Below, piece after piece: positions 1 to 64,000 of a DNA stretch of 64,000 bases. The position numbers and the translations under genes are program-made. Source of the DNA: Pseudovirgaria hyperparasitica (lineage: Eukaryota); NCBI GenBank assembly GCA_010093815.1, contig ML996570.1; one strand, 5' to 3'. Within the stretch, counting starts at the first letter, position 1; each line of letters starts with the position of its first letter. Below the pieces are notes generated by a model. The model did not search any database. It was given only the letters and a program-made list of their open reading frames with translations, and had not been told where the DNA came from.

Positions 1-844
1 TTCTTTCGAGAAGAACCTCGATATTGTTGCGGTGGCCCGTATTGATAGCCCAAAGCCAAGAAGCGGTGATCACAGGGGGTTTGGGACCTTTCAGCTGTAC
101 AAAGCTATCAGCGATCGCTTCCACGGTATCGGCGGCACACGTGTGAAGCTTGACTACGAGAACTTTGTGACGGCTTACGACTACCCCATAGACTTGTTCC
201 GGAACCAAGACAGTAACATTACGATGCCTCGTTTAAGAAACGTATCCCAACCAATTGTAGATCGAATGAGAAAGGACATCAGGGATATGATCATGATGTC
301 TGATCTGGACAGCTCGATGGTGTCGCATAATTGGCAGGCTACTACCGATATGATCGTTCAGAGATATTCATCTCCTTTGCGATACTTAATTTCGGACAAA
401 GTCGCAGCATCGAACGAGCTTTTACGGCATACATTAACTCAGTACTTACGATCTTTCATTGACGATGCCAACAGGGACAGGAAAGGAGAGGTCACGCGAT
501 GTGCAGCACATATGTTCCCAACAGAAACGTTGCGGGACAAGCGTCTAGCCTCTCGCTCTGTGTACGACGTGAGCAAGACCATCTGCAGTACTCTATTTGA
601 AGCCAGTGCACTCGCTGCGTCTAGATCAGACGCCGGACAAAGCAAGGCTGTTGACATAATTCGCACGCTTGTTGAATATCTACAATGGACGAGCTGGAAA
701 GAATGCACGACATGTGATGATGAGCACCTGTGCTTCATACCCATCTGGCCAATGGGCAGTATACAAGATCACCGGAATCCTAGTTGTCTCAATGAGACTA
801 TGCTTGCAACACGACACGGATACTGGGGTAGATGGCAAGGTTAA
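1..844 (+). CDS. 3' part of a conserved fungal hypothetical protein (truncated by window start)
   Basis: Open frame to TAA at 844. The Cys/Trp-rich C-terminus YLQWTSWKECTTCDDEHLCFIPIWPMG...P.C resembles an uncharacterised Pezizomycotina family. Function unknown. Confidence 0.7.
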   Translation, partial: SFEKNLDIVAVARIDSPKPRSGDHRGFGTFQLYKAISDRFHGIGGTRVKLDYENFVTAYDYPIDLFRNQDSNITMPRLRNVSQPIVDRMRKDIRDMIMMSDLDSSMVSHNWQATTDMIVQRYSSPLRYLISDKVAASNELLRHTLTQYLRSFIDDANRDRKGEVTRCAAHMFPTETLRDKRLASRSVYDVSKTICSTLFEASALAASRSDAGQSKAVDIIRTLVEYLQWTSWKECTTCDDEHLCFIPIWPMGSIQDHRNPSCLNETMLATRHGYWGRWQG

Positions 845-1260
845 GGTGTGTGGCCGATCATTGAGTTTTGCTCTCATAGAATATGGAGAGAAAACTCACC
901 CATAATCGATCACTGAATTTCAGTCTTCGCTCGAATGACGATTCTTGTTATCATGGCGCCTCGCTATGAAGCGGGACTCCTTCAGAAAGCTTTTCTCGGC
1001 GGTATATTTTGCGTTTGTTTGTGAAGAAGAGAACGGTGCCGTGGCCGACGCGCGAAAATATTTGTACTGGAAAGATCTTAGTGGATTACATAATCACTTT
1101 CGTACTCATTGGTGCCTTGTTCATGCCTTGATGCTCAAGACCCCACTGTTAGCGTTGAGCCCCTCCGCGCAATAATAGTCCTGGTCAGAATTTAAAAAAA
1201 TGATAACAGCTCACAATCATTGATATTGATGTGCATGATTACAACTCATTGACCAGCATC

Positions 1261-3333
1261 ATGGCTTCAAGAAGCGCGGATAAGATTGGTAAGCCCGTGT
1301 AGTCTATTGCTATAGTATAAATAAACTTACGAAGTGCCCTACGCAGCAATCATCTCGGTCTATGACAAGACTGGTCTTCTGGGTCAGTCAGCGAAGCATT
1401 CGGGCCCTACCGATCCAGAAGGTTGACCATTTCCTCACTAGATCTCGCAAAGGGCCTTCAAAAGAATGGAGTGCGTATGCTAGCTTCAGGTGGCACTGCG
1501 CGCATGATACGAGAGGCGAACTTTCCTGTAGAAGATGTCTCTGCCATCACGAAAGCGCCCGAGATGTTGGCCGGGCGAGTCAAAACTCTACATCCAGCGG
1601 TACATCTACTCCAGAGTACTGGACTCAACAACTAGTACACTGCTTACAATGACAGGTTCATGGTGGTATTCTCGCCACAGATTCGGAGAAAGACAAGGAG
1701 GACCTCGCACAACAGAACATCCAGAAGGTCGACTACGTTATCTGCAATCTATACCCATTCAAAGATACGGTTGCAAAGATCGGTGTCACAGTGAAAGAGG
1801 CTGTTGAAGAGATTGATATTGGGGGTGTCACTCTTCTTCGTGCCGCTGCAAAGAACCATGCGAGAGTCACCATCCTGACAGATCCCAACGTGAGTTATGT
1901 GCTAATAATAAACCACGTTACATACTAATCTAGGACTAGGACTACCATGGTTTCCTGCAAGAGCTAGAGAAGGGAGATATCACCGAGCACAATCGACAAC
2001 TCTACGCATTAAAGGCTTTCGAACACACGGCTGACTACGACAGTGCCATAGCAGGCTTCTTCCGCAAACAGTACGCATCCAACGGTATACAGCAGCTTCC
2101 TCTCAGGTATGGCACAAACCCGCATCAGAAGCCTGCATCAGCCTACACAAGCCTTCATGATCTTCCATTCAAAGTATTGAATGGTTCTCCCGGGTACGTC
2201 AATTTGCTTGACGCCCTTAACGCCTGGCCTCTGGTTAAGGAGCTCGATACTGCCCTGTCGCGTGCTGCTGCTGCTTCATTCAAGCACGTGAGCCCCGCCG
2301 GCGCCGCTATTGGGGTGCCGTTGAGCGACGTTGAGCGTAAGGTGTACATGGTCGATGATATCGACGGGATCGACACGTCCGTCCTGGCACAAGCGTACGC
2401 CCGTGCACGAGGAGCAGATCGCATGTCTTCCTTTGGAGATATGATCGCACTGTCCCGCGAGGTGGATGTTCCAACTGCCAAAATTATATCGAGAGAGGTA
2501 TCGGACGGTGTCGTTGCTCCTGCTTTCAATGCTGAAGCCCTCGAGATCCTAAAGAAGAAGAAGGGCGGCAAGTATTTGGTGCTCCAAATGGATCCTGACT
2601 ACGACCCCCCGACCCAAGAAACCAGATCCGTTTATGGAATTCAGCTTTCACAGCACCGTAACGATGCGCTAATCAAGCCTTCGGCATCGTTCGGTAGTAT
2701 TATCACACCAAAAGATGGTTCACTCTCTGAATCGGCCCTTCGAGACCTTACAGTAGCAACCATTGCACTCAAGTACACCCAGTCCAACTCAGTATCCTAT
2801 GCGCTCAATGGCCAGCTGATCGGTCTTGGTGCGGGTCAGCAGTCCCGAATTCATTGCACGCGATTAGCTGGTGATAAAGCCGACAACTGGTGGATGCGAT
2901 TTCACGAGAGAACACTTGGGTTGAAGTGGAAAAAGGGAACGAAAAGAGCAGACAAGAGCAATGCCATTGATCTTTTGACTAGCGGGCTAGTGCCGGAGTC
3001 GGGCATCGAGAGGGAGGACTTCGAGAAACATTTCGAGGAGTCTCCTACCCCTTTCACCGCAGCCGAGCGCAAAGAGTGGTTATCCAAATTGTCCGAAGTT
3101 GCATGCTCCAGCGATGCATTCGTAAGTTCTACCTTACCTTGGTACTGATTTGCCGCATCTCATTGACATATTAATAGTTCCCGTTCATTGACAACGTTTT
3201 CCGCGCTGCACGATCAGGCGTGAAATATGTTGCAGCACCCATGGGCTCACAGAATGATCACCCTGTCGTCGAGACTGCAGAGAAGCTTGGTATCACCTTC
3301 GTGGAGCAACATCTTCGACTGTTTCATCATTAG
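1261..3333 (+). CDS. ADE17: Bifunctional AICAR transformylase / IMP cyclohydrolase (PurH/ATIC), multi-exon
   Basis: Spliced N-terminus [27 protein letters not shown]. Motifs [85 protein letters not shown]; ends RLFHH-TAG at 3333. GT-AG introns include 1289-1346, 1890-1939 and 3122-3177. Confidence 0.97.
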
Positions 3334-3709
3334 TCACACCCATTCTTCATATTTCGCCTCATAGATTGGCGGAAGAAGATGAACCTCCCAACGAGCTTGT
3401 AGATAAACTACCAGAATTTTGATACCATAGATGTGAATATTGAATGCTTTAGAAGACGTGTTAAATATCGACGTCGTTGCGTGAACCATCCGGATTCTTG
3501 TCACGCAGAGCGTGTAACGACCACTCCATGTGACGTTGCTCTAGGTATATATCAGAACGGCGTCTGGCGCCAAGATTTGACTCACACGGTCGACTTTCTC
3601 GTCAAATTACTAACCCCACAGCCATCACCCCCACCAGAACCTCACAACATTCGAAAGCCCATCGCCATAGCAGGAGACTTGGACTGATATAATATACTCA
3701 ATCTACATC

Positions 3710-5312
3710 ATGGATTCGGATTCAGACAACCAATACGATGACAGGGGCCCGGAGTCAGAGGTGGAAGAGGAGGCGCCAAAACCCAAATCCGCGTTAAAAA
3801 AGAGTGCGCCTGTCCCAGCCGCTGTACAAAGGCCCGAGTTGCCAGAACAGCCGAATCCAGATACAGTAGACTTCAGTACTCTATCGCCCTTGTCTCCCGA
3901 GATTATATCGCGACAGGCGACCATAAACATCGGTACCATAGGGCACGTCGCCCACGGGAAATCGACTGTGGTAAAGGCTATCTCCGGAGTGCAGACTGTC
4001 AGGTTTAAGAATGAGTTGGAGCGGAATATCACGATTAAGCTTGGATATGCAAATGCGAAAGTCTACAAGTGTAACAACTCAGAGTGCCCACGGCCTACAT
4101 GCTTCAGAAGCTATAAGAGCGACAAGGAGGTCGATCCTCCTTGCGAGCGCGAAGGATGTTCAGGTAGATACGAGCTAATGCGCCATCTTTCGTAAGTCTT
4201 TCTCGGGAAATTCGTAGCAGCAACTAACTGAAATCATTAGTTTTGTCGATTGTCCCGGTCACGACATTCTCATGAGCACCATGTTATCAGGCGCCGCCGT
4301 TATGGACGCCGCTCTACTTCTCATTGCCGGAAACGAACCGTGTCCTCAGCCCCAGACTTCCGAACATTTGGCTGCTATCGAGATTATGAAGCTCAATAAT
4401 ATCGTCATATTACAGAACAAAGTTGACTTGATGAGGGAAGAGGGCGCCGATCAGCATTATCAGTCTATTCTCAAGTTTATTCGCGGCACTGTTGCGGACG
4501 GATCACCCATCATTCCAATATCTGCTCAGCTGAAGTTCAACATTGACGCGATCAACGAGCACCTCATCTCAAACATTCCGGTTCCAGTTCGTGATTTCAC
4601 TGCTAAGCCTCACATGATTGTCATTCGATCTTTCGATGTCAACAAGCCTGGCGCAGAGATCGAGGAGCTGAAAGGTGGTGTTGCTGGTGGCAGTATTCTG
4701 ACTGGTGTGCTCAAGGTCAATGACGAGATCGAAATCAGACCGGGCATTGTCACGAAGGATGAATCCGGCAAAGTGGTTTGCAAACCGATCTTTAGCAGGG
4801 TGGTTTCGCTCTTTGCAGAGCACAATGACTTGAAGTTTGCCGTTCCGGGTGGACTGATTGGTGTGGGAACACGCGTCGACCCTACGTTGTGCCGTGCAGA
4901 TCGTTTAGTAGGGTTCGTCCTTGGTCTCAAAGGCCATCTACCTTCCATTTACATTGAGCTGGAAGTCAACTACTTCCTTCTTCGACGTCTTCTTGGAGTG
5001 AAAACAGCCGATGGGAAGCAGGCTAAGGTCGCAAAACTGACCAAGAACGAAGTTCTTATGGTCAATATCGGCAGCACATCAGCAGGCGCTAAAGTCATGG
5101 CAATCAAAGCTGATGTTGCTCGTCTGAGCTTAACGAGTCCAGCATGTACTGAGATTGGGGAGAAGATTGCGCTTAGTCGAAGAATTGAGAAGCACTGGAG
5201 ACTTATAGGATGGGCCAACATTGTCGCGTACGTATCATTTGAATCACCTTTGCTACTGAACTCAACTAACCTAGACGGCAGTGGCTCCACACTTGAGCCG
5301 ACCGTTGATTGA
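3710..5312 (+). CDS. GCD11: Translation initiation factor eIF2 gamma subunit
   Basis: [20 protein letters not shown]-loop, [14 protein letters not shown], zinc-knuckle Cys residues, FVDCPGH across intron 4192-4240, [17 protein letters not shown]. Last intron 5228-5281. Confidence 0.98.
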
Positions 5313-6385
5313 AGACGATGAAGTGGGAATAGCGGTGACAAACGTTTGTGGCAGTGGCAGCTTCATAACGTGACGAAAGCACATGATGTCACGCTAAGCT
5401 TTTCAGATGTCTGGGGTATTTCGAGATCTTAGCGGCATCGTAGAGGAAGCTGAGTGCTTCGATAGAGACTCATAAAAGCGAGGGGCTGCCGGCATGGAGA
5501 GTAAGCGCAGCAGGCGTAGGTGGGATTTGCCGAGAAGTCCATTGTATGTATTTATACAAGATCATACTTCACCGTTTGCGCCCTTGACACTTGGCGTACC
5601 GTTGTACAGTCCTTGCAAGTAGCAATCGACAGACTTTCAGCGAAAGGAGACGAAATTGTTGGTGGTTCTGGCTCCTACAGCATACCTAATACCCAATGCG
5701 AGTGTGATCCGGGACCCGGCCCCTTGGCTCCGCAAGTCGGTCTCGGGGAATATCAACAAACTCCGAATGTCTCCTGGCGGCCCGAAGGCGTAGTAGGCGG
5801 CGCACGTATGAATTAAACATACGTAGTTTGTAGGTAGTTAACCGGTGTTAGAGCGCGTGCGTGTACCTAAGCAGACCGCCTGACCCTTGGATTATCACAT
5901 GCCTTCCGCCTCCCGCCTTCTCACAGCATCTGCAACTAGAGAACGTGCCACCATAGAGAGCCAGACAACTATAGGAAAAAGTGGGTTTGTTGGGATTGCC
6001 TCTACCCTCAAATAGATACAGTTCAAGCACAAGGCCTGTGAACCGCATCCATAACCCTGGAGAGACCTTTAAGCGGGCGGGGTAGTCGATGCTTTATTGG
6101 AGTACATAACACAGCTTGAGCTTCTCGGGACACGCGCTTCCACGAAACGAGTAACATCCCGGCGCTTGCTCTTGAGAACTTCAACCATAAACCCGGGCTT
6201 CTGCTTGCTAAACCAGAGCAACCGGTCTGCCCGCGGAAGCATTCATTACCTATACCTACTACGACCTCCCTTTACTCTCGCTCGTCTCCAAATTCCCCTC
6301 CTGTTCAACAGACAGCTCATTGTCGTGCCTGACGACGACCTACTACGCTTCCTTCTTCTCCGAACAAACCGTCCGTCGCCGCACG

Positions 6386-7572
6386 ATGGATGAGCCCCAA
6401 CTCTTCCGACCGCAGCCACGCCGGCCATTCAAGACCTCCATAGATACTCTCGGCAACCCGAGCTCGTCATCTCAGCAGGACAGCTTCGCAGCACAATTGG
6501 ACGAAAGACTCCGGCGCAGCCGTGGCTCTAGCATAAACGATAGCGACAGCCGTGCGCCGTCCCGGAACAGGAGTTTTCTAAACCTCACAGGCTCGACGCT
6601 ATTCGGCATATACTCTGGAAATGGTGGGGACGGAGAACAATCTGAGTCTGCAACGCCCTGGGGGACAGGCGCAGAGACTCCTGCGACTCCAGTCAAATGG
6701 GAGGGCTTTCGCATTCCAACTCCGAGCCTTCCTAGCTTTCCTTCAAGAGGAATAAGCCTGGATGGGACAAGAAGAGGTAACTATACCAGACCAAAGAGCT
6801 TCCCGGTGATGGTCGCAGAGATTCTCTCTAGAACAGCCGCGCTATTCGTGATCGGCCTGGCCTATGGGATCATTGTTGCACATGTGCACGAACACGGACA
6901 GCTACAGATTGCGCCTGTCCGTGTAGAGGAGTTGGACCACGGCAGTCTGAAAAACCTTTTGGCTTGGGGATTTGCAAGTGTTATTGTCGGGATGCTTTTC
7001 CCCTTGGTCGATACCATGTGGAACACAAGCCAAGGGTCGAATTTAACAGCCTCAGATAAACTAAAGCTCCTTAGACGTGAAGAGGAAGATCGGCTACGGA
7101 ATGGAGGGATGTTCGCTCAAGTTGTACGAGCTGTCGGTATATTCGTCGGCTTAGCGTTTGCTATAGTAAGTTGCCTGAAATGTACATCTTTACACGACTG
7201 CTAATATGCTCCCAGCGCAAACTTCCCTGGCGGTCCACGTTGCAGGTATCAGTGACACTCTCTATGGTTAACCCCGTCCTGTGGTACATCATCGATCGGA
7301 CATCACCGGGCTTCGTCATCTCCACCATACTCGCCCTCTCGGGTACCTGCACCTTGCTATTAACAAATCCGGGCGTCGTCCCAGCTTCGTCTTCCGCTCA
7401 AGACCACGTCACGTTTGCCAACGGTACGTCTCAAGCCTTGGGTCAGAGCGATTTGATAGCGGGCGCCCTGAGCTATGAATTTGTTGGTGTTGCAACATGG
7501 GTCAGCAGTGTCATATTCTGCAGCTGCATCGGGTTTGGAAATATTGGCAGAGCTTTGGCAGGCAAGCGTTGA
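6386..7572 (+). CDS. INSIG-family (Nsg1/Ins1-like) ER membrane protein
   Basis: Ser-rich N-terminus, then several TM helices with VRAVGIFVGLAFAI|RKLPW..LQ...L..VNPVLWYIIDRT..GF and a GFGNIGR C-terminus typical of fungal INSIG proteins. Intron about 7166-7215. Confidence 0.85.
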
Positions 7573-8305
7573 AGCATTTTACAAAACTGGCTGCCGATGT
7601 GGTATCAACTTCACACACGCATAAGTCGATACGATGGGAGCGTGCGGTCTGTAACAATATCACAGGCGAAAGTTGGGCGTTCTCGGCTGCATAGGGGCGG
7701 CGTTTTAGGCCCGGATGAATGCAGCACTCAACGTGCGAGATATGCTCATTTTTTGGGAGGAACCATTCTGTCCACAAATCAAATGTACATTATTCTTAAT
7801 TCTCCGCATTCATGGAATGAGGAAAACGGAAAAGCCCTTCTCTAGAATGCTGAAATGCGGGAATGTGACAATGCCAAGAGTTGTACAATCCTGGAGGCTA
7901 CCTTAGCCTTGTCTCAGTCATCTCTTATCCCTGTTCGCAGTCGTGGTCATGGATGGCTGTAGCTTCCCTTGACTTTGTTTCAGGAGCTCCCAAGAATTCA
8001 CATTCAACCCACGATCAGGCCAATTATCGCGTACTGTTCTTTCGTTCTTCCTCCGCGCCTCGACCTCTCATTCCTTGCGCCCTTCACCGACACGTCCACC
8101 CTATACAGCCGCCAATACACCTTGTAGATCGTTTCCCGACGGTTTCTCGCTATACGAATAGGTATTGCGTGCTTGGACGCGATTCTCACCTTCAGATTAC
8201 CTACGAGATATATTCATACATGACGCGCTGGACAATCGCAACAACTACAGTCCGTACACGAACATCGAGGGCGGGGACGGAAGAGTAAGCCTCGCGCGTT
8301 GATCC

Positions 8306-11197
8306 ATGCAGTCAGCTGCGAGAAATCAGACGGAGATACAGTCCCAGAGGACAAAGGTGGGCGCAAGTCGGACTTGAGCGTCGAAGAAGAAGGCTGACCT
8401 GATGCGCAGCTTACGAACTCGTATAAAGAGCTGCTGGAGTAAGATTATCCCCATCTGAACCTGGTCTTTGCCGAGACATGATGAATTTAGGATGCGCTCC
8501 GATGATTGTTTGGTCTGATACTAAGCTTCGTTTTGCAGTGAATTTTCTTCAAGCGACCTTCGCCATGTAGGAAACTATAGCTTGGGGCGACTCATAGGGA
8601 AGGGCTCGTTTGGCAAGGTGTACCTGGCACACCATAAGTTGACCAATGGCTCGAAGGTGCGAGATCATAAAGAGGCAAAAATGCTCTATACTAAGATTAC
8701 GTTTTCAGGTCGTGCTCAAGTCCGCAAAGAAAGATGATACCAACCTTGCTCGGGAAATACACCATCATCGCCAATTCCTACATCCACACATTGCGCGATT
8801 GTACGAGGTTATAGTCACTGAGAATCTGGTGTGGCTAGTGCTGGAATACTGTCCAGGTAGGAGATTCTCCCCCAAATACACACACGATGTGATTTGAACT
8901 GGCCCTGACAAGATTGGTTTTCTTCAGGCGATGAACTGTATAATTACCTCCTCAAGTCTGGGGCCATGGAACCGGTAAAGGTTCAGAAAATCTTCACACA
9001 GCTCGTAGGCGCAGTGTCGTATGTACACAACAAGTCCTGTGTACATCGAGACTTGAAACTGGAAAACATTCTACTGGACAAGCACGAAAATGTTAAGCTA
9101 GTCGACTTCGGGTTTACTCGCGAATATGAGGGCAAGGCGAGCTATCTTCAGACTTGGTGCGGTACGGTTTGTTATAGCGCCCCGGAGATGCTAAAAGGCG
9201 AGAAGTATGCGGGAGAGAAGGTGGATGTCTGGAGTTTGGGCATCATTCTGTACGCGTTGCTGGCCGGTGAACTACCATTCGATGAAGACGACGAGAGTGC
9301 CACCAAGGTGAAGATTCTCAAGGATGAGCCAAGCTATCCTGACACCTTCCCACCAGCAGCGAAGGATCTCATATCTCAGCTACTGTCCAAGAGACCTATC
9401 CTTCGACCCTCTCTAGCCGACATTCTCCAAAACCCTTGGCTGGCTGAGCATGCCCCTCAACAGCAGGCAATATTGAAGCTGCAACAACCGGCACCCTTTA
9501 CCACAGACATTGAAAAGGAAACCTTGCAGCGCATGCGAAGTGCTGGTGTAGATATCGACACGGTCATCGAGAATGTGCTCGCGCAGCGCTGTGACCCTAT
9601 GGCTGGCTGGTGGGCATTGCTGATAGAGAAGGAGGAAAGGAAAGCGAAGAGAAAAGAGAGAAAGCGTAGGGAACGAGAGGCGGAGGCGAAGAGCTTACGG
9701 CGCCTTAGTGCGGCCAGCAGTGCGCTTGATAGACTTGCGCCAACGATAAAAGAAGCAGATGAAGGCGAGCCTATGAGCCCGAGGGATGGTGCGCCCAGAA
9801 GTAGAGGCCGGAGTGCGAAGCGGAGAAGTGCCAATTGTATGTGTATATGTCTATGACTAGGTTATGTATTGCTAACGACTTCAGACGCATCTGCAACGGT
9901 GCCAGACTTACCCAAGCTGCCTGAAAAGAACACACTTACTCCTGAGACAGAGAGTGTTCCACCACCTCCCCCTCCTGTAGAAAAGGATGTAGTCCATTCC
10001 AGGGCATCGTCACGATCAAGACCGTTACCGCCACCAAAGGAGAACCGGAGGTCCCGTAGCTCAATGTTGAACGTGGTGCAGACAAATCCAGATCTTCTCT
10101 CCTCCAATGGTTACGTTCCGAAAAGGAGGCGGAAATATCAAGGGCCCTTCTTTGATCGATTCGCAGCTCTCCGAAATTGGTTTGACAAGGCCAAGAGTCG
10201 TTCTCCAGGGTCGAAGAACAAAACTTTGAATGCTTTGGCATCATCGGAGCAATCGAAGAACGGGTCTGACCTTGCGGCTCGCAGAAGGTCCGTGGCCCAA
10301 TCGAGTACTCCTCGCGTTGCAAACATTCCCAACCGACCCGACCTGTATAAGCGAACATCCTACCCTTCACGGCCAAGAATCACTACAGCTACTTCTTCTA
10401 CGTCGGTCCGTGCGCGACAGTCACTTTCCCCTTCTCCGATAACGCCCCGAGGCTCGTTTCGCCGTGCCTCTGGTCTACGAGGGCGTAAATCAACCTCCAG
10501 CTCCGTGTCGTCTATTCGGAGCCTCCACCACCATCAATATAGCCATTCAAAAGCTTCTTCAACGTCATCAGCATCCATAGCATCACCATCAGTTTCGGCC
10601 TCCGGCAAGCAATCTCGAGGATCCCCACATACATCTGTTAAAGTTCTTCCAGCTATCCCGACAGCATCGTCTACCTTCCCTTCCAACATCCGCCTGGTCC
10701 GTGGATCAAGTGAAGCACAGTCAGCTTTTGGTGGACTACCGCCTCCCTCTCCAGGTCTCATTTTCGCGAAACGGAAACGGAGCCCGTTCAAGGGGCCCAT
10801 GCTGAGTGTCAACACACATAATAGTCCGAGCTCGCTGCCGCATCATCACCATCGATCACATCACACGCGGGATGGTAGCGGTAGCCAGAACAGCCGCAGT
10901 GGTAGCATACAGGGCCGACGGTCTGGCGAGGTCATTCTAGAAGAGGAGGATGAGGAAGAGCCGCTTGGGAGTATGCCTCCAGGCAGAGCCAGTCTGCAAA
11001 GCATGCGAGAGATGGCCGAGGAAGAAGAACTAGAAGAAGACGAGGAAGAAGAGATTGAAGAAGTCGAAGTTTTTAGTCCTGTGGAGGCTGGCAGTACGGT
11101 CGAGATGCTGGTCGAGGAAGAGGGCGGGGAAGGGGAAGAGGAAGCATTGTCAAATGACGGTCCCACCAAAAGCAAGGGGAAGGACACCGCGCTATGA
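8306..11197 (+). CDS. Ser/Thr protein kinase, CAMK/AMPK-related group (S. pombe Ppk16-like), with long Ser/Arg-rich and acidic C-terminal tail
   Basis: Spliced GNYSLGRLIGKGSFGKVY, VVLK, HRDLKLEN, DFG, TWCGTVCYSAPE, DVWSLG. Several short 5' exons between 8306 and 8857. The exact first donor site is uncertain. Confidence 0.92.
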
Positions 11198-11360
11198 CTT
11201 GCGTGCTTTCATTTTTCTATTTATATTCTTACTCTAAATGATCTACAACACAGGACGACGCGGAACGATACCCCCTGGGAGAGAGAGTGTGTGTTGTTGT
11301 TAAATAGTTTTATTGATGTACCAGATTACCAAAATACCCCAAACCGCCTTCAGTCGACTC

Positions 11361-12624
11361 TCAGTCCACCACTCTCCTCAACTTCGTCCCCCAAGCCATC
11401 CTCTCGCCCGCATCCTGCTCACCCGACCCAGCGCCCCGAGATCGCCGCACGGCCTCCCCTCCTCTCTGCAACATCTCAACCTGGTAGGCATCCAAGTTGG
11501 CGAGCAGGTCTGCATCATCAGACTGGATAAGCACACGCGCAAGGTTCAGCGCATCTCGAATCGCCTGACAGCCGCCCTCGCCGCGAACTAATGGACATTG
11601 TCAGCATCAGCAATCCTCAAAACACAGGGGCACAAGAAGGAGGTAGTGGTAGTCCGGCAAACGTACAAGGCGTCATAGGATGCGCCGCATCCCCCATCAG
11701 CGTCACCCGCGTCCTCGGCATCCCCGGAATCACCGCATCGCGCAACACAAGCCGCGGCCGATGGATCCCCTCCTCGCCCGTAAGATGAATCAACCGCGTC
11801 AACTCCGGCTCAAACGCCGCCGCCATCTCCTTCGCAACACACAGCTGCTCCGCCGCCGACTGTTCTGCGTCAGGCGCGCTTTTCCCCGGCGCATCGATGA
11901 TCATGTCCCAGTAATACGCGCCTTCCGCCCCGTCGTCGGAGATACGGTCGAGCCCGACGAACAGGTGTGTGTTGGACGGCCCAAATGCAACGTACGCGGA
12001 GCGCGCGAGGGAGAGTTGGTGCGCGAGCTCGGTGCCGCGGACGCGGAGTTCGCCTGTGATGAGCGTTACCGGGACGAGGGACGGGTGTGTGTCGGGCAGG
12101 ATGTGGGCGCGGACTTTACTCCCGACGCCGTCTGCGCCGACAATAACACGGCCCGTGGCGTGTGTGCCGTCGGCGAAGTGTGCTGTTACGGATGCAGCAC
12201 CGGGTGCTTCGGAGATGGAGACGAGGTGTTTTGCGTATTCGACGGGGATGTGAGTGCGGAGCAGCTGTGTGAGTTTAGCGCGGTTTGCGCGGATGATTTT
12301 GTGCGAGGGCGTGCTTTCGACAATGTGTTTTGTGCCGGATGGGCTGTAGAGGGCCATTTGGGCGGTGTGTTGGGGGAGGGGGAGGAGGTGGTTTGTGGTG
12401 TCGAGGGAGGGGACGTCTGGGGGCATTGCGGTGGTGAGTTCGTCGAGCATGCTGTGGAGGGCGATGGCCCAGCCTTGGGGCCGGGCGGTGGGGGAGGCGT
12501 CGCGCTCGAAGATGCGGAAGGGGATGTTTTGCTTGCGGAGGGCTTGGGCGAGGGTGAGGCCTGCTAGGCCGGCGCCGATGATGAGGATGGGGAGGGTGGT
12601 GGTGGTGGTGGTGGTGTTGGACAT
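11361..12624 (-). CDS. FAD-dependent monooxygenase (salicylate hydroxylase / group A flavoprotein-like)
   Basis: IIGAGLAGL Rossmann motif, FERD, VGADGVGSKVR, TLMGDAAHPMTP|FRGEGGCQAIRDAL joined across intron 11666-11588. TGA at 11361. Confidence 0.92.
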
Positions 12625-13206
12625 GGTTGGGGATGAGGATTGGGGCTTTTGGTGGTTTGCTTTGTTATTTGTGTGTCTGTGGGTGGGTCGGGATGTGTGT
12701 GTAGGATTATGAGGTTTCTCAGAAGTTTTTATAACTATATGTACGACTATCACGTCACTGGGTGGCATCTCTGTGTGTCGGTGTCGGTGTGCTTTGCGAC
12801 GGAAAAAGATTGTTTGCCAAATGCCGAGAGCGAGATCATCACTTCGGCCTTGGGATGTTGTGCGAGGGAGCCTGGCTCTGCTTAGGCCATATCATATTGG
12901 TAGATAGCTCGCAACGCTCTTATGAGTCAGGTAATTACTACTCGTGTAGGCTGTGGCTTCGGTCATTGAAATGTCTTGCCAGAACGACCGAAAGGGGGTT
13001 GAAGTTGACGATAGAGAGCTGTGCCTTTATGTACGGCCTGAGACAGACGCGCTCAGTAGTTTTGAGACCGGAACCACAGCCTCACATTCTCCTCTGACTC
13101 TGACTCTGACTCTAACTCCTCCTTCAACTCAGCATCAGATGAAATGTAGTCAGACCTACTATTCCCGTAGTGGACTGCTCTCAAACTTCAACACACCGAT
13201 GCAACC

Positions 13207-14992
13207 ATGTTGCTCCAGCTTCCCAACGAGCTGCTGATCGCCATCACGGCAGAGGTCAGTCGAGTGATAGTCGCCATGCCTGGTATCAAGTATCAAGAGT
13301 TGACCGTCTCAGATCAAGGACTTTGTTGCCTTGCTAGCTCTCGCAGAAATTTCGCCTCGCACCTATGCTATCGCCATGCCGTTCTATGAACAGGAAATCA
13401 AGACCTTTCACCCCCAAGACCCGCTCCTCAAAGCGACGTACCGCGGCTGTACATTCGCAGTCGAAACGCTTTTGAAGCAGCGAAAGGACCCGGCAAGCAA
13501 ATGGATGCGTGGCATCAGCAAGGTAACCTCTTGGCCTCCTACTATGCTCCGTCGATATTTCTGACACGCGCAGGGCTATCTCACCCACAACTTCGCGCTG
13601 CTGCATGCCGTCGAACATGGCCAAATGGACATTGCTAGGCTCCTACTTGAGCATGGCACGAACCCAGAGACTAGACGCGGCAGGCAGGGCACCGTTTTGC
13701 AGTTCGCAGCGTGTATTGGCAATCCAGCCATGGCGCAGCTGTTGCTCTCGCACGGAGCAGATCCGAACGCCACGGGCGGCGCGAATGGCTTCGCGTTACG
13801 CGCAGCAGCGCAAGCCGGTCATCTGGAGGTTATCAAGGTATTGCTTGACGGGGGCGCCAAAGTCAATATGCGACACAGACGCGACTCCGCAACAGCACTG
13901 CAGTCGGCAGTGCGGAACAGGCACAATGCAGTTGCAATGTACCTGCTGAGTCGTGGGGCCGATGACAACGAACATGACGATGACGATTCCTTTGCGGCCG
14001 GCAAGACATTCCGTGCAGCTCTCGACGTGCATCAGAGGCACGGCAACATGGAGATATTGACGGAGCTCGTGTCCAGGCTGGAAGTCGACTCCCTCGCCGC
14101 AGTCAACAGTCTAGCATCAGCCGCCAAATCCGGCGACGCAGCCATCGTCAACCTCCTCCTCCACCACGGCATCGACATCACCAAGACCGGCGTCCGCGCC
14201 CTCGGCATCGCCGCCCGAGCCGGCCACCTCCCGATCCTCAAAATCCTCATCGCCGCCGGCGCAAACATCAACGGCCAAAACCACACCAAAGGCACCGCCC
14301 TCCTCCGCGCATCCATCGCCGGCCACACCGCCTGCGTCAGCCACCTCCTCGCCCACGGCGCCCTCGTCAACATCACCACCCCATCCGGCGCCCGCCTCAT
14401 CCACAACGGCTGGTCCTGGACCCCGCACTTCAGCACCGCCCTCCAGGCCGCCTGCTGGCACGACCACACCCCCATCGCACAACTCCTCCTCGACGCCGGC
14501 GCAGACCCAAACACCTCCTCCGCCGCCCGCTGGTTCGCCCCGCTCAACCTCGCCGCCTACCGCGGCAACATCGCCCTCGTCCGCCTGCTCCTCGACGCCG
14601 GCGCCGATGCTTCCGCGCGTGGACAAAAGTACGCCGACACCGCCCTCCAGGCCGCCACACAGCGTCGTCGTCACGATATCGTGCAGCTTCTCCTTGACCG
14701 CGGCGCCCGCATCGATGGCTCTGGCGCGCTGCAGAATGCGTGTGGGGCGCGGTATGCCGAGGTGGGCGATGTCGCGCTTGTGCGTTTGTTGCTGGCGCGT
14801 GGTGCGGATCCGAATGAGCGGGCGGATGCGTATGCTGTTACGGGGTATATTAGTGCGATGAATGGGCCGGGTGAGGTGTTTGTTAGTGCGCTTGAGGTTG
14901 CGAGGCGGCGGGATGGTGGTGGTGGTGAGGGCTTGGGCGGTGATGCGGGGGAGATTGTTGAGTTGTTGCTTCAGCATGGTGCGGTGGGGTGA
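13207..14992 (+). CDS. Ankyrin-repeat protein with N-terminal F-box-like motif
   Basis: Exon 1 MLLQLPNELLIAITAE. Introns 13255-13312 and about 13523-13573 join in frame to the 13625-14992 ORF, which carries many ALxxAAxxGHxxxVxLLLxxGADxN repeats. Confidence 0.85.
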
Positions 14993-15412
14993 GTGTGTGT
15001 GTGTGTGTTTGTGCTGTATACATGGGCACGTATTCGCTATCTTACTAGGTTGTTGTTCGTGGGGTTTGTTGTGTTGTATTATCACTATACCTCGAGCTCT
15101 GAGGCTCTGACGTTCTGTTCTATTTATAGCAGCAGCAGCAGCAGCACGCTTCCAACACCACACCAACATACCATCATTCAACCATCCATGCTCTCCTCTC
15201 TGAATAATAATAATAAGAATAATAATCACTTATCCATCCATCCATCCATCCACCCACTACACATAGAAAATGCACCTTCCCAATCCCAAACATAATCTCG
15301 ATCTCAAATCTCAAATCTCAAACCTCAAACCTCAAACCCCAAACCCCCCCTGGACCCCTGACCCCTCAAAACCCCCAGATCCGGCCCCCTGCAACACACC
15401 ACGCTTCATAAC

Positions 15413-15413
<1 letters not shown>

Positions 15414-15507
<94 letters not shown>

Positions 15508-15517
15508 NNNNNNNNNN

Positions 15518-15607
<90 letters not shown>
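15414..15607. repeat. (CA)n microsatellite containing an assembly gap
   Basis: Perfect CA dinucleotide run on both sides of 10 N. Confidence 0.98.
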
Positions 15608-15614
<7 letters not shown>

Positions 15615-16005
15615 TACCCTTCCCATCTCACCCACGCCCTCCACACGCGGCGAATAGTGTGTTAGTAGTGTTGCAGGTTTGTATCGTGTAGTCTTGGTTT
15701 GTGTATGCATGCATGAATTTGGGGGCGTGCTTAGAGAACGGGGGAGATTGTATGCATGTGTGTATAATATCTCATCCTGCCCCGGCCTATGCGATGCGAT
15801 GTATGCTGGTGGATGGAATGAACTTTGCTACTACTAATTTTTCTTGTTTTTTCTGAAAATAGGCGTCTTTTCTTCCTTGGTTTTAAAGCTTGTTGATTTC
15901 AAACGGGTTATCGCTCGTTGTTGCTGTTGAGTGCAGTGACTGGTTCACTGATCTTATTTTATTGTAATACGACGACCAGGCTCAAAGACATCACGAGCTC
16001 GAAAC

Positions 16006-16554
16006 ATGGCGCGACTACAGCAACAAGCTTCCTCTACACCACTTCTCCTCATCCTCCTCGTAACCCTACTGGCCCTCTCCTCGGCTCCCACCCTCACACT
16101 CGCATCGCCCACCACGAGCAAAACCACAAACCAGCACACGGTAGCACTCATCCACCCCCGCCAAGCAGCCTCAGCAACACCCGACACGCGCTGCACAAGC
16201 TACCTCCAAACTGCACGTCTGGCAACAGTAGGCGGCAACAGCACATACCGCACCGCATACCTACAACTCTCCCGCCAAGGCACAAACGCCAACCGGGTGC
16301 TTCTCAACGCCGCCGTGGCAGCGCTGCCGGCGCTGACGGTGGACAAGGGGCTGAATGCGCAGTGCGGGAACCTGACGGAGCGGGTGGCGGCGCAGACGGA
16401 GGAGGAGTTTTTCGGGGCTGGGGTTGTGCTTGGGATTGGCGGGGTGGGCGGGTTGGACAGTCCGCCAGGGAAGATTGTGGGGAGTGATTGGACGTTGGTG
16501 TTGATTGTGGCGGCGATGTTGGGGGTTATGATGGGGACGTGGAGTATGTTGTGA
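16006..16554 (+). CDS. Small secreted / possibly GPI-anchored hypothetical protein
   Basis: Intronless 182-aa ORF with an N-terminal hydrophobic signal-like segment (LLLILLVTLLALSSA), two Cys and a C-terminal hydrophobic tail (WTLVLIVAAMLGVMMGTWSML). Confidence 0.7.
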   Translation: MARLQQQASSTPLLLILLVTLLALSSAPTLTLASPTTSKTTNQHTVALIHPRQAASATPDTRCTSYLQTARLATVGGNSTYRTAYLQLSRQGTNANRVLLNAAVAALPALTVDKGLNAQCGNLTERVAAQTEEEFFGAGVVLGIGGVGGLDSPPGKIVGSDWTLVLIVAAMLGVMMGTWSML

Positions 16555-16680
16555 GGGTGAGGTGGTTTGCAGGCTTATGAGAGATGAGGGATGTGTGTGT
16601 GTGCAGAGATGGGTGGGGTATTTGAGTGTCTATTGTTATATTTTGCTGAATGAATATATGCATACATACATGTCGATACG

Positions 16681-18078
16681 TTAGTACTCGTCGTCGGTGA
16701 CGTTCTCGTCGGCCATGCCGGCAAGACGTTCCGTCTCGCCGCCGAGCAAGGGTGCTCTCTCGCCCTCCTTTCTTGCGTAGTGTCCTCCCAAGGAGATGGC
16801 TAGTGTAGACAAGCCATGTACCATCGTCGAGCCAAGCACAATAAAGCAGATGATCGGCCAGACAATGTCTATCGCCCGTTGCTGATCTTCCGGCAAGTCG
16901 TGGGGTGGGTATGGCAGTGGGACGGACGAATCCGTCTCCAATTGCGCACGAGCTTCCATGGCCAGGAACAATGCCCCAACCCCCATGGGCCCGAAGTGGC
17001 CGGTGAAGAGAGCTTCCCACCACGTCTTGATGCTTGGAATCCATGGCTTGAGCACCAGCACGGCTGGAATACGTCGAAATAGCAGCACGAGCACTAGCAG
17101 ACCGAAAAGGCGCGGAATAGTGATCGGATCCAGTGTAAAGTCCGCCCAAGGGATGATAGTCCCGAAAAAGATGAACATTGTGGAGTTTAGGAGCAGATCG
17201 ATGATCTGTGAAAGCTGCGACTCCTGAATCGGGGAGACGCCGTCGCGGGAAAAGGCGATGCCGGCACTGAAGGCAACCAGGAAATCGTCGAGGCCTAGAG
17301 TGCTTGCAAGGCCGACGCTGAAAAGGGCAAGGAGAAGATAGGAGACCAGAAACGACTCGCGACCAATGAGTGATGTGTTGCGGGCGTAGTGGAATATTTT
17401 GTTGAAGATATAGCCAACCACGAGACCTGTAATCACACCCAAGATGCACTGGTACAAGATGCTTATCAACAACCACTTCTTGAAGAAACCGCCGATAGTG
17501 AATCGAACAAGAAGACTGAGTCCAACATAAAGAAAAGGAAATGAGATGCCATCATTGCATCCAGACTCTGCTTGTAGGAGAAGTCTCAGTCTCTTTGGGA
17601 CTCTCTCAGAAAACTGCGAATGGGCCAGGATACTGGAAGCCAGAACTGGATCAGTCGGCGTGAGGCATGCAGCAACTGTGAGCGCGGTAGGAATGTCGGT
17701 TCCAAAGAGCAGCGCCACAAAAACAGCACATATGAGCCATCCATATGCCATGACCGGGCCAAGGAGCATCGAGAGGCTGCGAATGTTCTTCCTCATGTAC
17801 ATACGCGGAAGCTCCACGCCAATAGCGAAACACTCGACGCCGAGGACTACACGAGTCAGCTCTTGAACGACATTATCGCCGTAGCTCCAAGCATGAGGCT
17901 TCAGAATGTCCAGTCCCCTAGGACCACACGCTATCCCAAACAGAGTTGCAAGCGGAGGCTCTGACAGATGCAGACGGTTTCGAATGAAAGCCGAGAAGAT
18001 GGCATAGGCAATGAGGAAGAGTGAGAGAAACAGATAAGTTAGATGAGGCCCAGTAGGCTCAAGCTGCGACCAAGCCAT
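16681..18078 (-). CDS. Na+(K+)/H+ antiporter, CPA1 family (Nha1/Sod2-like, short C-terminus)
   Basis: Intronless 465 aa with many TM helices. Motifs GVELP, ACLTPTDPVLA, AESGCNDG, GLDDFL, GHFGPMGVGA, STMVHG. Confidence 0.93.
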   Translation of the reverse strand: MAWSQLEPTGPHLTYLFLSLFLIAYAIFSAFIRNRLHLSEPPLATLFGIACGPRGLDILKPHAWSYGDNVVQELTRVVLGVECFAIGVELPRMYMRKNIRSLSMLLGPVMAYGWLICAVFVALLFGTDIPTALTVAACLTPTDPVLASSILAHSQFSERVPKRLRLLLQAESGCNDGISFPFLYVGLSLLVRFTIGGFFKKWLLISILYQCILGVITGLVVGYIFNKIFHYARNTSLIGRESFLVSYLLLALFSVGLASTLGLDDFLVAFSAGIAFSRDGVSPIQESQLSQIIDLLLNSTMFIFFGTIIPWADFTLDPITIPRLFGLLVLVLLFRRIPAVLVLKPWIPSIKTWWEALFTGHFGPMGVGALFLAMEARAQLETDSSVPLPYPPHDLPEDQQRAIDIVWPIICFIVLGSTMVHGLSTLAISLGGHYARKEGERAPLLGGETERLAGMADENVTDDEY

Positions 18079-18671
18079 GATACAGTGCAGTGTAAGGGAC
18101 GAGTTCAGTGGTGTATAGCTCTACAAGGATGCAGAGAATTGACAGGGAGATGCGAAGTATGCATGTGGATGAGAACGAGCAATTGGTGTGAGACAGTTGG
18201 ATGTGAGTAAGTAAGAATTAGAACTGTGTTGTAGAAGATAAGAAAAATGTCCCGTCACGACGATGACGACTAAGCTGCTCACTACGATTCGGTACGATCT
18301 AATCTGAGGGTAACTTAATTATTGATACCTTAGAATTAAGGCTAATAACTCGCTTCCAATCAGAGCCACAAAGCTTAATGCATAATTAATTAGTTTAGTC
18401 ATGCACCGGCCCTGACGATCATTATATCACACCCGTTTGTTGCTCCTGTCCACTTTGCGCTGCGTTGTACCAAATCCGTTATCACAGTACAATCTGTCAA
18501 AGGCGAAGTCGGTTCGCCCTTCACGCGCAAGAGTTCTCGACTGAGACAGAAATACATACAGTATGTGATTGGTAATCATTATCGATGTGTACATGTTTTT
18601 TACATAGTCCCGGCGCAAAGATAACCAGCACTTGGTAGTCAAGCAACCAGCATTCATCCAAGCTATCCAGC

Positions 18672-19753
18672 TTAGATCCTCTCGGCCTCATCCAAGAGGG
18701 TTTGCAGTTCAAAAGTGCTGTCGCCGCGAGTGAACGACTCCAGCAGGCGTTTCCGCTCAGCCCGTTGCTCGGCTTGTACGCCATAGAACTTCTGCATGCA
18801 CATAAGCAGCCATTTCCCCTCATCTACAGTGACGCCTCTGCCCTGCATGACAGTCCCCTGTCCAAGGACGAGTCCTTTCGTTTGCGCGAGCTCGGTATGG
18901 AATGTGACAGTGGTATGTGCGTTTGCGTATTCACCGCGTAGTTTGTACTCGGCCAGGTGCGTGAAAAGCACTGTCACGGCGTGTTCTGTTGGGAAGTTCC
19001 ATTGCATGAAATGGATCTCAGCTGCCGCGTTCGACGCCTGCGCTTCTCCAGCAGTCGCAGCAGCACTACCATCTTCGACGGGCACTTCCCGTGGGAGTGG
19101 CAAGACGAATTGCGGGTGCTGACGGGCCATCTTTACGATTGCACCCCACGTATCTGCGGGCACTGCAAATGACAAAGATTGCTCCTTGTGGGCATGTCGA
19201 AGCCGCCATAGAGGTTCAATCTGCGATGTAGGTAGGTCGGATATTTTTTCGAGGTCGAGGTACGAGGACAGGGGCTTCACGGAGCTGTTTGCTTTGGGAA
19301 AAGAGGATGGCGCTCTTGGGCTCGAGGCTTTCGTTGTATCTTGTGATGGTGCAGATGATGCTGCTGGTTTTGAGTCTGCTTTGGGGGATATAGCTTGCGC
19401 GGTATCGAGTGGCGCTGTCGCTCCAGGCACCGCAGCCTTCTTCCTTAGCTCTTGGATTTTCTCCTTGTAGGCATCTTTCAGGCCTTCAATCGACTCATGG
19501 CCCTCCCTGCACGACACATTCATCAGCCCCAGTACCATCTCCATGACAAGAGTCTCATAGATGATCTTACATACTCTCTCGCTCTGCGTTCAAGCTGATC
19601 CCGATATTTCTCTATAGTCCGTTCTTGGACGTTCTGTGTCGCAAGAAAGCGTACGTCCTGTACTTGGGCCCATCGTTTCTGACAGTAGCCCGGTCGTAAT
19701 GAGGACCGCGATAGAATGCGGGGAATCTGTTGTATGTGAGGGAGGAGAGGCAT
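18672..19753 (-). CDS. ATP11: Mitochondrial F1-ATPase assembly chaperone Atp11
   Basis: Presequence-like exon 1 ending KYRDQLERRARE, intron about 19573-19508, then VKPLSSYLDLEK, LWRLRHA, PQFVLPLPR, IHFMQW, LFTHLAEYKLRGEYA, KGLVLGQG, QKFY. Confidence 0.93.
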
Positions 19754-21040
19754 GACTGAAGCTTGTGAAAGCTAATTATTGCCTGCGGATTATCGATGCA
19801 TCGTGCGTGCCATCATCTCGCCTTGTCCATTGTATATATCTACCGGAGAAACGCCGCAGCCAATCAGAAACGAGGAACCGGGGTTGGATACAGGACGATA
19901 GACAACAGGCAACAGACAACGAACAAAGAGAAAGGCCAGTCTGATGATACAGGGCTATGTGAGAGTCGTCTTGTGTGTGACTAACAATACATCTCATGTG
20001 ACGGAAGTACGTGGTCGTCTTCGTCGATTCACGAGGCTGAGTCTGAGTCTGAGTCTGAGGCTCAGGCACCTGCATAGGTAGAACATGAGAGTTGACGCGC
20101 ATGTCACAGGGCTGAATCTATCGGTTGTGTAGCGGCGCCGACGAACAGCTGGTCCGACGGTTGGAGACTTGAGAGATAAGATTGTACGCCATGTATAGAG
20201 AGCGTGGCAGTGTTTACGAGTATATGACCTGCGCGCGGGGATGTGTATTGTTTACTATTATCGAATGAATGAATCAATGAGTGAATAGACTATGCCCTGA
20301 AGATGCGAGAATGAATGAATGCGGCGTAAAGACGCCACCCGCAACTGAGGATGATGATGACGGCGCGAGGGGCTGCAGCTGATCCGTCGGGGGCACACAG
20401 CCTGACCTTAATGTTATTCACTTTGACCACTGCCTGTAGTAGGAGGCGGAAGACAATGAGTATATCTTCTGCGCAATAATAGTACCACCCACTCGTCTGC
20501 AAGACATCCTTGGCTGACATTTATTGTCTCTTAATCTCACTCACACACTCTCTCTCTTGGACCCTTGGGAATGGTCTACCACTGTTTAAAGCAACACACG
20601 AATGCGGCCAGAGTAGCTAATTAGGTAGCGGACGTGGGCGCGTCCCCTCTCATCATTTTATTCTCTCTATTTACCCTCACGCACCACCTCTGCCTATACA
20701 TAATAATACACCTACACACACACACCCACCCACTCTTCGATCTCGATCTTCGCCTGTGCCTTGCAGCTCTCCTTACATGCGCTGCTCCTCGCTGTCGCCA
20801 ATCCGCCCTTCACCAGCTATTCCCACCATACCCTTGTCCGATCACGCTCGTCCCCTTCATCCACTCGCACACCCTTCAACATCACCACCGTCGGTTCGCT
20901 GTCTCACCACCTCCTCCATTCGAGGAGCAGGCCGTGTACGGATTAAAAGCCTCGCAGCCGTTGCGCCATATAAGGCCACTAGTCATACACACATTTTTGT
21001 CGCATAGAGACTGCACTCAGGGCGTTCGCATCGCGTCGCG

Positions 21041-24000
21041 ATGGGTAACGTTAGCAGTAGGTCCGGGGATGGAGAGGGGCTTCAACTTAGAGATCAGAGC
21101 AGATGTACGTACACTCAAAACACTGACGTTCTTGCGCACTAATCCTCATGTTCAATTCAGTCTCGATAGCATCTGTTGTTATATCAAACTCCTCGCGAAC
21201 TCTCCTCAATGTTACGCCAAATGCCTTCCCTGCAAGTAGATTCAATGTAAAGAGAGATATCGGCGACGACTCCATTGTAGAATATGTACAGGTACGCTGC
21301 GACTCAGCCAGTCACTGAGCGACGAGCTCCAGCTGAATTATATTAGGATCCAGAAAGTGCACTATCTAGCGGCCCACCCGCGTTTCTCTTACGGCTTTCC
21401 AACGACGACACGCTCACTTTTACCTTTACATTCGTACTAAGACAAAGTACGGCATTCAGCAATACTCCAGCTGCCACGAATGGCACTGACAACCCTGCAA
21501 TTGTACCCATCGATACAAACGTTAGCAATCTCACATACATTTGCACGTCGGGTACTCGAGAACTCGAGCAACTGGTCAATGTCGAGTTCCATGCGGATCC
21601 AAACCTTCACAAGAACCCGAAAGTCCAGCTGGTCGGCGACTTCACAACTGGCGGATCGCCTTCGGTGCAAGCACAATGGTCATGGACGTGGAAGCCACCA
21701 AAGCCAACCGAAGACAGAGGGGGAGGATGGCGCAACAGCTGCAGTGTATGCATTCAGGGTCCTATTGTATGGTCGACTATTGCTAACTTCTTCCAGTTTG
21801 TAGAATATGACCAGCGTGCACATCGCCTGAATACTCTGGCAACATTTGCGTTTTGGGTTCAGAGTAAGTGGAACACGCCTCTGTGTGCGTCTGCCACCTT
21901 TTAATTCACCACCAGATACCCGTCTTCCGCGAACGCCAAATCTCCTCTTACCCCCTTCCGAAATGAATACCCCACAGCGACTACGACTACCCTCGAACCA
22001 ATCAATGGACTCACGACTCAGCGAATCAGACGTAGAAATGGGCCGGGAACCTCAATCACCCGTTTTTGATGCCATTCCTGAAAACAATCTCGGACTCATC
22101 CCATCGATACCCACAATCAAGTCCGACTCTACAGCTCCTACGCGAACCGGTGATGAACCTGCTTCCCAAGAGCCCAACGATCTACTCTTCCAAGCAGCAA
22201 AACGAGATTTCGAGCAGAGAACCAGCAACATCCGAGCTCGATGGAAGAAAGTTCTCAAGAAAGCGGAGACGGCATTGGACACCAAGGTCGTGGCGAACAA
22301 TGCCATGTCAGAGCTCATGGACGCTCTACGGGAGACCTTTGCGGCGAACGGTTCCAATGCGCTACCGAACATCAACCTCTTCTTCGACAAGACTGCAAAG
22401 GATCTTTTGTCCTACGAGCGGTCAACCACCGTGCAGATGAAAAATCACATTATAGACCCAATCACCAAACTTTATAACATAGACATCAAAGGTGCGGACG
22501 CCCGCCGAAAAGACTTTGATGAAAAGGAAAAGGAATACAATGCGTGGGTTCGTTGGTATTTGGGAAAGACCGAGACCTCTCTAAAAGAGAAAAAGCGGGC
22601 CGAAACGGACATCAAGTACCAAGCAAAAAAGAAAAACTTTGAGCTCAAGCGCTTCGACTACTCGTCGTTCATCGAGGACCTCCAAGGAGGCCGCAAAGAT
22701 CAAGAAGTCTTTCATCATCTCTTTCAGTACGCCGAGGCCCAGACAAGTAAATATCTCGATACAGCACACAAGATTGAGCAAATGAGGCCACAGCACGATG
22801 CTTTGCGGCTTGAGATCAAGCAGGCGAACGACGAATTTGACCTGCAGAGGCGACAGCGAGAAGAGAAGCGACGGGCTCTAGAGGTGAATTCCAAGGGACT
22901 CGGCGAGCAAACTGCATCCCCGAGTCTAGGCAATCACGCTAGCTTAGCACAGCCTACGGTGAGCAGGTCCTTGAGCGAGGATCCAACTCACAACTCGAGT
23001 ACGGCAACACCAAGATCTGTTTCTATGGTACCATCAATCCCAGGGCAAACACCAAGTGCTCCTACTGGTAGTACCCTGTCAGCGTATGAGAAGGAAGGGG
23101 TTCTGTATGCTCTGAGTCGTCCTGGAAGTCACGCTGATCCGAAGGGTCTCAACAAGCAAGCATGGCACAAGTAGGTATCGCCGACGGCTTATCAGGAAGC
23201 AAGCCTACTAACGACATTTAGGTTCTGGATCGTACTCAATCAAGGGAAGTTGCTCGAATACGCAAATTGGAAAGTAGCGCCAGAGCTACAAATGACGATT
23301 GATCTTCGAGTTGCCAGAGTCCAAGAAGCTCGAAACGCCGAGCGACGATTCTGCTTGGAAGTGCAGACTCCAAACTTCACTCGCGTATATCAAGATACCA
23401 GCGACGAGGGAGTCAAATCATGGATAGGGGCTATCCAAAATGCTATACAGAACGCCCTGGAGGCCCACATAGATAAACCTGCTCCCGATGGGAGTTCCGA
23501 TCAGAACCTCAACATCGCCACAGCGCTTACAGGAAAACCGTCCAAGCATTACTCTCTTTCCGGAAACCGCATGTCTTACCAGGGCGGGACTCCAAAGTCG
23601 AGTAATGCACCCTCACGATACAACACAACCGGAGGCAATCTGGCACGGCCCACGATACAGGACCAAGCTGTGTCTCCTCTTCTGCAGAAACTTCGAGAAG
23701 CGGATCAAGATAATCTCTACTGTGCAGATTGTTGTTCTGCAGACAAGAATGACTGGGTCTCGCTCAACTTGGGTATCATCATATGTTTCCAATGTAGCGG
23801 TGTACATAGGGGTCTCAGCCGCGACGTGTCGAAGATCGCTTCTTTGACCCTCGATACGACCCCATTCACACCTGATGTGGTTGAACTTTTGACAAGAATT
23901 GGAAACCGGAACAGCAACAACGTTTGGGAAGCCAAACTTGACCGGGCGCAACAGATCGGGCCTTTTTGCACCGAGGAACAAAGGAAGCAGTTCATCATTG

Positions 24001-24614
24001 CCAAATACAAGAAGAAGGCATTTGTTCGAAAGTTACCCGAAGCAATGCCTCACGTCCATTCTCCAGTCGAGCCACTCGTCATGGCGGTCAAGAAGAACGA
24101 CCTCCAAGGGGTTGTGTACGCTCTCGCTGTCCCCAAATCGACGGACACGGATGAAAATGCGGAGGTGACGGCAGCCATCAAGTTTCGAAAAGAGGCAGTC
24201 GACCCATCCCGAAAGACATCTGTAGTCTATCTGGCCCTAGCCGCTGCCGATCCTGCCTCTCCTGCCGCCACTGCGTCACCCCTTCACTCGCCCAACCCGG
24301 CCATAAATCGGCTATCAAACTCGATACGGAAGCTCTTCACTGTTGCTGAGCTACTGCTTCAGAACGGGTTCGAAATCCCCGTAGAAGACTCTCCCTTTCC
24401 CCTCTCACCATCTGCAAAACTATACCTGGAACAAAAGAAAGGCCAGCGATCAGGCATCCCGCCGCCGCTGCCCGTCACAGATGGCGCAGACGAGCAATAT
24501 ACCGCTCTCCCTCCCTTACCACAACCAAGTAACGACCGGTCTAGGTCGGACGGCAAGCTTCAGAAGCGCATCAGCACGACTAATCGGTTAACGAAGCCGC
24601 CCGGGATCCCGTAG
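21041..24614 (+). CDS. Arf GTPase-activating protein with BAR, PH and ArfGAP domains (Csx2/Age1-like)
   Basis: Start MGNVSSRSGDG at 21041. BAR-like helical region (FELKRFDYSSF), PH domain (KEGVLYALSRPGSHADPKGLNKQAWHK|FWIVL...ERRFCLEV), ArfGAP zinc finger CADC-x17-CFQCSGVHR. Multiple GT-AG introns. Confidence 0.92.
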
Positions 24615-25015
24615 GCCAACTTCACTCGTTGAAGCCGCAATCCTTCTTCTTCTTCTTCTTCTTCCTATCCTGCTTCCCCCTCCTCCCCGGCGCAATGGCG
24701 TTTTGGTTTACTGGGCTCGGCACGGGCAGTCATCTAATGAATGGCATACAAATATGATATCCAATTGCATAACAGCGATCGCACCCTCTTTCTTCCCCCC
24801 AACCCTGCAACCCCCTTCCTTCTATCCGCGGGACCTCAACGAACCTAAACCCAGAATATACTATGCTTTCGCAGTTGATGGCGTTGGTGTTCTTAATTTT
24901 AATTTTTTCTGGATTCGGTGCTTTGGAGAGAGAGAAAGGGGTCTTGGTGTAATGATGATGATTATAAATTTCTGTCTGGGTGGAGGGTGTGTATGGGTGT
25001 AGGCTTTGCGGGCTT

Positions 25016-25076
25016 TGAGGGCTTAAGAGGCATGAAGGCTTGAGGGCTTAAGAGGCATGAAGGCTTGAGGGCTCAA
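25016..25076. repeat. 25-bp minisatellite TGAGGGCTTAAGAGGCATGAAGGCT, two perfect copies plus a partial copy
   Basis: Copies at 25016-25040 and 25041-25065, degenerate continuation to about 25093. Confidence 0.85.
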
Positions 25077-26380
25077 GGGCTTGACGGCTTGAGAGAGTGT
25101 TTGTGTCCTGTCCTGGCCTATCCTGTCTGGTCCTGTAGATTGGATATGATATGTTAGTGATGTGTCGAAATCAGGAATTTGATGAGGTTTTCGTGTGCGT
25201 GTGTGTGTGTGTGTGTACTAATGATATATTCTCGTCCCCCCCCCTTTCCCTTTCCACCTAAAGTCATGCATATCCAAATGCCCGATTGCCTAATCTATAA
25301 CCCTACTACCCACATCTTCAAATGCACTTGGCACATCCACATATATCTCCATCTCCATCTCCATCTCCATCCCTAAACCCCCATCTAAAATCACGGCCCT
25401 AGCCCCAATCCACAATCTGCAATCTCGATCTATATCCATCCACACCATGCATACCCTTCGAATACAAAAGAAAAAAAAAAGAATAAAAGAGGAGAAAAGA
25501 GAGGAAAGAGAGGAAAGAGAGAGAGAGAGAGAGAGGGTGAGAAGAATGCGGGGTGAAGAGAAAAAAGGGTGGGGTAGAACGTGACTTGTGGCTTGATTTG
25601 TATGGTATGCTAGGTGGTTATATAGCTTAGTTGTTGTAGTATGTTATACTAGGTATACTGTGTTGCTATTCATTAGGGAGTGGCAGATGGAGGGAATGAA
25701 TGGATTTGGTGGGTGTAATGCATGTGTTTGATGGGTTTGATGGAGGTGTTAATAGGTGGTATCTAGTATGCTCGTTGCGAGTATAATGTGATATAATATA
25801 GCGTACCGTACTATACTGTACACCGCTGTACTATACTATACGATACATTTAATACATCAACGACCACTCTTTCCTAACCCGAACTCGCGTCGCTCCTTCC
25901 TGCCTCATTCTATGCATAATTAAAAATTGTATTTGTATTCAAAAGCATGATGTTGGTGTTGGTGTTTGGTCTAGTTCTCACGAATGCCTTCTTACATGAT
26001 AGTCTGCGCAGAGCAAAGTGAGAGGCACTGTATCTACATGCTCGTCTGCTTGAGTCTCTCCTTACTGACTTCGTCCTTATTTTCTTGTTTTCTCACCAGG
26101 ACGTCTAGAACGTCCCGAAACACAGACTCCAGCGCGGTGGGAGGGTGGTGTCCACGCTGGTTGTTGGAGGAGACGGGAAGGAGAAGGGGAGGGGCAGATA
26201 TTACATCATTCGTGTCCTTCTCCCTCCCGCTCTGGGTCGCCGGGTGGTGTTACCGGCCTGGCCTGCCTAGGAAGGTTGTACGGCGGCGAGGGTATTCAGG
26301 AGGATCCCCTTCCTCGCGTCGTTGGATCGACATATCCACTTCGATCGAGACCAAAAAAGTCCCGTAATAAATACGCCTGT

Positions 26381-27891
26381 TCAAGTCACAGATCCCACAA
26401 CAGCAAGCGGCCAGTCCAGCCAAGACACCCACGAGGGGCCCAATCTGTCAGCAATAGGCCGCACCAGCATCCTGCCAGCATCTCCCACAATCCACACATC
26501 CGAGTACGGGTGCAGGAGCGCGGCATAGTGCGCAAGCACGACGAGCGCCTGCGCATTACGCTGCGTGAGGAGGGCGGAGTATTCGTCCGTGAGAAGCGCG
26601 GGCCAGTTGAAGAGCATGCTCCGCTGCGAATACGACGATGAGGACGATGACGAGGGGGACGACTTCACGCCTTCGGCATCGGTCGCCTTGCGCGCCTGGT
26701 AGTGCTTCTCTGCCACGGCGACGAGATGGAGGTTACGGATGGCCTCCTTGAGCGCCGTGCGCGCGCTCTCGTCCAAGTCCCCAGAGGCGTCCGGCAAGCC
26801 CCACAGAGGGTCCAGGAACGCCGTCTCGCCGCCCGGTGAGTTTTCCCCTGTGCTCAGTTCTGCCGTCGCCCGCGCGATGAGCGGCGCGAGTTCGCTCGTG
26901 GAGATGTCGTCCCAGGACGTACCGGCGATGGCGCGCACGCCGCGGTGCACATTCATGTAGTCGATGAACTTGTCCAGGAAATCGGGCGTGGCGAGGTTGT
27001 CCATGTCCATGTCTACGTCCGACTCCACCCGGTCCGGGCGCACGATGTCGGCCAGCGTGTGGTTGCTCAGCAGCGAGGCGAAGAGCAGCATCGACACGCC
27101 TTCGCGGCTGTCTGCTGCCGCGACCGAGTCCTGGAAGGCGGCGAGTGCTTGGGTTTGGAGACGGACGGCCTCGCTGCGGTAGTGCTTGCTCTGGGAGGCG
27201 CTGCCGGAGCGGCTCAGGTGCAGTGCTGCGAACGCAAGCACCTCGTACATGAGATATGGCGCTGATGTTGCCTTGGCCATGAATAGCTTGTAGACTTCTG
27301 TGTCGACGAGGTACACGCCCATGCCAGACTGAGGCCCCGCCTCGAGGAGGAAGTGACTCAGCAGGTGCAGATGGTCGATTTGAAGGTCCGGCGAGGCGTT
27401 GGAGCTGTCATTATGGGGCGAGAGGACGTTTTCGGATGGTGGAGTCAGTGTGGTTGCCGAGGGCGAGGCGGAAGTGGCAGTGGCCTTGGTGGTAGTAGTA
27501 GTGGTAGTGGTAGTGGTGGTGGAGTTGGATGCAGGGGTGAATCTGATATAAGTACAAGTAATGCGGGCATGCTGGCAGTTGTTGCATGCTGGCTGGGTCT
27601 CGTCGCACTGTATGGCGGTTTGTCAGTCTCGAGGCGGGTTTTGGCATAATAGCCTGTTCGGTCTTTGACGCTGATAGCATGATGTATATATATATATGGA
27701 CGAGGCCCAAGTCAACAGGGGAACAGGTAACCGGTACAACCCAGAACCAGCCCCAAAGCATATCGTTTTCAGCAACACAAGCACTATAGATCCAATAGCG
27801 ACGCAAAAAGGGGCATACTGCTGACCTTGATATGACGCCGCTTGCAGTCCTTGCAGCCATGCCTTGACTTGGTATGGGTTCGGCGTGGCAT
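26381..27891 (-). CDS. Zn(II)2Cys6 transcription factor (Upc2/sterol-uptake-like architecture)
   Basis: Exon 1 MPRRTHTKSRHGCKDCKRRHIK, intron 27825-27608, then CDETQPACNNCQHARITC, in frame with the 27322-26381 ORF (PYLMYEVLAFAALHL, ALVVLAHYAALLH...W.VGDAG...WLDWP). Confidence 0.92.
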
Positions 27892-28761
27892 GATTGATAG
27901 ACACTCTCGACACTAAGCAGCGGGATGGATTTGGCAGGCAGGCTAAGACCGCTCCCGGGACTGTAGTACGACTTGAGACTTGCGATTGGAAATTCTGAGA
28001 TGATATTGCCGGACGAAGTGAGTGAAAGAAGAAGCGTAAGGCCGAAGAGAAGAGAGATATGAATACGACGCGTACGTCGTTGCTATTATTGGCCGGGAGG
28101 GGCTGCTAGCCGTTTAAGACTAGACTGGAGACGCTAGTGATACATGCTAGCCTATCCTGGTTAGTCTGAATGTCACTCCTCAGCTCTCGATATCAACTCT
28201 GATTACACATGTAGCCTGTACTTGCACAAGTATATATATATTTCCTCTCTCTTCATAGGATGTGACTCTGAAAATATCGATAACGAGAAACATGGTTGCC
28301 AGTCAGGCACGGAGTGCGATTGTACTGGACATTCTCTAGAGACCGTGGTGGCCAGAAGGGGATTAAGTAAGAAGATGACAGCACTCACGTCTGAATGACA
28401 CCGCAAGACCTCTTAGCAGTCTATCACAGGGGCTACATCTGAGACTGCTGCTCGTCTAGCCATGGTGAGTGAATAATGTTGGAGCTCTGTGTACTAGATC
28501 TTGTGATACTGATGATACATCAAAGGTCCATCAGACTCGACAGGAGACTTATTTGACATGACTGGACGAAAGCAGATAGTACAGTGTCGTGAGCCTAGAA
28601 TCTTTATTTTCTATCCCAACGTCAACTCGAAGACGCAGATCCGCCGTTGCAAGTTCTATGATACGTACGGACGAACGACAAGCACTGTTAGCACAGGAGA
28701 GTATGTGATATAAACAATATACACAACCACAACCACAACATACACACACCCACCCAGCCAC

Positions 28762-29337
28762 TCACGCCGCCGAATCCGCATAAAACGCAACCCCATCCCT
28801 CCACGCCAAATCAACCTCCACGGCCCCCGCCCCAGCCTCCGGCAACGCATCAACCGTCAACCGCAACCCCGTCGCCGCACTAAACGAATCATGATCAAAC
28901 AGAATCAAATTCAGCGCACTCAAAATCGAATTATCATACCCAGCAGCCCGGAACTCCGCCTTCTTGGCCTTGACATTCGCAACCAAGACGGGGATGCTGA
29001 CGCCGACGGAGCGCGTGACAGCGGTGGCAATGGCGGCGCTCTCGGGCTGTGTGAAGGCGCCGGAGGTCTTTGCGGCGTCGTAGGCGATGCGGTTTACGCG
29101 GTCGATTTCGGCCCAGCCGTGGAGGATGGGGTCGATGGATGAGGTGGGGGTGTAGGCGAGGACGGCGGTGTTGAGGGTGCGGGTTTCGCGGTCGATGTTG
29201 TAGATGCCTTGCTCGACGGCGCGGCCGTTGGAGGGGAGGGATAGGTTTATGGTGTCGGGGGAGGAGGAGGGGGTGGGGAGGCTGAGGGCTGTGGTTGAGA
29301 GGGCGGAGAGGGTGGTGGTGATTGTGCGGAAGAGCAT
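28762..29337 (-). CDS. Secreted HsbA / cell-wall mannoprotein-like helical protein
   Basis: Signal peptide MLFRTITTTLSALSTTALSLP, about 190 aa, Cys-free and Ala-rich, with the KKAEFRAAG...IL..L..I...HDSFSAA pattern typical of HsbA-family proteins. Confidence 0.7.
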   Translation of the reverse strand: MLFRTITTTLSALSTTALSLPTPSSSPDTINLSLPSNGRAVEQGIYNIDRETRTLNTAVLAYTPTSSIDPILHGWAEIDRVNRIAYDAAKTSGAFTQPESAAIATAVTRSVGVSIPVLVANVKAKKAEFRAAGYDNSILSALNLILFDHDSFSAATGLRLTVDALPEAGAGAVEVDLAWRDGVAFYADSAA

Positions 29338-29960
29338 TTTTTTTGGAGAGATGGGGAGGTTGTTGTTTGTGGTTGTGGGGTTTTGGGCGGGGGTAAACGA
29401 GAGTGATGGTTTCAGGCTTTTTGTATATTCATGTCAAAGGGTTTTGGCTGTGGAGCTATATTAGTGTATGATGCGATGGACAGACGGTGCCGAGGCATAT
29501 CAGATTTTGGGGCATAAGTTGGCATTTGTTGTGGAGGGTCTTGCCCAGCGAGTGACGCTAGCTTCTGAGGAGCCTACTGTTGACGCCAGACTGAGACTTC
29601 AAAGGAGACATCGTATGGGACTTGGGGCTTCGTTATGGCACAATGATGTTGACGATCTATTTGGAATGCACATGTGGTCAAATCAGCGAATGTTCGCCGG
29701 CTACCAAGATCCCGCGCTGTGGTTGATCAAGGCTAAATTAGAGAGGACGCGGATCCGAATGCTAAAGATCTCCCTATCTCTCGCGGGCCTACAGGTATGA
29801 TATCCCTATCATCCAATTTGCATATAGAGAGCGATATAGAAAGACCAGCAACGATGTCAGAGCAGGAAGAAGAAGCCAAAGCTAGCATATACATAGACAT
29901 TGACAAGTGCAACGTATCGACACGCCCATGGCACAACGCGCCACGATTTAAGAGGCACAA

Positions 29961-30030
29961 TACGCCACAATACGCCACAGTACGCCGCAATGCGCCATGA
30001 TACGCCATGATACGCCACAATACGCCACAC
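29961..30030. repeat. Tandem array of seven 10-bp units, consensus TACGCCACAA
   Basis: tacgccacaa tacgccacag tacgccgcaa tgcgccatga tacgccatga tacgccacaa tacgccacac. Confidence 0.9.
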
Positions 30031-30535
30031 AATACTCAATCACGGATCGATGGAACTGCCAGGTATATATATGTATCTATATGTACAGAGAACAAGAGAA
30101 AAAAAGCTGGTGATGGGGGCATCAGGTATGCGTGACAATAGATAACGGTAGGAGGGACCAATATGCTGATGATGATGATAATGATGATGTTCAAAGGGCA
30201 GCTATGACCCGGTATTTCTCTCTCTCGTTCGTTCCGGACTCCCCGCCTCAAATCCCAGTATTCTCCATATACATTTCTCTCTATCTCTCCCGCCGAGCAC
30301 TACATAGATCATACATTATGAAAAAGATGTGCTGCTGCTGCTGGTGCCTGCTGTGGAGAACAAAAGAGAAGAAAAAGCACCTGTATCGGGTGGTAGGATT
30401 GGCAGCTATTTACTGCCCCGGCGGCTCTCGACCAGGCTCTCATTAAGGATAAATCTCAAGAAATATTCAAACGTGATGTGATTTTAGCAAAGGATTAGAT
30501 GCTGTGGCACACTCTCTGGCGCGTACCACTCTTCA

Positions 30536-31706
30536 TTACTGCTTGCGTAGCTTACCACCTACTGGCGTTCCTGTGCGTGACAGGTTCTCTCGTACGCTGG
30601 TCGGTGTTCCTCGCCTCTCTAGACTCTCATTGCTTCGCATCTCTCGTATTCGTTGAGCGCCGGCTCCGTCAGTGTGTCGCGGTGGTGATGGCACTTCGTC
30701 GACAGGAGATGGCGGGCCTGGGCTTGCACTTGGGATCGGAGCAGTGTTTACGTCGTTATATACACTGCTGCTCCGGGCGCTCTTCGAAATTGTGGGGTTG
30801 TAATTGCGCTCAGGCATGTCGTGTACGCCGCTGTACGCCGTACCCGGAGGCACAACGTTGCTGTAATCATTCGTTGCAGCCATGTTCTGGTGTGGCCCCC
30901 ACACCACAGGCCCAGTACCGTTGTGGTTGCTGGTCACAGTAGACGATCGAGAACGCGTCGAGCGTCCGGTGAAGGCCCTTCGAGGAGGCGCGATGCCCGA
31001 GTCCATCCCCCGATTCCCAAGAACTTGAGTCATGGCTGGTGCAGTAGCTACAGGCATTGTTGCGCTGGTGTTCATTTCTGCTTGATGTGGTACGTTGTCT
31101 GTGGATGCGACGTTTGCGTTCCTTGCATCGACGCGTCTGCGATGGCGTCGCTTGAGCCATGCTCCCCCAAAACCACCTCCAACCATGGCAACAACGAGTA
31201 CGACGGCGAAGATGATCCACCCCCAATGCGTCGATATCCTAGATGAGAGTGATTAGCCACAAGCACACAATCATAAGGACGGCCTTGGTTTACCATGACT
31301 TATCCTCATTATTTTGAGTCGAATTTGGCGAGGGAGAGTTCGTTGAAGCTGCTCCAGCATTGGCAGACGTAGCGCCAGGATTATTTGTGCCCGTATCAGA
31401 GTTTCTCCCACACAGTGTGTTGTATCCGGACTGAATCGCTTGGAAGTCGGAATCGGTCGTGCACACGCTGGCGCAAACAGCCTTTGGGTTCGTGATCAAT
31501 GCAGCCAGGCGATCTGAATTGCACACGCATGTTCTATATGAGTCGGTATTGCCGGCGGGGACAGCAGGCGGAACGCAGACGTCGTTGGCAGCGTTCAGTT
31601 CGGGGCAAGTTGCGGCACAGGCCGGGAGGGACGAGAAGGGAATGATCTTTTCGGTGCTTTGAGCGACGATTGTGGTGGCCAAGATGGCCAGGATGAGGTT
31701 CTTCAT
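30536..31706 (-). CDS. Single-pass membrane protein with Cys-rich (CFEM-like) ectodomain and low-complexity cytoplasmic tail
   Basis: Signal peptide, LPACAATC...C.PP...C.C...C..VC...LC, Ser/Thr linker, intron about 31293-31240, TM WGWIIFAVVLVVAMVGGGFGGAWL followed by the stop-transfer KRRHRRR. Confidence 0.8.
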
Positions 31707-34019
31707 GGTGTATAGGTATTAAATTGATTTCTTTGTTACGAAGTGTTTTGTAGCGAGGGTGGAGACAGGGTGAGTCGGGGTCTGGTCATCACCGCGGATG
31801 CGGCGGAATGTTCGATTACGAGAGCGGTACAATAGCGACAGACTTGGACGTATGAATGGGCGTGAGAACGAGTGAAGGCGACAGTACTAAGCTGTCTGTT
31901 GGAAAAAGAGACGCCGACGAAGACGACGACGACGACGAGGTTGAGGAATGTAGAGTGTAGACGGAAAGGAGGGAGCATTCAATGAATTGGATGAGCGGAT
32001 GTGGCACGCGGAAGTCAGGGAACTTTGGCGCTTGGGGGCTGCCGGGCACTCGGGGCGGACCCACCGCCCAGAACCGCCCTTAACACTATTTACCATTATT
32101 ATTATCATCATTTTATCATTGTACTAATTATAATATTAGTATGTAGACGCCTGATTCACTTCAGGCACAGCTGACTTACCACAGAACACTCCGAGATTGT
32201 TTCGTGACAGTCTCATCTATTCCTGCGTTGGCTGTCGTCGCTCTGTCTCTCCTGGAACACCATCACTTCACGTCGATTCGCGCCCAAGACGGGACAGGAC
32301 AAGACGCGTCTCGTGTCATCAGTCCACTGTCCGGCTTGTTCCTGGCTGTGATCGGAGCCTATCTGGGGACTTCCGCGACCTAATTTGTTGATTTGGTGGA
32401 GACAGAAGTTCATTATTGCTTCTGAATGTGCAACATACCTCGAACTATTATACACACCAGAAGGGCCAGTACTGTCGACTCTGGCCACTAAATGATCTCT
32501 TAGCAGCGCACGTTCCGAGCAGATCGCTTTCATCTTTCATCTCGGGCGACACGGACAAAAAAGCATGACGTCTGCAGGAGGATTCCGCTGCTGCAAAGGC
32601 CAATAGACCGCTCGTCGCGCCCTGCATTCAACACCAGGGACCAGGCTGTGTGCTTGTGGCCAGGTCTCGCCCTATGCACGCCCGTGACTGTCTTCTTTTT
32701 CCCAGTTACCAGATTGTGCAGCAAGTGTCTCGCAGCTCGTGTACTGGGATGTGCGATAGAGTGCATTCTCCAGGCTGGAGCAAGTTCTCTCTGATAGTCA
32801 GGGTTCAATCTGATATCTATTGTCCAGATAGCGTCACAGGCCGTTTCAGACCTTTGGAGACAAAAAGTGTCACGGCTGTACTCGCACACTATTATCTGAT
32901 ACACAAACCATTGGCCCCTGTTCAGAAGCTTCTCACTTTCGACGACACGGCGACACGGTGACAGTGAAGTGAAAAGCAACCCAGTGCTGAGTTGGACTGT
33001 TTCGGACAATAACATGGACAAGTCCTACTTACCCGCCTGTACTTATCGTCGCTCTTGATGAACTGAGAGCATGTAAAGCCCATTGTCATCACGTGGGTGG
33101 CGTATTCGTATTTTGGTAGAGCGGAGAGAGTCTGAGACGTGGGTAGACTGGCACGGACTGACATGCGGTCTACTTCTGTTTCTGTTTCTGTTTCTGTTTT
33201 TGTTTCTACTATTAATACCAACTATCTATCTTTGCCGGGCGGAGAGGCCGTGGGGACATGGAGACTGGACATGATGCCTGATAAGTCCCCGTCTCAAGTG
33301 TTTACGCTCGAAGGGGTTGAATTGTTTTATATGGCATCTCCATCGAGCTTTGGAGGCTGCTAGGAATGCTTCTCATGCTCAAATTCTACTAAAATTTTAT
33401 CAAATGTCATACATGTCACTGTCTCGACAGCTGTGCGCCTTTTCCTCTCCCGGTATGGTTTGCTTTCGTTTGCTTTGGTTTGGCGCTTCCCCAGACACTC
33501 ACTAGACAGTGCGTCCACTGCGGGCCGTGGCAACTAATCATCTATCCCGCAGCCATGTATATATGCACACATGAGGTAGACCAGAACAAGTCCTAAAACA
33601 ACATCTCCGCCCGACACAGTCTCGACGGCGACGCGCACAGTCATGGCGTCGGGTCAAGCGTCTGAATGCTGACGATGAAGATGATTCAGTCTGCTGATAT
33701 CTTATCAGCGCTTTGGCATGTCTTCTCCCACGTCCTAGGGGGCCACAACCAATCCTGACCGGTCACTGGTCCACTGCCAGCCCTCCAACGAATCCCTGTG
33801 CATCTCCAAGACCTTCTCGCGGTCTTGGGTGTCTCTCTACTCTGCCGCTAATTTTTTCCTCTCCACCAGACCCGTCCTGTCCCCTTCTAGGGCCGTAGGA
33901 GACGTTCGGGTTTGTTGCGCTTTTAAAGCTGCTGCCTTACCCCCGTTGATCGCCTTTCGAGGCTTTTGCTTCTGTACTTTTGCAAATCTCTCAGGTGCTG
34001 GAGCTTCGAATTCGCTATC

Positions 34020-36187
34020 ATGGCAGCAGCGGACAAGTCGGAGATTGATGCCGGGTCGTCAACAACACCAGAGAAGGACGTCGAAAAAGTGCAATCCCAC
34101 AGCAATGTCAGCAACAATGGCGTCCCACGGAGAGGATCCGTGACTGTAGATATTATTCAGCATCAAATGTTCGACGGGCAGTACGAGACGACGCAGCGTG
34201 GACTGAAGTCGAGGTATGTGGCACGCGACACTCCGAGCGTGCGATCTCCGCTGACTGCATCTCAATTGCTAGACATGCGCAAATGATTGCACTGGGCGGC
34301 ACAATTGGCACTGGTCTATTCGTCGGTACTGGACAGACATTGGCGGCCGGCGGCCCTGCCTTTCTGCTGGGATGCTTCATCTTCATGTCATTTCTTGTCT
34401 TCTGCATTGTGAGCGCCATTGCTGAAGTCGCCGCATATCTGCCCACGCCCGGCAGGTGAGCTATTCTGGAAGTTACAAATCGCAAAAGATATACTGACAG
34501 TCTAGTTCCATGAACATGTTTGGTTTCCGCTACGTGTCACGGACGATGGGTTTCTCCATGGGTTATCTATACTTTTACAGCCTGGGCGTCCTCGTTCCGT
34601 AAGTTGACGTTCAACTATCCAGCCTTCTGAGTCCTGCAACTAAAGAACACAGCTACGAGATCACAGCCGCCGGTCTGGTCATCGAGTACTGGAACTCCCC
34701 GGTGAACATTGGCGTGTGGATCACCATCATGATCGTCGTCATCGTAGGCCTCAATGCGCTGCCCGTGAAATTCTATGGAGAAACAGAATTCTGGTTCGCT
34801 GCAACGAAGGTCATCATGATGATCGGCCTGCTGATGGTCTCCTTCATCCTGTTCTGGGGCGGTGGACCAAGCAGAGATCGGCTGGGATTCCGATACTGGC
34901 AGCATCCAGGGGCCGTGAACGAGTATCTGGCAAGCGGAGACCGCGGCCGGTTTCTCGCCCTCCTCCGAACCTTCGTTCTCTCAGCCTTTCCGTTTGCCTT
35001 TGCGCCAGAGCTGCTCGGTGAGATGGCGCATCCGAGCATCCCCCTGTCTGGAACCAGCTAACCACGAGGCAAAACAGTCGCAACAGGAGGCGAGATGAGA
35101 TCGCCCCGTCGAAACATCCCGATCGCAGCCCGGCGCTACATCTACCGTCTCATCATCTTCTACATCGGCTCCGTCCTCGCAATCGGCGTCATCGTGCCGT
35201 CCAACGACCAGCAACTCACCAACGGCGGCCAGGGCGCAGGCTCGTCGCCGTTCGTAATCGGCATGAAGAACGCAGGTACGTAGCACCCCTTCATCCCGAA
35301 ACCAAACTCAACTCACCCGCCCAACCCAGGCATCCCCGTCCTCGACTCCATCGTCAACGCCGGCATCCTCATCTCCGCCTGGTCCTCCGGCAACTCCTTC
35401 CTCTACCTCTCCAGCCGCTCCCTCTACTCCCTCGCCCTCTCCGGCAACGCACCCAAGATCTTCAAAACCTGCACCAAAGCCGGCGTGCCCTACTACGCCG
35501 TCGGCGTCTCCGCACTCTTCTGCGCCCTCGCCTACCTCAACGTCGCCTCCTCGTCCTCGGTCGTCTTCAACTGGTTCGTCAACCTGACCAACACGTCCGG
35601 CTTCATCTCCTGGATCTGCTGCTGCGTGGTGTACCTGCGGTTCCGCAAGGCGCGGATCGCACAGGGGATCGTGACGGACCTGCCGTATTCGTCGTGGATT
35701 CAGCCGTGGGGGTCGTGGTTTGCGATGGTGGTGTTTTCGTTCTTGTTGTTGATTAATGGGTTTGATGTGTTTTGGGACTTTGACATTGCCGGGTTTTTCA
35801 CTGCTTATGTGGTTCGTGGTCCCCCCCTTTCCTCTGTTCCTGTCCATTGACCTTTTAATCCCCCATACTAACAACCCACCAACAGGGCATCCCCCTTTTC
35901 CTCGCCTTCTTCATCGGCCACAAGATCTACGCCTGGCACGACCCCTGGGCCCACGACCCCATGGACGTAGACTTCCAAACCGGTAATTACCCCTTTTTCC
36001 TTCACATCGGCATCCTTCCTTCTTCACCTTACTCCATCTCACCTTCCCCAACCGAAAACAAAACCGCAACCAAACACTAACCATTGCATCCCCCCTAGGC
36101 ATGGACCTAGTCCTCGCCGAGGAAACGCCCCCGAAACGCACCGGCCCGCTGCCGTGGTATTTGTGGATCAAGTATATCTGGGAGTAG
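34020..36187 (+). CDS. Amino-acid permease, APC/YAT family (proline permease Put4/PrnB-like)
   Basis: TQRGLKSR|HAQMIALGGTIGTGLFVG, YGETEFWFA, FAFAPEL, SSPFVIG, SAWSSGNSFLY. About 7 introns; ends KYIWE-TAG at 36187. Confidence 0.93.
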
Positions 36188-36365
36188 GTCGTAGTTGTCC
36201 TTGTTGTTGTATCAGAGCCGAACACAGGCTACGTACGTGCGAGGCGTGTAGAGGTATGTATATATCGCCCATAGCAACGTCCGGGCGCGCTTTAGGGATG
36301 AAAGATATACAGCAGACCGGGCGGACGGGCGGTGAGCTTCGTTCTTGGTTGGTGCGGTGCTGCGT

Positions 36366-36396
36366 GGCTTGGCTTGGCTTGGCTTGGCTTGGCTTG
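36366..36396. repeat. (GGCTT)n pentanucleotide repeat
   Basis: About six consecutive GGCTT units. Confidence 0.85.
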
Positions 36397-36876
36397 GGTA
36401 TATATATATGTATGAAATGAAAAAGGACATGAAAGGAAATGAACGAAAAGAATGGGAGGGAACTTTGTCCTATGTGCTACGTGCTATGATACATAGCTAT
36501 TCTTGGCCTTACCCGCCTTAGCTCCCGCAGACCAGAACAAGGGAGAAAAACGAAAGAGAAAAACTTGTTCTGAATACGTAAGTGTATCAAGCGTACCAAG
36601 CGTACCAAGTGCACGAAGCGTACCAAGCAAGTGTGTATACATCTACCGAATATGGTACTGCGTCATGAAATATATATTATAGAATACCAGAGTATTGTCA
36701 TACTAGGTCTTTCTTATACTGGGTCTTTCTTATACTAAAACAATCCTCATACTAAAAGGTCCTGATACTAAACGGACCTGATACTTATACCAAATAAACC
36801 CCCGAAAAAAAACAAGATTATATATATCTCATCTGAATAACTCACTCTTCCAAAGGTAGTAACCTATAGAAGGGTA

Positions 36877-36959
36877 GGCCAGGTGGCGTAGTGGTAGTGT
36901 GCTGCGCTACTGGAAGCGTTGGTCATCCAACGTCGTGGGTTCAAATCCTATAACGGCCA
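36877..36959 (+). pseudogene. tRNA-like Pol III module (A box TGGCGTAGTGG, B box GGTTCAAATCC); not a canonical tRNA
   Basis: GGCC...GGCCA termini, D-arm-like GCGT-AGTGGT-AGTGT, T arm GTGGG-TTCAAAT-CCTAT. The inner acceptor stem is mismatched and there is no clean 7-nt anticodon loop. Confidence 0.75.
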
Positions 36960-37821
36960 CCTTTTCACACACCAGTTTTCGCACGCTCTATTAAAAAGTG
37001 TGCGGGGCTAAGCGAGCACGTGACGTGAAGGTTACCGTCATATAACTACTTAGTCCTAAGCGACCATTAGGTAATATGAAAATGACTATACCGTTATTAC
37101 ATGATAAGAATTACCTAATATAGCCACCTACTAAGCCACCTTAAGTGGTAGAGCGACGCCTAGAGCGGCTAGACCTATAACTAGCTTAGCTCGAATCATA
37201 GAATTTTCACTATATACCGGGGCCTTATCCACCCTAATCCGGTTTAGCTCGCGCTTACTCCGGCTCGGTAACCACGAAATAGACGGTAATACCTAATTAA
37301 GTATCCCGCCTACCTATAGACGATTATATAGCCCCGAAGAATAATTTCCGAATTCGGCCTAGCTAGGGTTAGTACTAACGCATGGACCTATTAGATATAT
37401 ACCCCCTCCGGCATTAGTCATCTTAATTAATAACTACTACCTAGCGTAAAGCTATATTTCTATAGATAGGAAAAAAACACGGTAACATAGGAATAAAAGA
37501 CTAGGCCTAGCCTAGCGACCTACCTAATTATAAGAAAGGTAATACCTACTATAGTTAGTTAGGGCGTTATTAAGAGCCGGTACTAATATAGTAATAAAAG
37601 CCTAATATAAGGATAAGAAGTAAGTTTGTTACCTAATGGGATTCGAGGACTTAGACTAGGCTAGGTTAGATTAGTAATAGGGTCTAGTTAGGGAGCTAAT
37701 TATAGGAGGTTTTCTTATATATATAGTAGCCAATACTAGAGGAGGCCTGAGCCTGTGGAGCATATATATGGCTATATATATAGTTCTTCCTAGTTAAACA
37801 CTAATATTATATTATTATTAT
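36877..37821 (+). mobile_element. tRNA-derived SINE-like non-autonomous retroposon (~945 bp), RIP-mutated, with a 12-bp target-site duplication
   Basis: TATAGAAGGGTA at 36865-36876 and 37822-37833. tRNA-like head starts on the base after the first copy; (ATT)n tail at about 37805-37821 precedes the second. No ORF; body visibly TpA-rich and CpA/TpG-poor. Confidence 0.8.
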
Positions 37822-38815
37822 TATAGAAGGGTACTTATAGAAGAGAAGTATCATGAAGTATATTATTAAAAGAGTTGTAGTATTCCAATCTCCTGTTAGT
37901 GCCCGAAGGATGGATAGTTATGTATGTAGAAATTAGATATGAAGATTTTAATTTTTAAAGGATGAAGATGGAGAAAGTCTTAAGGCAGAGCAGAGGGTAT
38001 AGAGTAACGACGGGCGGCACATAGGGGTGACAAGTGCATGTATCGTCTATACCGTTCCGAAATACTGTGCTTGAGAGTAGTGTCTCTACGTGTATCCATG
38101 TATCTGTGTGAGTCGTTATATATATAATAGGTAAGAGGTTGCTAGGTCTGCGTATGAGCTATTATCTCTCTCTATCTCTATATATATATAAATATAATAT
38201 ATAGAGTAGCGTGTTATAGAGTAAAATACCAAAAAACCCAACCTCCTACATGCTAACCCACCACTACCTACACACCACACCATACCACCTACATACATCC
38301 ACACAACAACCACATAAGCAAACATACCATCCAACACACCCTTCCTCCAAGTCTACCCAATCTCCTCTAACAGAGCAAAGACAGGCACAGAGCTACTACC
38401 CCCCTCCCCTACCCACCTCAATAACCCAACAACCAGCCAGCCACAAACACTGAATCGAAACGCACGCACACTCAAAAACAAATTATAAGCAAAAAAAAAA
38501 AAGAATCACAAAGTTTCCGAATTCATTGTAATGAATGTCCAGACAGATACAATACATCAAACTCGTATATTTTTTAAAAAAAAAACTGATGACATAAAAA
38601 ACTACTATTGATGTGTACGTAGGTAGGTAAGTAAGTAAGTAAGTAAGTAAGTAAGAATAGCCAATATTCTATCTCTCAATATAGAAAAAAAAAGACGCCG
38701 GGTCTATGCAATATGACGCTCCAATCTCCCCCCCCTGCTCTCTTATGTCTCAGAGATATATGTATATGTATATATGTACGAAGTCTATATATACCAATCA
38801 ATCCAAACCACCTGC

Positions 38816-40744
38816 CTACGCAGCCCCCGCACCAATCGCCTTCCCCTTCAGATTCCGATTATCGAAAATCAGCGCCGCAATCGCAATGACAGTCGCGACG
38901 CCAGCCAGGGCAACAGCAAGGATATACGCGTCCTTCAGGCCCTGCAGATACGACGCGACAATGCCCACAATCTCGTTTGGCGGGAAGACGTTGCGCAGCT
39001 CGGTGGCGCCGGTAGACACGACGCGGAGCGGGTCGATGCCGGGGACGTTTGCGGGCAGGGAGGTGATGAGTTCGTTCTGGAAGAGGGCCTGGGCGGTCTG
39101 GATGAAGGCGGCGCCGGCGAGGGTCTGGAAGAAGACGGCCATTGCGGTGGCGGCGGAGATGTCGGCGGGGTCGACGACGGCCTGGACGACGATGATGGGG
39201 ATTTGGATGGAGAGGCCGGTGCCGATACCGGAGAGGGCTTGGTAGCCGATCCACTCGGAGGACGGGGAGCCGACGGCGAGGGTGTAGATGAGGCCGTTGC
39301 CGATGGTGGCGAGGGCGGCGCCGAGGATGAGCATGGGGATGTAGTGGCCTGTTGCGGTGATGATGATGCCGCTCACGATGGTGAGGAGGCCGATGCCGAG
39401 GATGAAGGGCAAGTTTCGGATCCCCGAGTCGGAGGCGGAGACGCCGGATACGACTTGGAAGTACAGGGGTACTGGGGAGGGGTGTGTTAGCTGCGATACG
39501 AAGTGGCTTTTTGGGGTGGTGAGACTTACGAAAATAGAGGAGGTTGAGGAACGAGCCGGAGCCGAAGAGCTGGAAGGCGAGGGCGAATGAGATGGACTTG
39601 TTCTTGAACAGACGGGGCACGAGGAGAGCGCGCTCTTGCTGGTAGAATTCGTTTGCAATGAAGAGGATCAGTATCAGACCGGCCCCGACGAGCAGTCCGA
39701 TAATGACGGAGGAGTTCCAGGCGTGAGAAACACCTCCCCATTGTAGTGCCAGTAGGAAGCAGACCACGGATCCCATCAATACGAAGGTTCCTACTGGGTC
39801 CATCTGGAGGATCTTCTCAAGAAGAGGTGCGTCGAGAGGTTTTGCGGCCGCAGGTGTTTTGAATGTGAACAGGATGATGGCTGCGGCGACACCGCCGATT
39901 GGCAGGTTGATGTAGAAACACCATCTCCAACTCAAGTTATCTGTAAAGACGCCTCCTAGAAGTGGACCAATGACTGATGCGACCGCATAGCTATGAACTG
40001 TTAGCGGCTGTGTTGTGACTGTAGACTCGTTTGGGACTTACACAGCACCGAGGATACCTGTGAACGCCGCACTCTTGCCGGGAGGTGCAGCGAAAGCGAT
40101 GATTGTGTATGCCCCAGAGGCAATTCCAGCTCCTCCAGCGCCAGCGATGGCGCGGCCTACAATCAATGTCGTGCTGTCTTGCGCTACAGCACAGATGAGA
40201 CTGCCAACCTCAAACCAAAAGATGGCGATGAGGAAAGCAGTCTTCAGCGGGAAATACTTGTAGGCCTTGCCCCATGTGGATTGAAATGATGCGACTGTCA
40301 GGAAGAATGCAGAGCCGTACCAGCCGACGTCTTCGAGGCTTCGAAACTCATCGGTGATTCTAGGTATAGCAGTGGCTACGATGGTCATGTCGAGTGCGAC
40401 CTACACGTTGTATCGTTAGCCCAGTCTGTTTTGCGCGATCTGATAGGATGACTTACGAGAAATACCGACAAGACAAGGGCAACAATGATAGCCGTCAACT
40501 TCAGCCAGGCACTCCTTGTCGAAGCTGCGGTGGTGGACGGCTCCAAATTCGCTCCAATTGTGGTAGGGTCCAACTTCTCCGCATCTTGTTCGCGCTGTTC
40601 GTGCTGTTCGTGCTCGTTGAGGCTCTCGTGTTCTTTGACAGACTTCTCCTCACCGATCATACTTGTGTTGGACGAAGACGTCACGCCGGCTGTGACGTGA
40701 TGTGGGACAGGCAGGCTCGGATCTTGAAATTGAGTAGCGGACAT
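38816..40744 (-). CDS. MFS drug:H+ antiporter, DHA2 (14-TM) family, GliA/TOXA/AflT-like
   Basis: [79 protein letters not shown]. Three introns. Confidence 0.95.
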
Positions 40745-42198
40745 TGCGATTGAAAGAGAGGTGCTCCCGGAAAATTCCTCAGACTCTGCTCCGATGAGGC
40801 CAAATGCGTTGAGAATAGCTGAGACAAGATATCGGGAGAAGTCAGATGTGGATATATATACAGTGTACTCAGCGTAAGGACATAACGGTTTAAGTCCACA
40901 TAATAATCCAGAGTTGACTGCTTGGATAAGTATGCGATTGGATGTCGACACGGTATTTGGCCCCACGGTCACGGAAACATAACGACACCACAAGATGCCC
41001 AACGGACAGGTACTTGTCCGTTGGATGAGTCGACGGGTCGTCAAGCGCGCTAAAAAGGGAACAATCCTTATGATTCATTTGGTCTCATCATGTAAGCCGA
41101 CATCGAAGCGGCCGGCCGACGCTGTAGTAGTGTCCAGGTATCTACGCGCGGCAAGGTCAAATCTACGCTGACACGGATTTTCCACGGGATCTTCCTTGAA
41201 GATTGGATCAGCTTAATAGTCTCGGACCTTGCAGAGCGAGGGCACCAGCACCCATCTAAGAGTTGCTAGAACACAAGTCAATGTAGAGGCGGTGCGGATG
41301 CTCTGTTTTCCACGATGCGCAGTACGCCATCACGGTAATGCCAGGGTATCACCACATGCAGCCATGGTATCACCACATCCTGCCAAGACTTCAGCCGCGT
41401 TCTGGCAAGCCAAAACAATCCGGATGAGCAGCACGTGTTAACATCGATCTCATTCTCGCAACAGCTACGCTTGATTGATAATGGTGTGTTGACAAAGCGG
41501 CGCACGAAAAGCTCCGGGGACAAGGACAAAGGGGCCGATAAAGCTCCCGTAACCCCTTATTGGTCGCGCCAAGCACATCAGCAGTAAGCGGCTCTAAGCG
41601 TCTGTTATGCAGGTGGCCTTAACGTTATCCACACGGTGATATGACGATGGCCGGCCTACGCATGTTGCTGCCGATTCAAACTCCGAACAGCATCAGCATC
41701 GCCATTGCATGTCTGGTCCGTCCGGACATCGTTTCGTACGATTTGTTTGGTGCGAGTATTTCATGTGAGCAGAGCGATGCTCATGTTACTTTGGCTGGAG
41801 ACATCTGAAAGGGCTCTCGAACGTTGCCTCAACTCATGGCTTGAGTGGCGCCCTCACAGTCAGAGACTTAATGCTGTATTCAACCACGGAACGCGTTGGA
41901 CCAAGAACGAGCTGGACCCAGCACGAGCGTAACCACCCCACAGAGTTGGGAACCGTATAATCTGGGAGTAAGTCTTGGAAGGATTTTCGAATAGCAGATC
42001 TGGAATGTTGATGTCGGATCACGATAGGGGTGCAAGCGTACTTGAGAGTCATTGGTTGGCCATGCGCCTATCGATCGAAAGATGCGAAACGCTATTTGGT
42101 ATCTATGCCATTAGCCTGTGATGTGAAAGCCATCGCCAGGACAGTCTTGCATCTTCCACGGCGTCCAGGTCAGCCCTACGTAGGAAGGGCTTGGCATA

Positions 42199-43643
42199 TC
42201 ACGGTAGTTGATCTACACTCGCTCCATTCGCAGAACTATTCGCAGCTCCATCCGCAGAGTGGAAGCCTTGCGGTTGCTCCACGCGCTGACACCAGCCAAA
42301 TTCATCCTTGAGCTTGCCAAGTTGAATACCTTTCAGAGTCTGAAGGAGCTTCACGACGACTGGGCCGGGCTCGCCGTCCATACCTTTGTACTCGAACGTG
42401 TCTCCAGTTGAGCGCATAGTAACAGACTTTATGGGAACTAAAGCTGCTGCTGTGCCAGCCGCCATCACCTCGTCGAAGCCAGAGAGCTCCTCGTACTTGA
42501 CCTATGAAATCGTTAAGTAGCTTTCCAGGATTCGTGGAATTCTAATCTGACCTCTCGCTTCTCGACCTTCCAGCCAAAGGATTGTGCAATTTCACAAACA
42601 GTAGTGGAAGTGACACTCTTGATGGCAGACTTGCTATCTGGCACAACGATCGTTATGTCTTCTCCATCCTTCTTCACCCCTATGAACCCGGACGTCGAGA
42701 ACTCGTCAATGGAGGTTCTAGTCTTGCTGTCGAGGTGAAGCGTAATACCGAAGCCTTCCTTACCGGCTTTCTCGCTCCATCTCAGCACAGGGGCATAGTT
42801 TCCTCCAACTTTGGCCGATCCGACACCTTCCGGAGCAGCGCGATCGAAATCCTCAAGGATGAGTGCTGCCACAGGGTGCACACCATGATAAACACCCACT
42901 GGCAGAACGTACACGACAAAGGTATACTCATCGGTGGGATTTAGCGGTAGCTGTGCTCCTGAGCCGTATAGAAGAGGTCGAATGTACATTGCAGCTCCGG
43001 TGTCGTGAGGAGGAACGAACTCGGCATTTAGGCCGACGGCCAACTTACAGCATCGCAAGAAGTGCTCTGTAGGGACTGGTGGAATGCTGATATACGAGGC
43101 AGAATGTTGCATTCGTTGCGCATTCTGGTCCGGTCTAAAGATGCTGATCTGTCCACTAGGATCCCTGAAAGCCTTGAGGCCTTCGTAACACTGCTGTCCT
43201 GTGGCTGCTTAGTCTGTCAATTGTCATGACCGATGCGGCTTCAATCTACCATAGTTGAGACCGGGTGCAAGTCCATGTACCCGAATGTATGGATCCTGAA
43301 TGAACTCAGGCTCTGTCCATTTGCCCGTCTTTGTGCTGTAATGGGACTCAATATGACCAGTAACTACGCTGTTATTAGCTTTATTGCTCATGAGATGAGC
43401 ACGGGCTGATTTCTTCGATAGAGTCAGATAGCAAGAGGCATGTCCAATACGTGATGCACCCAATATCTTGACCCTCACATACTGCATGATCGATAGATTG
43501 AAAGATGTGCATACCTTCGCGAGTTCTGAATCCGATATTTGACCAGTCTAAAGTGCGTCAGCGAATGTGCCGCGTTGGTCTTTCATATGTCTCGACAAAC
43601 CAATTGAGTCTGTCGGCGGCGGCGGAAACGTAGTCGAATGCAT
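42199..43643 (-). CDS. Branched-chain amino-acid aminotransferase-like protein (fold type IV PLP), TOXF-type clade
   Basis: Spliced MHSTTFPPPPTDSI-DWSNIGFRTRE-VTGHIESHYS, LNYG|QQCYEGLKAFR, YIRPLL, AKVGGNYAP (PLP Lys), DEFSTSGF, EVMAAGTAA. Confidence 0.92.
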
Positions 43644-44072
43644 CCTGTGTCAATACCACACGCTCAAGTCGTAGAAATGGAGACTGATGCCTATGTTGGA
43701 GCTGGACTGACGAGACAAAGAATTTATGACACCACCCTCTCTGTGAACCTCGCCGTGCCGATGCCGGCACGTCCACGATCGGCGACCGGACCGGTACGAG
43801 TTATACACAATCTCATACCCACAAGTACGATTTTGATCAGGGGACTTATTACTGATGCATAACAATCATAACTTTGCATTGATTCGCGGACATTTCATCA
43901 GTCGGACATGACCTGACCATCACCATGCCCAGCAGGATATCTGCTTGACGGCGTCTTATCTTCATTCACCTCTTGCATCTCTATCGCATTCCTGTAGTCA
44001 ACAGTCTCGTATCTCCGTGGTGCCACCTCTCACGTTCACAAACCCAAGCTGTACCGCTAGAAGACCATCATC

Positions 44073-44730
44073 ATGGATGTCAAAAGCCCATCGCGCCGTT
44101 TCAAAGTCCTGATCATCCTAGCCGCCACTGTACTCTCTATCCTCTACCTCGCATACCCTCGTGCTCAGATCGATCCAGTGAATACCAGCAAAAACCAGCC
44201 TTTGAAGACTGCGGAGGGGAAGGGGAAGGCTGAAGAGGTGCGGTTCGAGAACGCAATCGCTCCCAAACTCGGAAACGAAACAGTAAAGTCAGTCTACAAT
44301 CAGTTGACAATCTGTAGTAGCAGAGCTGACGCCAGTTGCAGAGCTGAACTAGGCCGTGCCGCGTGGAGAGTGCTGCATACGACATTCGCACGATTCCCAG
44401 ATGAGCCCACGGCGGATGAAAGCCAGGCCTTGAAAGACTATATACATCTGTTCCAGAGGCTATACCCTTGGTATGTGCTTGCGATACTTTGGCGTTATCA
44501 AGCTAATGAACGATAGTGGTGAATGCGCGCAACATTTCCACGAACTCCTCAAGAAATTCCCTCCACAAGTGTCATCGCGAACATCGGCAGCAACATGGGG
44601 CTGTCACGTCCACAACGAGGTTAACAGGAAACTGGGCAAGGACATATTCGACTGCGCGAACATAGGTGACTTTTACGACTGTGGATGCGCAGATGACGAG
44701 GCTGGCGACAAGACGTCAAAAGACCCCTGA
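44073..44730 (+). CDS. ERV2: FAD-linked sulfhydryl oxidase (Erv1/Alr family, ER-type Erv2)
   Basis: N-terminal TM anchor, LGNETVK|AELGRAAW, redox YPC|GEC across intron 44471-44516, CHVHNEVN, C-terminal YDCGC motif. Confidence 0.93.
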
Positions 44731-45456
44731 TCTGGGAGCCTTACTTTGTATACAACATGAACGCATTGCAGGGACAGGAGATGACGTGGCCGAGATGGCT
44801 CCTGGCGTTTTTTCGTGGCAACCACGACTGCATGAGTGGGCACACAGGTCGTAGTCGAGCTAGTCAGGAGTCACGACGTAGCGCTATCGTGCCCCTGGGA
44901 GTCAGTTGCAGACGCGTACGCAGACGACACATACGTCAAGCAGGGAGACGAGCCTGTTACCATCCATGCTCCTTACGTTGAGTGAGGTACCTTGAAATTA
45001 TGACGCCTGGGAGTAAAAAGAAACTCTGAAAGTGACCATGTAGGAGTAGAGTGAGAGTTTCTTCATGATATGACAGGATCATGATCATGATCATGATGAG
45101 TTCCAGGCTTGGACAAGTTCTCCTAAGATGATTTCATCTGTTGTTCGCTATATAACACGATCATCATCATATGCCGACTAGAGCAATAGCCCTGTCGATC
45201 CCACCGCAACCATCCACATCCGAGCAACTAGTCCGAACATCAATGATCGAAGCACTTTCCTCGCGCCCGGCGTCGTCGCAACTGCCTGCAGCACCCCTGC
45301 GCAGTCATTACCATCACAAAAACAAAAACCACAAAAAAAACCATGCGTGTCTTCCGCTCAACTTGTATTATCGTCCTCACCAGCGCTCACCTCGCGCATA
45401 CATTCACATTCACTTTCCCCAGCTTTCCAAACATCCTCTCCAGGCACTACCCCACA

Positions 45457-46428
45457 ATGGCCACCGCCGCCCCACCCAAGGCAGAATACCTGCACATCAC
45501 GCCCCTGACCGCTACAGACCTGCCCGCGCACCCAGACCTCGCCAGCGCCCAACAACCCACCGGCCAAACACCCACCCTCCACGCCTTCACCACCGCCATC
45601 CTCAAGCAAGGCGTCGAGTTCGCAACCTACTACTCCGATGCCTCCATCTTCGTGCCCAAGGGCGACAAGGCGAGTCCGCCATCAACGGCCAAGGTGACGA
45701 GTCTGACGGGCAAGAACGTGCCGCGGACGACGGCCAGCGAGCAGTGGTTTGCGCGCCGCAGCGTGCACGAGGATGCGCGGAAGAATGGAACGGCGGACTT
45801 TGAGCAGTTTGATGTGGTGCTGAATAAGGATCATAGTCGGAATGAGGACGATTATACGCCCGGGATATATGATGCGAATCGGCTGTTGGCGTGGGAGGGG
45901 ATCGGGTCGGTGGAGGAGTTTGAGGGGGTTGAGATGAGTGGTGAGTGCAGTCTTTTGTCCGTCTGTGTCCTTTGATCGTCCATTCTGACCATGGACTTTA
46001 CAGTCTACGAAATGTACCACAAACAGCCATTCCCCATCTCAGACCGCTTCTTCACAACCCTCGTCGTGGCCGCCACATACGCCGAGAAGAAATTCATCGT
46101 CGTCCAAGTCCCCGTCGACTCAGCAACCTTCCCAGCAGACTTCGTCGCATCCAAGTCCAACACCGTCGACGGCAAACATCGCAACGAGAAACGCAAGGTC
46201 GTACAGGGCCACTATGCCAGCGTGGAGCGTGTCCAGGCAAACGACTCGGACGGCACGGTCACATGGGAGGCGGGTACGGTGAGTTCGGCTGGAGGGTCGA
46301 TTCCGGATGCGGTCACGAATCTGGCGTTGCCGGGCGAGTTGGCGAAGGATGTCGGGTTTGTGGTGGGCTTTGTGAATGGGCAGGTGTGGGAGGGGCGGGA
46401 GAGGCGGTTTGTTGTTGGGTCGTCGTAG
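45457..46428 (+). CDS. DUF3074-like (START-fold-like) hypothetical protein
   Basis: WFARRSVHED...GTADFEQF...HSRNEDDYTP, intron about 45941-46003, VYEMYHK..P.SDRFF, GHYASVERV, W...TVSSAGGSIP...KDV. An in-frame upstream ATG at 45343 is also possible. Confidence 0.75.
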
Positions 46429-48878
46429 GTGGTGAGGAGTTGTATGGCGATGTGTAGATGGAAGTGTGGGCTATAATTAGCTAGGACATTGTACGGCACG
46501 TTCATGCAAGATGGCAATAATGGTAATCGAGTTAGGTGGAACGTAATGCTATGAAGGTAGGCACCCAATGTGCATATCAAACAAAGAGTTGCCTTATATC
46601 GCAGTCCTCAAGACGCGTACAAAGGCAGTCATGGCGTACAAAGCAGGCAGGTAGGTATGTATGTAGCTAACAACCTCACAACGCCTCCATCCCATTGTTT
46701 GTCTAAATGCACGACATAGTACAATATACGTGCATACTTGACTGCAGCAGTATCGATAGTGTCGTTGTGTGTGTGTGTGTCACAAGAGACTGGTGATTGG
46801 AGCAGGTACATGGCATGGGCTTTCTCGTCCTTCCCCATCTCACTGACGGCGGCGGCTAGACATAGGTCCGACTTCAACCCAAACGCATGGATGGTCAACG
46901 GCACGATCTAGGCTGGGCTACGCTCCCCCTCTCCAAGTCCCCAATCTTCGGCAAGACCCGCGGGCGATTATCTGATGCATGATATGCATGCGTGCGAGTA
47001 ATGCGTGCATGGCGTGTTTATGAGTTGATTTGAGTGTAGTTGAGTGTAGTTGAGTGCGCAGATCCATGAGGTGTTGGCAGTGTCCATGATGTACATATAG
47101 TAGCAACCAGCGTCCAACTCATCAGGGGGTTCGTTCTGTCGCGCAGGACTAATTAATGAACTAGTCGAATCGAAGCCACTGCAAAGGCTCTTTCTCGCGA
47201 TCGAAAGGAAAGCGTTGTTCTAGAAGAAGAACGGGGCATACTATACTACTGCACTATTAGTTTTGAAACGTTCGTGCTGTGTGGGTACACGGGCACACGG
47301 CACACAGCCACGGGATGTTTTAAATTCGCGATGCATGTATGTACAGTATGTGTATGTATGTATGTAACAGAAACGCTCCGGTCGGGTTATGCATGAGCGT
47401 TTGTTTGTTGGGTATTGCGAGGCAGAATGTCTGTCTAGATGTTGAGTGGAATATGCTCCGAGACGGTAACACGGGACGAGGCTGGTGTTTGTAGTACGTA
47501 CAGTACAGTACCACTCTTTTTACTGCCACTACCACTACTACTCCCACGTAAGACGTAAGACGCAAGTAGAGTTGGCATGGTCGCAGACAGACAGACCGTT
47601 CAAGGCGCTGGGCCAAGAACGAAAGGTTATTGGGAAGTATAAAGGGCTGGGGCATCGGGGGACTGGGCTTGAACCTTGAACGGTGGTTTGTGCGGTGCGG
47701 GCGGCAGTTTCATCGTCGTACAAGGGCATTGGCTCGACGCCGCTTGACGGACACGGCGATGTAGATGGTTGTGTAGTAGTATGTATGTATGTATGTAGCA
47801 AGCAGTGCGACATTGGGGAAGAAGCACGATCATGGTCGATATTGGGGTTTGTGCGCAGAGAGCGATAATGGTGGTGGTGGTGGTGTGGCAAGATGCGAGA
47901 GGTTGTGGATGAGGAAGTTGGGAGGGCGGACTGTACTGGACTGTACTGTATTATATTAGCTAGGTACAGTGTGTAATGGTGGAAGGGCTAAAAGGACGCG
48001 CAAGGCAATGATGAGTGAATAGTTGGGACTGATGGACAGGGGAATGTTGATGGTGGTTGCATTGCATTGCGTTCCATTCCCATCTGGCGGGTGGAGGTGA
48101 TTAGGTGGCAGGACAGGCCATGCAAAGCACGAAATGGCGGGCGATGCAGCCAAAGAACGTGCCTGGACGTTGCCTGGATTGGGGGCTCAAGAGGCTTAAA
48201 AGAGGGCTTGAAAGGAGTGCGGAGGTGCCTGAGCTGGCTGACCAGTCACCAAACAGAACACACCAGCCGCCTTCCCTGCGCGTTCATGATAACTTTAATT
48301 TCCTCCTGCTCCTCCTCCTCCTCCCCTCTCCCACTCCCAAATACCTCATCCTTCATCTTCCTCGATACGATAGTCGCTCGCATCATTCTCCCCCCCAACC
48401 CCCGCAGCAGACTGTGTCTTCTCTCCAATATACACTCCCGTTTGACGGCTCTGCGCTGCTCTGCCATCATCCTGGCTGTTCCGGTCTGGCCCGCTCCCTC
48501 GCCGTAGCTATACTTTATAGCCATCTCCCTTTCCGTCACTGGCACCAAAACCCGTCCCACGGTTCACCACCCGCTCCCACTGCCTGGAACTCGGCGTCAT
48601 TGACCTGCAAAATCTCTCAGCTATCCTCCATCCACATCTTCTACGTCTCAATTCATCCTCGATATGTCAAGATTCTTCTAAATTGCTTCCTCATCCCCCC
48701 CCGTACCTTCTCGGGACCTTCAGAGCTGCGCTCCCCTTCATCAAGCAGACTCGATTGAAGCGTCGGCCTTTTGCCAAATCTTTCGAGCCCTGCTTCTTCT
48801 TCTTCTTCTCTTCTTTCTGAGCACTTTTACGCCGCACACTTTTACTCTACCTTCGCAACTTTGATTCGCAGCAACATC

Positions 48879-49457
48879 ATGTCGTCCGCAGACGAGAAGA
48901 CCACCTTTGGTGCCGTCGTTGAGACCCACCTCTCCCGACCAACTCCCCAACACCTCGACACCACCTTCTCGCAAGCCTCGCCCATCTCCAATTTCAATTC
49001 GCTTCCCACCACTCCGACCAAGCTTGACCACGACCCGGCGAATCCCTACTTTGCAGGTCACAGCAATGGAACCGAGCACGGCGCGTTCAGCAAGACGCAC
49101 CTCGATGCCTACGCCAGCGACGTCGAGGCTGGTACGCCTCTTTCGACCGCTACAACTGTTCAGCTGAAGGGCTCAGTCGATGGTCGACTCAAGGAGTGCA
49201 GCAAAATGAGCATGTGGCCCTCGAAACAGTCGCTCATTGCCGATGCCAAGGCTGCGAAGAGACAGCGCCGCTGTGGAGGCCACGACCCTATGAGGAACCT
49301 ATCCAAGAAACAGAAGCTCACTGCGAAGATTCTCATTGCGCTTCTGGCAGTTGGCCTGGCTGTCGGCTTGGGTGTGGGCATTAGCAGAGCTGTGGGTGGT
49401 GGCATCTGGTCCGGCGATCATAAAACAAAGTATATTCCTAACGATCAGGGCCATTGA
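48879..49457 (+). CDS. Small membrane protein with a C-terminal transmembrane helix (hypothetical)
   Basis: ATG at 48879 (MSSADEK...), Ser/Pro-rich body, ECSKMSMWP, then LSKKQKLTAKILIALLAVGLAVGLGVGISRAVGGGIW. Confidence 0.75.
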   Translation: MSSADEKTTFGAVVETHLSRPTPQHLDTTFSQASPISNFNSLPTTPTKLDHDPANPYFAGHSNGTEHGAFSKTHLDAYASDVEAGTPLSTATTVQLKGSVDGRLKECSKMSMWPSKQSLIADAKAAKRQRRCGGHDPMRNLSKKQKLTAKILIALLAVGLAVGLGVGISRAVGGGIWSGDHKTKYIPNDQGH

Positions 49458-50327
49458 TGATAGGTATGTTGTGCTCCTGGACATCTATGGCACGCCCGAC
49501 TGACCTGTGTCATAGTACTACCGACTTGGCCATTGAACGGCATCTTCTCTTCTTTTTCGAGCCAATACTTTAGAGGGTTCATTCTGGTCGACTTGTTATT
49601 GTATACCAAGTCGTTCTCAAACGGTTATCTCGACTTTGTTTGGCATTCTAGCCTCTCGTCTCTCGTGTGTCGCCCAGAGTCTGTCGCCAACCAGCGTCAC
49701 TCTGCTTGAACACACTACTCGCGCATATCAAAAAGAGGCGTTTAAGCTTTATTAGTTGGTGGACAAGGCTCTTCCGGCGCAATGCGGTCTTCCACATCCT
49801 CCTACTTGTGAGGCTCCTTGTATATAGGATTTGCGGGCGTTCTCAACCATTGGTTCAGCATTTCATTTGTTCAGGACTATGCAGGAAGCATAAATTAAGA
49901 TACTCAGTCTGTTGTTAGTCACACAGACATCTGGCAGGACTGCGACTGGAACGAATCCAGCGCTCATAGAGCAGTCTTGTAGTCCATTCATCGTTGAAAC
50001 GCGCACAGCCACCCGTGCTGGCGTTTCTTATTCGATTACATTTAATGAATTTGCTCTTTTTTTGCGTGCTGCCGTGATTGATCTAGGATGAGTAGAGACT
50101 TGGAATGCCAAATGTCGTCTTGTGAAGTTACGCACCGCAAGTGGTCTGGAATGGCGACGCCTCATTTGTGGCTGTTCTCCAAAAACGTGGTGAGGCTGTG
50201 GGGGAGCTAGCCACGTGCAAGTGTGTCATTTTCGCGACAACCTCACAGCTGCCGTCGTCTGAACCACCAACTACCACTTGCCTACCGTTCCACACCTTTC
50301 CAATTGTCCTTGCAAACTTCCTGGACC

Positions 50328-52410
50328 ATGGCGGACTCTCAGACTGTGGGCTCTGCCACACCGAAACGATCGCGCGACGAGTTCGAGAAGGACGGAGCAG
50401 TCACTAATCCTGGAGACGATGGTAGCTATTACTTACTTGCCCATATCCTCACAGCAAGACCGCACCCTAACAACGTACACAGACGACGCATCCTCCTCAG
50501 ACGACGACGATGACTTTGGCCCCGCCCCCCTCGCTGCGACCGCACCGCCAAAGAAGAAGCGCAAACTGCCCTACCAGAAGCTCTACGTTGCCGCCCTGCC
50601 CAGCTCAGCCCGCTACTCGCGCTCGCTCATGCACCGCGACCAGCTCTCCTTCCTCACCCTGACCCCGCACTCCGACTTCCTCATCACCAGCTCCGTCGAC
50701 GGCATCGTCAAGTTCTGGAAGAAGACGCCCGGCGCGCTCGAGTTTGTCAAGGAGTTCCGGAGCCATGTGGGCGAGATCAGGGCCGTGAGCGTGAGCGTGG
50801 ATGGGCGCAGCTATGCGACGTGTGGTGCGGATAGGAGTGTCAAGATCTTTGATGTCGCGACGTTTGATCTGCTTGCCATGTTGAAGCTCGAGTATGTGCC
50901 TGGGTGTGTGTGCTGGGTGCATGGGGGAAAGGGGGCGAGGTTTCCGCTGCTTGCGGTGGCGGATGCGGAGAGTGCCGTGGTGAGGATATATGATGGGCGG
51001 GGCGAGAATCTGGAGCCGCTGCATGTGATTGGGAGTTTGCATAGGAAGCCTGTGACGCTGATGGCGTATAATAAGGAGTACGACTGTGTTGTCTCGGCGG
51101 ACGAGGGGGGCATGCTCGAGTACTGGCGGCCGAGCGGCAGCTACGAGAAGCCCGAGAGCGTGTGGCAGATGAAGAGCGCGACGAACCTGTTTGAGTTCAA
51201 GAAGGCCAAAGCCGTGCCGACGTCGCTGACGATATCCCCCACCGGCACCCAATTCGCCACATTCTCCTTTCCCGACCGCAAGGTGCGCGTCTTCGACTTT
51301 GCAACCGGCAAGCTGCTCAGGACATACGACGAGTCGATCCAGACGATCGAGGAAATGCAACAAGCCGGCACGGCCGCCGCGCGCATCGACGACATCGAAT
51401 TCGCCCGACGCATCGCCGTGGAGCGCGACCTCGACCAGCCCGCCGTCCGAACCCGGCTCAACGTCGTCTTTGACGAAACAGGCCACTTTATCCTCTACGG
51501 CTCGCTGTACGGCGTCAAGGTCGTCAACACGCTCACAAACAGGGTCATGAAGCTGTACGGCAAAGACGAGCCCTTTCGCGCCCTCAACCTCGCCCTCTAC
51601 CAGGGGCAACCAGACAAGAAAGCCGTCGTCACCGTTGAAATGGCCGCGTCCGAGAATCCGCTCCTCCAGGAAGCCGAGGCGCGAGACGCCATGCTCGCCG
51701 CTACAGGCGCCGGCAAAGTGCGCTTCTACATGTTTACCAACGTCTCCGAGTAAGCCCCCTTGCATCCCTCCCTCAAACCCAATCCCCAAGCCCAACAACC
51801 TAACCCTCTAAAAACCAACAGAATAACAAAATCAACCCGCGACATCCAAAACGAGAAACCCACCCCGCAATCCGCCCTGTCCCTGTCCCTGTCCAAACTC
51901 CCCACAACCCAACCCCCACAAACAGGCACAACCGCAATCCTCCACACCACCCTCGGCGACATCACCCTCCTCCTCAACCCCCTCGCCGCCCCCCTCGCCG
52001 TCGAGAACTTCACCACCCACGCCCGAAACACATACTACAACAACACGCCCTTCCACCGCATCATCCCCAAATTCATGATCCAGACCGGCGACCCCCTCGG
52101 CGACGGCACCGGCGGCGAATCCATCTGGGCCGGCCCACCACATAATAAACCCTACTTCAGAGACGAGATTGCCCTTGATGTGCTGCGCCATGATCGGCCG
52201 TATACGGTTAGTATGGCCAATTCCGGGCCGGATTCGAATGGGAGTCAGTTTTTTATTACGACGGGTAAGGCCGAGTGGTTGGATGGGAAGCATACTGCTT
52301 TTGGGAGGGCGGTTGCGGGCTTGGATGTTGTGCATCGGATTGAGGGGGTGAGGTGTTGGAGGGAGAGGCCGGAGGTTGATGTGCGGATTGTGGATGTGGA
52401 GATTTTGTAG
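50328..52410 (+). CDS. cyp15: WD40-repeat cyclophilin-type peptidyl-prolyl isomerase (Cyp15 / PPWD1-like)
   Basis: YSRSLMHRD, ITSSVDGIVKFWKK WD repeats, then the cyclophilin domain VENFTTHAR..YY...FHRIIPKFMIQTGDPLGDGTGGESIW, VSMANSG, SQFFIT, WLDGKHT. Introns about 50422-50482 and 51750-51821. Confidence 0.95.
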
Positions 52411-52682
52411 GGCTTGCTTGCTTGGAGAAGGGGGGGGCTTGAGGGGATGGGTTGAGGGGATGGGTGGGTGTGTAGATGATGATTCATATTTTAAATCTTG
52501 AAGAGTATGATTGATTTTCATCCAGACAGTTACCTGACCAAGTAGAGTAGAGATTCGTGTAACAGACAAGTTAGGCTACCACCCACCACTAACTCACGCA
52601 CTCAAAATACACAAAAATCCCAAAACCCGTAGGATACATCTCCAACAAAATATAACATCAAGCACTGCCCTGCCCCAATCAA

Positions 52683-54231
52683 TCAAACCCCAAACCCACT
52701 CCCCCTCAACCTCTCCCCAAGCGCCCGATACCGCCCCGCACGCACATACGCCGGCACCTTACCCCACACGTCCACCACCCGCCCATCACACTCCAGCCCT
52801 TCCTCGTACAGCAGACAGTCGAGGATATGCTTGCTCACCGTGCTTTCGGCGAGGGGCTTTGTGGTGGTCTTTGTGGTGGTGGTGGTGGTGCTATTACTGT
52901 TTGTGGATGTGGATGTGGAGGTGTTGTTGGTGATGTTGGTATTGTTGCGGCGGCGACTCGGCAACAGGGCGGCAATGGTGGCGAGGGGCAGTTTTTGGTG
53001 GTGCCAGAGAGAGTAGATTTGGAGGCTTGTGGGGGACGGGGAGGAGGGGGAGGTGCTGCGGAATTGGAGTTGCCAGGCTGTGGCGCGGAGGAGGGTTGTG
53101 TTGTTGTCGTTATCGTTGTCGTTGTCGTGGTCGGCGGCGGAGCTGGGGGGTTCTGGGTCCGTGGTGCTGTCGGTGTGGGTGGATGGCGTGGGAAGGGCGG
53201 GATAGTCGATGCTGTCTGGAGAGAGGTGGAGCTTGTCCATGTGTTTGGTGGCAGATGCCACTGCTTGATCCTCGTCTTGGTCCTCCGGGGCAGTCTCGTA
53301 TTGCTCGTCGGCGGCGTCTTCGCCATCTCCTTCTTCTCCATCGCCCACCGCTGTAGATGCCGACTCTACTGCCTTCTTCGTGGTCCTCGGCTTGACGGGC
53401 TTGATCACAACTACGCCCTTGGGAAGCTGGATCGCCAATTTCAACTCTGCAAACGCAGGGCGGGGCGGGGCCGGTCTCATCGCCTTCCTCTTCCTTTCCA
53501 ACACATCAAAGAGCCTCAGACCGGCATACGCATCCGTAGCGGCGTATGCTGCTTGCTCGTGGCTGAGCGGTTTGCTCCAGTCGCTCTCTCGCACGGCGCC
53601 TTTGGCTAGTGGCAGTTGGAGGTGCTCTTGGACCTGACTTGCCAGCGACACGAGTTTCTTGTTGACCTGTGCCGGGTCCGTGGTGGAGTATGTGATGATT
53701 TTATGCAGGTGACTCAGTTCAATTAGACCTCGGGCTTCGATGCCCAGATACTTACGCAGCCGCGTCGTGTCAGCAGAGATCGCCACGCCCACCTTTACAG
53801 TTGCATCAGACTCCAATATCTGCTTCAGAGAGGCGGGCAACAGATCGTGGTCCTTGTCCTTTGTACTGGCCCAGAGGCTGATGTGGAAAAGTCCAACGCG
53901 TGTCTCGCTGGCGAGCTGGATCAGCGACGCGTTGTCTCGCGCGCCGGCTGTCGGAAATGCGTTTGGTTTCCACTCGATATCGAAGCCGAGAACCGGCTCG
54001 TTGACGAAGTGCTTGAGAGCGTCCTCTGACACCTTCTTGTTCCTGCAGTAATGGACAAGGACTTTTTCGTCATCCGGTCCGCGATACAAGCTATGACTGT
54101 AAAAGGCTTTGGATAGTGTTGGAGAAGCGTTCATGGCTTCGTAGAGGGACTCGTTTGGTATTTGATACTTCAGCGCTTCATGCTCTTCCTCGGCCTCGGC
54201 CTCACTTTCGTTCTCGCTCTCGTCCTCCCCT

Positions 54232-54262
<31 letters not shown>

Positions 54263-55406
54263 CGCTCCCACGATCGCTCGCGCTCCCGGATTCGCTTTCC
54301 ATGTTATCGCTGCTGTCTGACTCCGAAGAAATATATTGGGAGCCTTCGTCTCCACCATGGTCATCATCTGGTGCTGAAACAGTGTCGTTATCCTCGGACG
54401 AAGTGGGTGCGCCAGAATCGCCATAGCCCTGTGTGGACGCTGTGCTGTCGTCTGGTGATCCAGTGGAACCAGTTCCAGGAGTGTGCTCACTGCTTTCGGA
54501 GCTCACCGGGTCGCTTGCGCCAGCGCTCCGGGCCCGCGTAAGGTCCTTATGGTCATGAGTGTCTGATGGTTTGGTGGAGTCAAATGTCGTCGTTACCATA
54601 TGGCGAATCTCGTTATCCGATCCGGTATCAGCATCGCTGGCAGTAATCTGCTCTTCATCTCCTGCGTCCTGCAATAACAGACCTCCTACACTAATAGAGT
54701 GGTGTGTTTCAGCCTCGAACTCGCCAAATTCATCGTCTGAAAAGCTCCGACGACTGCCAGAAACTTCGCCGTCGTTGCGTTTTTTGGTGACACTAACGGC
54801 CTTGCTGTCGCCGACATCTGCACGCTCTTCATTCTCCAACATTTCCTCAGTTTTCTGATTTATATCGTGCATGGAATCAGCGTCATGGCCCTTTCTCGAG
54901 TACCTGAAGAGATGGCTTTCAATATGAGCCCGCTGCTTTGGATTCTTTTGCATTTCCTCGACCTGCTGGTTGATGATGGCTCGCGCCCGAGACTTCCCAC
55001 CGCGATCGCCGAGTGTTGTGTAATAACTCATCCCCGTTAAGGCACCGGAGAGAAGCGCCAAGGTACCTGGAACGCGGTCGTGTTGTCCTCTGGTGCCATC
55101 GGTTTCGATCCACAGATGGTGTCGGGCAGGTGCACGGCGGGGCGAAGGACCAGGTCTCGTCGAGCGGAAAACAGAGGTGTGTATCGGGGACAAAGAGTAG
55201 TTACATGTGCTGTTCTCGTTGTCAGTGGGCTTTCAGTATATGTAGAACCGAGGGATATACATGTTGTAGCATCGTGTCTTGCTCTGGTCACGGCGCGTGG
55301 GAAGGCGAGCAGGACCGGACACACAAGCCGCCATTGGAGACGAGCACCGCTGGATTGCAGGGCGAGTATGGTAACATAGTGCTGTGCTTTGGCGGTGGGA
55401 GAGCAT
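52683..55406 (-). CDS. DEDDy 3'-5' exonuclease (WRN-exo/EXD2-like) with acidic low-complexity N-terminal region and C-terminal HTH-like segment
   Basis: ExoI GFDIEWKP, ExoII KVGVAISADTTRL, ExoIII YAATDAYAG, plus VRESDWS. The 5' exon (ATG 55406, intron 55260-55210) is inferred from in-frame GT-AG joining. Confidence 0.88.
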
Positions 55407-55876
55407 CACACTCCATTTCAATGACTGTGCTGGCAACAGGCAGCAGCCGCGTTCGACGAGTGGAAGAGGTATTGTAGATGTTTCGTGACGCGCCCCGCGT
55501 CCTCAACCATTTTCCAATTGGGAGTCGGGAAACTTGCGGCCAAGAACCAAGCACAGGGCAGGCATCCGGGTCAGGTGGCGGCGCTTAATCGGGGCCGCAG
55601 ACCCACAAGAATGGTCTTAAGCTGTGAACGACATTGGATAGTGTGACAACTGCTGTTGGATGCGTAGGTTTATAATATAATATGAATGGACTACACCAGT
55701 AGACGATGATATACGCTACGTACAGAGGGCATGACTCGGGCTCCTTTTGTAGAACGATTGGTGCATATCAACGGCATGCTAGAGTAGTACAAGAGGGCCC
55801 ACCTTAAGAATGAGCCTGGTATTAATGTTTCCTGTCCGAACTCCTTGCCCTATATTACAAAATAATCACAGTCAGC

Positions 55877-58006
55877 TCAGGCGATATTGCCTGCGAGCCC
55901 AATGAACAGAGCCTGGGCTGCAAGCTGCAGCGTCCAGATTCCAACCTTTTTGAACCTTCGTTTGCGTGAACGGGCATCGCTTGTAACGTCGCGAGAGAAA
56001 GCATCGTAGACCTTGTGAATGTTAGCAGATACCCTAGCAGAAATTATGGGCTCAGGAAGTTATACCTCGCGCGACAGATCCTCTATCAACCCACTGTCCC
56101 ACGTCGTCCATGCTCCATTGAAGTCGCTCAATTGCTTTACAATCCTGCAGTTGACAGGGATAAAAGTCCTCTTCGAATTGATATATGCCACGATAGGCCG
56201 TATGAGAGCGTTATTGACGTATGAAATGTCATTAGTGAAGAGCGGGACGGCGGCCCTCACGTCATTGAGATGCACTCGAAGATCCATGACAATGAATCGT
56301 TTGTCGTCATCGTCATCTGATGTCTTTAATGTCGGCTCGTCTGTTTGGGCAGCCAGATGCCCACTTGCGTCTTGTGGATTTGGAGCAATGAACCTGTGAC
56401 CGTTTGACGTGACAGAGGCCTCCATGCGATCGTAGAAATCGGACATGACCTTCACGATACTTCCGTCGTGCTCTGCAGGAAGCATGATATCTGCAACAAT
56501 ATCGACGTTACCTTCGTGAATCCAGGAAAAGGTGCCTTCTACGCCTCTGTTTAGATGGTCAATATTAAGCCCGTCGATCCTAACACGGCTATGCTTTTTC
56601 CAAAGACCTGATTCTGTATCACGGCCTTCGCTCAGCTGAGTTCCAGTGTAATTGTGCGTCTGGCGAGGATGAATAGTGAATAAAGAGTTGTCGTATGATC
56701 CAGACATCATGTTGGCCGACATGAAATCATAAAAGAGCCACTGCTTTCTGAGTTGTGGCAAGTCACATGAGTAGATGCTCACTGGGAATGGTCTGAAACC
56801 ATCAGGCTGATATACCGTGACCAGTAAATCTTCAAGCCTAAACGAGTCCAACTCAAAGTCTCCGGGATTATGCTCATGTCTGTATGATTTAGGATCGACG
56901 GGTTCCGTCAATGGTCGAACGTATGTTCTGTCGATCACACCTCGCACCCCTCGGACTTCTACATCTTGTAGTAGGCCCTTGCCGTTGAACCACTTGGCAA
57001 AAGAGAGGGTCACGTTGACCGTATCGATTGATATGTCGAATTGGGTGTAGTTCGTATCCTCTTCCTCCTCTTCCACGCCATCCTTTTCTCTTTGTGTGGC
57101 CGCAAGAGCGGCCTCCGCGGCGGATGATTGAGACCCTTTGGATACATTTGCTTTCCCCTGCCCAGGTCTTCGCGAGACAAAAACCTTCTGAAAGGATATA
57201 ACACCGTCTTTCCATTTTGGCACGACAGCAGATTCGAAAATAACCTTGATCCCAGATGACTGCGTCAAGTAACCACCAATCCAACGCGCAAGAGTTTCTG
57301 TTGACGTTTAGAGTTGAATAAAGCAATCACGAAACAACATACCCTGTGCAAAGACTGTATTAACAGTAATGATAGCCAGTGAGAAGAACGTCGTTGTTCC
57401 GAGCACAATCCAAAGAACGTGGCCCAGAAAGATCCAGGAGAAGAATCCGGACATCTCGTCCAGAGTGTAGGGCCGCCCGCTTCTTATAGTGAACCATTTG
57501 AAGCGCAAGCTTAGGCGCTGCCAGAAGCCTGTCGCTGTCGCAAGTAGCTCCTCCTTTGTAGGACGATGAAGATGTGGAAAGCGATTTAAGAGGCCACTGG
57601 ATTGGTCGTCCTCGGTATTTTCATCTTTGCTCTTCTCGGTATCCTTGACTGTTTTCTTATGCCCTGCTCGATCTGCATCTTTGCTTTCTCTATCGGTACT
57701 AGACCATCTCTTTGTGCTAGAAGTTGTCTGCCATGATGTTTGTCGTACGTCCGTCAATATCCGGCTTCTCCAAGCTGTGGTTGCCAAAGCGGCTGTGCTA
57801 TCCTCACTCCGAAACCTCGTAGTGTTACACCTATGCGCGACAAGCCGGAATGTAGCTATCTGGACCAGCGGAGGAAGTGCTTTGCGTTCGAGGAGAGAAG
57901 AGGCGCGCGTCGCGATAGAAATGAGTTGACTGGAACGCGATAGAGGCAGGTCAGCGAAATTTCGCCATAGTGCTCCGCCGGCACGATATCCAGCATTGCG
58001 ACTCAT
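55877..58006 (-). CDS. MDM31: Mitochondrial inner-membrane protein Mdm31
   Basis: Arg-rich presequence, RPTKEELLA.ATGFWQRL..RFKWFTIRS.RP, WIVLGTTTFFSL, FESAIVP-type FESAVVPKWKDG, YTQFD, LRKQWLFYDF, last exon RRFKKVGIWTLQL. Confidence 0.95.
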
Positions 58007-58658
58007 TGTCTTCGTGAGACGGTCATGGCGATGTGGTATTCAGAATTCAGAAAGTTGTGGCTGGTTTTGACGAAGCCAGAGAAGTGTGAATTTGTCACCC
58101 GTGCCACACGATGTATTAATGGACGAGGGCTGTCGCGGTTGAAATGCAGATTAACAGCGGAACCCGTAGGAAGGAAGAAGAAATATAAGAAGTATTATGT
58201 GAACAATTCGAGGAACAGGACGTAGTAGGGCGATCTGCAAGTTCAGATTCTCGGTTTCTTAACCCTGGCAGGTCAACGATGACGATGGATTTTAGCGTCG
58301 GAAATACGGGTTCCCTACAGTACCGCGGGCGTAAACCTCAACTTGACTAAGCATAGATGCTGTCCATGGATTTAAATGACATGCATCGACAACTTTTCAG
58401 GGAGACAAGATTAAAAGAGTATTTTTATACAGTGGAGATGAACCTCTATGGCCACAAAAAAAGACAGAAGCTTCATACGCATCGCTCTTATGCGAGGTCT
58501 GCTCCTCAAAGTATGAAACGCATAATTGTTGCGACAGCAGACACCGCCAGCCCCAAGTTGATGCCCTATGTCATCAGTGTTGATATCATCCCACGAGCAA
58601 TCGAGTGCTTCATCCCAAAACGCCAGATAAAATCCCTGCCAGACATAACACCATCAGG

Positions 58659-61241
58659 TCAGGGGAAATAAGTTCCATGCAGGCTGTTCTGCACGCCATT
58701 ATTCGGCTGGCTGCCTTGACCATTAATACCGCCTGCGCCGCCCATGCCCATGCCCATACTATTCGCATCATTAAGAAACCAACTCCAGTCTTGATCGATG
58801 TCCATGGCGCCCATGCTCCATGGATTTGCAGCATTGGAGGCAGAGAAGGTGCCGAGCCCGTCTTCCCCGCCGATCGACGACGCCGCTTGGTTGGCTTCGA
58901 GGTTGTTAGGCATATAGAAGCCGTCATATACTAAGAACGGATCATGCATCTCAACAGCTTTGCCTGTGTTCCTCGCTGTGGAAGGTGAGATGATAGACGG
59001 AGTCGTGGCCGGGGTAGAGCTCGGCTTATGAAGATGATTCAAGTTGTTGTTGGGATATACGGTGGGTGAGTTGGAAGAGTTCATGGATGGTGGTGTATTT
59101 ATTGTCGAGTTTGAAGCGGAGGGAGTTGATAGAGGATTGAAATTTGAGCCGCAGCGTACGGAGATGGTTCCAAAGTAAGGAATGATGATCCTGGCGGAAT
59201 GCGACATTGTTTTGCACGTAGACATGTCCATGTGACGGACCGTACTGAGCTGCTCCAAGACCTTGTAGCTTTGTGCCGCGACCTTCCCGCCTTTCTCGTC
59301 GGATGCGCGCTGGAAAATGTCCATGCTTATCTCAATCATACGCCAATCGGTTTCCTCTTGCAGAGGATTCGGGACTGCACCCAATCTACCGTAGCCGAGC
59401 AGACCAAGTAGAACGAGAATAGATGCCGTGAAACCAAGGAAATCTACAGCTTTGCACTCATACAGAGGTTGACCTGTACCGGCACGAAGTAGGTGGTAGA
59501 GTCGTAACATCTCGCGAGCACTGTTGAGACACGTTGTCCGACTGTACTCGTATCGGGGATTGTTGGCGCTCTGAAGCATGAACGGCAAGTGAAGGTAGAC
59601 TCGGATTTGGTGGTACGCCATCTGCGACAGCAATTTCTCTTTCAATACAGCAGCACCTACTGGTCGATGGATGTCAACAACGTCTGCCTCCAAAGCAGCG
59701 GTGTCCCACCACCCGGGAGGCACTAGGCTTAAAACCCTTTCCAGTTCACTGTCGATGTCAAGAGTGGATGAGAAAGAGGATGGAGCGGTTCCTTGGGTCC
59801 GATCGATGACTTTACCGGCGAGCTTAGAGATTGAGGTAAGGAATGCAAAGGGCGATTGGGTGTGGTCGGCCATGGCACCCCGAAGTTCGAGATCACAGTG
59901 CAAGTCAGGTATACCATAGGGAAGGCCTAGTAGGAGACTGATGAAACGATCGCCCTGATATAGTACCCACCATATACTGTCACGCTCAGGGGACATGGAG
60001 TGGTTGCGATGGAGACCCTGACAGCTGATTAGCAGAGATTCAACCATATACCAACCTAGAGATGTATGCACTTACGATCAATTGCGCATATGCTAGGCCT
60101 TTACGATAGCAAAGCCACGCTTTCCGGGGCTGGCCAATGTCTGCATAGCATTTCGCCGCAAGGATCAGGCACTCCATGCCTTCCAACGTTGAACCATATT
60201 CATCATCGGCAAGAACCTCTCTCTCGACAAGAGCTAGATACTTCTCGATATCGTCTTGATCCACACTTATGCCAAGACCCAGGACAAGAAGGCCAAGCTG
60301 GGCAGGAAGGCCTTTAGTTAAAGCATCTGTGGCGAAGTCGGATAACGTGGCATATTTAATAGAGGTACCTGGACACTTTTGTCGGAATGTCGCCCACCAG
60401 TCCCCATTACGGGTGAGTAGTTCGACGGTCTTATCATATGAAGGCAACGGAGCCAGCAGGGCACGTCTTGTACGTTCGTATTTTTCTTTGGTGGCTGTTG
60501 ATTGAGGGTCATGGAAAGTCTCAGGGGGTCTGCTTGGCTCGGCGCTCCAATCGAGGATAGGGCCCTTACTGGCATCAGAATTGTCGACATACTTCTGTCT
60601 GACTGGCATGCATTCGCTCAATGAAGTATCATTCTCATCAGCTCGACTGATCACGTCGTTGTTGAACATTTGTAAGAGAGGGGCATCCTTATGACTGTGG
60701 CTGACATCGGCAGCAACAGATACAGGTGGCGAATGAGGGAATGGCTCGCCCTTGAGGTTCCTGAGAGCTTCTGCTGAGGGCCGAGTGGTCCGATCTGTCC
60801 TATCGTCCCTTTCGTTCAAGAGGGTCTCAACCAAAGCCTCCAACCTAGAGACACGTTCACGTAGGTTTTTACGTTGATCAACAATGGCGTCAGCGGAAGC
60901 ATGTTCTTGATCGATACATTTAGAGCCACGTGCGAAGCATTCTGTACAAATTTCTGGATTGTCTTGTGGGAAAATGCATCGTATCTTCCGTCTTCGACCT
61001 GTGGCAAGTTTTAGTAGCGGCCCGTGAGAGATGACCAAGACTAGTCAAGGTAAGGACAGGGGCCTGGGTGCAAGGTATATATCTTAATGCGCTGTAGATT
61101 TGCAGACGCGGACCCAGCCGGAAGGCCTGGTAGACTGTATTGGGATATAAAGAGGAGTGACTTACATTCGAAGCAACTATGTGTTCCCTTTCTCATCTTA
61201 CGCGCCTTCTGGTCTGGCGAGTGTGACCTTTGAGGTGGCAT
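58659..61241 (-). CDS. Zn(II)2Cys6 transcription factor with fungal-specific middle homology region
   Basis: RKMRKGTHSCFEC|RRRKIRC...CTECFARGSKC, coiled coil LRERVSRLEALVE, GQPRKAWL...AQLI|GLHR...RDSIWWVLYQGDRFISLLLGLPYG. Confidence 0.92.
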
Positions 61242-62705
61242 TGTGCCACTATCAGATATTACCAATCTTGCTGATGCGCCGGATCCTTAGAGTGAGCGAC
61301 GGGAATTCGTCCTGAGACCTGAGAGCAGAAAGGCCAGAATCCGGACGAAGCTGTACATAAGATTAAGAAAGAAAGCGTCCAACAGTCGAAAGGTAGCGAA
61401 GTATGTGGAATGGCTTCTTCATCTAAGGGGCTAGGCACCAAAGTATTGCGCAGTCATGGAGAGTTTGGGGATGCTGATTGCTGATGCTGATCCACCGACT
61501 CCGTGCCTCCCGGACGAATAACGGACGGGTAAAGTGCTCGACTATGCCAAACTCTTCCTTACTTGAGGAACATATGGGCTAATTATGTACACTGTTTTCA
61601 CTTGCTTCAAATCTGCTATAACATCCCTAGTCGGTCATTCACATTTCCCTCCCCACTGCTGCCAGTGTCGTAGACACTTTTGAGAAAACCTGAAGTGCGG
61701 TCTAGTATTGGTCCGACTCGGACTTCTCGCAGACACAGTCAAGCTAAACTAGATTGGGTAAGTATGCGAGAGATTCAAAGCTACGTAAGGTAAGCCTGCG
61801 AGGTGAAGTTGCAACTCATCCTGACTGATGTTGTATCAGCCAACGATCGAGTATCAAATGAGACGTCAAAGGATGCGGAAGCCTGATGCAGACCCTGCGA
61901 TACGTACCACGAGCTGAACAATAATGCCTCAGCATCCGCGTTTCCATCACACAACATGGACCAACAAGGGCGCGAAACACAATTCCGTCCGCCCTGTCGC
62001 CATCTCCAGACATGAGTCTGGGCCTGGAAGTTGGACGATACCAACAACAGGAAATCCCCGGCGTGAATTGTGAAGCAGTGAAGCCTGTATCAGCATTCAC
62101 CACGAACAACGGCTTCAGTATAGCACAAGCCAAGAAGCCACAAGATCATTTCACAATCCAAGAACACACAGCCGTCTGTCCCTGCATGCATATATTTACT
62201 GTCACTCGTTCGTATAGCATGCACCCATACGTAGTACCTTACAGTACGTACCCACTCAGCCGCAGCAGCGCAAGCCTCACACCAGGATCCAAAGTTGGAC
62301 CCACAAGGCAAAAAGACACGAACCCGACGAGCGAAGCCGAAACGAAGGCGTCAACCCGGCCGGACTGGTGGTAAGGCCACAAGGCTGTGAATGTCCCCCG
62401 GAGCCCCGCTGACGTACACACTCGCGGCGCAAGCCACCCGCTAATACCTATTCTTGCTCGCTCACATTCGTACTCACTTTCGCATTCGCACCACACAAAA
62501 CCAGCATCTCCACAGTATCCATCGACTCGCATTGTATCCGAGCACGAATTCGACGACGGCTTGTTATATATACACACTTCAAGTCCGCCGCAAGCCTCTA
62601 TCCATCTTCGCTCCTCTATCCATCGACGCAATCGTCAGCTACAAGAACATATATACCCACACGCACGTCACGTCACGTCACCCAATCCTCCACCCACACT
62701 CTCCA

Positions 62706-62889
62706 CCACCACAACCACCACAACCACCACAACCACCACAACCACCACAACCACCACAACCACCACAACCACCACAACCACCACAACCACCACAACCACN
62801 NNNNNNNNNNNNNNNNNNNNNNNNNNNNNNNNNNNNNNNNNNNNNNNCCACAACCACCACAACCACCACAACCACCACAACCACCACAA
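62706..62889. repeat. (CCACAACCA)n 9-bp tandem repeat spanning an assembly gap
   Basis: Perfect units on both sides of an N run. Confidence 0.95.
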
Positions 62890-63649
62890 TGGCAACAACA
62901 ACAACAACAGCAGCAACCCACCACACACCCTCCTCCTCCCCCCGCCGCCGCGCCCGCGCATCAGACCCCTTCCTCTCCCTCCCAATCACACCCCCACCCA
63001 CCTCCACAACAGACCAACCCACCACCGAAACCCCCAAACAAGCCCTGATCATAAAGGTATACCCCCCCTCCCATAACCAACCCCAAAGCTAACAACAACA
63101 AAAAGCTCCTCCTAACCCCCCTCCTAACAACAACCTTCATCCTCTCCCTCCTCTACACAAACACGCGCGACCGCACCATCCGCGCCTCCCACGCGCCCCA
63201 CGCCACAAAACCCCCTTCTCTCTTCTCCTCCATCTTCTCCTCCTCTTCCTCCTCGCTAGCGGCCGCAGAGCCGTACCAGCGACCGGCTGATTCGACGTGG
63301 GATGTTGATTCGACTGGCAGCGGGGATGATGGCAAAAAAGGCGGCGACGTGTGGGTGATGCGCAAGAAGCATCGCAAGATGGCACGGTTGCAGATTGGCG
63401 ATGCGTTGGAGGGGATGCGGGTTGTGGTGCGGGTGTTGGGCGTGCTTGGGTGTGCTGCGGTTGTTGTGCTTGGGGTTTGGGGGTGGGGGGTTTGGATGAG
63501 GTGGGGTTGAAAAGAGGTGATGGAGATGGGTGAGGATGGGGTACGGAATGGAATTGGATGGAAGGAATTCATGACCTGATGAGAGATGAGACGAGTGAAC
63601 GAAAAGCACTAAGGTACCGATGAAAGAGCATAGTTATAGTTGAAGAGAG

Positions 63650-63700
63650 AAGAAGAAGAAAAAGAAGAAGAAAAAGAAGAAGAAAAAGAAGAAGAAAAAA
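63650..63700. repeat. Polypurine (GAAGAAGAAAAA)n repeat
   Basis: About four 12-bp units. Confidence 0.85.
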
Positions 63701-64000
63701 CAAGCCTGCCTACTCCGACATTGCAAAGTCGGAAATAGCGGCTATTCTATGCAATATTTCCGCAAAAATACCTAGAACGCATGATGAAGGGCAACATGCG
63801 CTGCTACCTGTACAACATACATATATCTATACGCCCAAGTGGCAGAACAAACAACTCCAATGCAGAATATTACCCCGCGTTTTCCGTTGGTCCTTTAAAA
63901 CGCCGTGCTCATTCATGCAGGTACACACATATACACACAAACCTGTATGTGTATACTCAGGCAACTCTAGTCAAGCAACTCAAGTCAAGCATCTGAGACT

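Follow-up and report, generated by a model that had tools for sequence, protein, structure and literature searches.

A fungal SINE with a partner LINE is known from Magnaporthe, where Mg-SINE is paired with the LINE MGL/MGR583. It has a tRNA-derived head, does not code for protein, ends like a LINE at its 3' side and lives in a filamentous ascomycete (PMC3747384, PMC2104539, PMC5063351). The same can be said of the pair described here from Pseudovirgaria hyperparasitica, a mycoparasitic Dothideomycete (PMC7082219), the comparison being one of described features. Mg-SINE is 472 bp long and has about 100 copies, whereas the P. hyperparasitica SINE is about 930 bp long and has about 30 copies, all mutated by RIP, and a TATA target.

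Another pair occurs in Aspergillus, where AfuSINE2-1a goes with the Tad-clade LINEs I-1_AF and I-4_AO. Like the P. hyperparasitica SINE, it has a tRNA head, a trinucleotide tail, a target-site duplication (14 bp) and 3' similarity to a LINE 3' UTR, in its case over about 125 nt (PMC5063351). The AfuSINE2 elements measure 140–493 bp and are low in copy number; AfuSINE2-1a has an ACT tail and a partner with RNase H (PMC5063351). In P. hyperparasitica, by contrast, the SINE ends in a TAT tail, and no RNase H is seen in the partner lineage.

A further SINE/Tad1 pair comparable to the present one is that of SINE2-1_BG and Tad1-24_BG in Blumeria (PMC3747384). The same fungus has long SINEs, Egh24 and Eg-R1, of 884 and 657 bp (PMC10648671), the length of Egh24 also being given as 900 bp (PMC5063351). 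With mgsr1 at 800 bp (PMC5063351), fungal SINEs of 700–900 bp are on record (PMC5063351, PMC10648671). Blumeria SINEs number thousands of copies in a genome without RIP, whereas the P. hyperparasitica family is small and cut down by RIP.

The table of a 2013 review lists two fungal SINE/LINE pairs (PMC3747384), and AfuSINE2-1a adds one (PMC5063351). These comparisons draw on the papers cited and on bioRxiv 10.1101/2020.09.27.311811. No description of the P. hyperparasitica family was found in the open-access literature searched; one could stand in Repbase, Dfam or SINEBase, in subscription papers or in the genome paper's supplements. The word "SINE" is absent from the main text of PMC7082219.

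Features of the insert

The window is the whole 64-kb stretch of DNA that was analysed. Within it, the insert is flanked by a convergent pair of genes. The one on the + strand resembles an amino-acid permease, to judge from its translation, and the one on the - strand encodes an MFS transporter. Its parts are as follows.

36865..36876, + strand: left target-site duplication TATAGAAGGGTA, made of TAT in common with the tail and 9 unambiguous bp; two occurrences in the window
36877..36959, + strand: head of 83 nt related to tRNA, of Ser/Leu-like architecture with its long extra arm (Rfam RF00005, 19.9 bits, below cut-off)
36884..36894, + strand: A-box-like Pol III promoter word (sequence reading and per-copy listing, against the standard consensus)
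36938..36948, + strand: B-box-like Pol III promoter word, with A in the window copy where most copies have G
36960..37706, + strand: non-coding body (no LINE 3' match above shuffles, no ORF2-HMM match, count of T runs)
37707..37804, + strand: LINE-related 3' segment (alignment to LINE ends, predicted fold)
37735–37739 with 37790–37794, + strand: outer stem ACTAG/CTAGT of the 3' segment (predicted fold)
37743–37754, + strand: hairpin 1 of the 3' segment, AGGC-CTGA-GCCT (predicted fold)
37755–37789, + strand: hairpin 2 of the 3' segment, lengthened (predicted fold)
37805..37824 (about), + strand: (TAT)n tail containing a single irregular unit and overlapping the right duplication by 3 nt
37822..37833, + strand: right target-site duplication TATAGAAGGGTA (sequence reading)

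The first-pass annotation had reported the same 12-mer on both sides, a tRNA-like start directly after the left copy and a simple-repeat tail before the right one, and the list bears it out on each point. The 12-mer occurs exactly twice in the window and not at all on its minus strand. It was also right that overlap with the tail leaves a duplication of 9–12 bp, since 9 bp, AGAAGGGTA, are unambiguous and TAT is common to tail and duplication. Between the duplications lie 945 bases, with a SINE core of about 930 bp.

The head starts at 36877, the base directly after the left duplication. Aligned to Rfam RF00005, it covers model positions 1–71, and thus the full model, with 19.9 bits (E 0.4) against a gathering score of 29. 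ARAGORN makes no tRNA call in the 64-kb window. The fold of the head is stable (z -3.9), yet it is not that of a full cloverleaf. Words like the A and B boxes of the Pol III consensus stand at tRNA spacing from base 1, and box-like words are present in the full-length copies.

No parent stands out among the 41 P. hyperparasitica tRNA genes that were compared with the head, an incomplete set. The top matches, to Leu(CAG), Ala and Arg, have low scores. By eye, a Ser(CGA) gene agrees with the head at 17 of its first 19 nt. The D-arm pattern had suggested an intron-containing tRNA gene as the sole parent, a candidate rejected because it ranks just 11th of 41. This gene (L042:1495-1607, contig C6:1073825-1073937) is missed by ARAGORN at default settings; relaxed settings call it Cys, and its anticodon by eye is TAT (Ile).

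The segment was earlier said to be free of ORFs, and indeed no ATG-started ORF of at least 100 aa lies inside the insert. Stop-free runs in the family consensus reach at most 90 codons, and the sense strand of the window copy's body has no run of five or more T.

Elsewhere in the window, an ankyrin-repeat gene with internal DNA repeats occupies 13625-14992, with a long AC microsatellite close by at about 15415-15570.

Copies of the family and their mutation by RIP

A search of the genome with the SINE gave at least 35 matches, and 30 loci from the search were retrieved together with 5 further regions. Among the matches are 23 full-length copies, which are 92–100% identical and have a common 5' boundary. 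The remainder includes two 5'-truncated copies, one tandem partial duplicate, one copy interrupted by a gap in the assembly, three 3' fragments and five older pieces with 76–84% identity. The segment is confirmed as one copy of a dispersed SINE family in P. hyperparasitica, a host identified through a 100% match to ATP11.

An exact target-site duplication of its own, 11–18 bp long, flanks 20 of the 23 full-length copies. Two others have a 15-bp duplication with one mismatch, and one (L010) has none. The 12-mer of the window copy is absent from the duplications of the other full-length copies. The length of the tail varies, and one fixed layout and junction is kept in all full-length copies. 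The 5'-truncated copy L024 has its own 16-bp duplication, and this combination is typical of target-primed reverse transcription. By itself a repeated 12-mer is weak evidence; the observation stands because the architecture recurs in the family with other duplications, and the earlier reading as a full-length member of a SINE family stands with it. The first-pass annotation had itself considered that the segment might be single-copy or internal to a larger element. It is multicopy, the flank upstream of the window copy is single-copy in the genome, and the duplications differ by copy.

These differences also bear on whether the family is a DNA-level repeat, such as a MITE, a solo LTR or a segmental duplication, with the 12-mer there by chance or internal to a larger element. 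Duplications that differ in length and sequence by copy already refute this model, and its remaining probability is negligible. Tails of variable length, 5'-truncated copies, the unique upstream flank and termini that are not inverted repeats (by eye) also count against it. Some DNA-level multiplication has nevertheless taken place, since L006 and L010 share 2.7 kb and L020/L026 is a tandem partial duplicate.

L006 and L010 form an inverted pair on contig C4, 106 kb apart, in which the 2.7 kb in common (SINE and 3' flank) are 95% identical. The 5' flank of L010 differs from that of L006 and there is no duplication, which looks like recombination or duplication through the SINE. L020/L026 (contig C23:67765-69702) repeats bases 1-751, with the same 5' flank as in the full copy. 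An old-subfamily SINE (L028 / L033:7714-8296) is split near its 3' end by an insert of about 580 bp with direct repeats of about 140 bp. Contigs C23 and above hold 25 of the 35 SINE matches against 67 of 155 LINE-end matches (Fisher p 0.003, on copies that are not independent). The contigs with the excess are C23–C33, where local hopping, duplication or a special compartment could be the cause.

Two SINE copies, L016 and L017, lie inside LINE copies. The duplication word of L017 occurs once in the sister LINE copies L032 and L012, and once with one change in L034; that of L016 occurs once in L034, and once with one change in L032. Sister LINE copies with a single target word represent un-inserted paralogous targets within the genome. 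The window locus itself is present in four runs, all from one organism and apparently of the same strain. No joint spans the window copy in these runs, and the rows listed have no substitution outside the element; with one strain only, this carries no weight on whether an empty allele exists.

An older and a young subfamily, 21–32 transversions apart, have kept the same layout. Young copies differ from one another by a mean of 0.63 transversions, so there were at least two waves of spread.

Another model is a chimeric retrogene like the MINE (WEIRD-MGL) of Magnaporthe, in which a host ncRNA is joined to a LINE 3' end by template switching, transcription is by Pol II or read-through and the tRNA-like start is incidental. 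The head, as a weak tRNA match, and a 750-nt body that matches no known source would suit such an origin, as would RNA contigs that contain the copy on contig C24 plus its upstream flank. MINEs, however, join the LINE 3' fragment at variable points, with 28 different junctions in 33 elements (PMC2104539). The full-length SINE copies depart from this pattern, having the same start base and one junction, and the layout is common to two subfamilies 21–32 transversions apart. The box-like words at tRNA spacing also count against the model, and no solo body without a LINE end is found among the matches of the genome search. A MINE-type origin is therefore improbable.

The RNA contigs are spliced and come from runs X3 and X4. 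In each run, one contig has the upstream flank and the alleles of the C24 copy, passes to the window copy near its 3' end and goes on into the MFS gene; it probably arose when the assembly fused two read-through transcripts. Contigs that join the SINE to host flanks give neither strand nor start, and they fit host read-through as well as Pol III. The 5' flank of the window copy is uncovered in the RNA contigs, which is not evidence of silence.

The first-pass annotation overlooked that the window copy has been mutated by RIP, at 58 of its 107 CpA/TpG sites. RIP was scored against a consensus that prefers C or G at variable sites, so the direction of change is built in and the scarcity of transversions is not. 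The C>T rate is 55% at CpA, 9% at CpG, 2% at CpC and 1% at CpT, and changes other than C>T or G>A number 8 in 25 copies. A shuffle that preserves margins detects no excess of shared pattern among the young copies, and their tree is star-shaped, with one well-supported inner branch of 22. This pattern reads as one recent burst, after which RIP would have mutated the copies independently.

A RIP-scarred master, passing through repeated cycles of RIP and amplification, was considered and is not supported. The young copies have no nested pattern, only about 5 of 16 sites that separate old from young are in RIP context (by eye), and the consensus TpA/ApT of 1.39 equals that of an un-mutated LINE 3' UTR (1.42).

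One possible effect of RIP concerns transcription. Fungal Pol III stops at runs of T5 or longer. The T4 after the head has changed to T5 in 12 of the 23 full-length copies, and the window copy keeps T4. A T5 made by RIP is likely to act as a Pol III stop, and could be a way of killing a non-coding element.

The resident LINE and the target word

A search for reverse transcriptases, in which 150 of 474 candidates were scored, led to five LINE-length matches that were retrieved. Four of the five belong to one lineage ending in (TAT)n. Its copy on contig C52 is 5,026 bp long with a 15-bp duplication. ORF1 (486 aa) reads as having three Cys/His knuckles (CCHC) and has no Pfam match. ORF2 (925 aa) encodes an APE endonuclease and a reverse transcriptase (PF14529, PF03372, PF00078); RNase H is absent from it, and PF00075 is present in 2 among 120 homologs listed. 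The three homolog matches that name a species are ascomycetes, and the C52-type LINE is presumably Tad1-like.

Kinship of the last bases of the insert to the 3' end of a resident LINE had been anticipated, and the C52-type LINE provides it. SINE positions 825–929 score 52–59 against four LINE subfamily ends, above the maxima of 28–32 from 100 shuffles, and are 75–79% alike over about 50 nt. The body is a different case. Its comparison with LINE 3' regions is not above shuffles and it has no ORF2-HMM match, and an origin from LINE coding or 3' UTR sequence was rejected on these results.

The SINE and LINE ends have alike predicted folds, in which an outer ACUAG/CUAGU stem encloses two hairpins. 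The stems are paired in 93% of cells, against 31–53% when they are slid, and the loop of hairpin 1 is variable while its stems are conserved. Stability relative to shuffles gives z -0.42 for the SINE (not above shuffles), -2.1 for LINE A and -0.03 for LINE B. Covariation is weak, its level being reached in 33 of 500 shuffles, and both double changes are RIP-like transitions. A two-hairpin 3' structure common to SINE and LINE is thus a prediction from folding.

With this 3' end, the family has the following sequence features of a tRNA-derived SINE (SINE2): a tRNA-related head, no coding capacity, a common 5' end, copy-specific duplications, a simple-repeat tail of variable length and a 3' end in common with a resident LINE (the stringent type). 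The textbook length of a SINE is 100–600 bp, a range that is descriptive rather than defining, and the core of about 930 bp exceeds it. The element had been called unusually long, which is correct relative to the textbook but not relative to fungal SINEs such as Egh24 (884 bp) and mgsr1 (800 bp).

To count target preference, the terminal 7 nt of the left flank served as anchor, since they do not depend on the tail. Twenty-one copies were parsed, 8 loci could not be, and L026 was omitted as a duplicate. In 20 of the 21, the unambiguous duplicated bases are directly preceded by TAT, whose mean frequency in these flanks is 0.077. The sole miss is the window copy, whose irregular tail upset the parser and where TAT is present by eye. 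TATA is found at the left flank in 18 of 21 parsed copies. Three copies in flanks free of RIP (L001, L002, L024) also have it, so RIP alone does not account for the preference. The duplication of the C52 LINE likewise begins with TATA.

With identity this modest, a sister lineage of these LINEs may be the SINE's actual partner. A rival reading is that of a true SINE whose partner is another LINE lineage, such as the family on contig C105 or one now lost, with the likeness to C52-type LINEs reflecting common ancestry of LINE 3' ends. The modest identity and the unequal length of hairpin 2 in SINE and LINE could be taken this way, and in the C105 LINE a 586-aa EN+RT frame is open, the DNA does not match that of the C52 LINE, and the 3' end lies beyond the contig. 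The C52-type lineage, on the other hand, has 155 exact matches to its 3' motif in the genome, the same tail and the same TATA target as the SINE, and the older SINE subfamily is nearer to C52-type LINEs just upstream of hairpin 1. A pattern search for a LINE end bearing the SINE's terminal bases was empty, and a lead from reads to a closer end proved to be another C52-type subfamily. A partner outside the C52-type lineage is accordingly unlikely. Metagenome contigs hold no exact match to the shared 3' motif, which shows little.

The preferred reading is that the insert is a full-length, RIP-mutated, tRNA-headed SINE, likely transcribed by Pol III and likely copied into TATA sites by the ORF2p of a resident APE+RT LINE (probability about 0.83). 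It starts from the observed family, boundaries, duplications, common 3' end, tail, target word and RIP pattern; Pol III transcription, ORF2p binding, TATA nicking and priming by tail and target are likely from established LINE/SINE biology. In this process, Pol III would start at 36877 from the internal A and B boxes and read through, T runs in the family consensus being no longer than T4. The LINE ORF2p would bind the two-hairpin junction at the 3' end of the SINE RNA, and its endonuclease would nick a TATA target, where the tail's 3'-UAU could pair with the freed target strand and prime reverse transcription. A staggered second nick would give the duplication of 9–18 bp. The young subfamily would have spread in its one burst from one master, with RIP acting afterwards on each copy independently.

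In this assembly the pair is probably silent: of 343 ORF2 candidates 49 were scored, and none of these belongs to a LINE copy whose ORF2 is complete. Dozens of stops interrupt 47 of the 49. Only C52 is stop-free, and C39, a 98% duplicate of its 3' half, has one stop. Relative to sister LINEs, C52 is without about 270 bp at the end of ORF2, and with them has lost the in-frame C-terminal CCHC motif, which is present in 60 of 60 long homologs.

Several further observations concern the LINEs. Just upstream of the un-mutated C52 LINE, two tail-less LINE 3' hairpin motifs (L047:8530-8570 and 9060-9125) flank a gene fragment that is ankyrin-like by eye. A palindrome of about 31 bp appears twice in the C52 LINE (L047, minus strand): ahead of ORF1 at 241-271 and again, at 4756-4788, close to where the ORF2 region ends. 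The SINE 3' fragments L032:5471 (C25) and L031 (C8:1582141) start inside hairpin 2, where they abut a LINE of opposite orientation at its 5' end (clear on C25, by eye on C8); the TA-rich hairpin of the SINE seems to be a site of LINE insertion. The C105 LINE (L048) is a second family, cut by both contig ends.

Landing sites and significance

One tentative proposal is that RIP creates the TATA landing sites of the pair and so funnels insertions into dead repeat blocks. The pair needs TAT(A), and RIP converts CACA, CATA, TACA and TATG to TATA, so the defence would itself steer new insertions. In un-mutated LINE sequence, two of the SINE's TATA target words read CACA and TATG. The LINEs that host these two SINEs are 73–87% mutated, more than the inserted SINEs at 63% and 70%, which also favours the proposal. 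RIP flanks have 26–69 TATA words per kb, about ten times the density of 3.4 in the gene-rich window, and they contain 22 of the 25 young copies.

Other accounts leave this proposal somewhat doubtful. At such mutation rates, RIP acting once a SINE was in place could produce the same pattern. The distribution is equally well accounted for by selection that removes insertions near genes. The idea was not found in the open-access literature searched, subscription papers being beyond its reach, and it is the sole fresh idea to come from the pair.

The P. hyperparasitica SINE and LINE are a new example of the known parasite-of-a-parasite arrangement, ordinary in kind, and the concept of a SINE is unchanged by them. 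Documented fungal SINE/LINE pairs are few, and this family is a clean Dothideomycete example. With a defined recognition signal of about 100 nt and a sharp target word, it makes 3'-end recognition by a fungal LINE testable, and it shows the effect of RIP on a non-coding retroposon.
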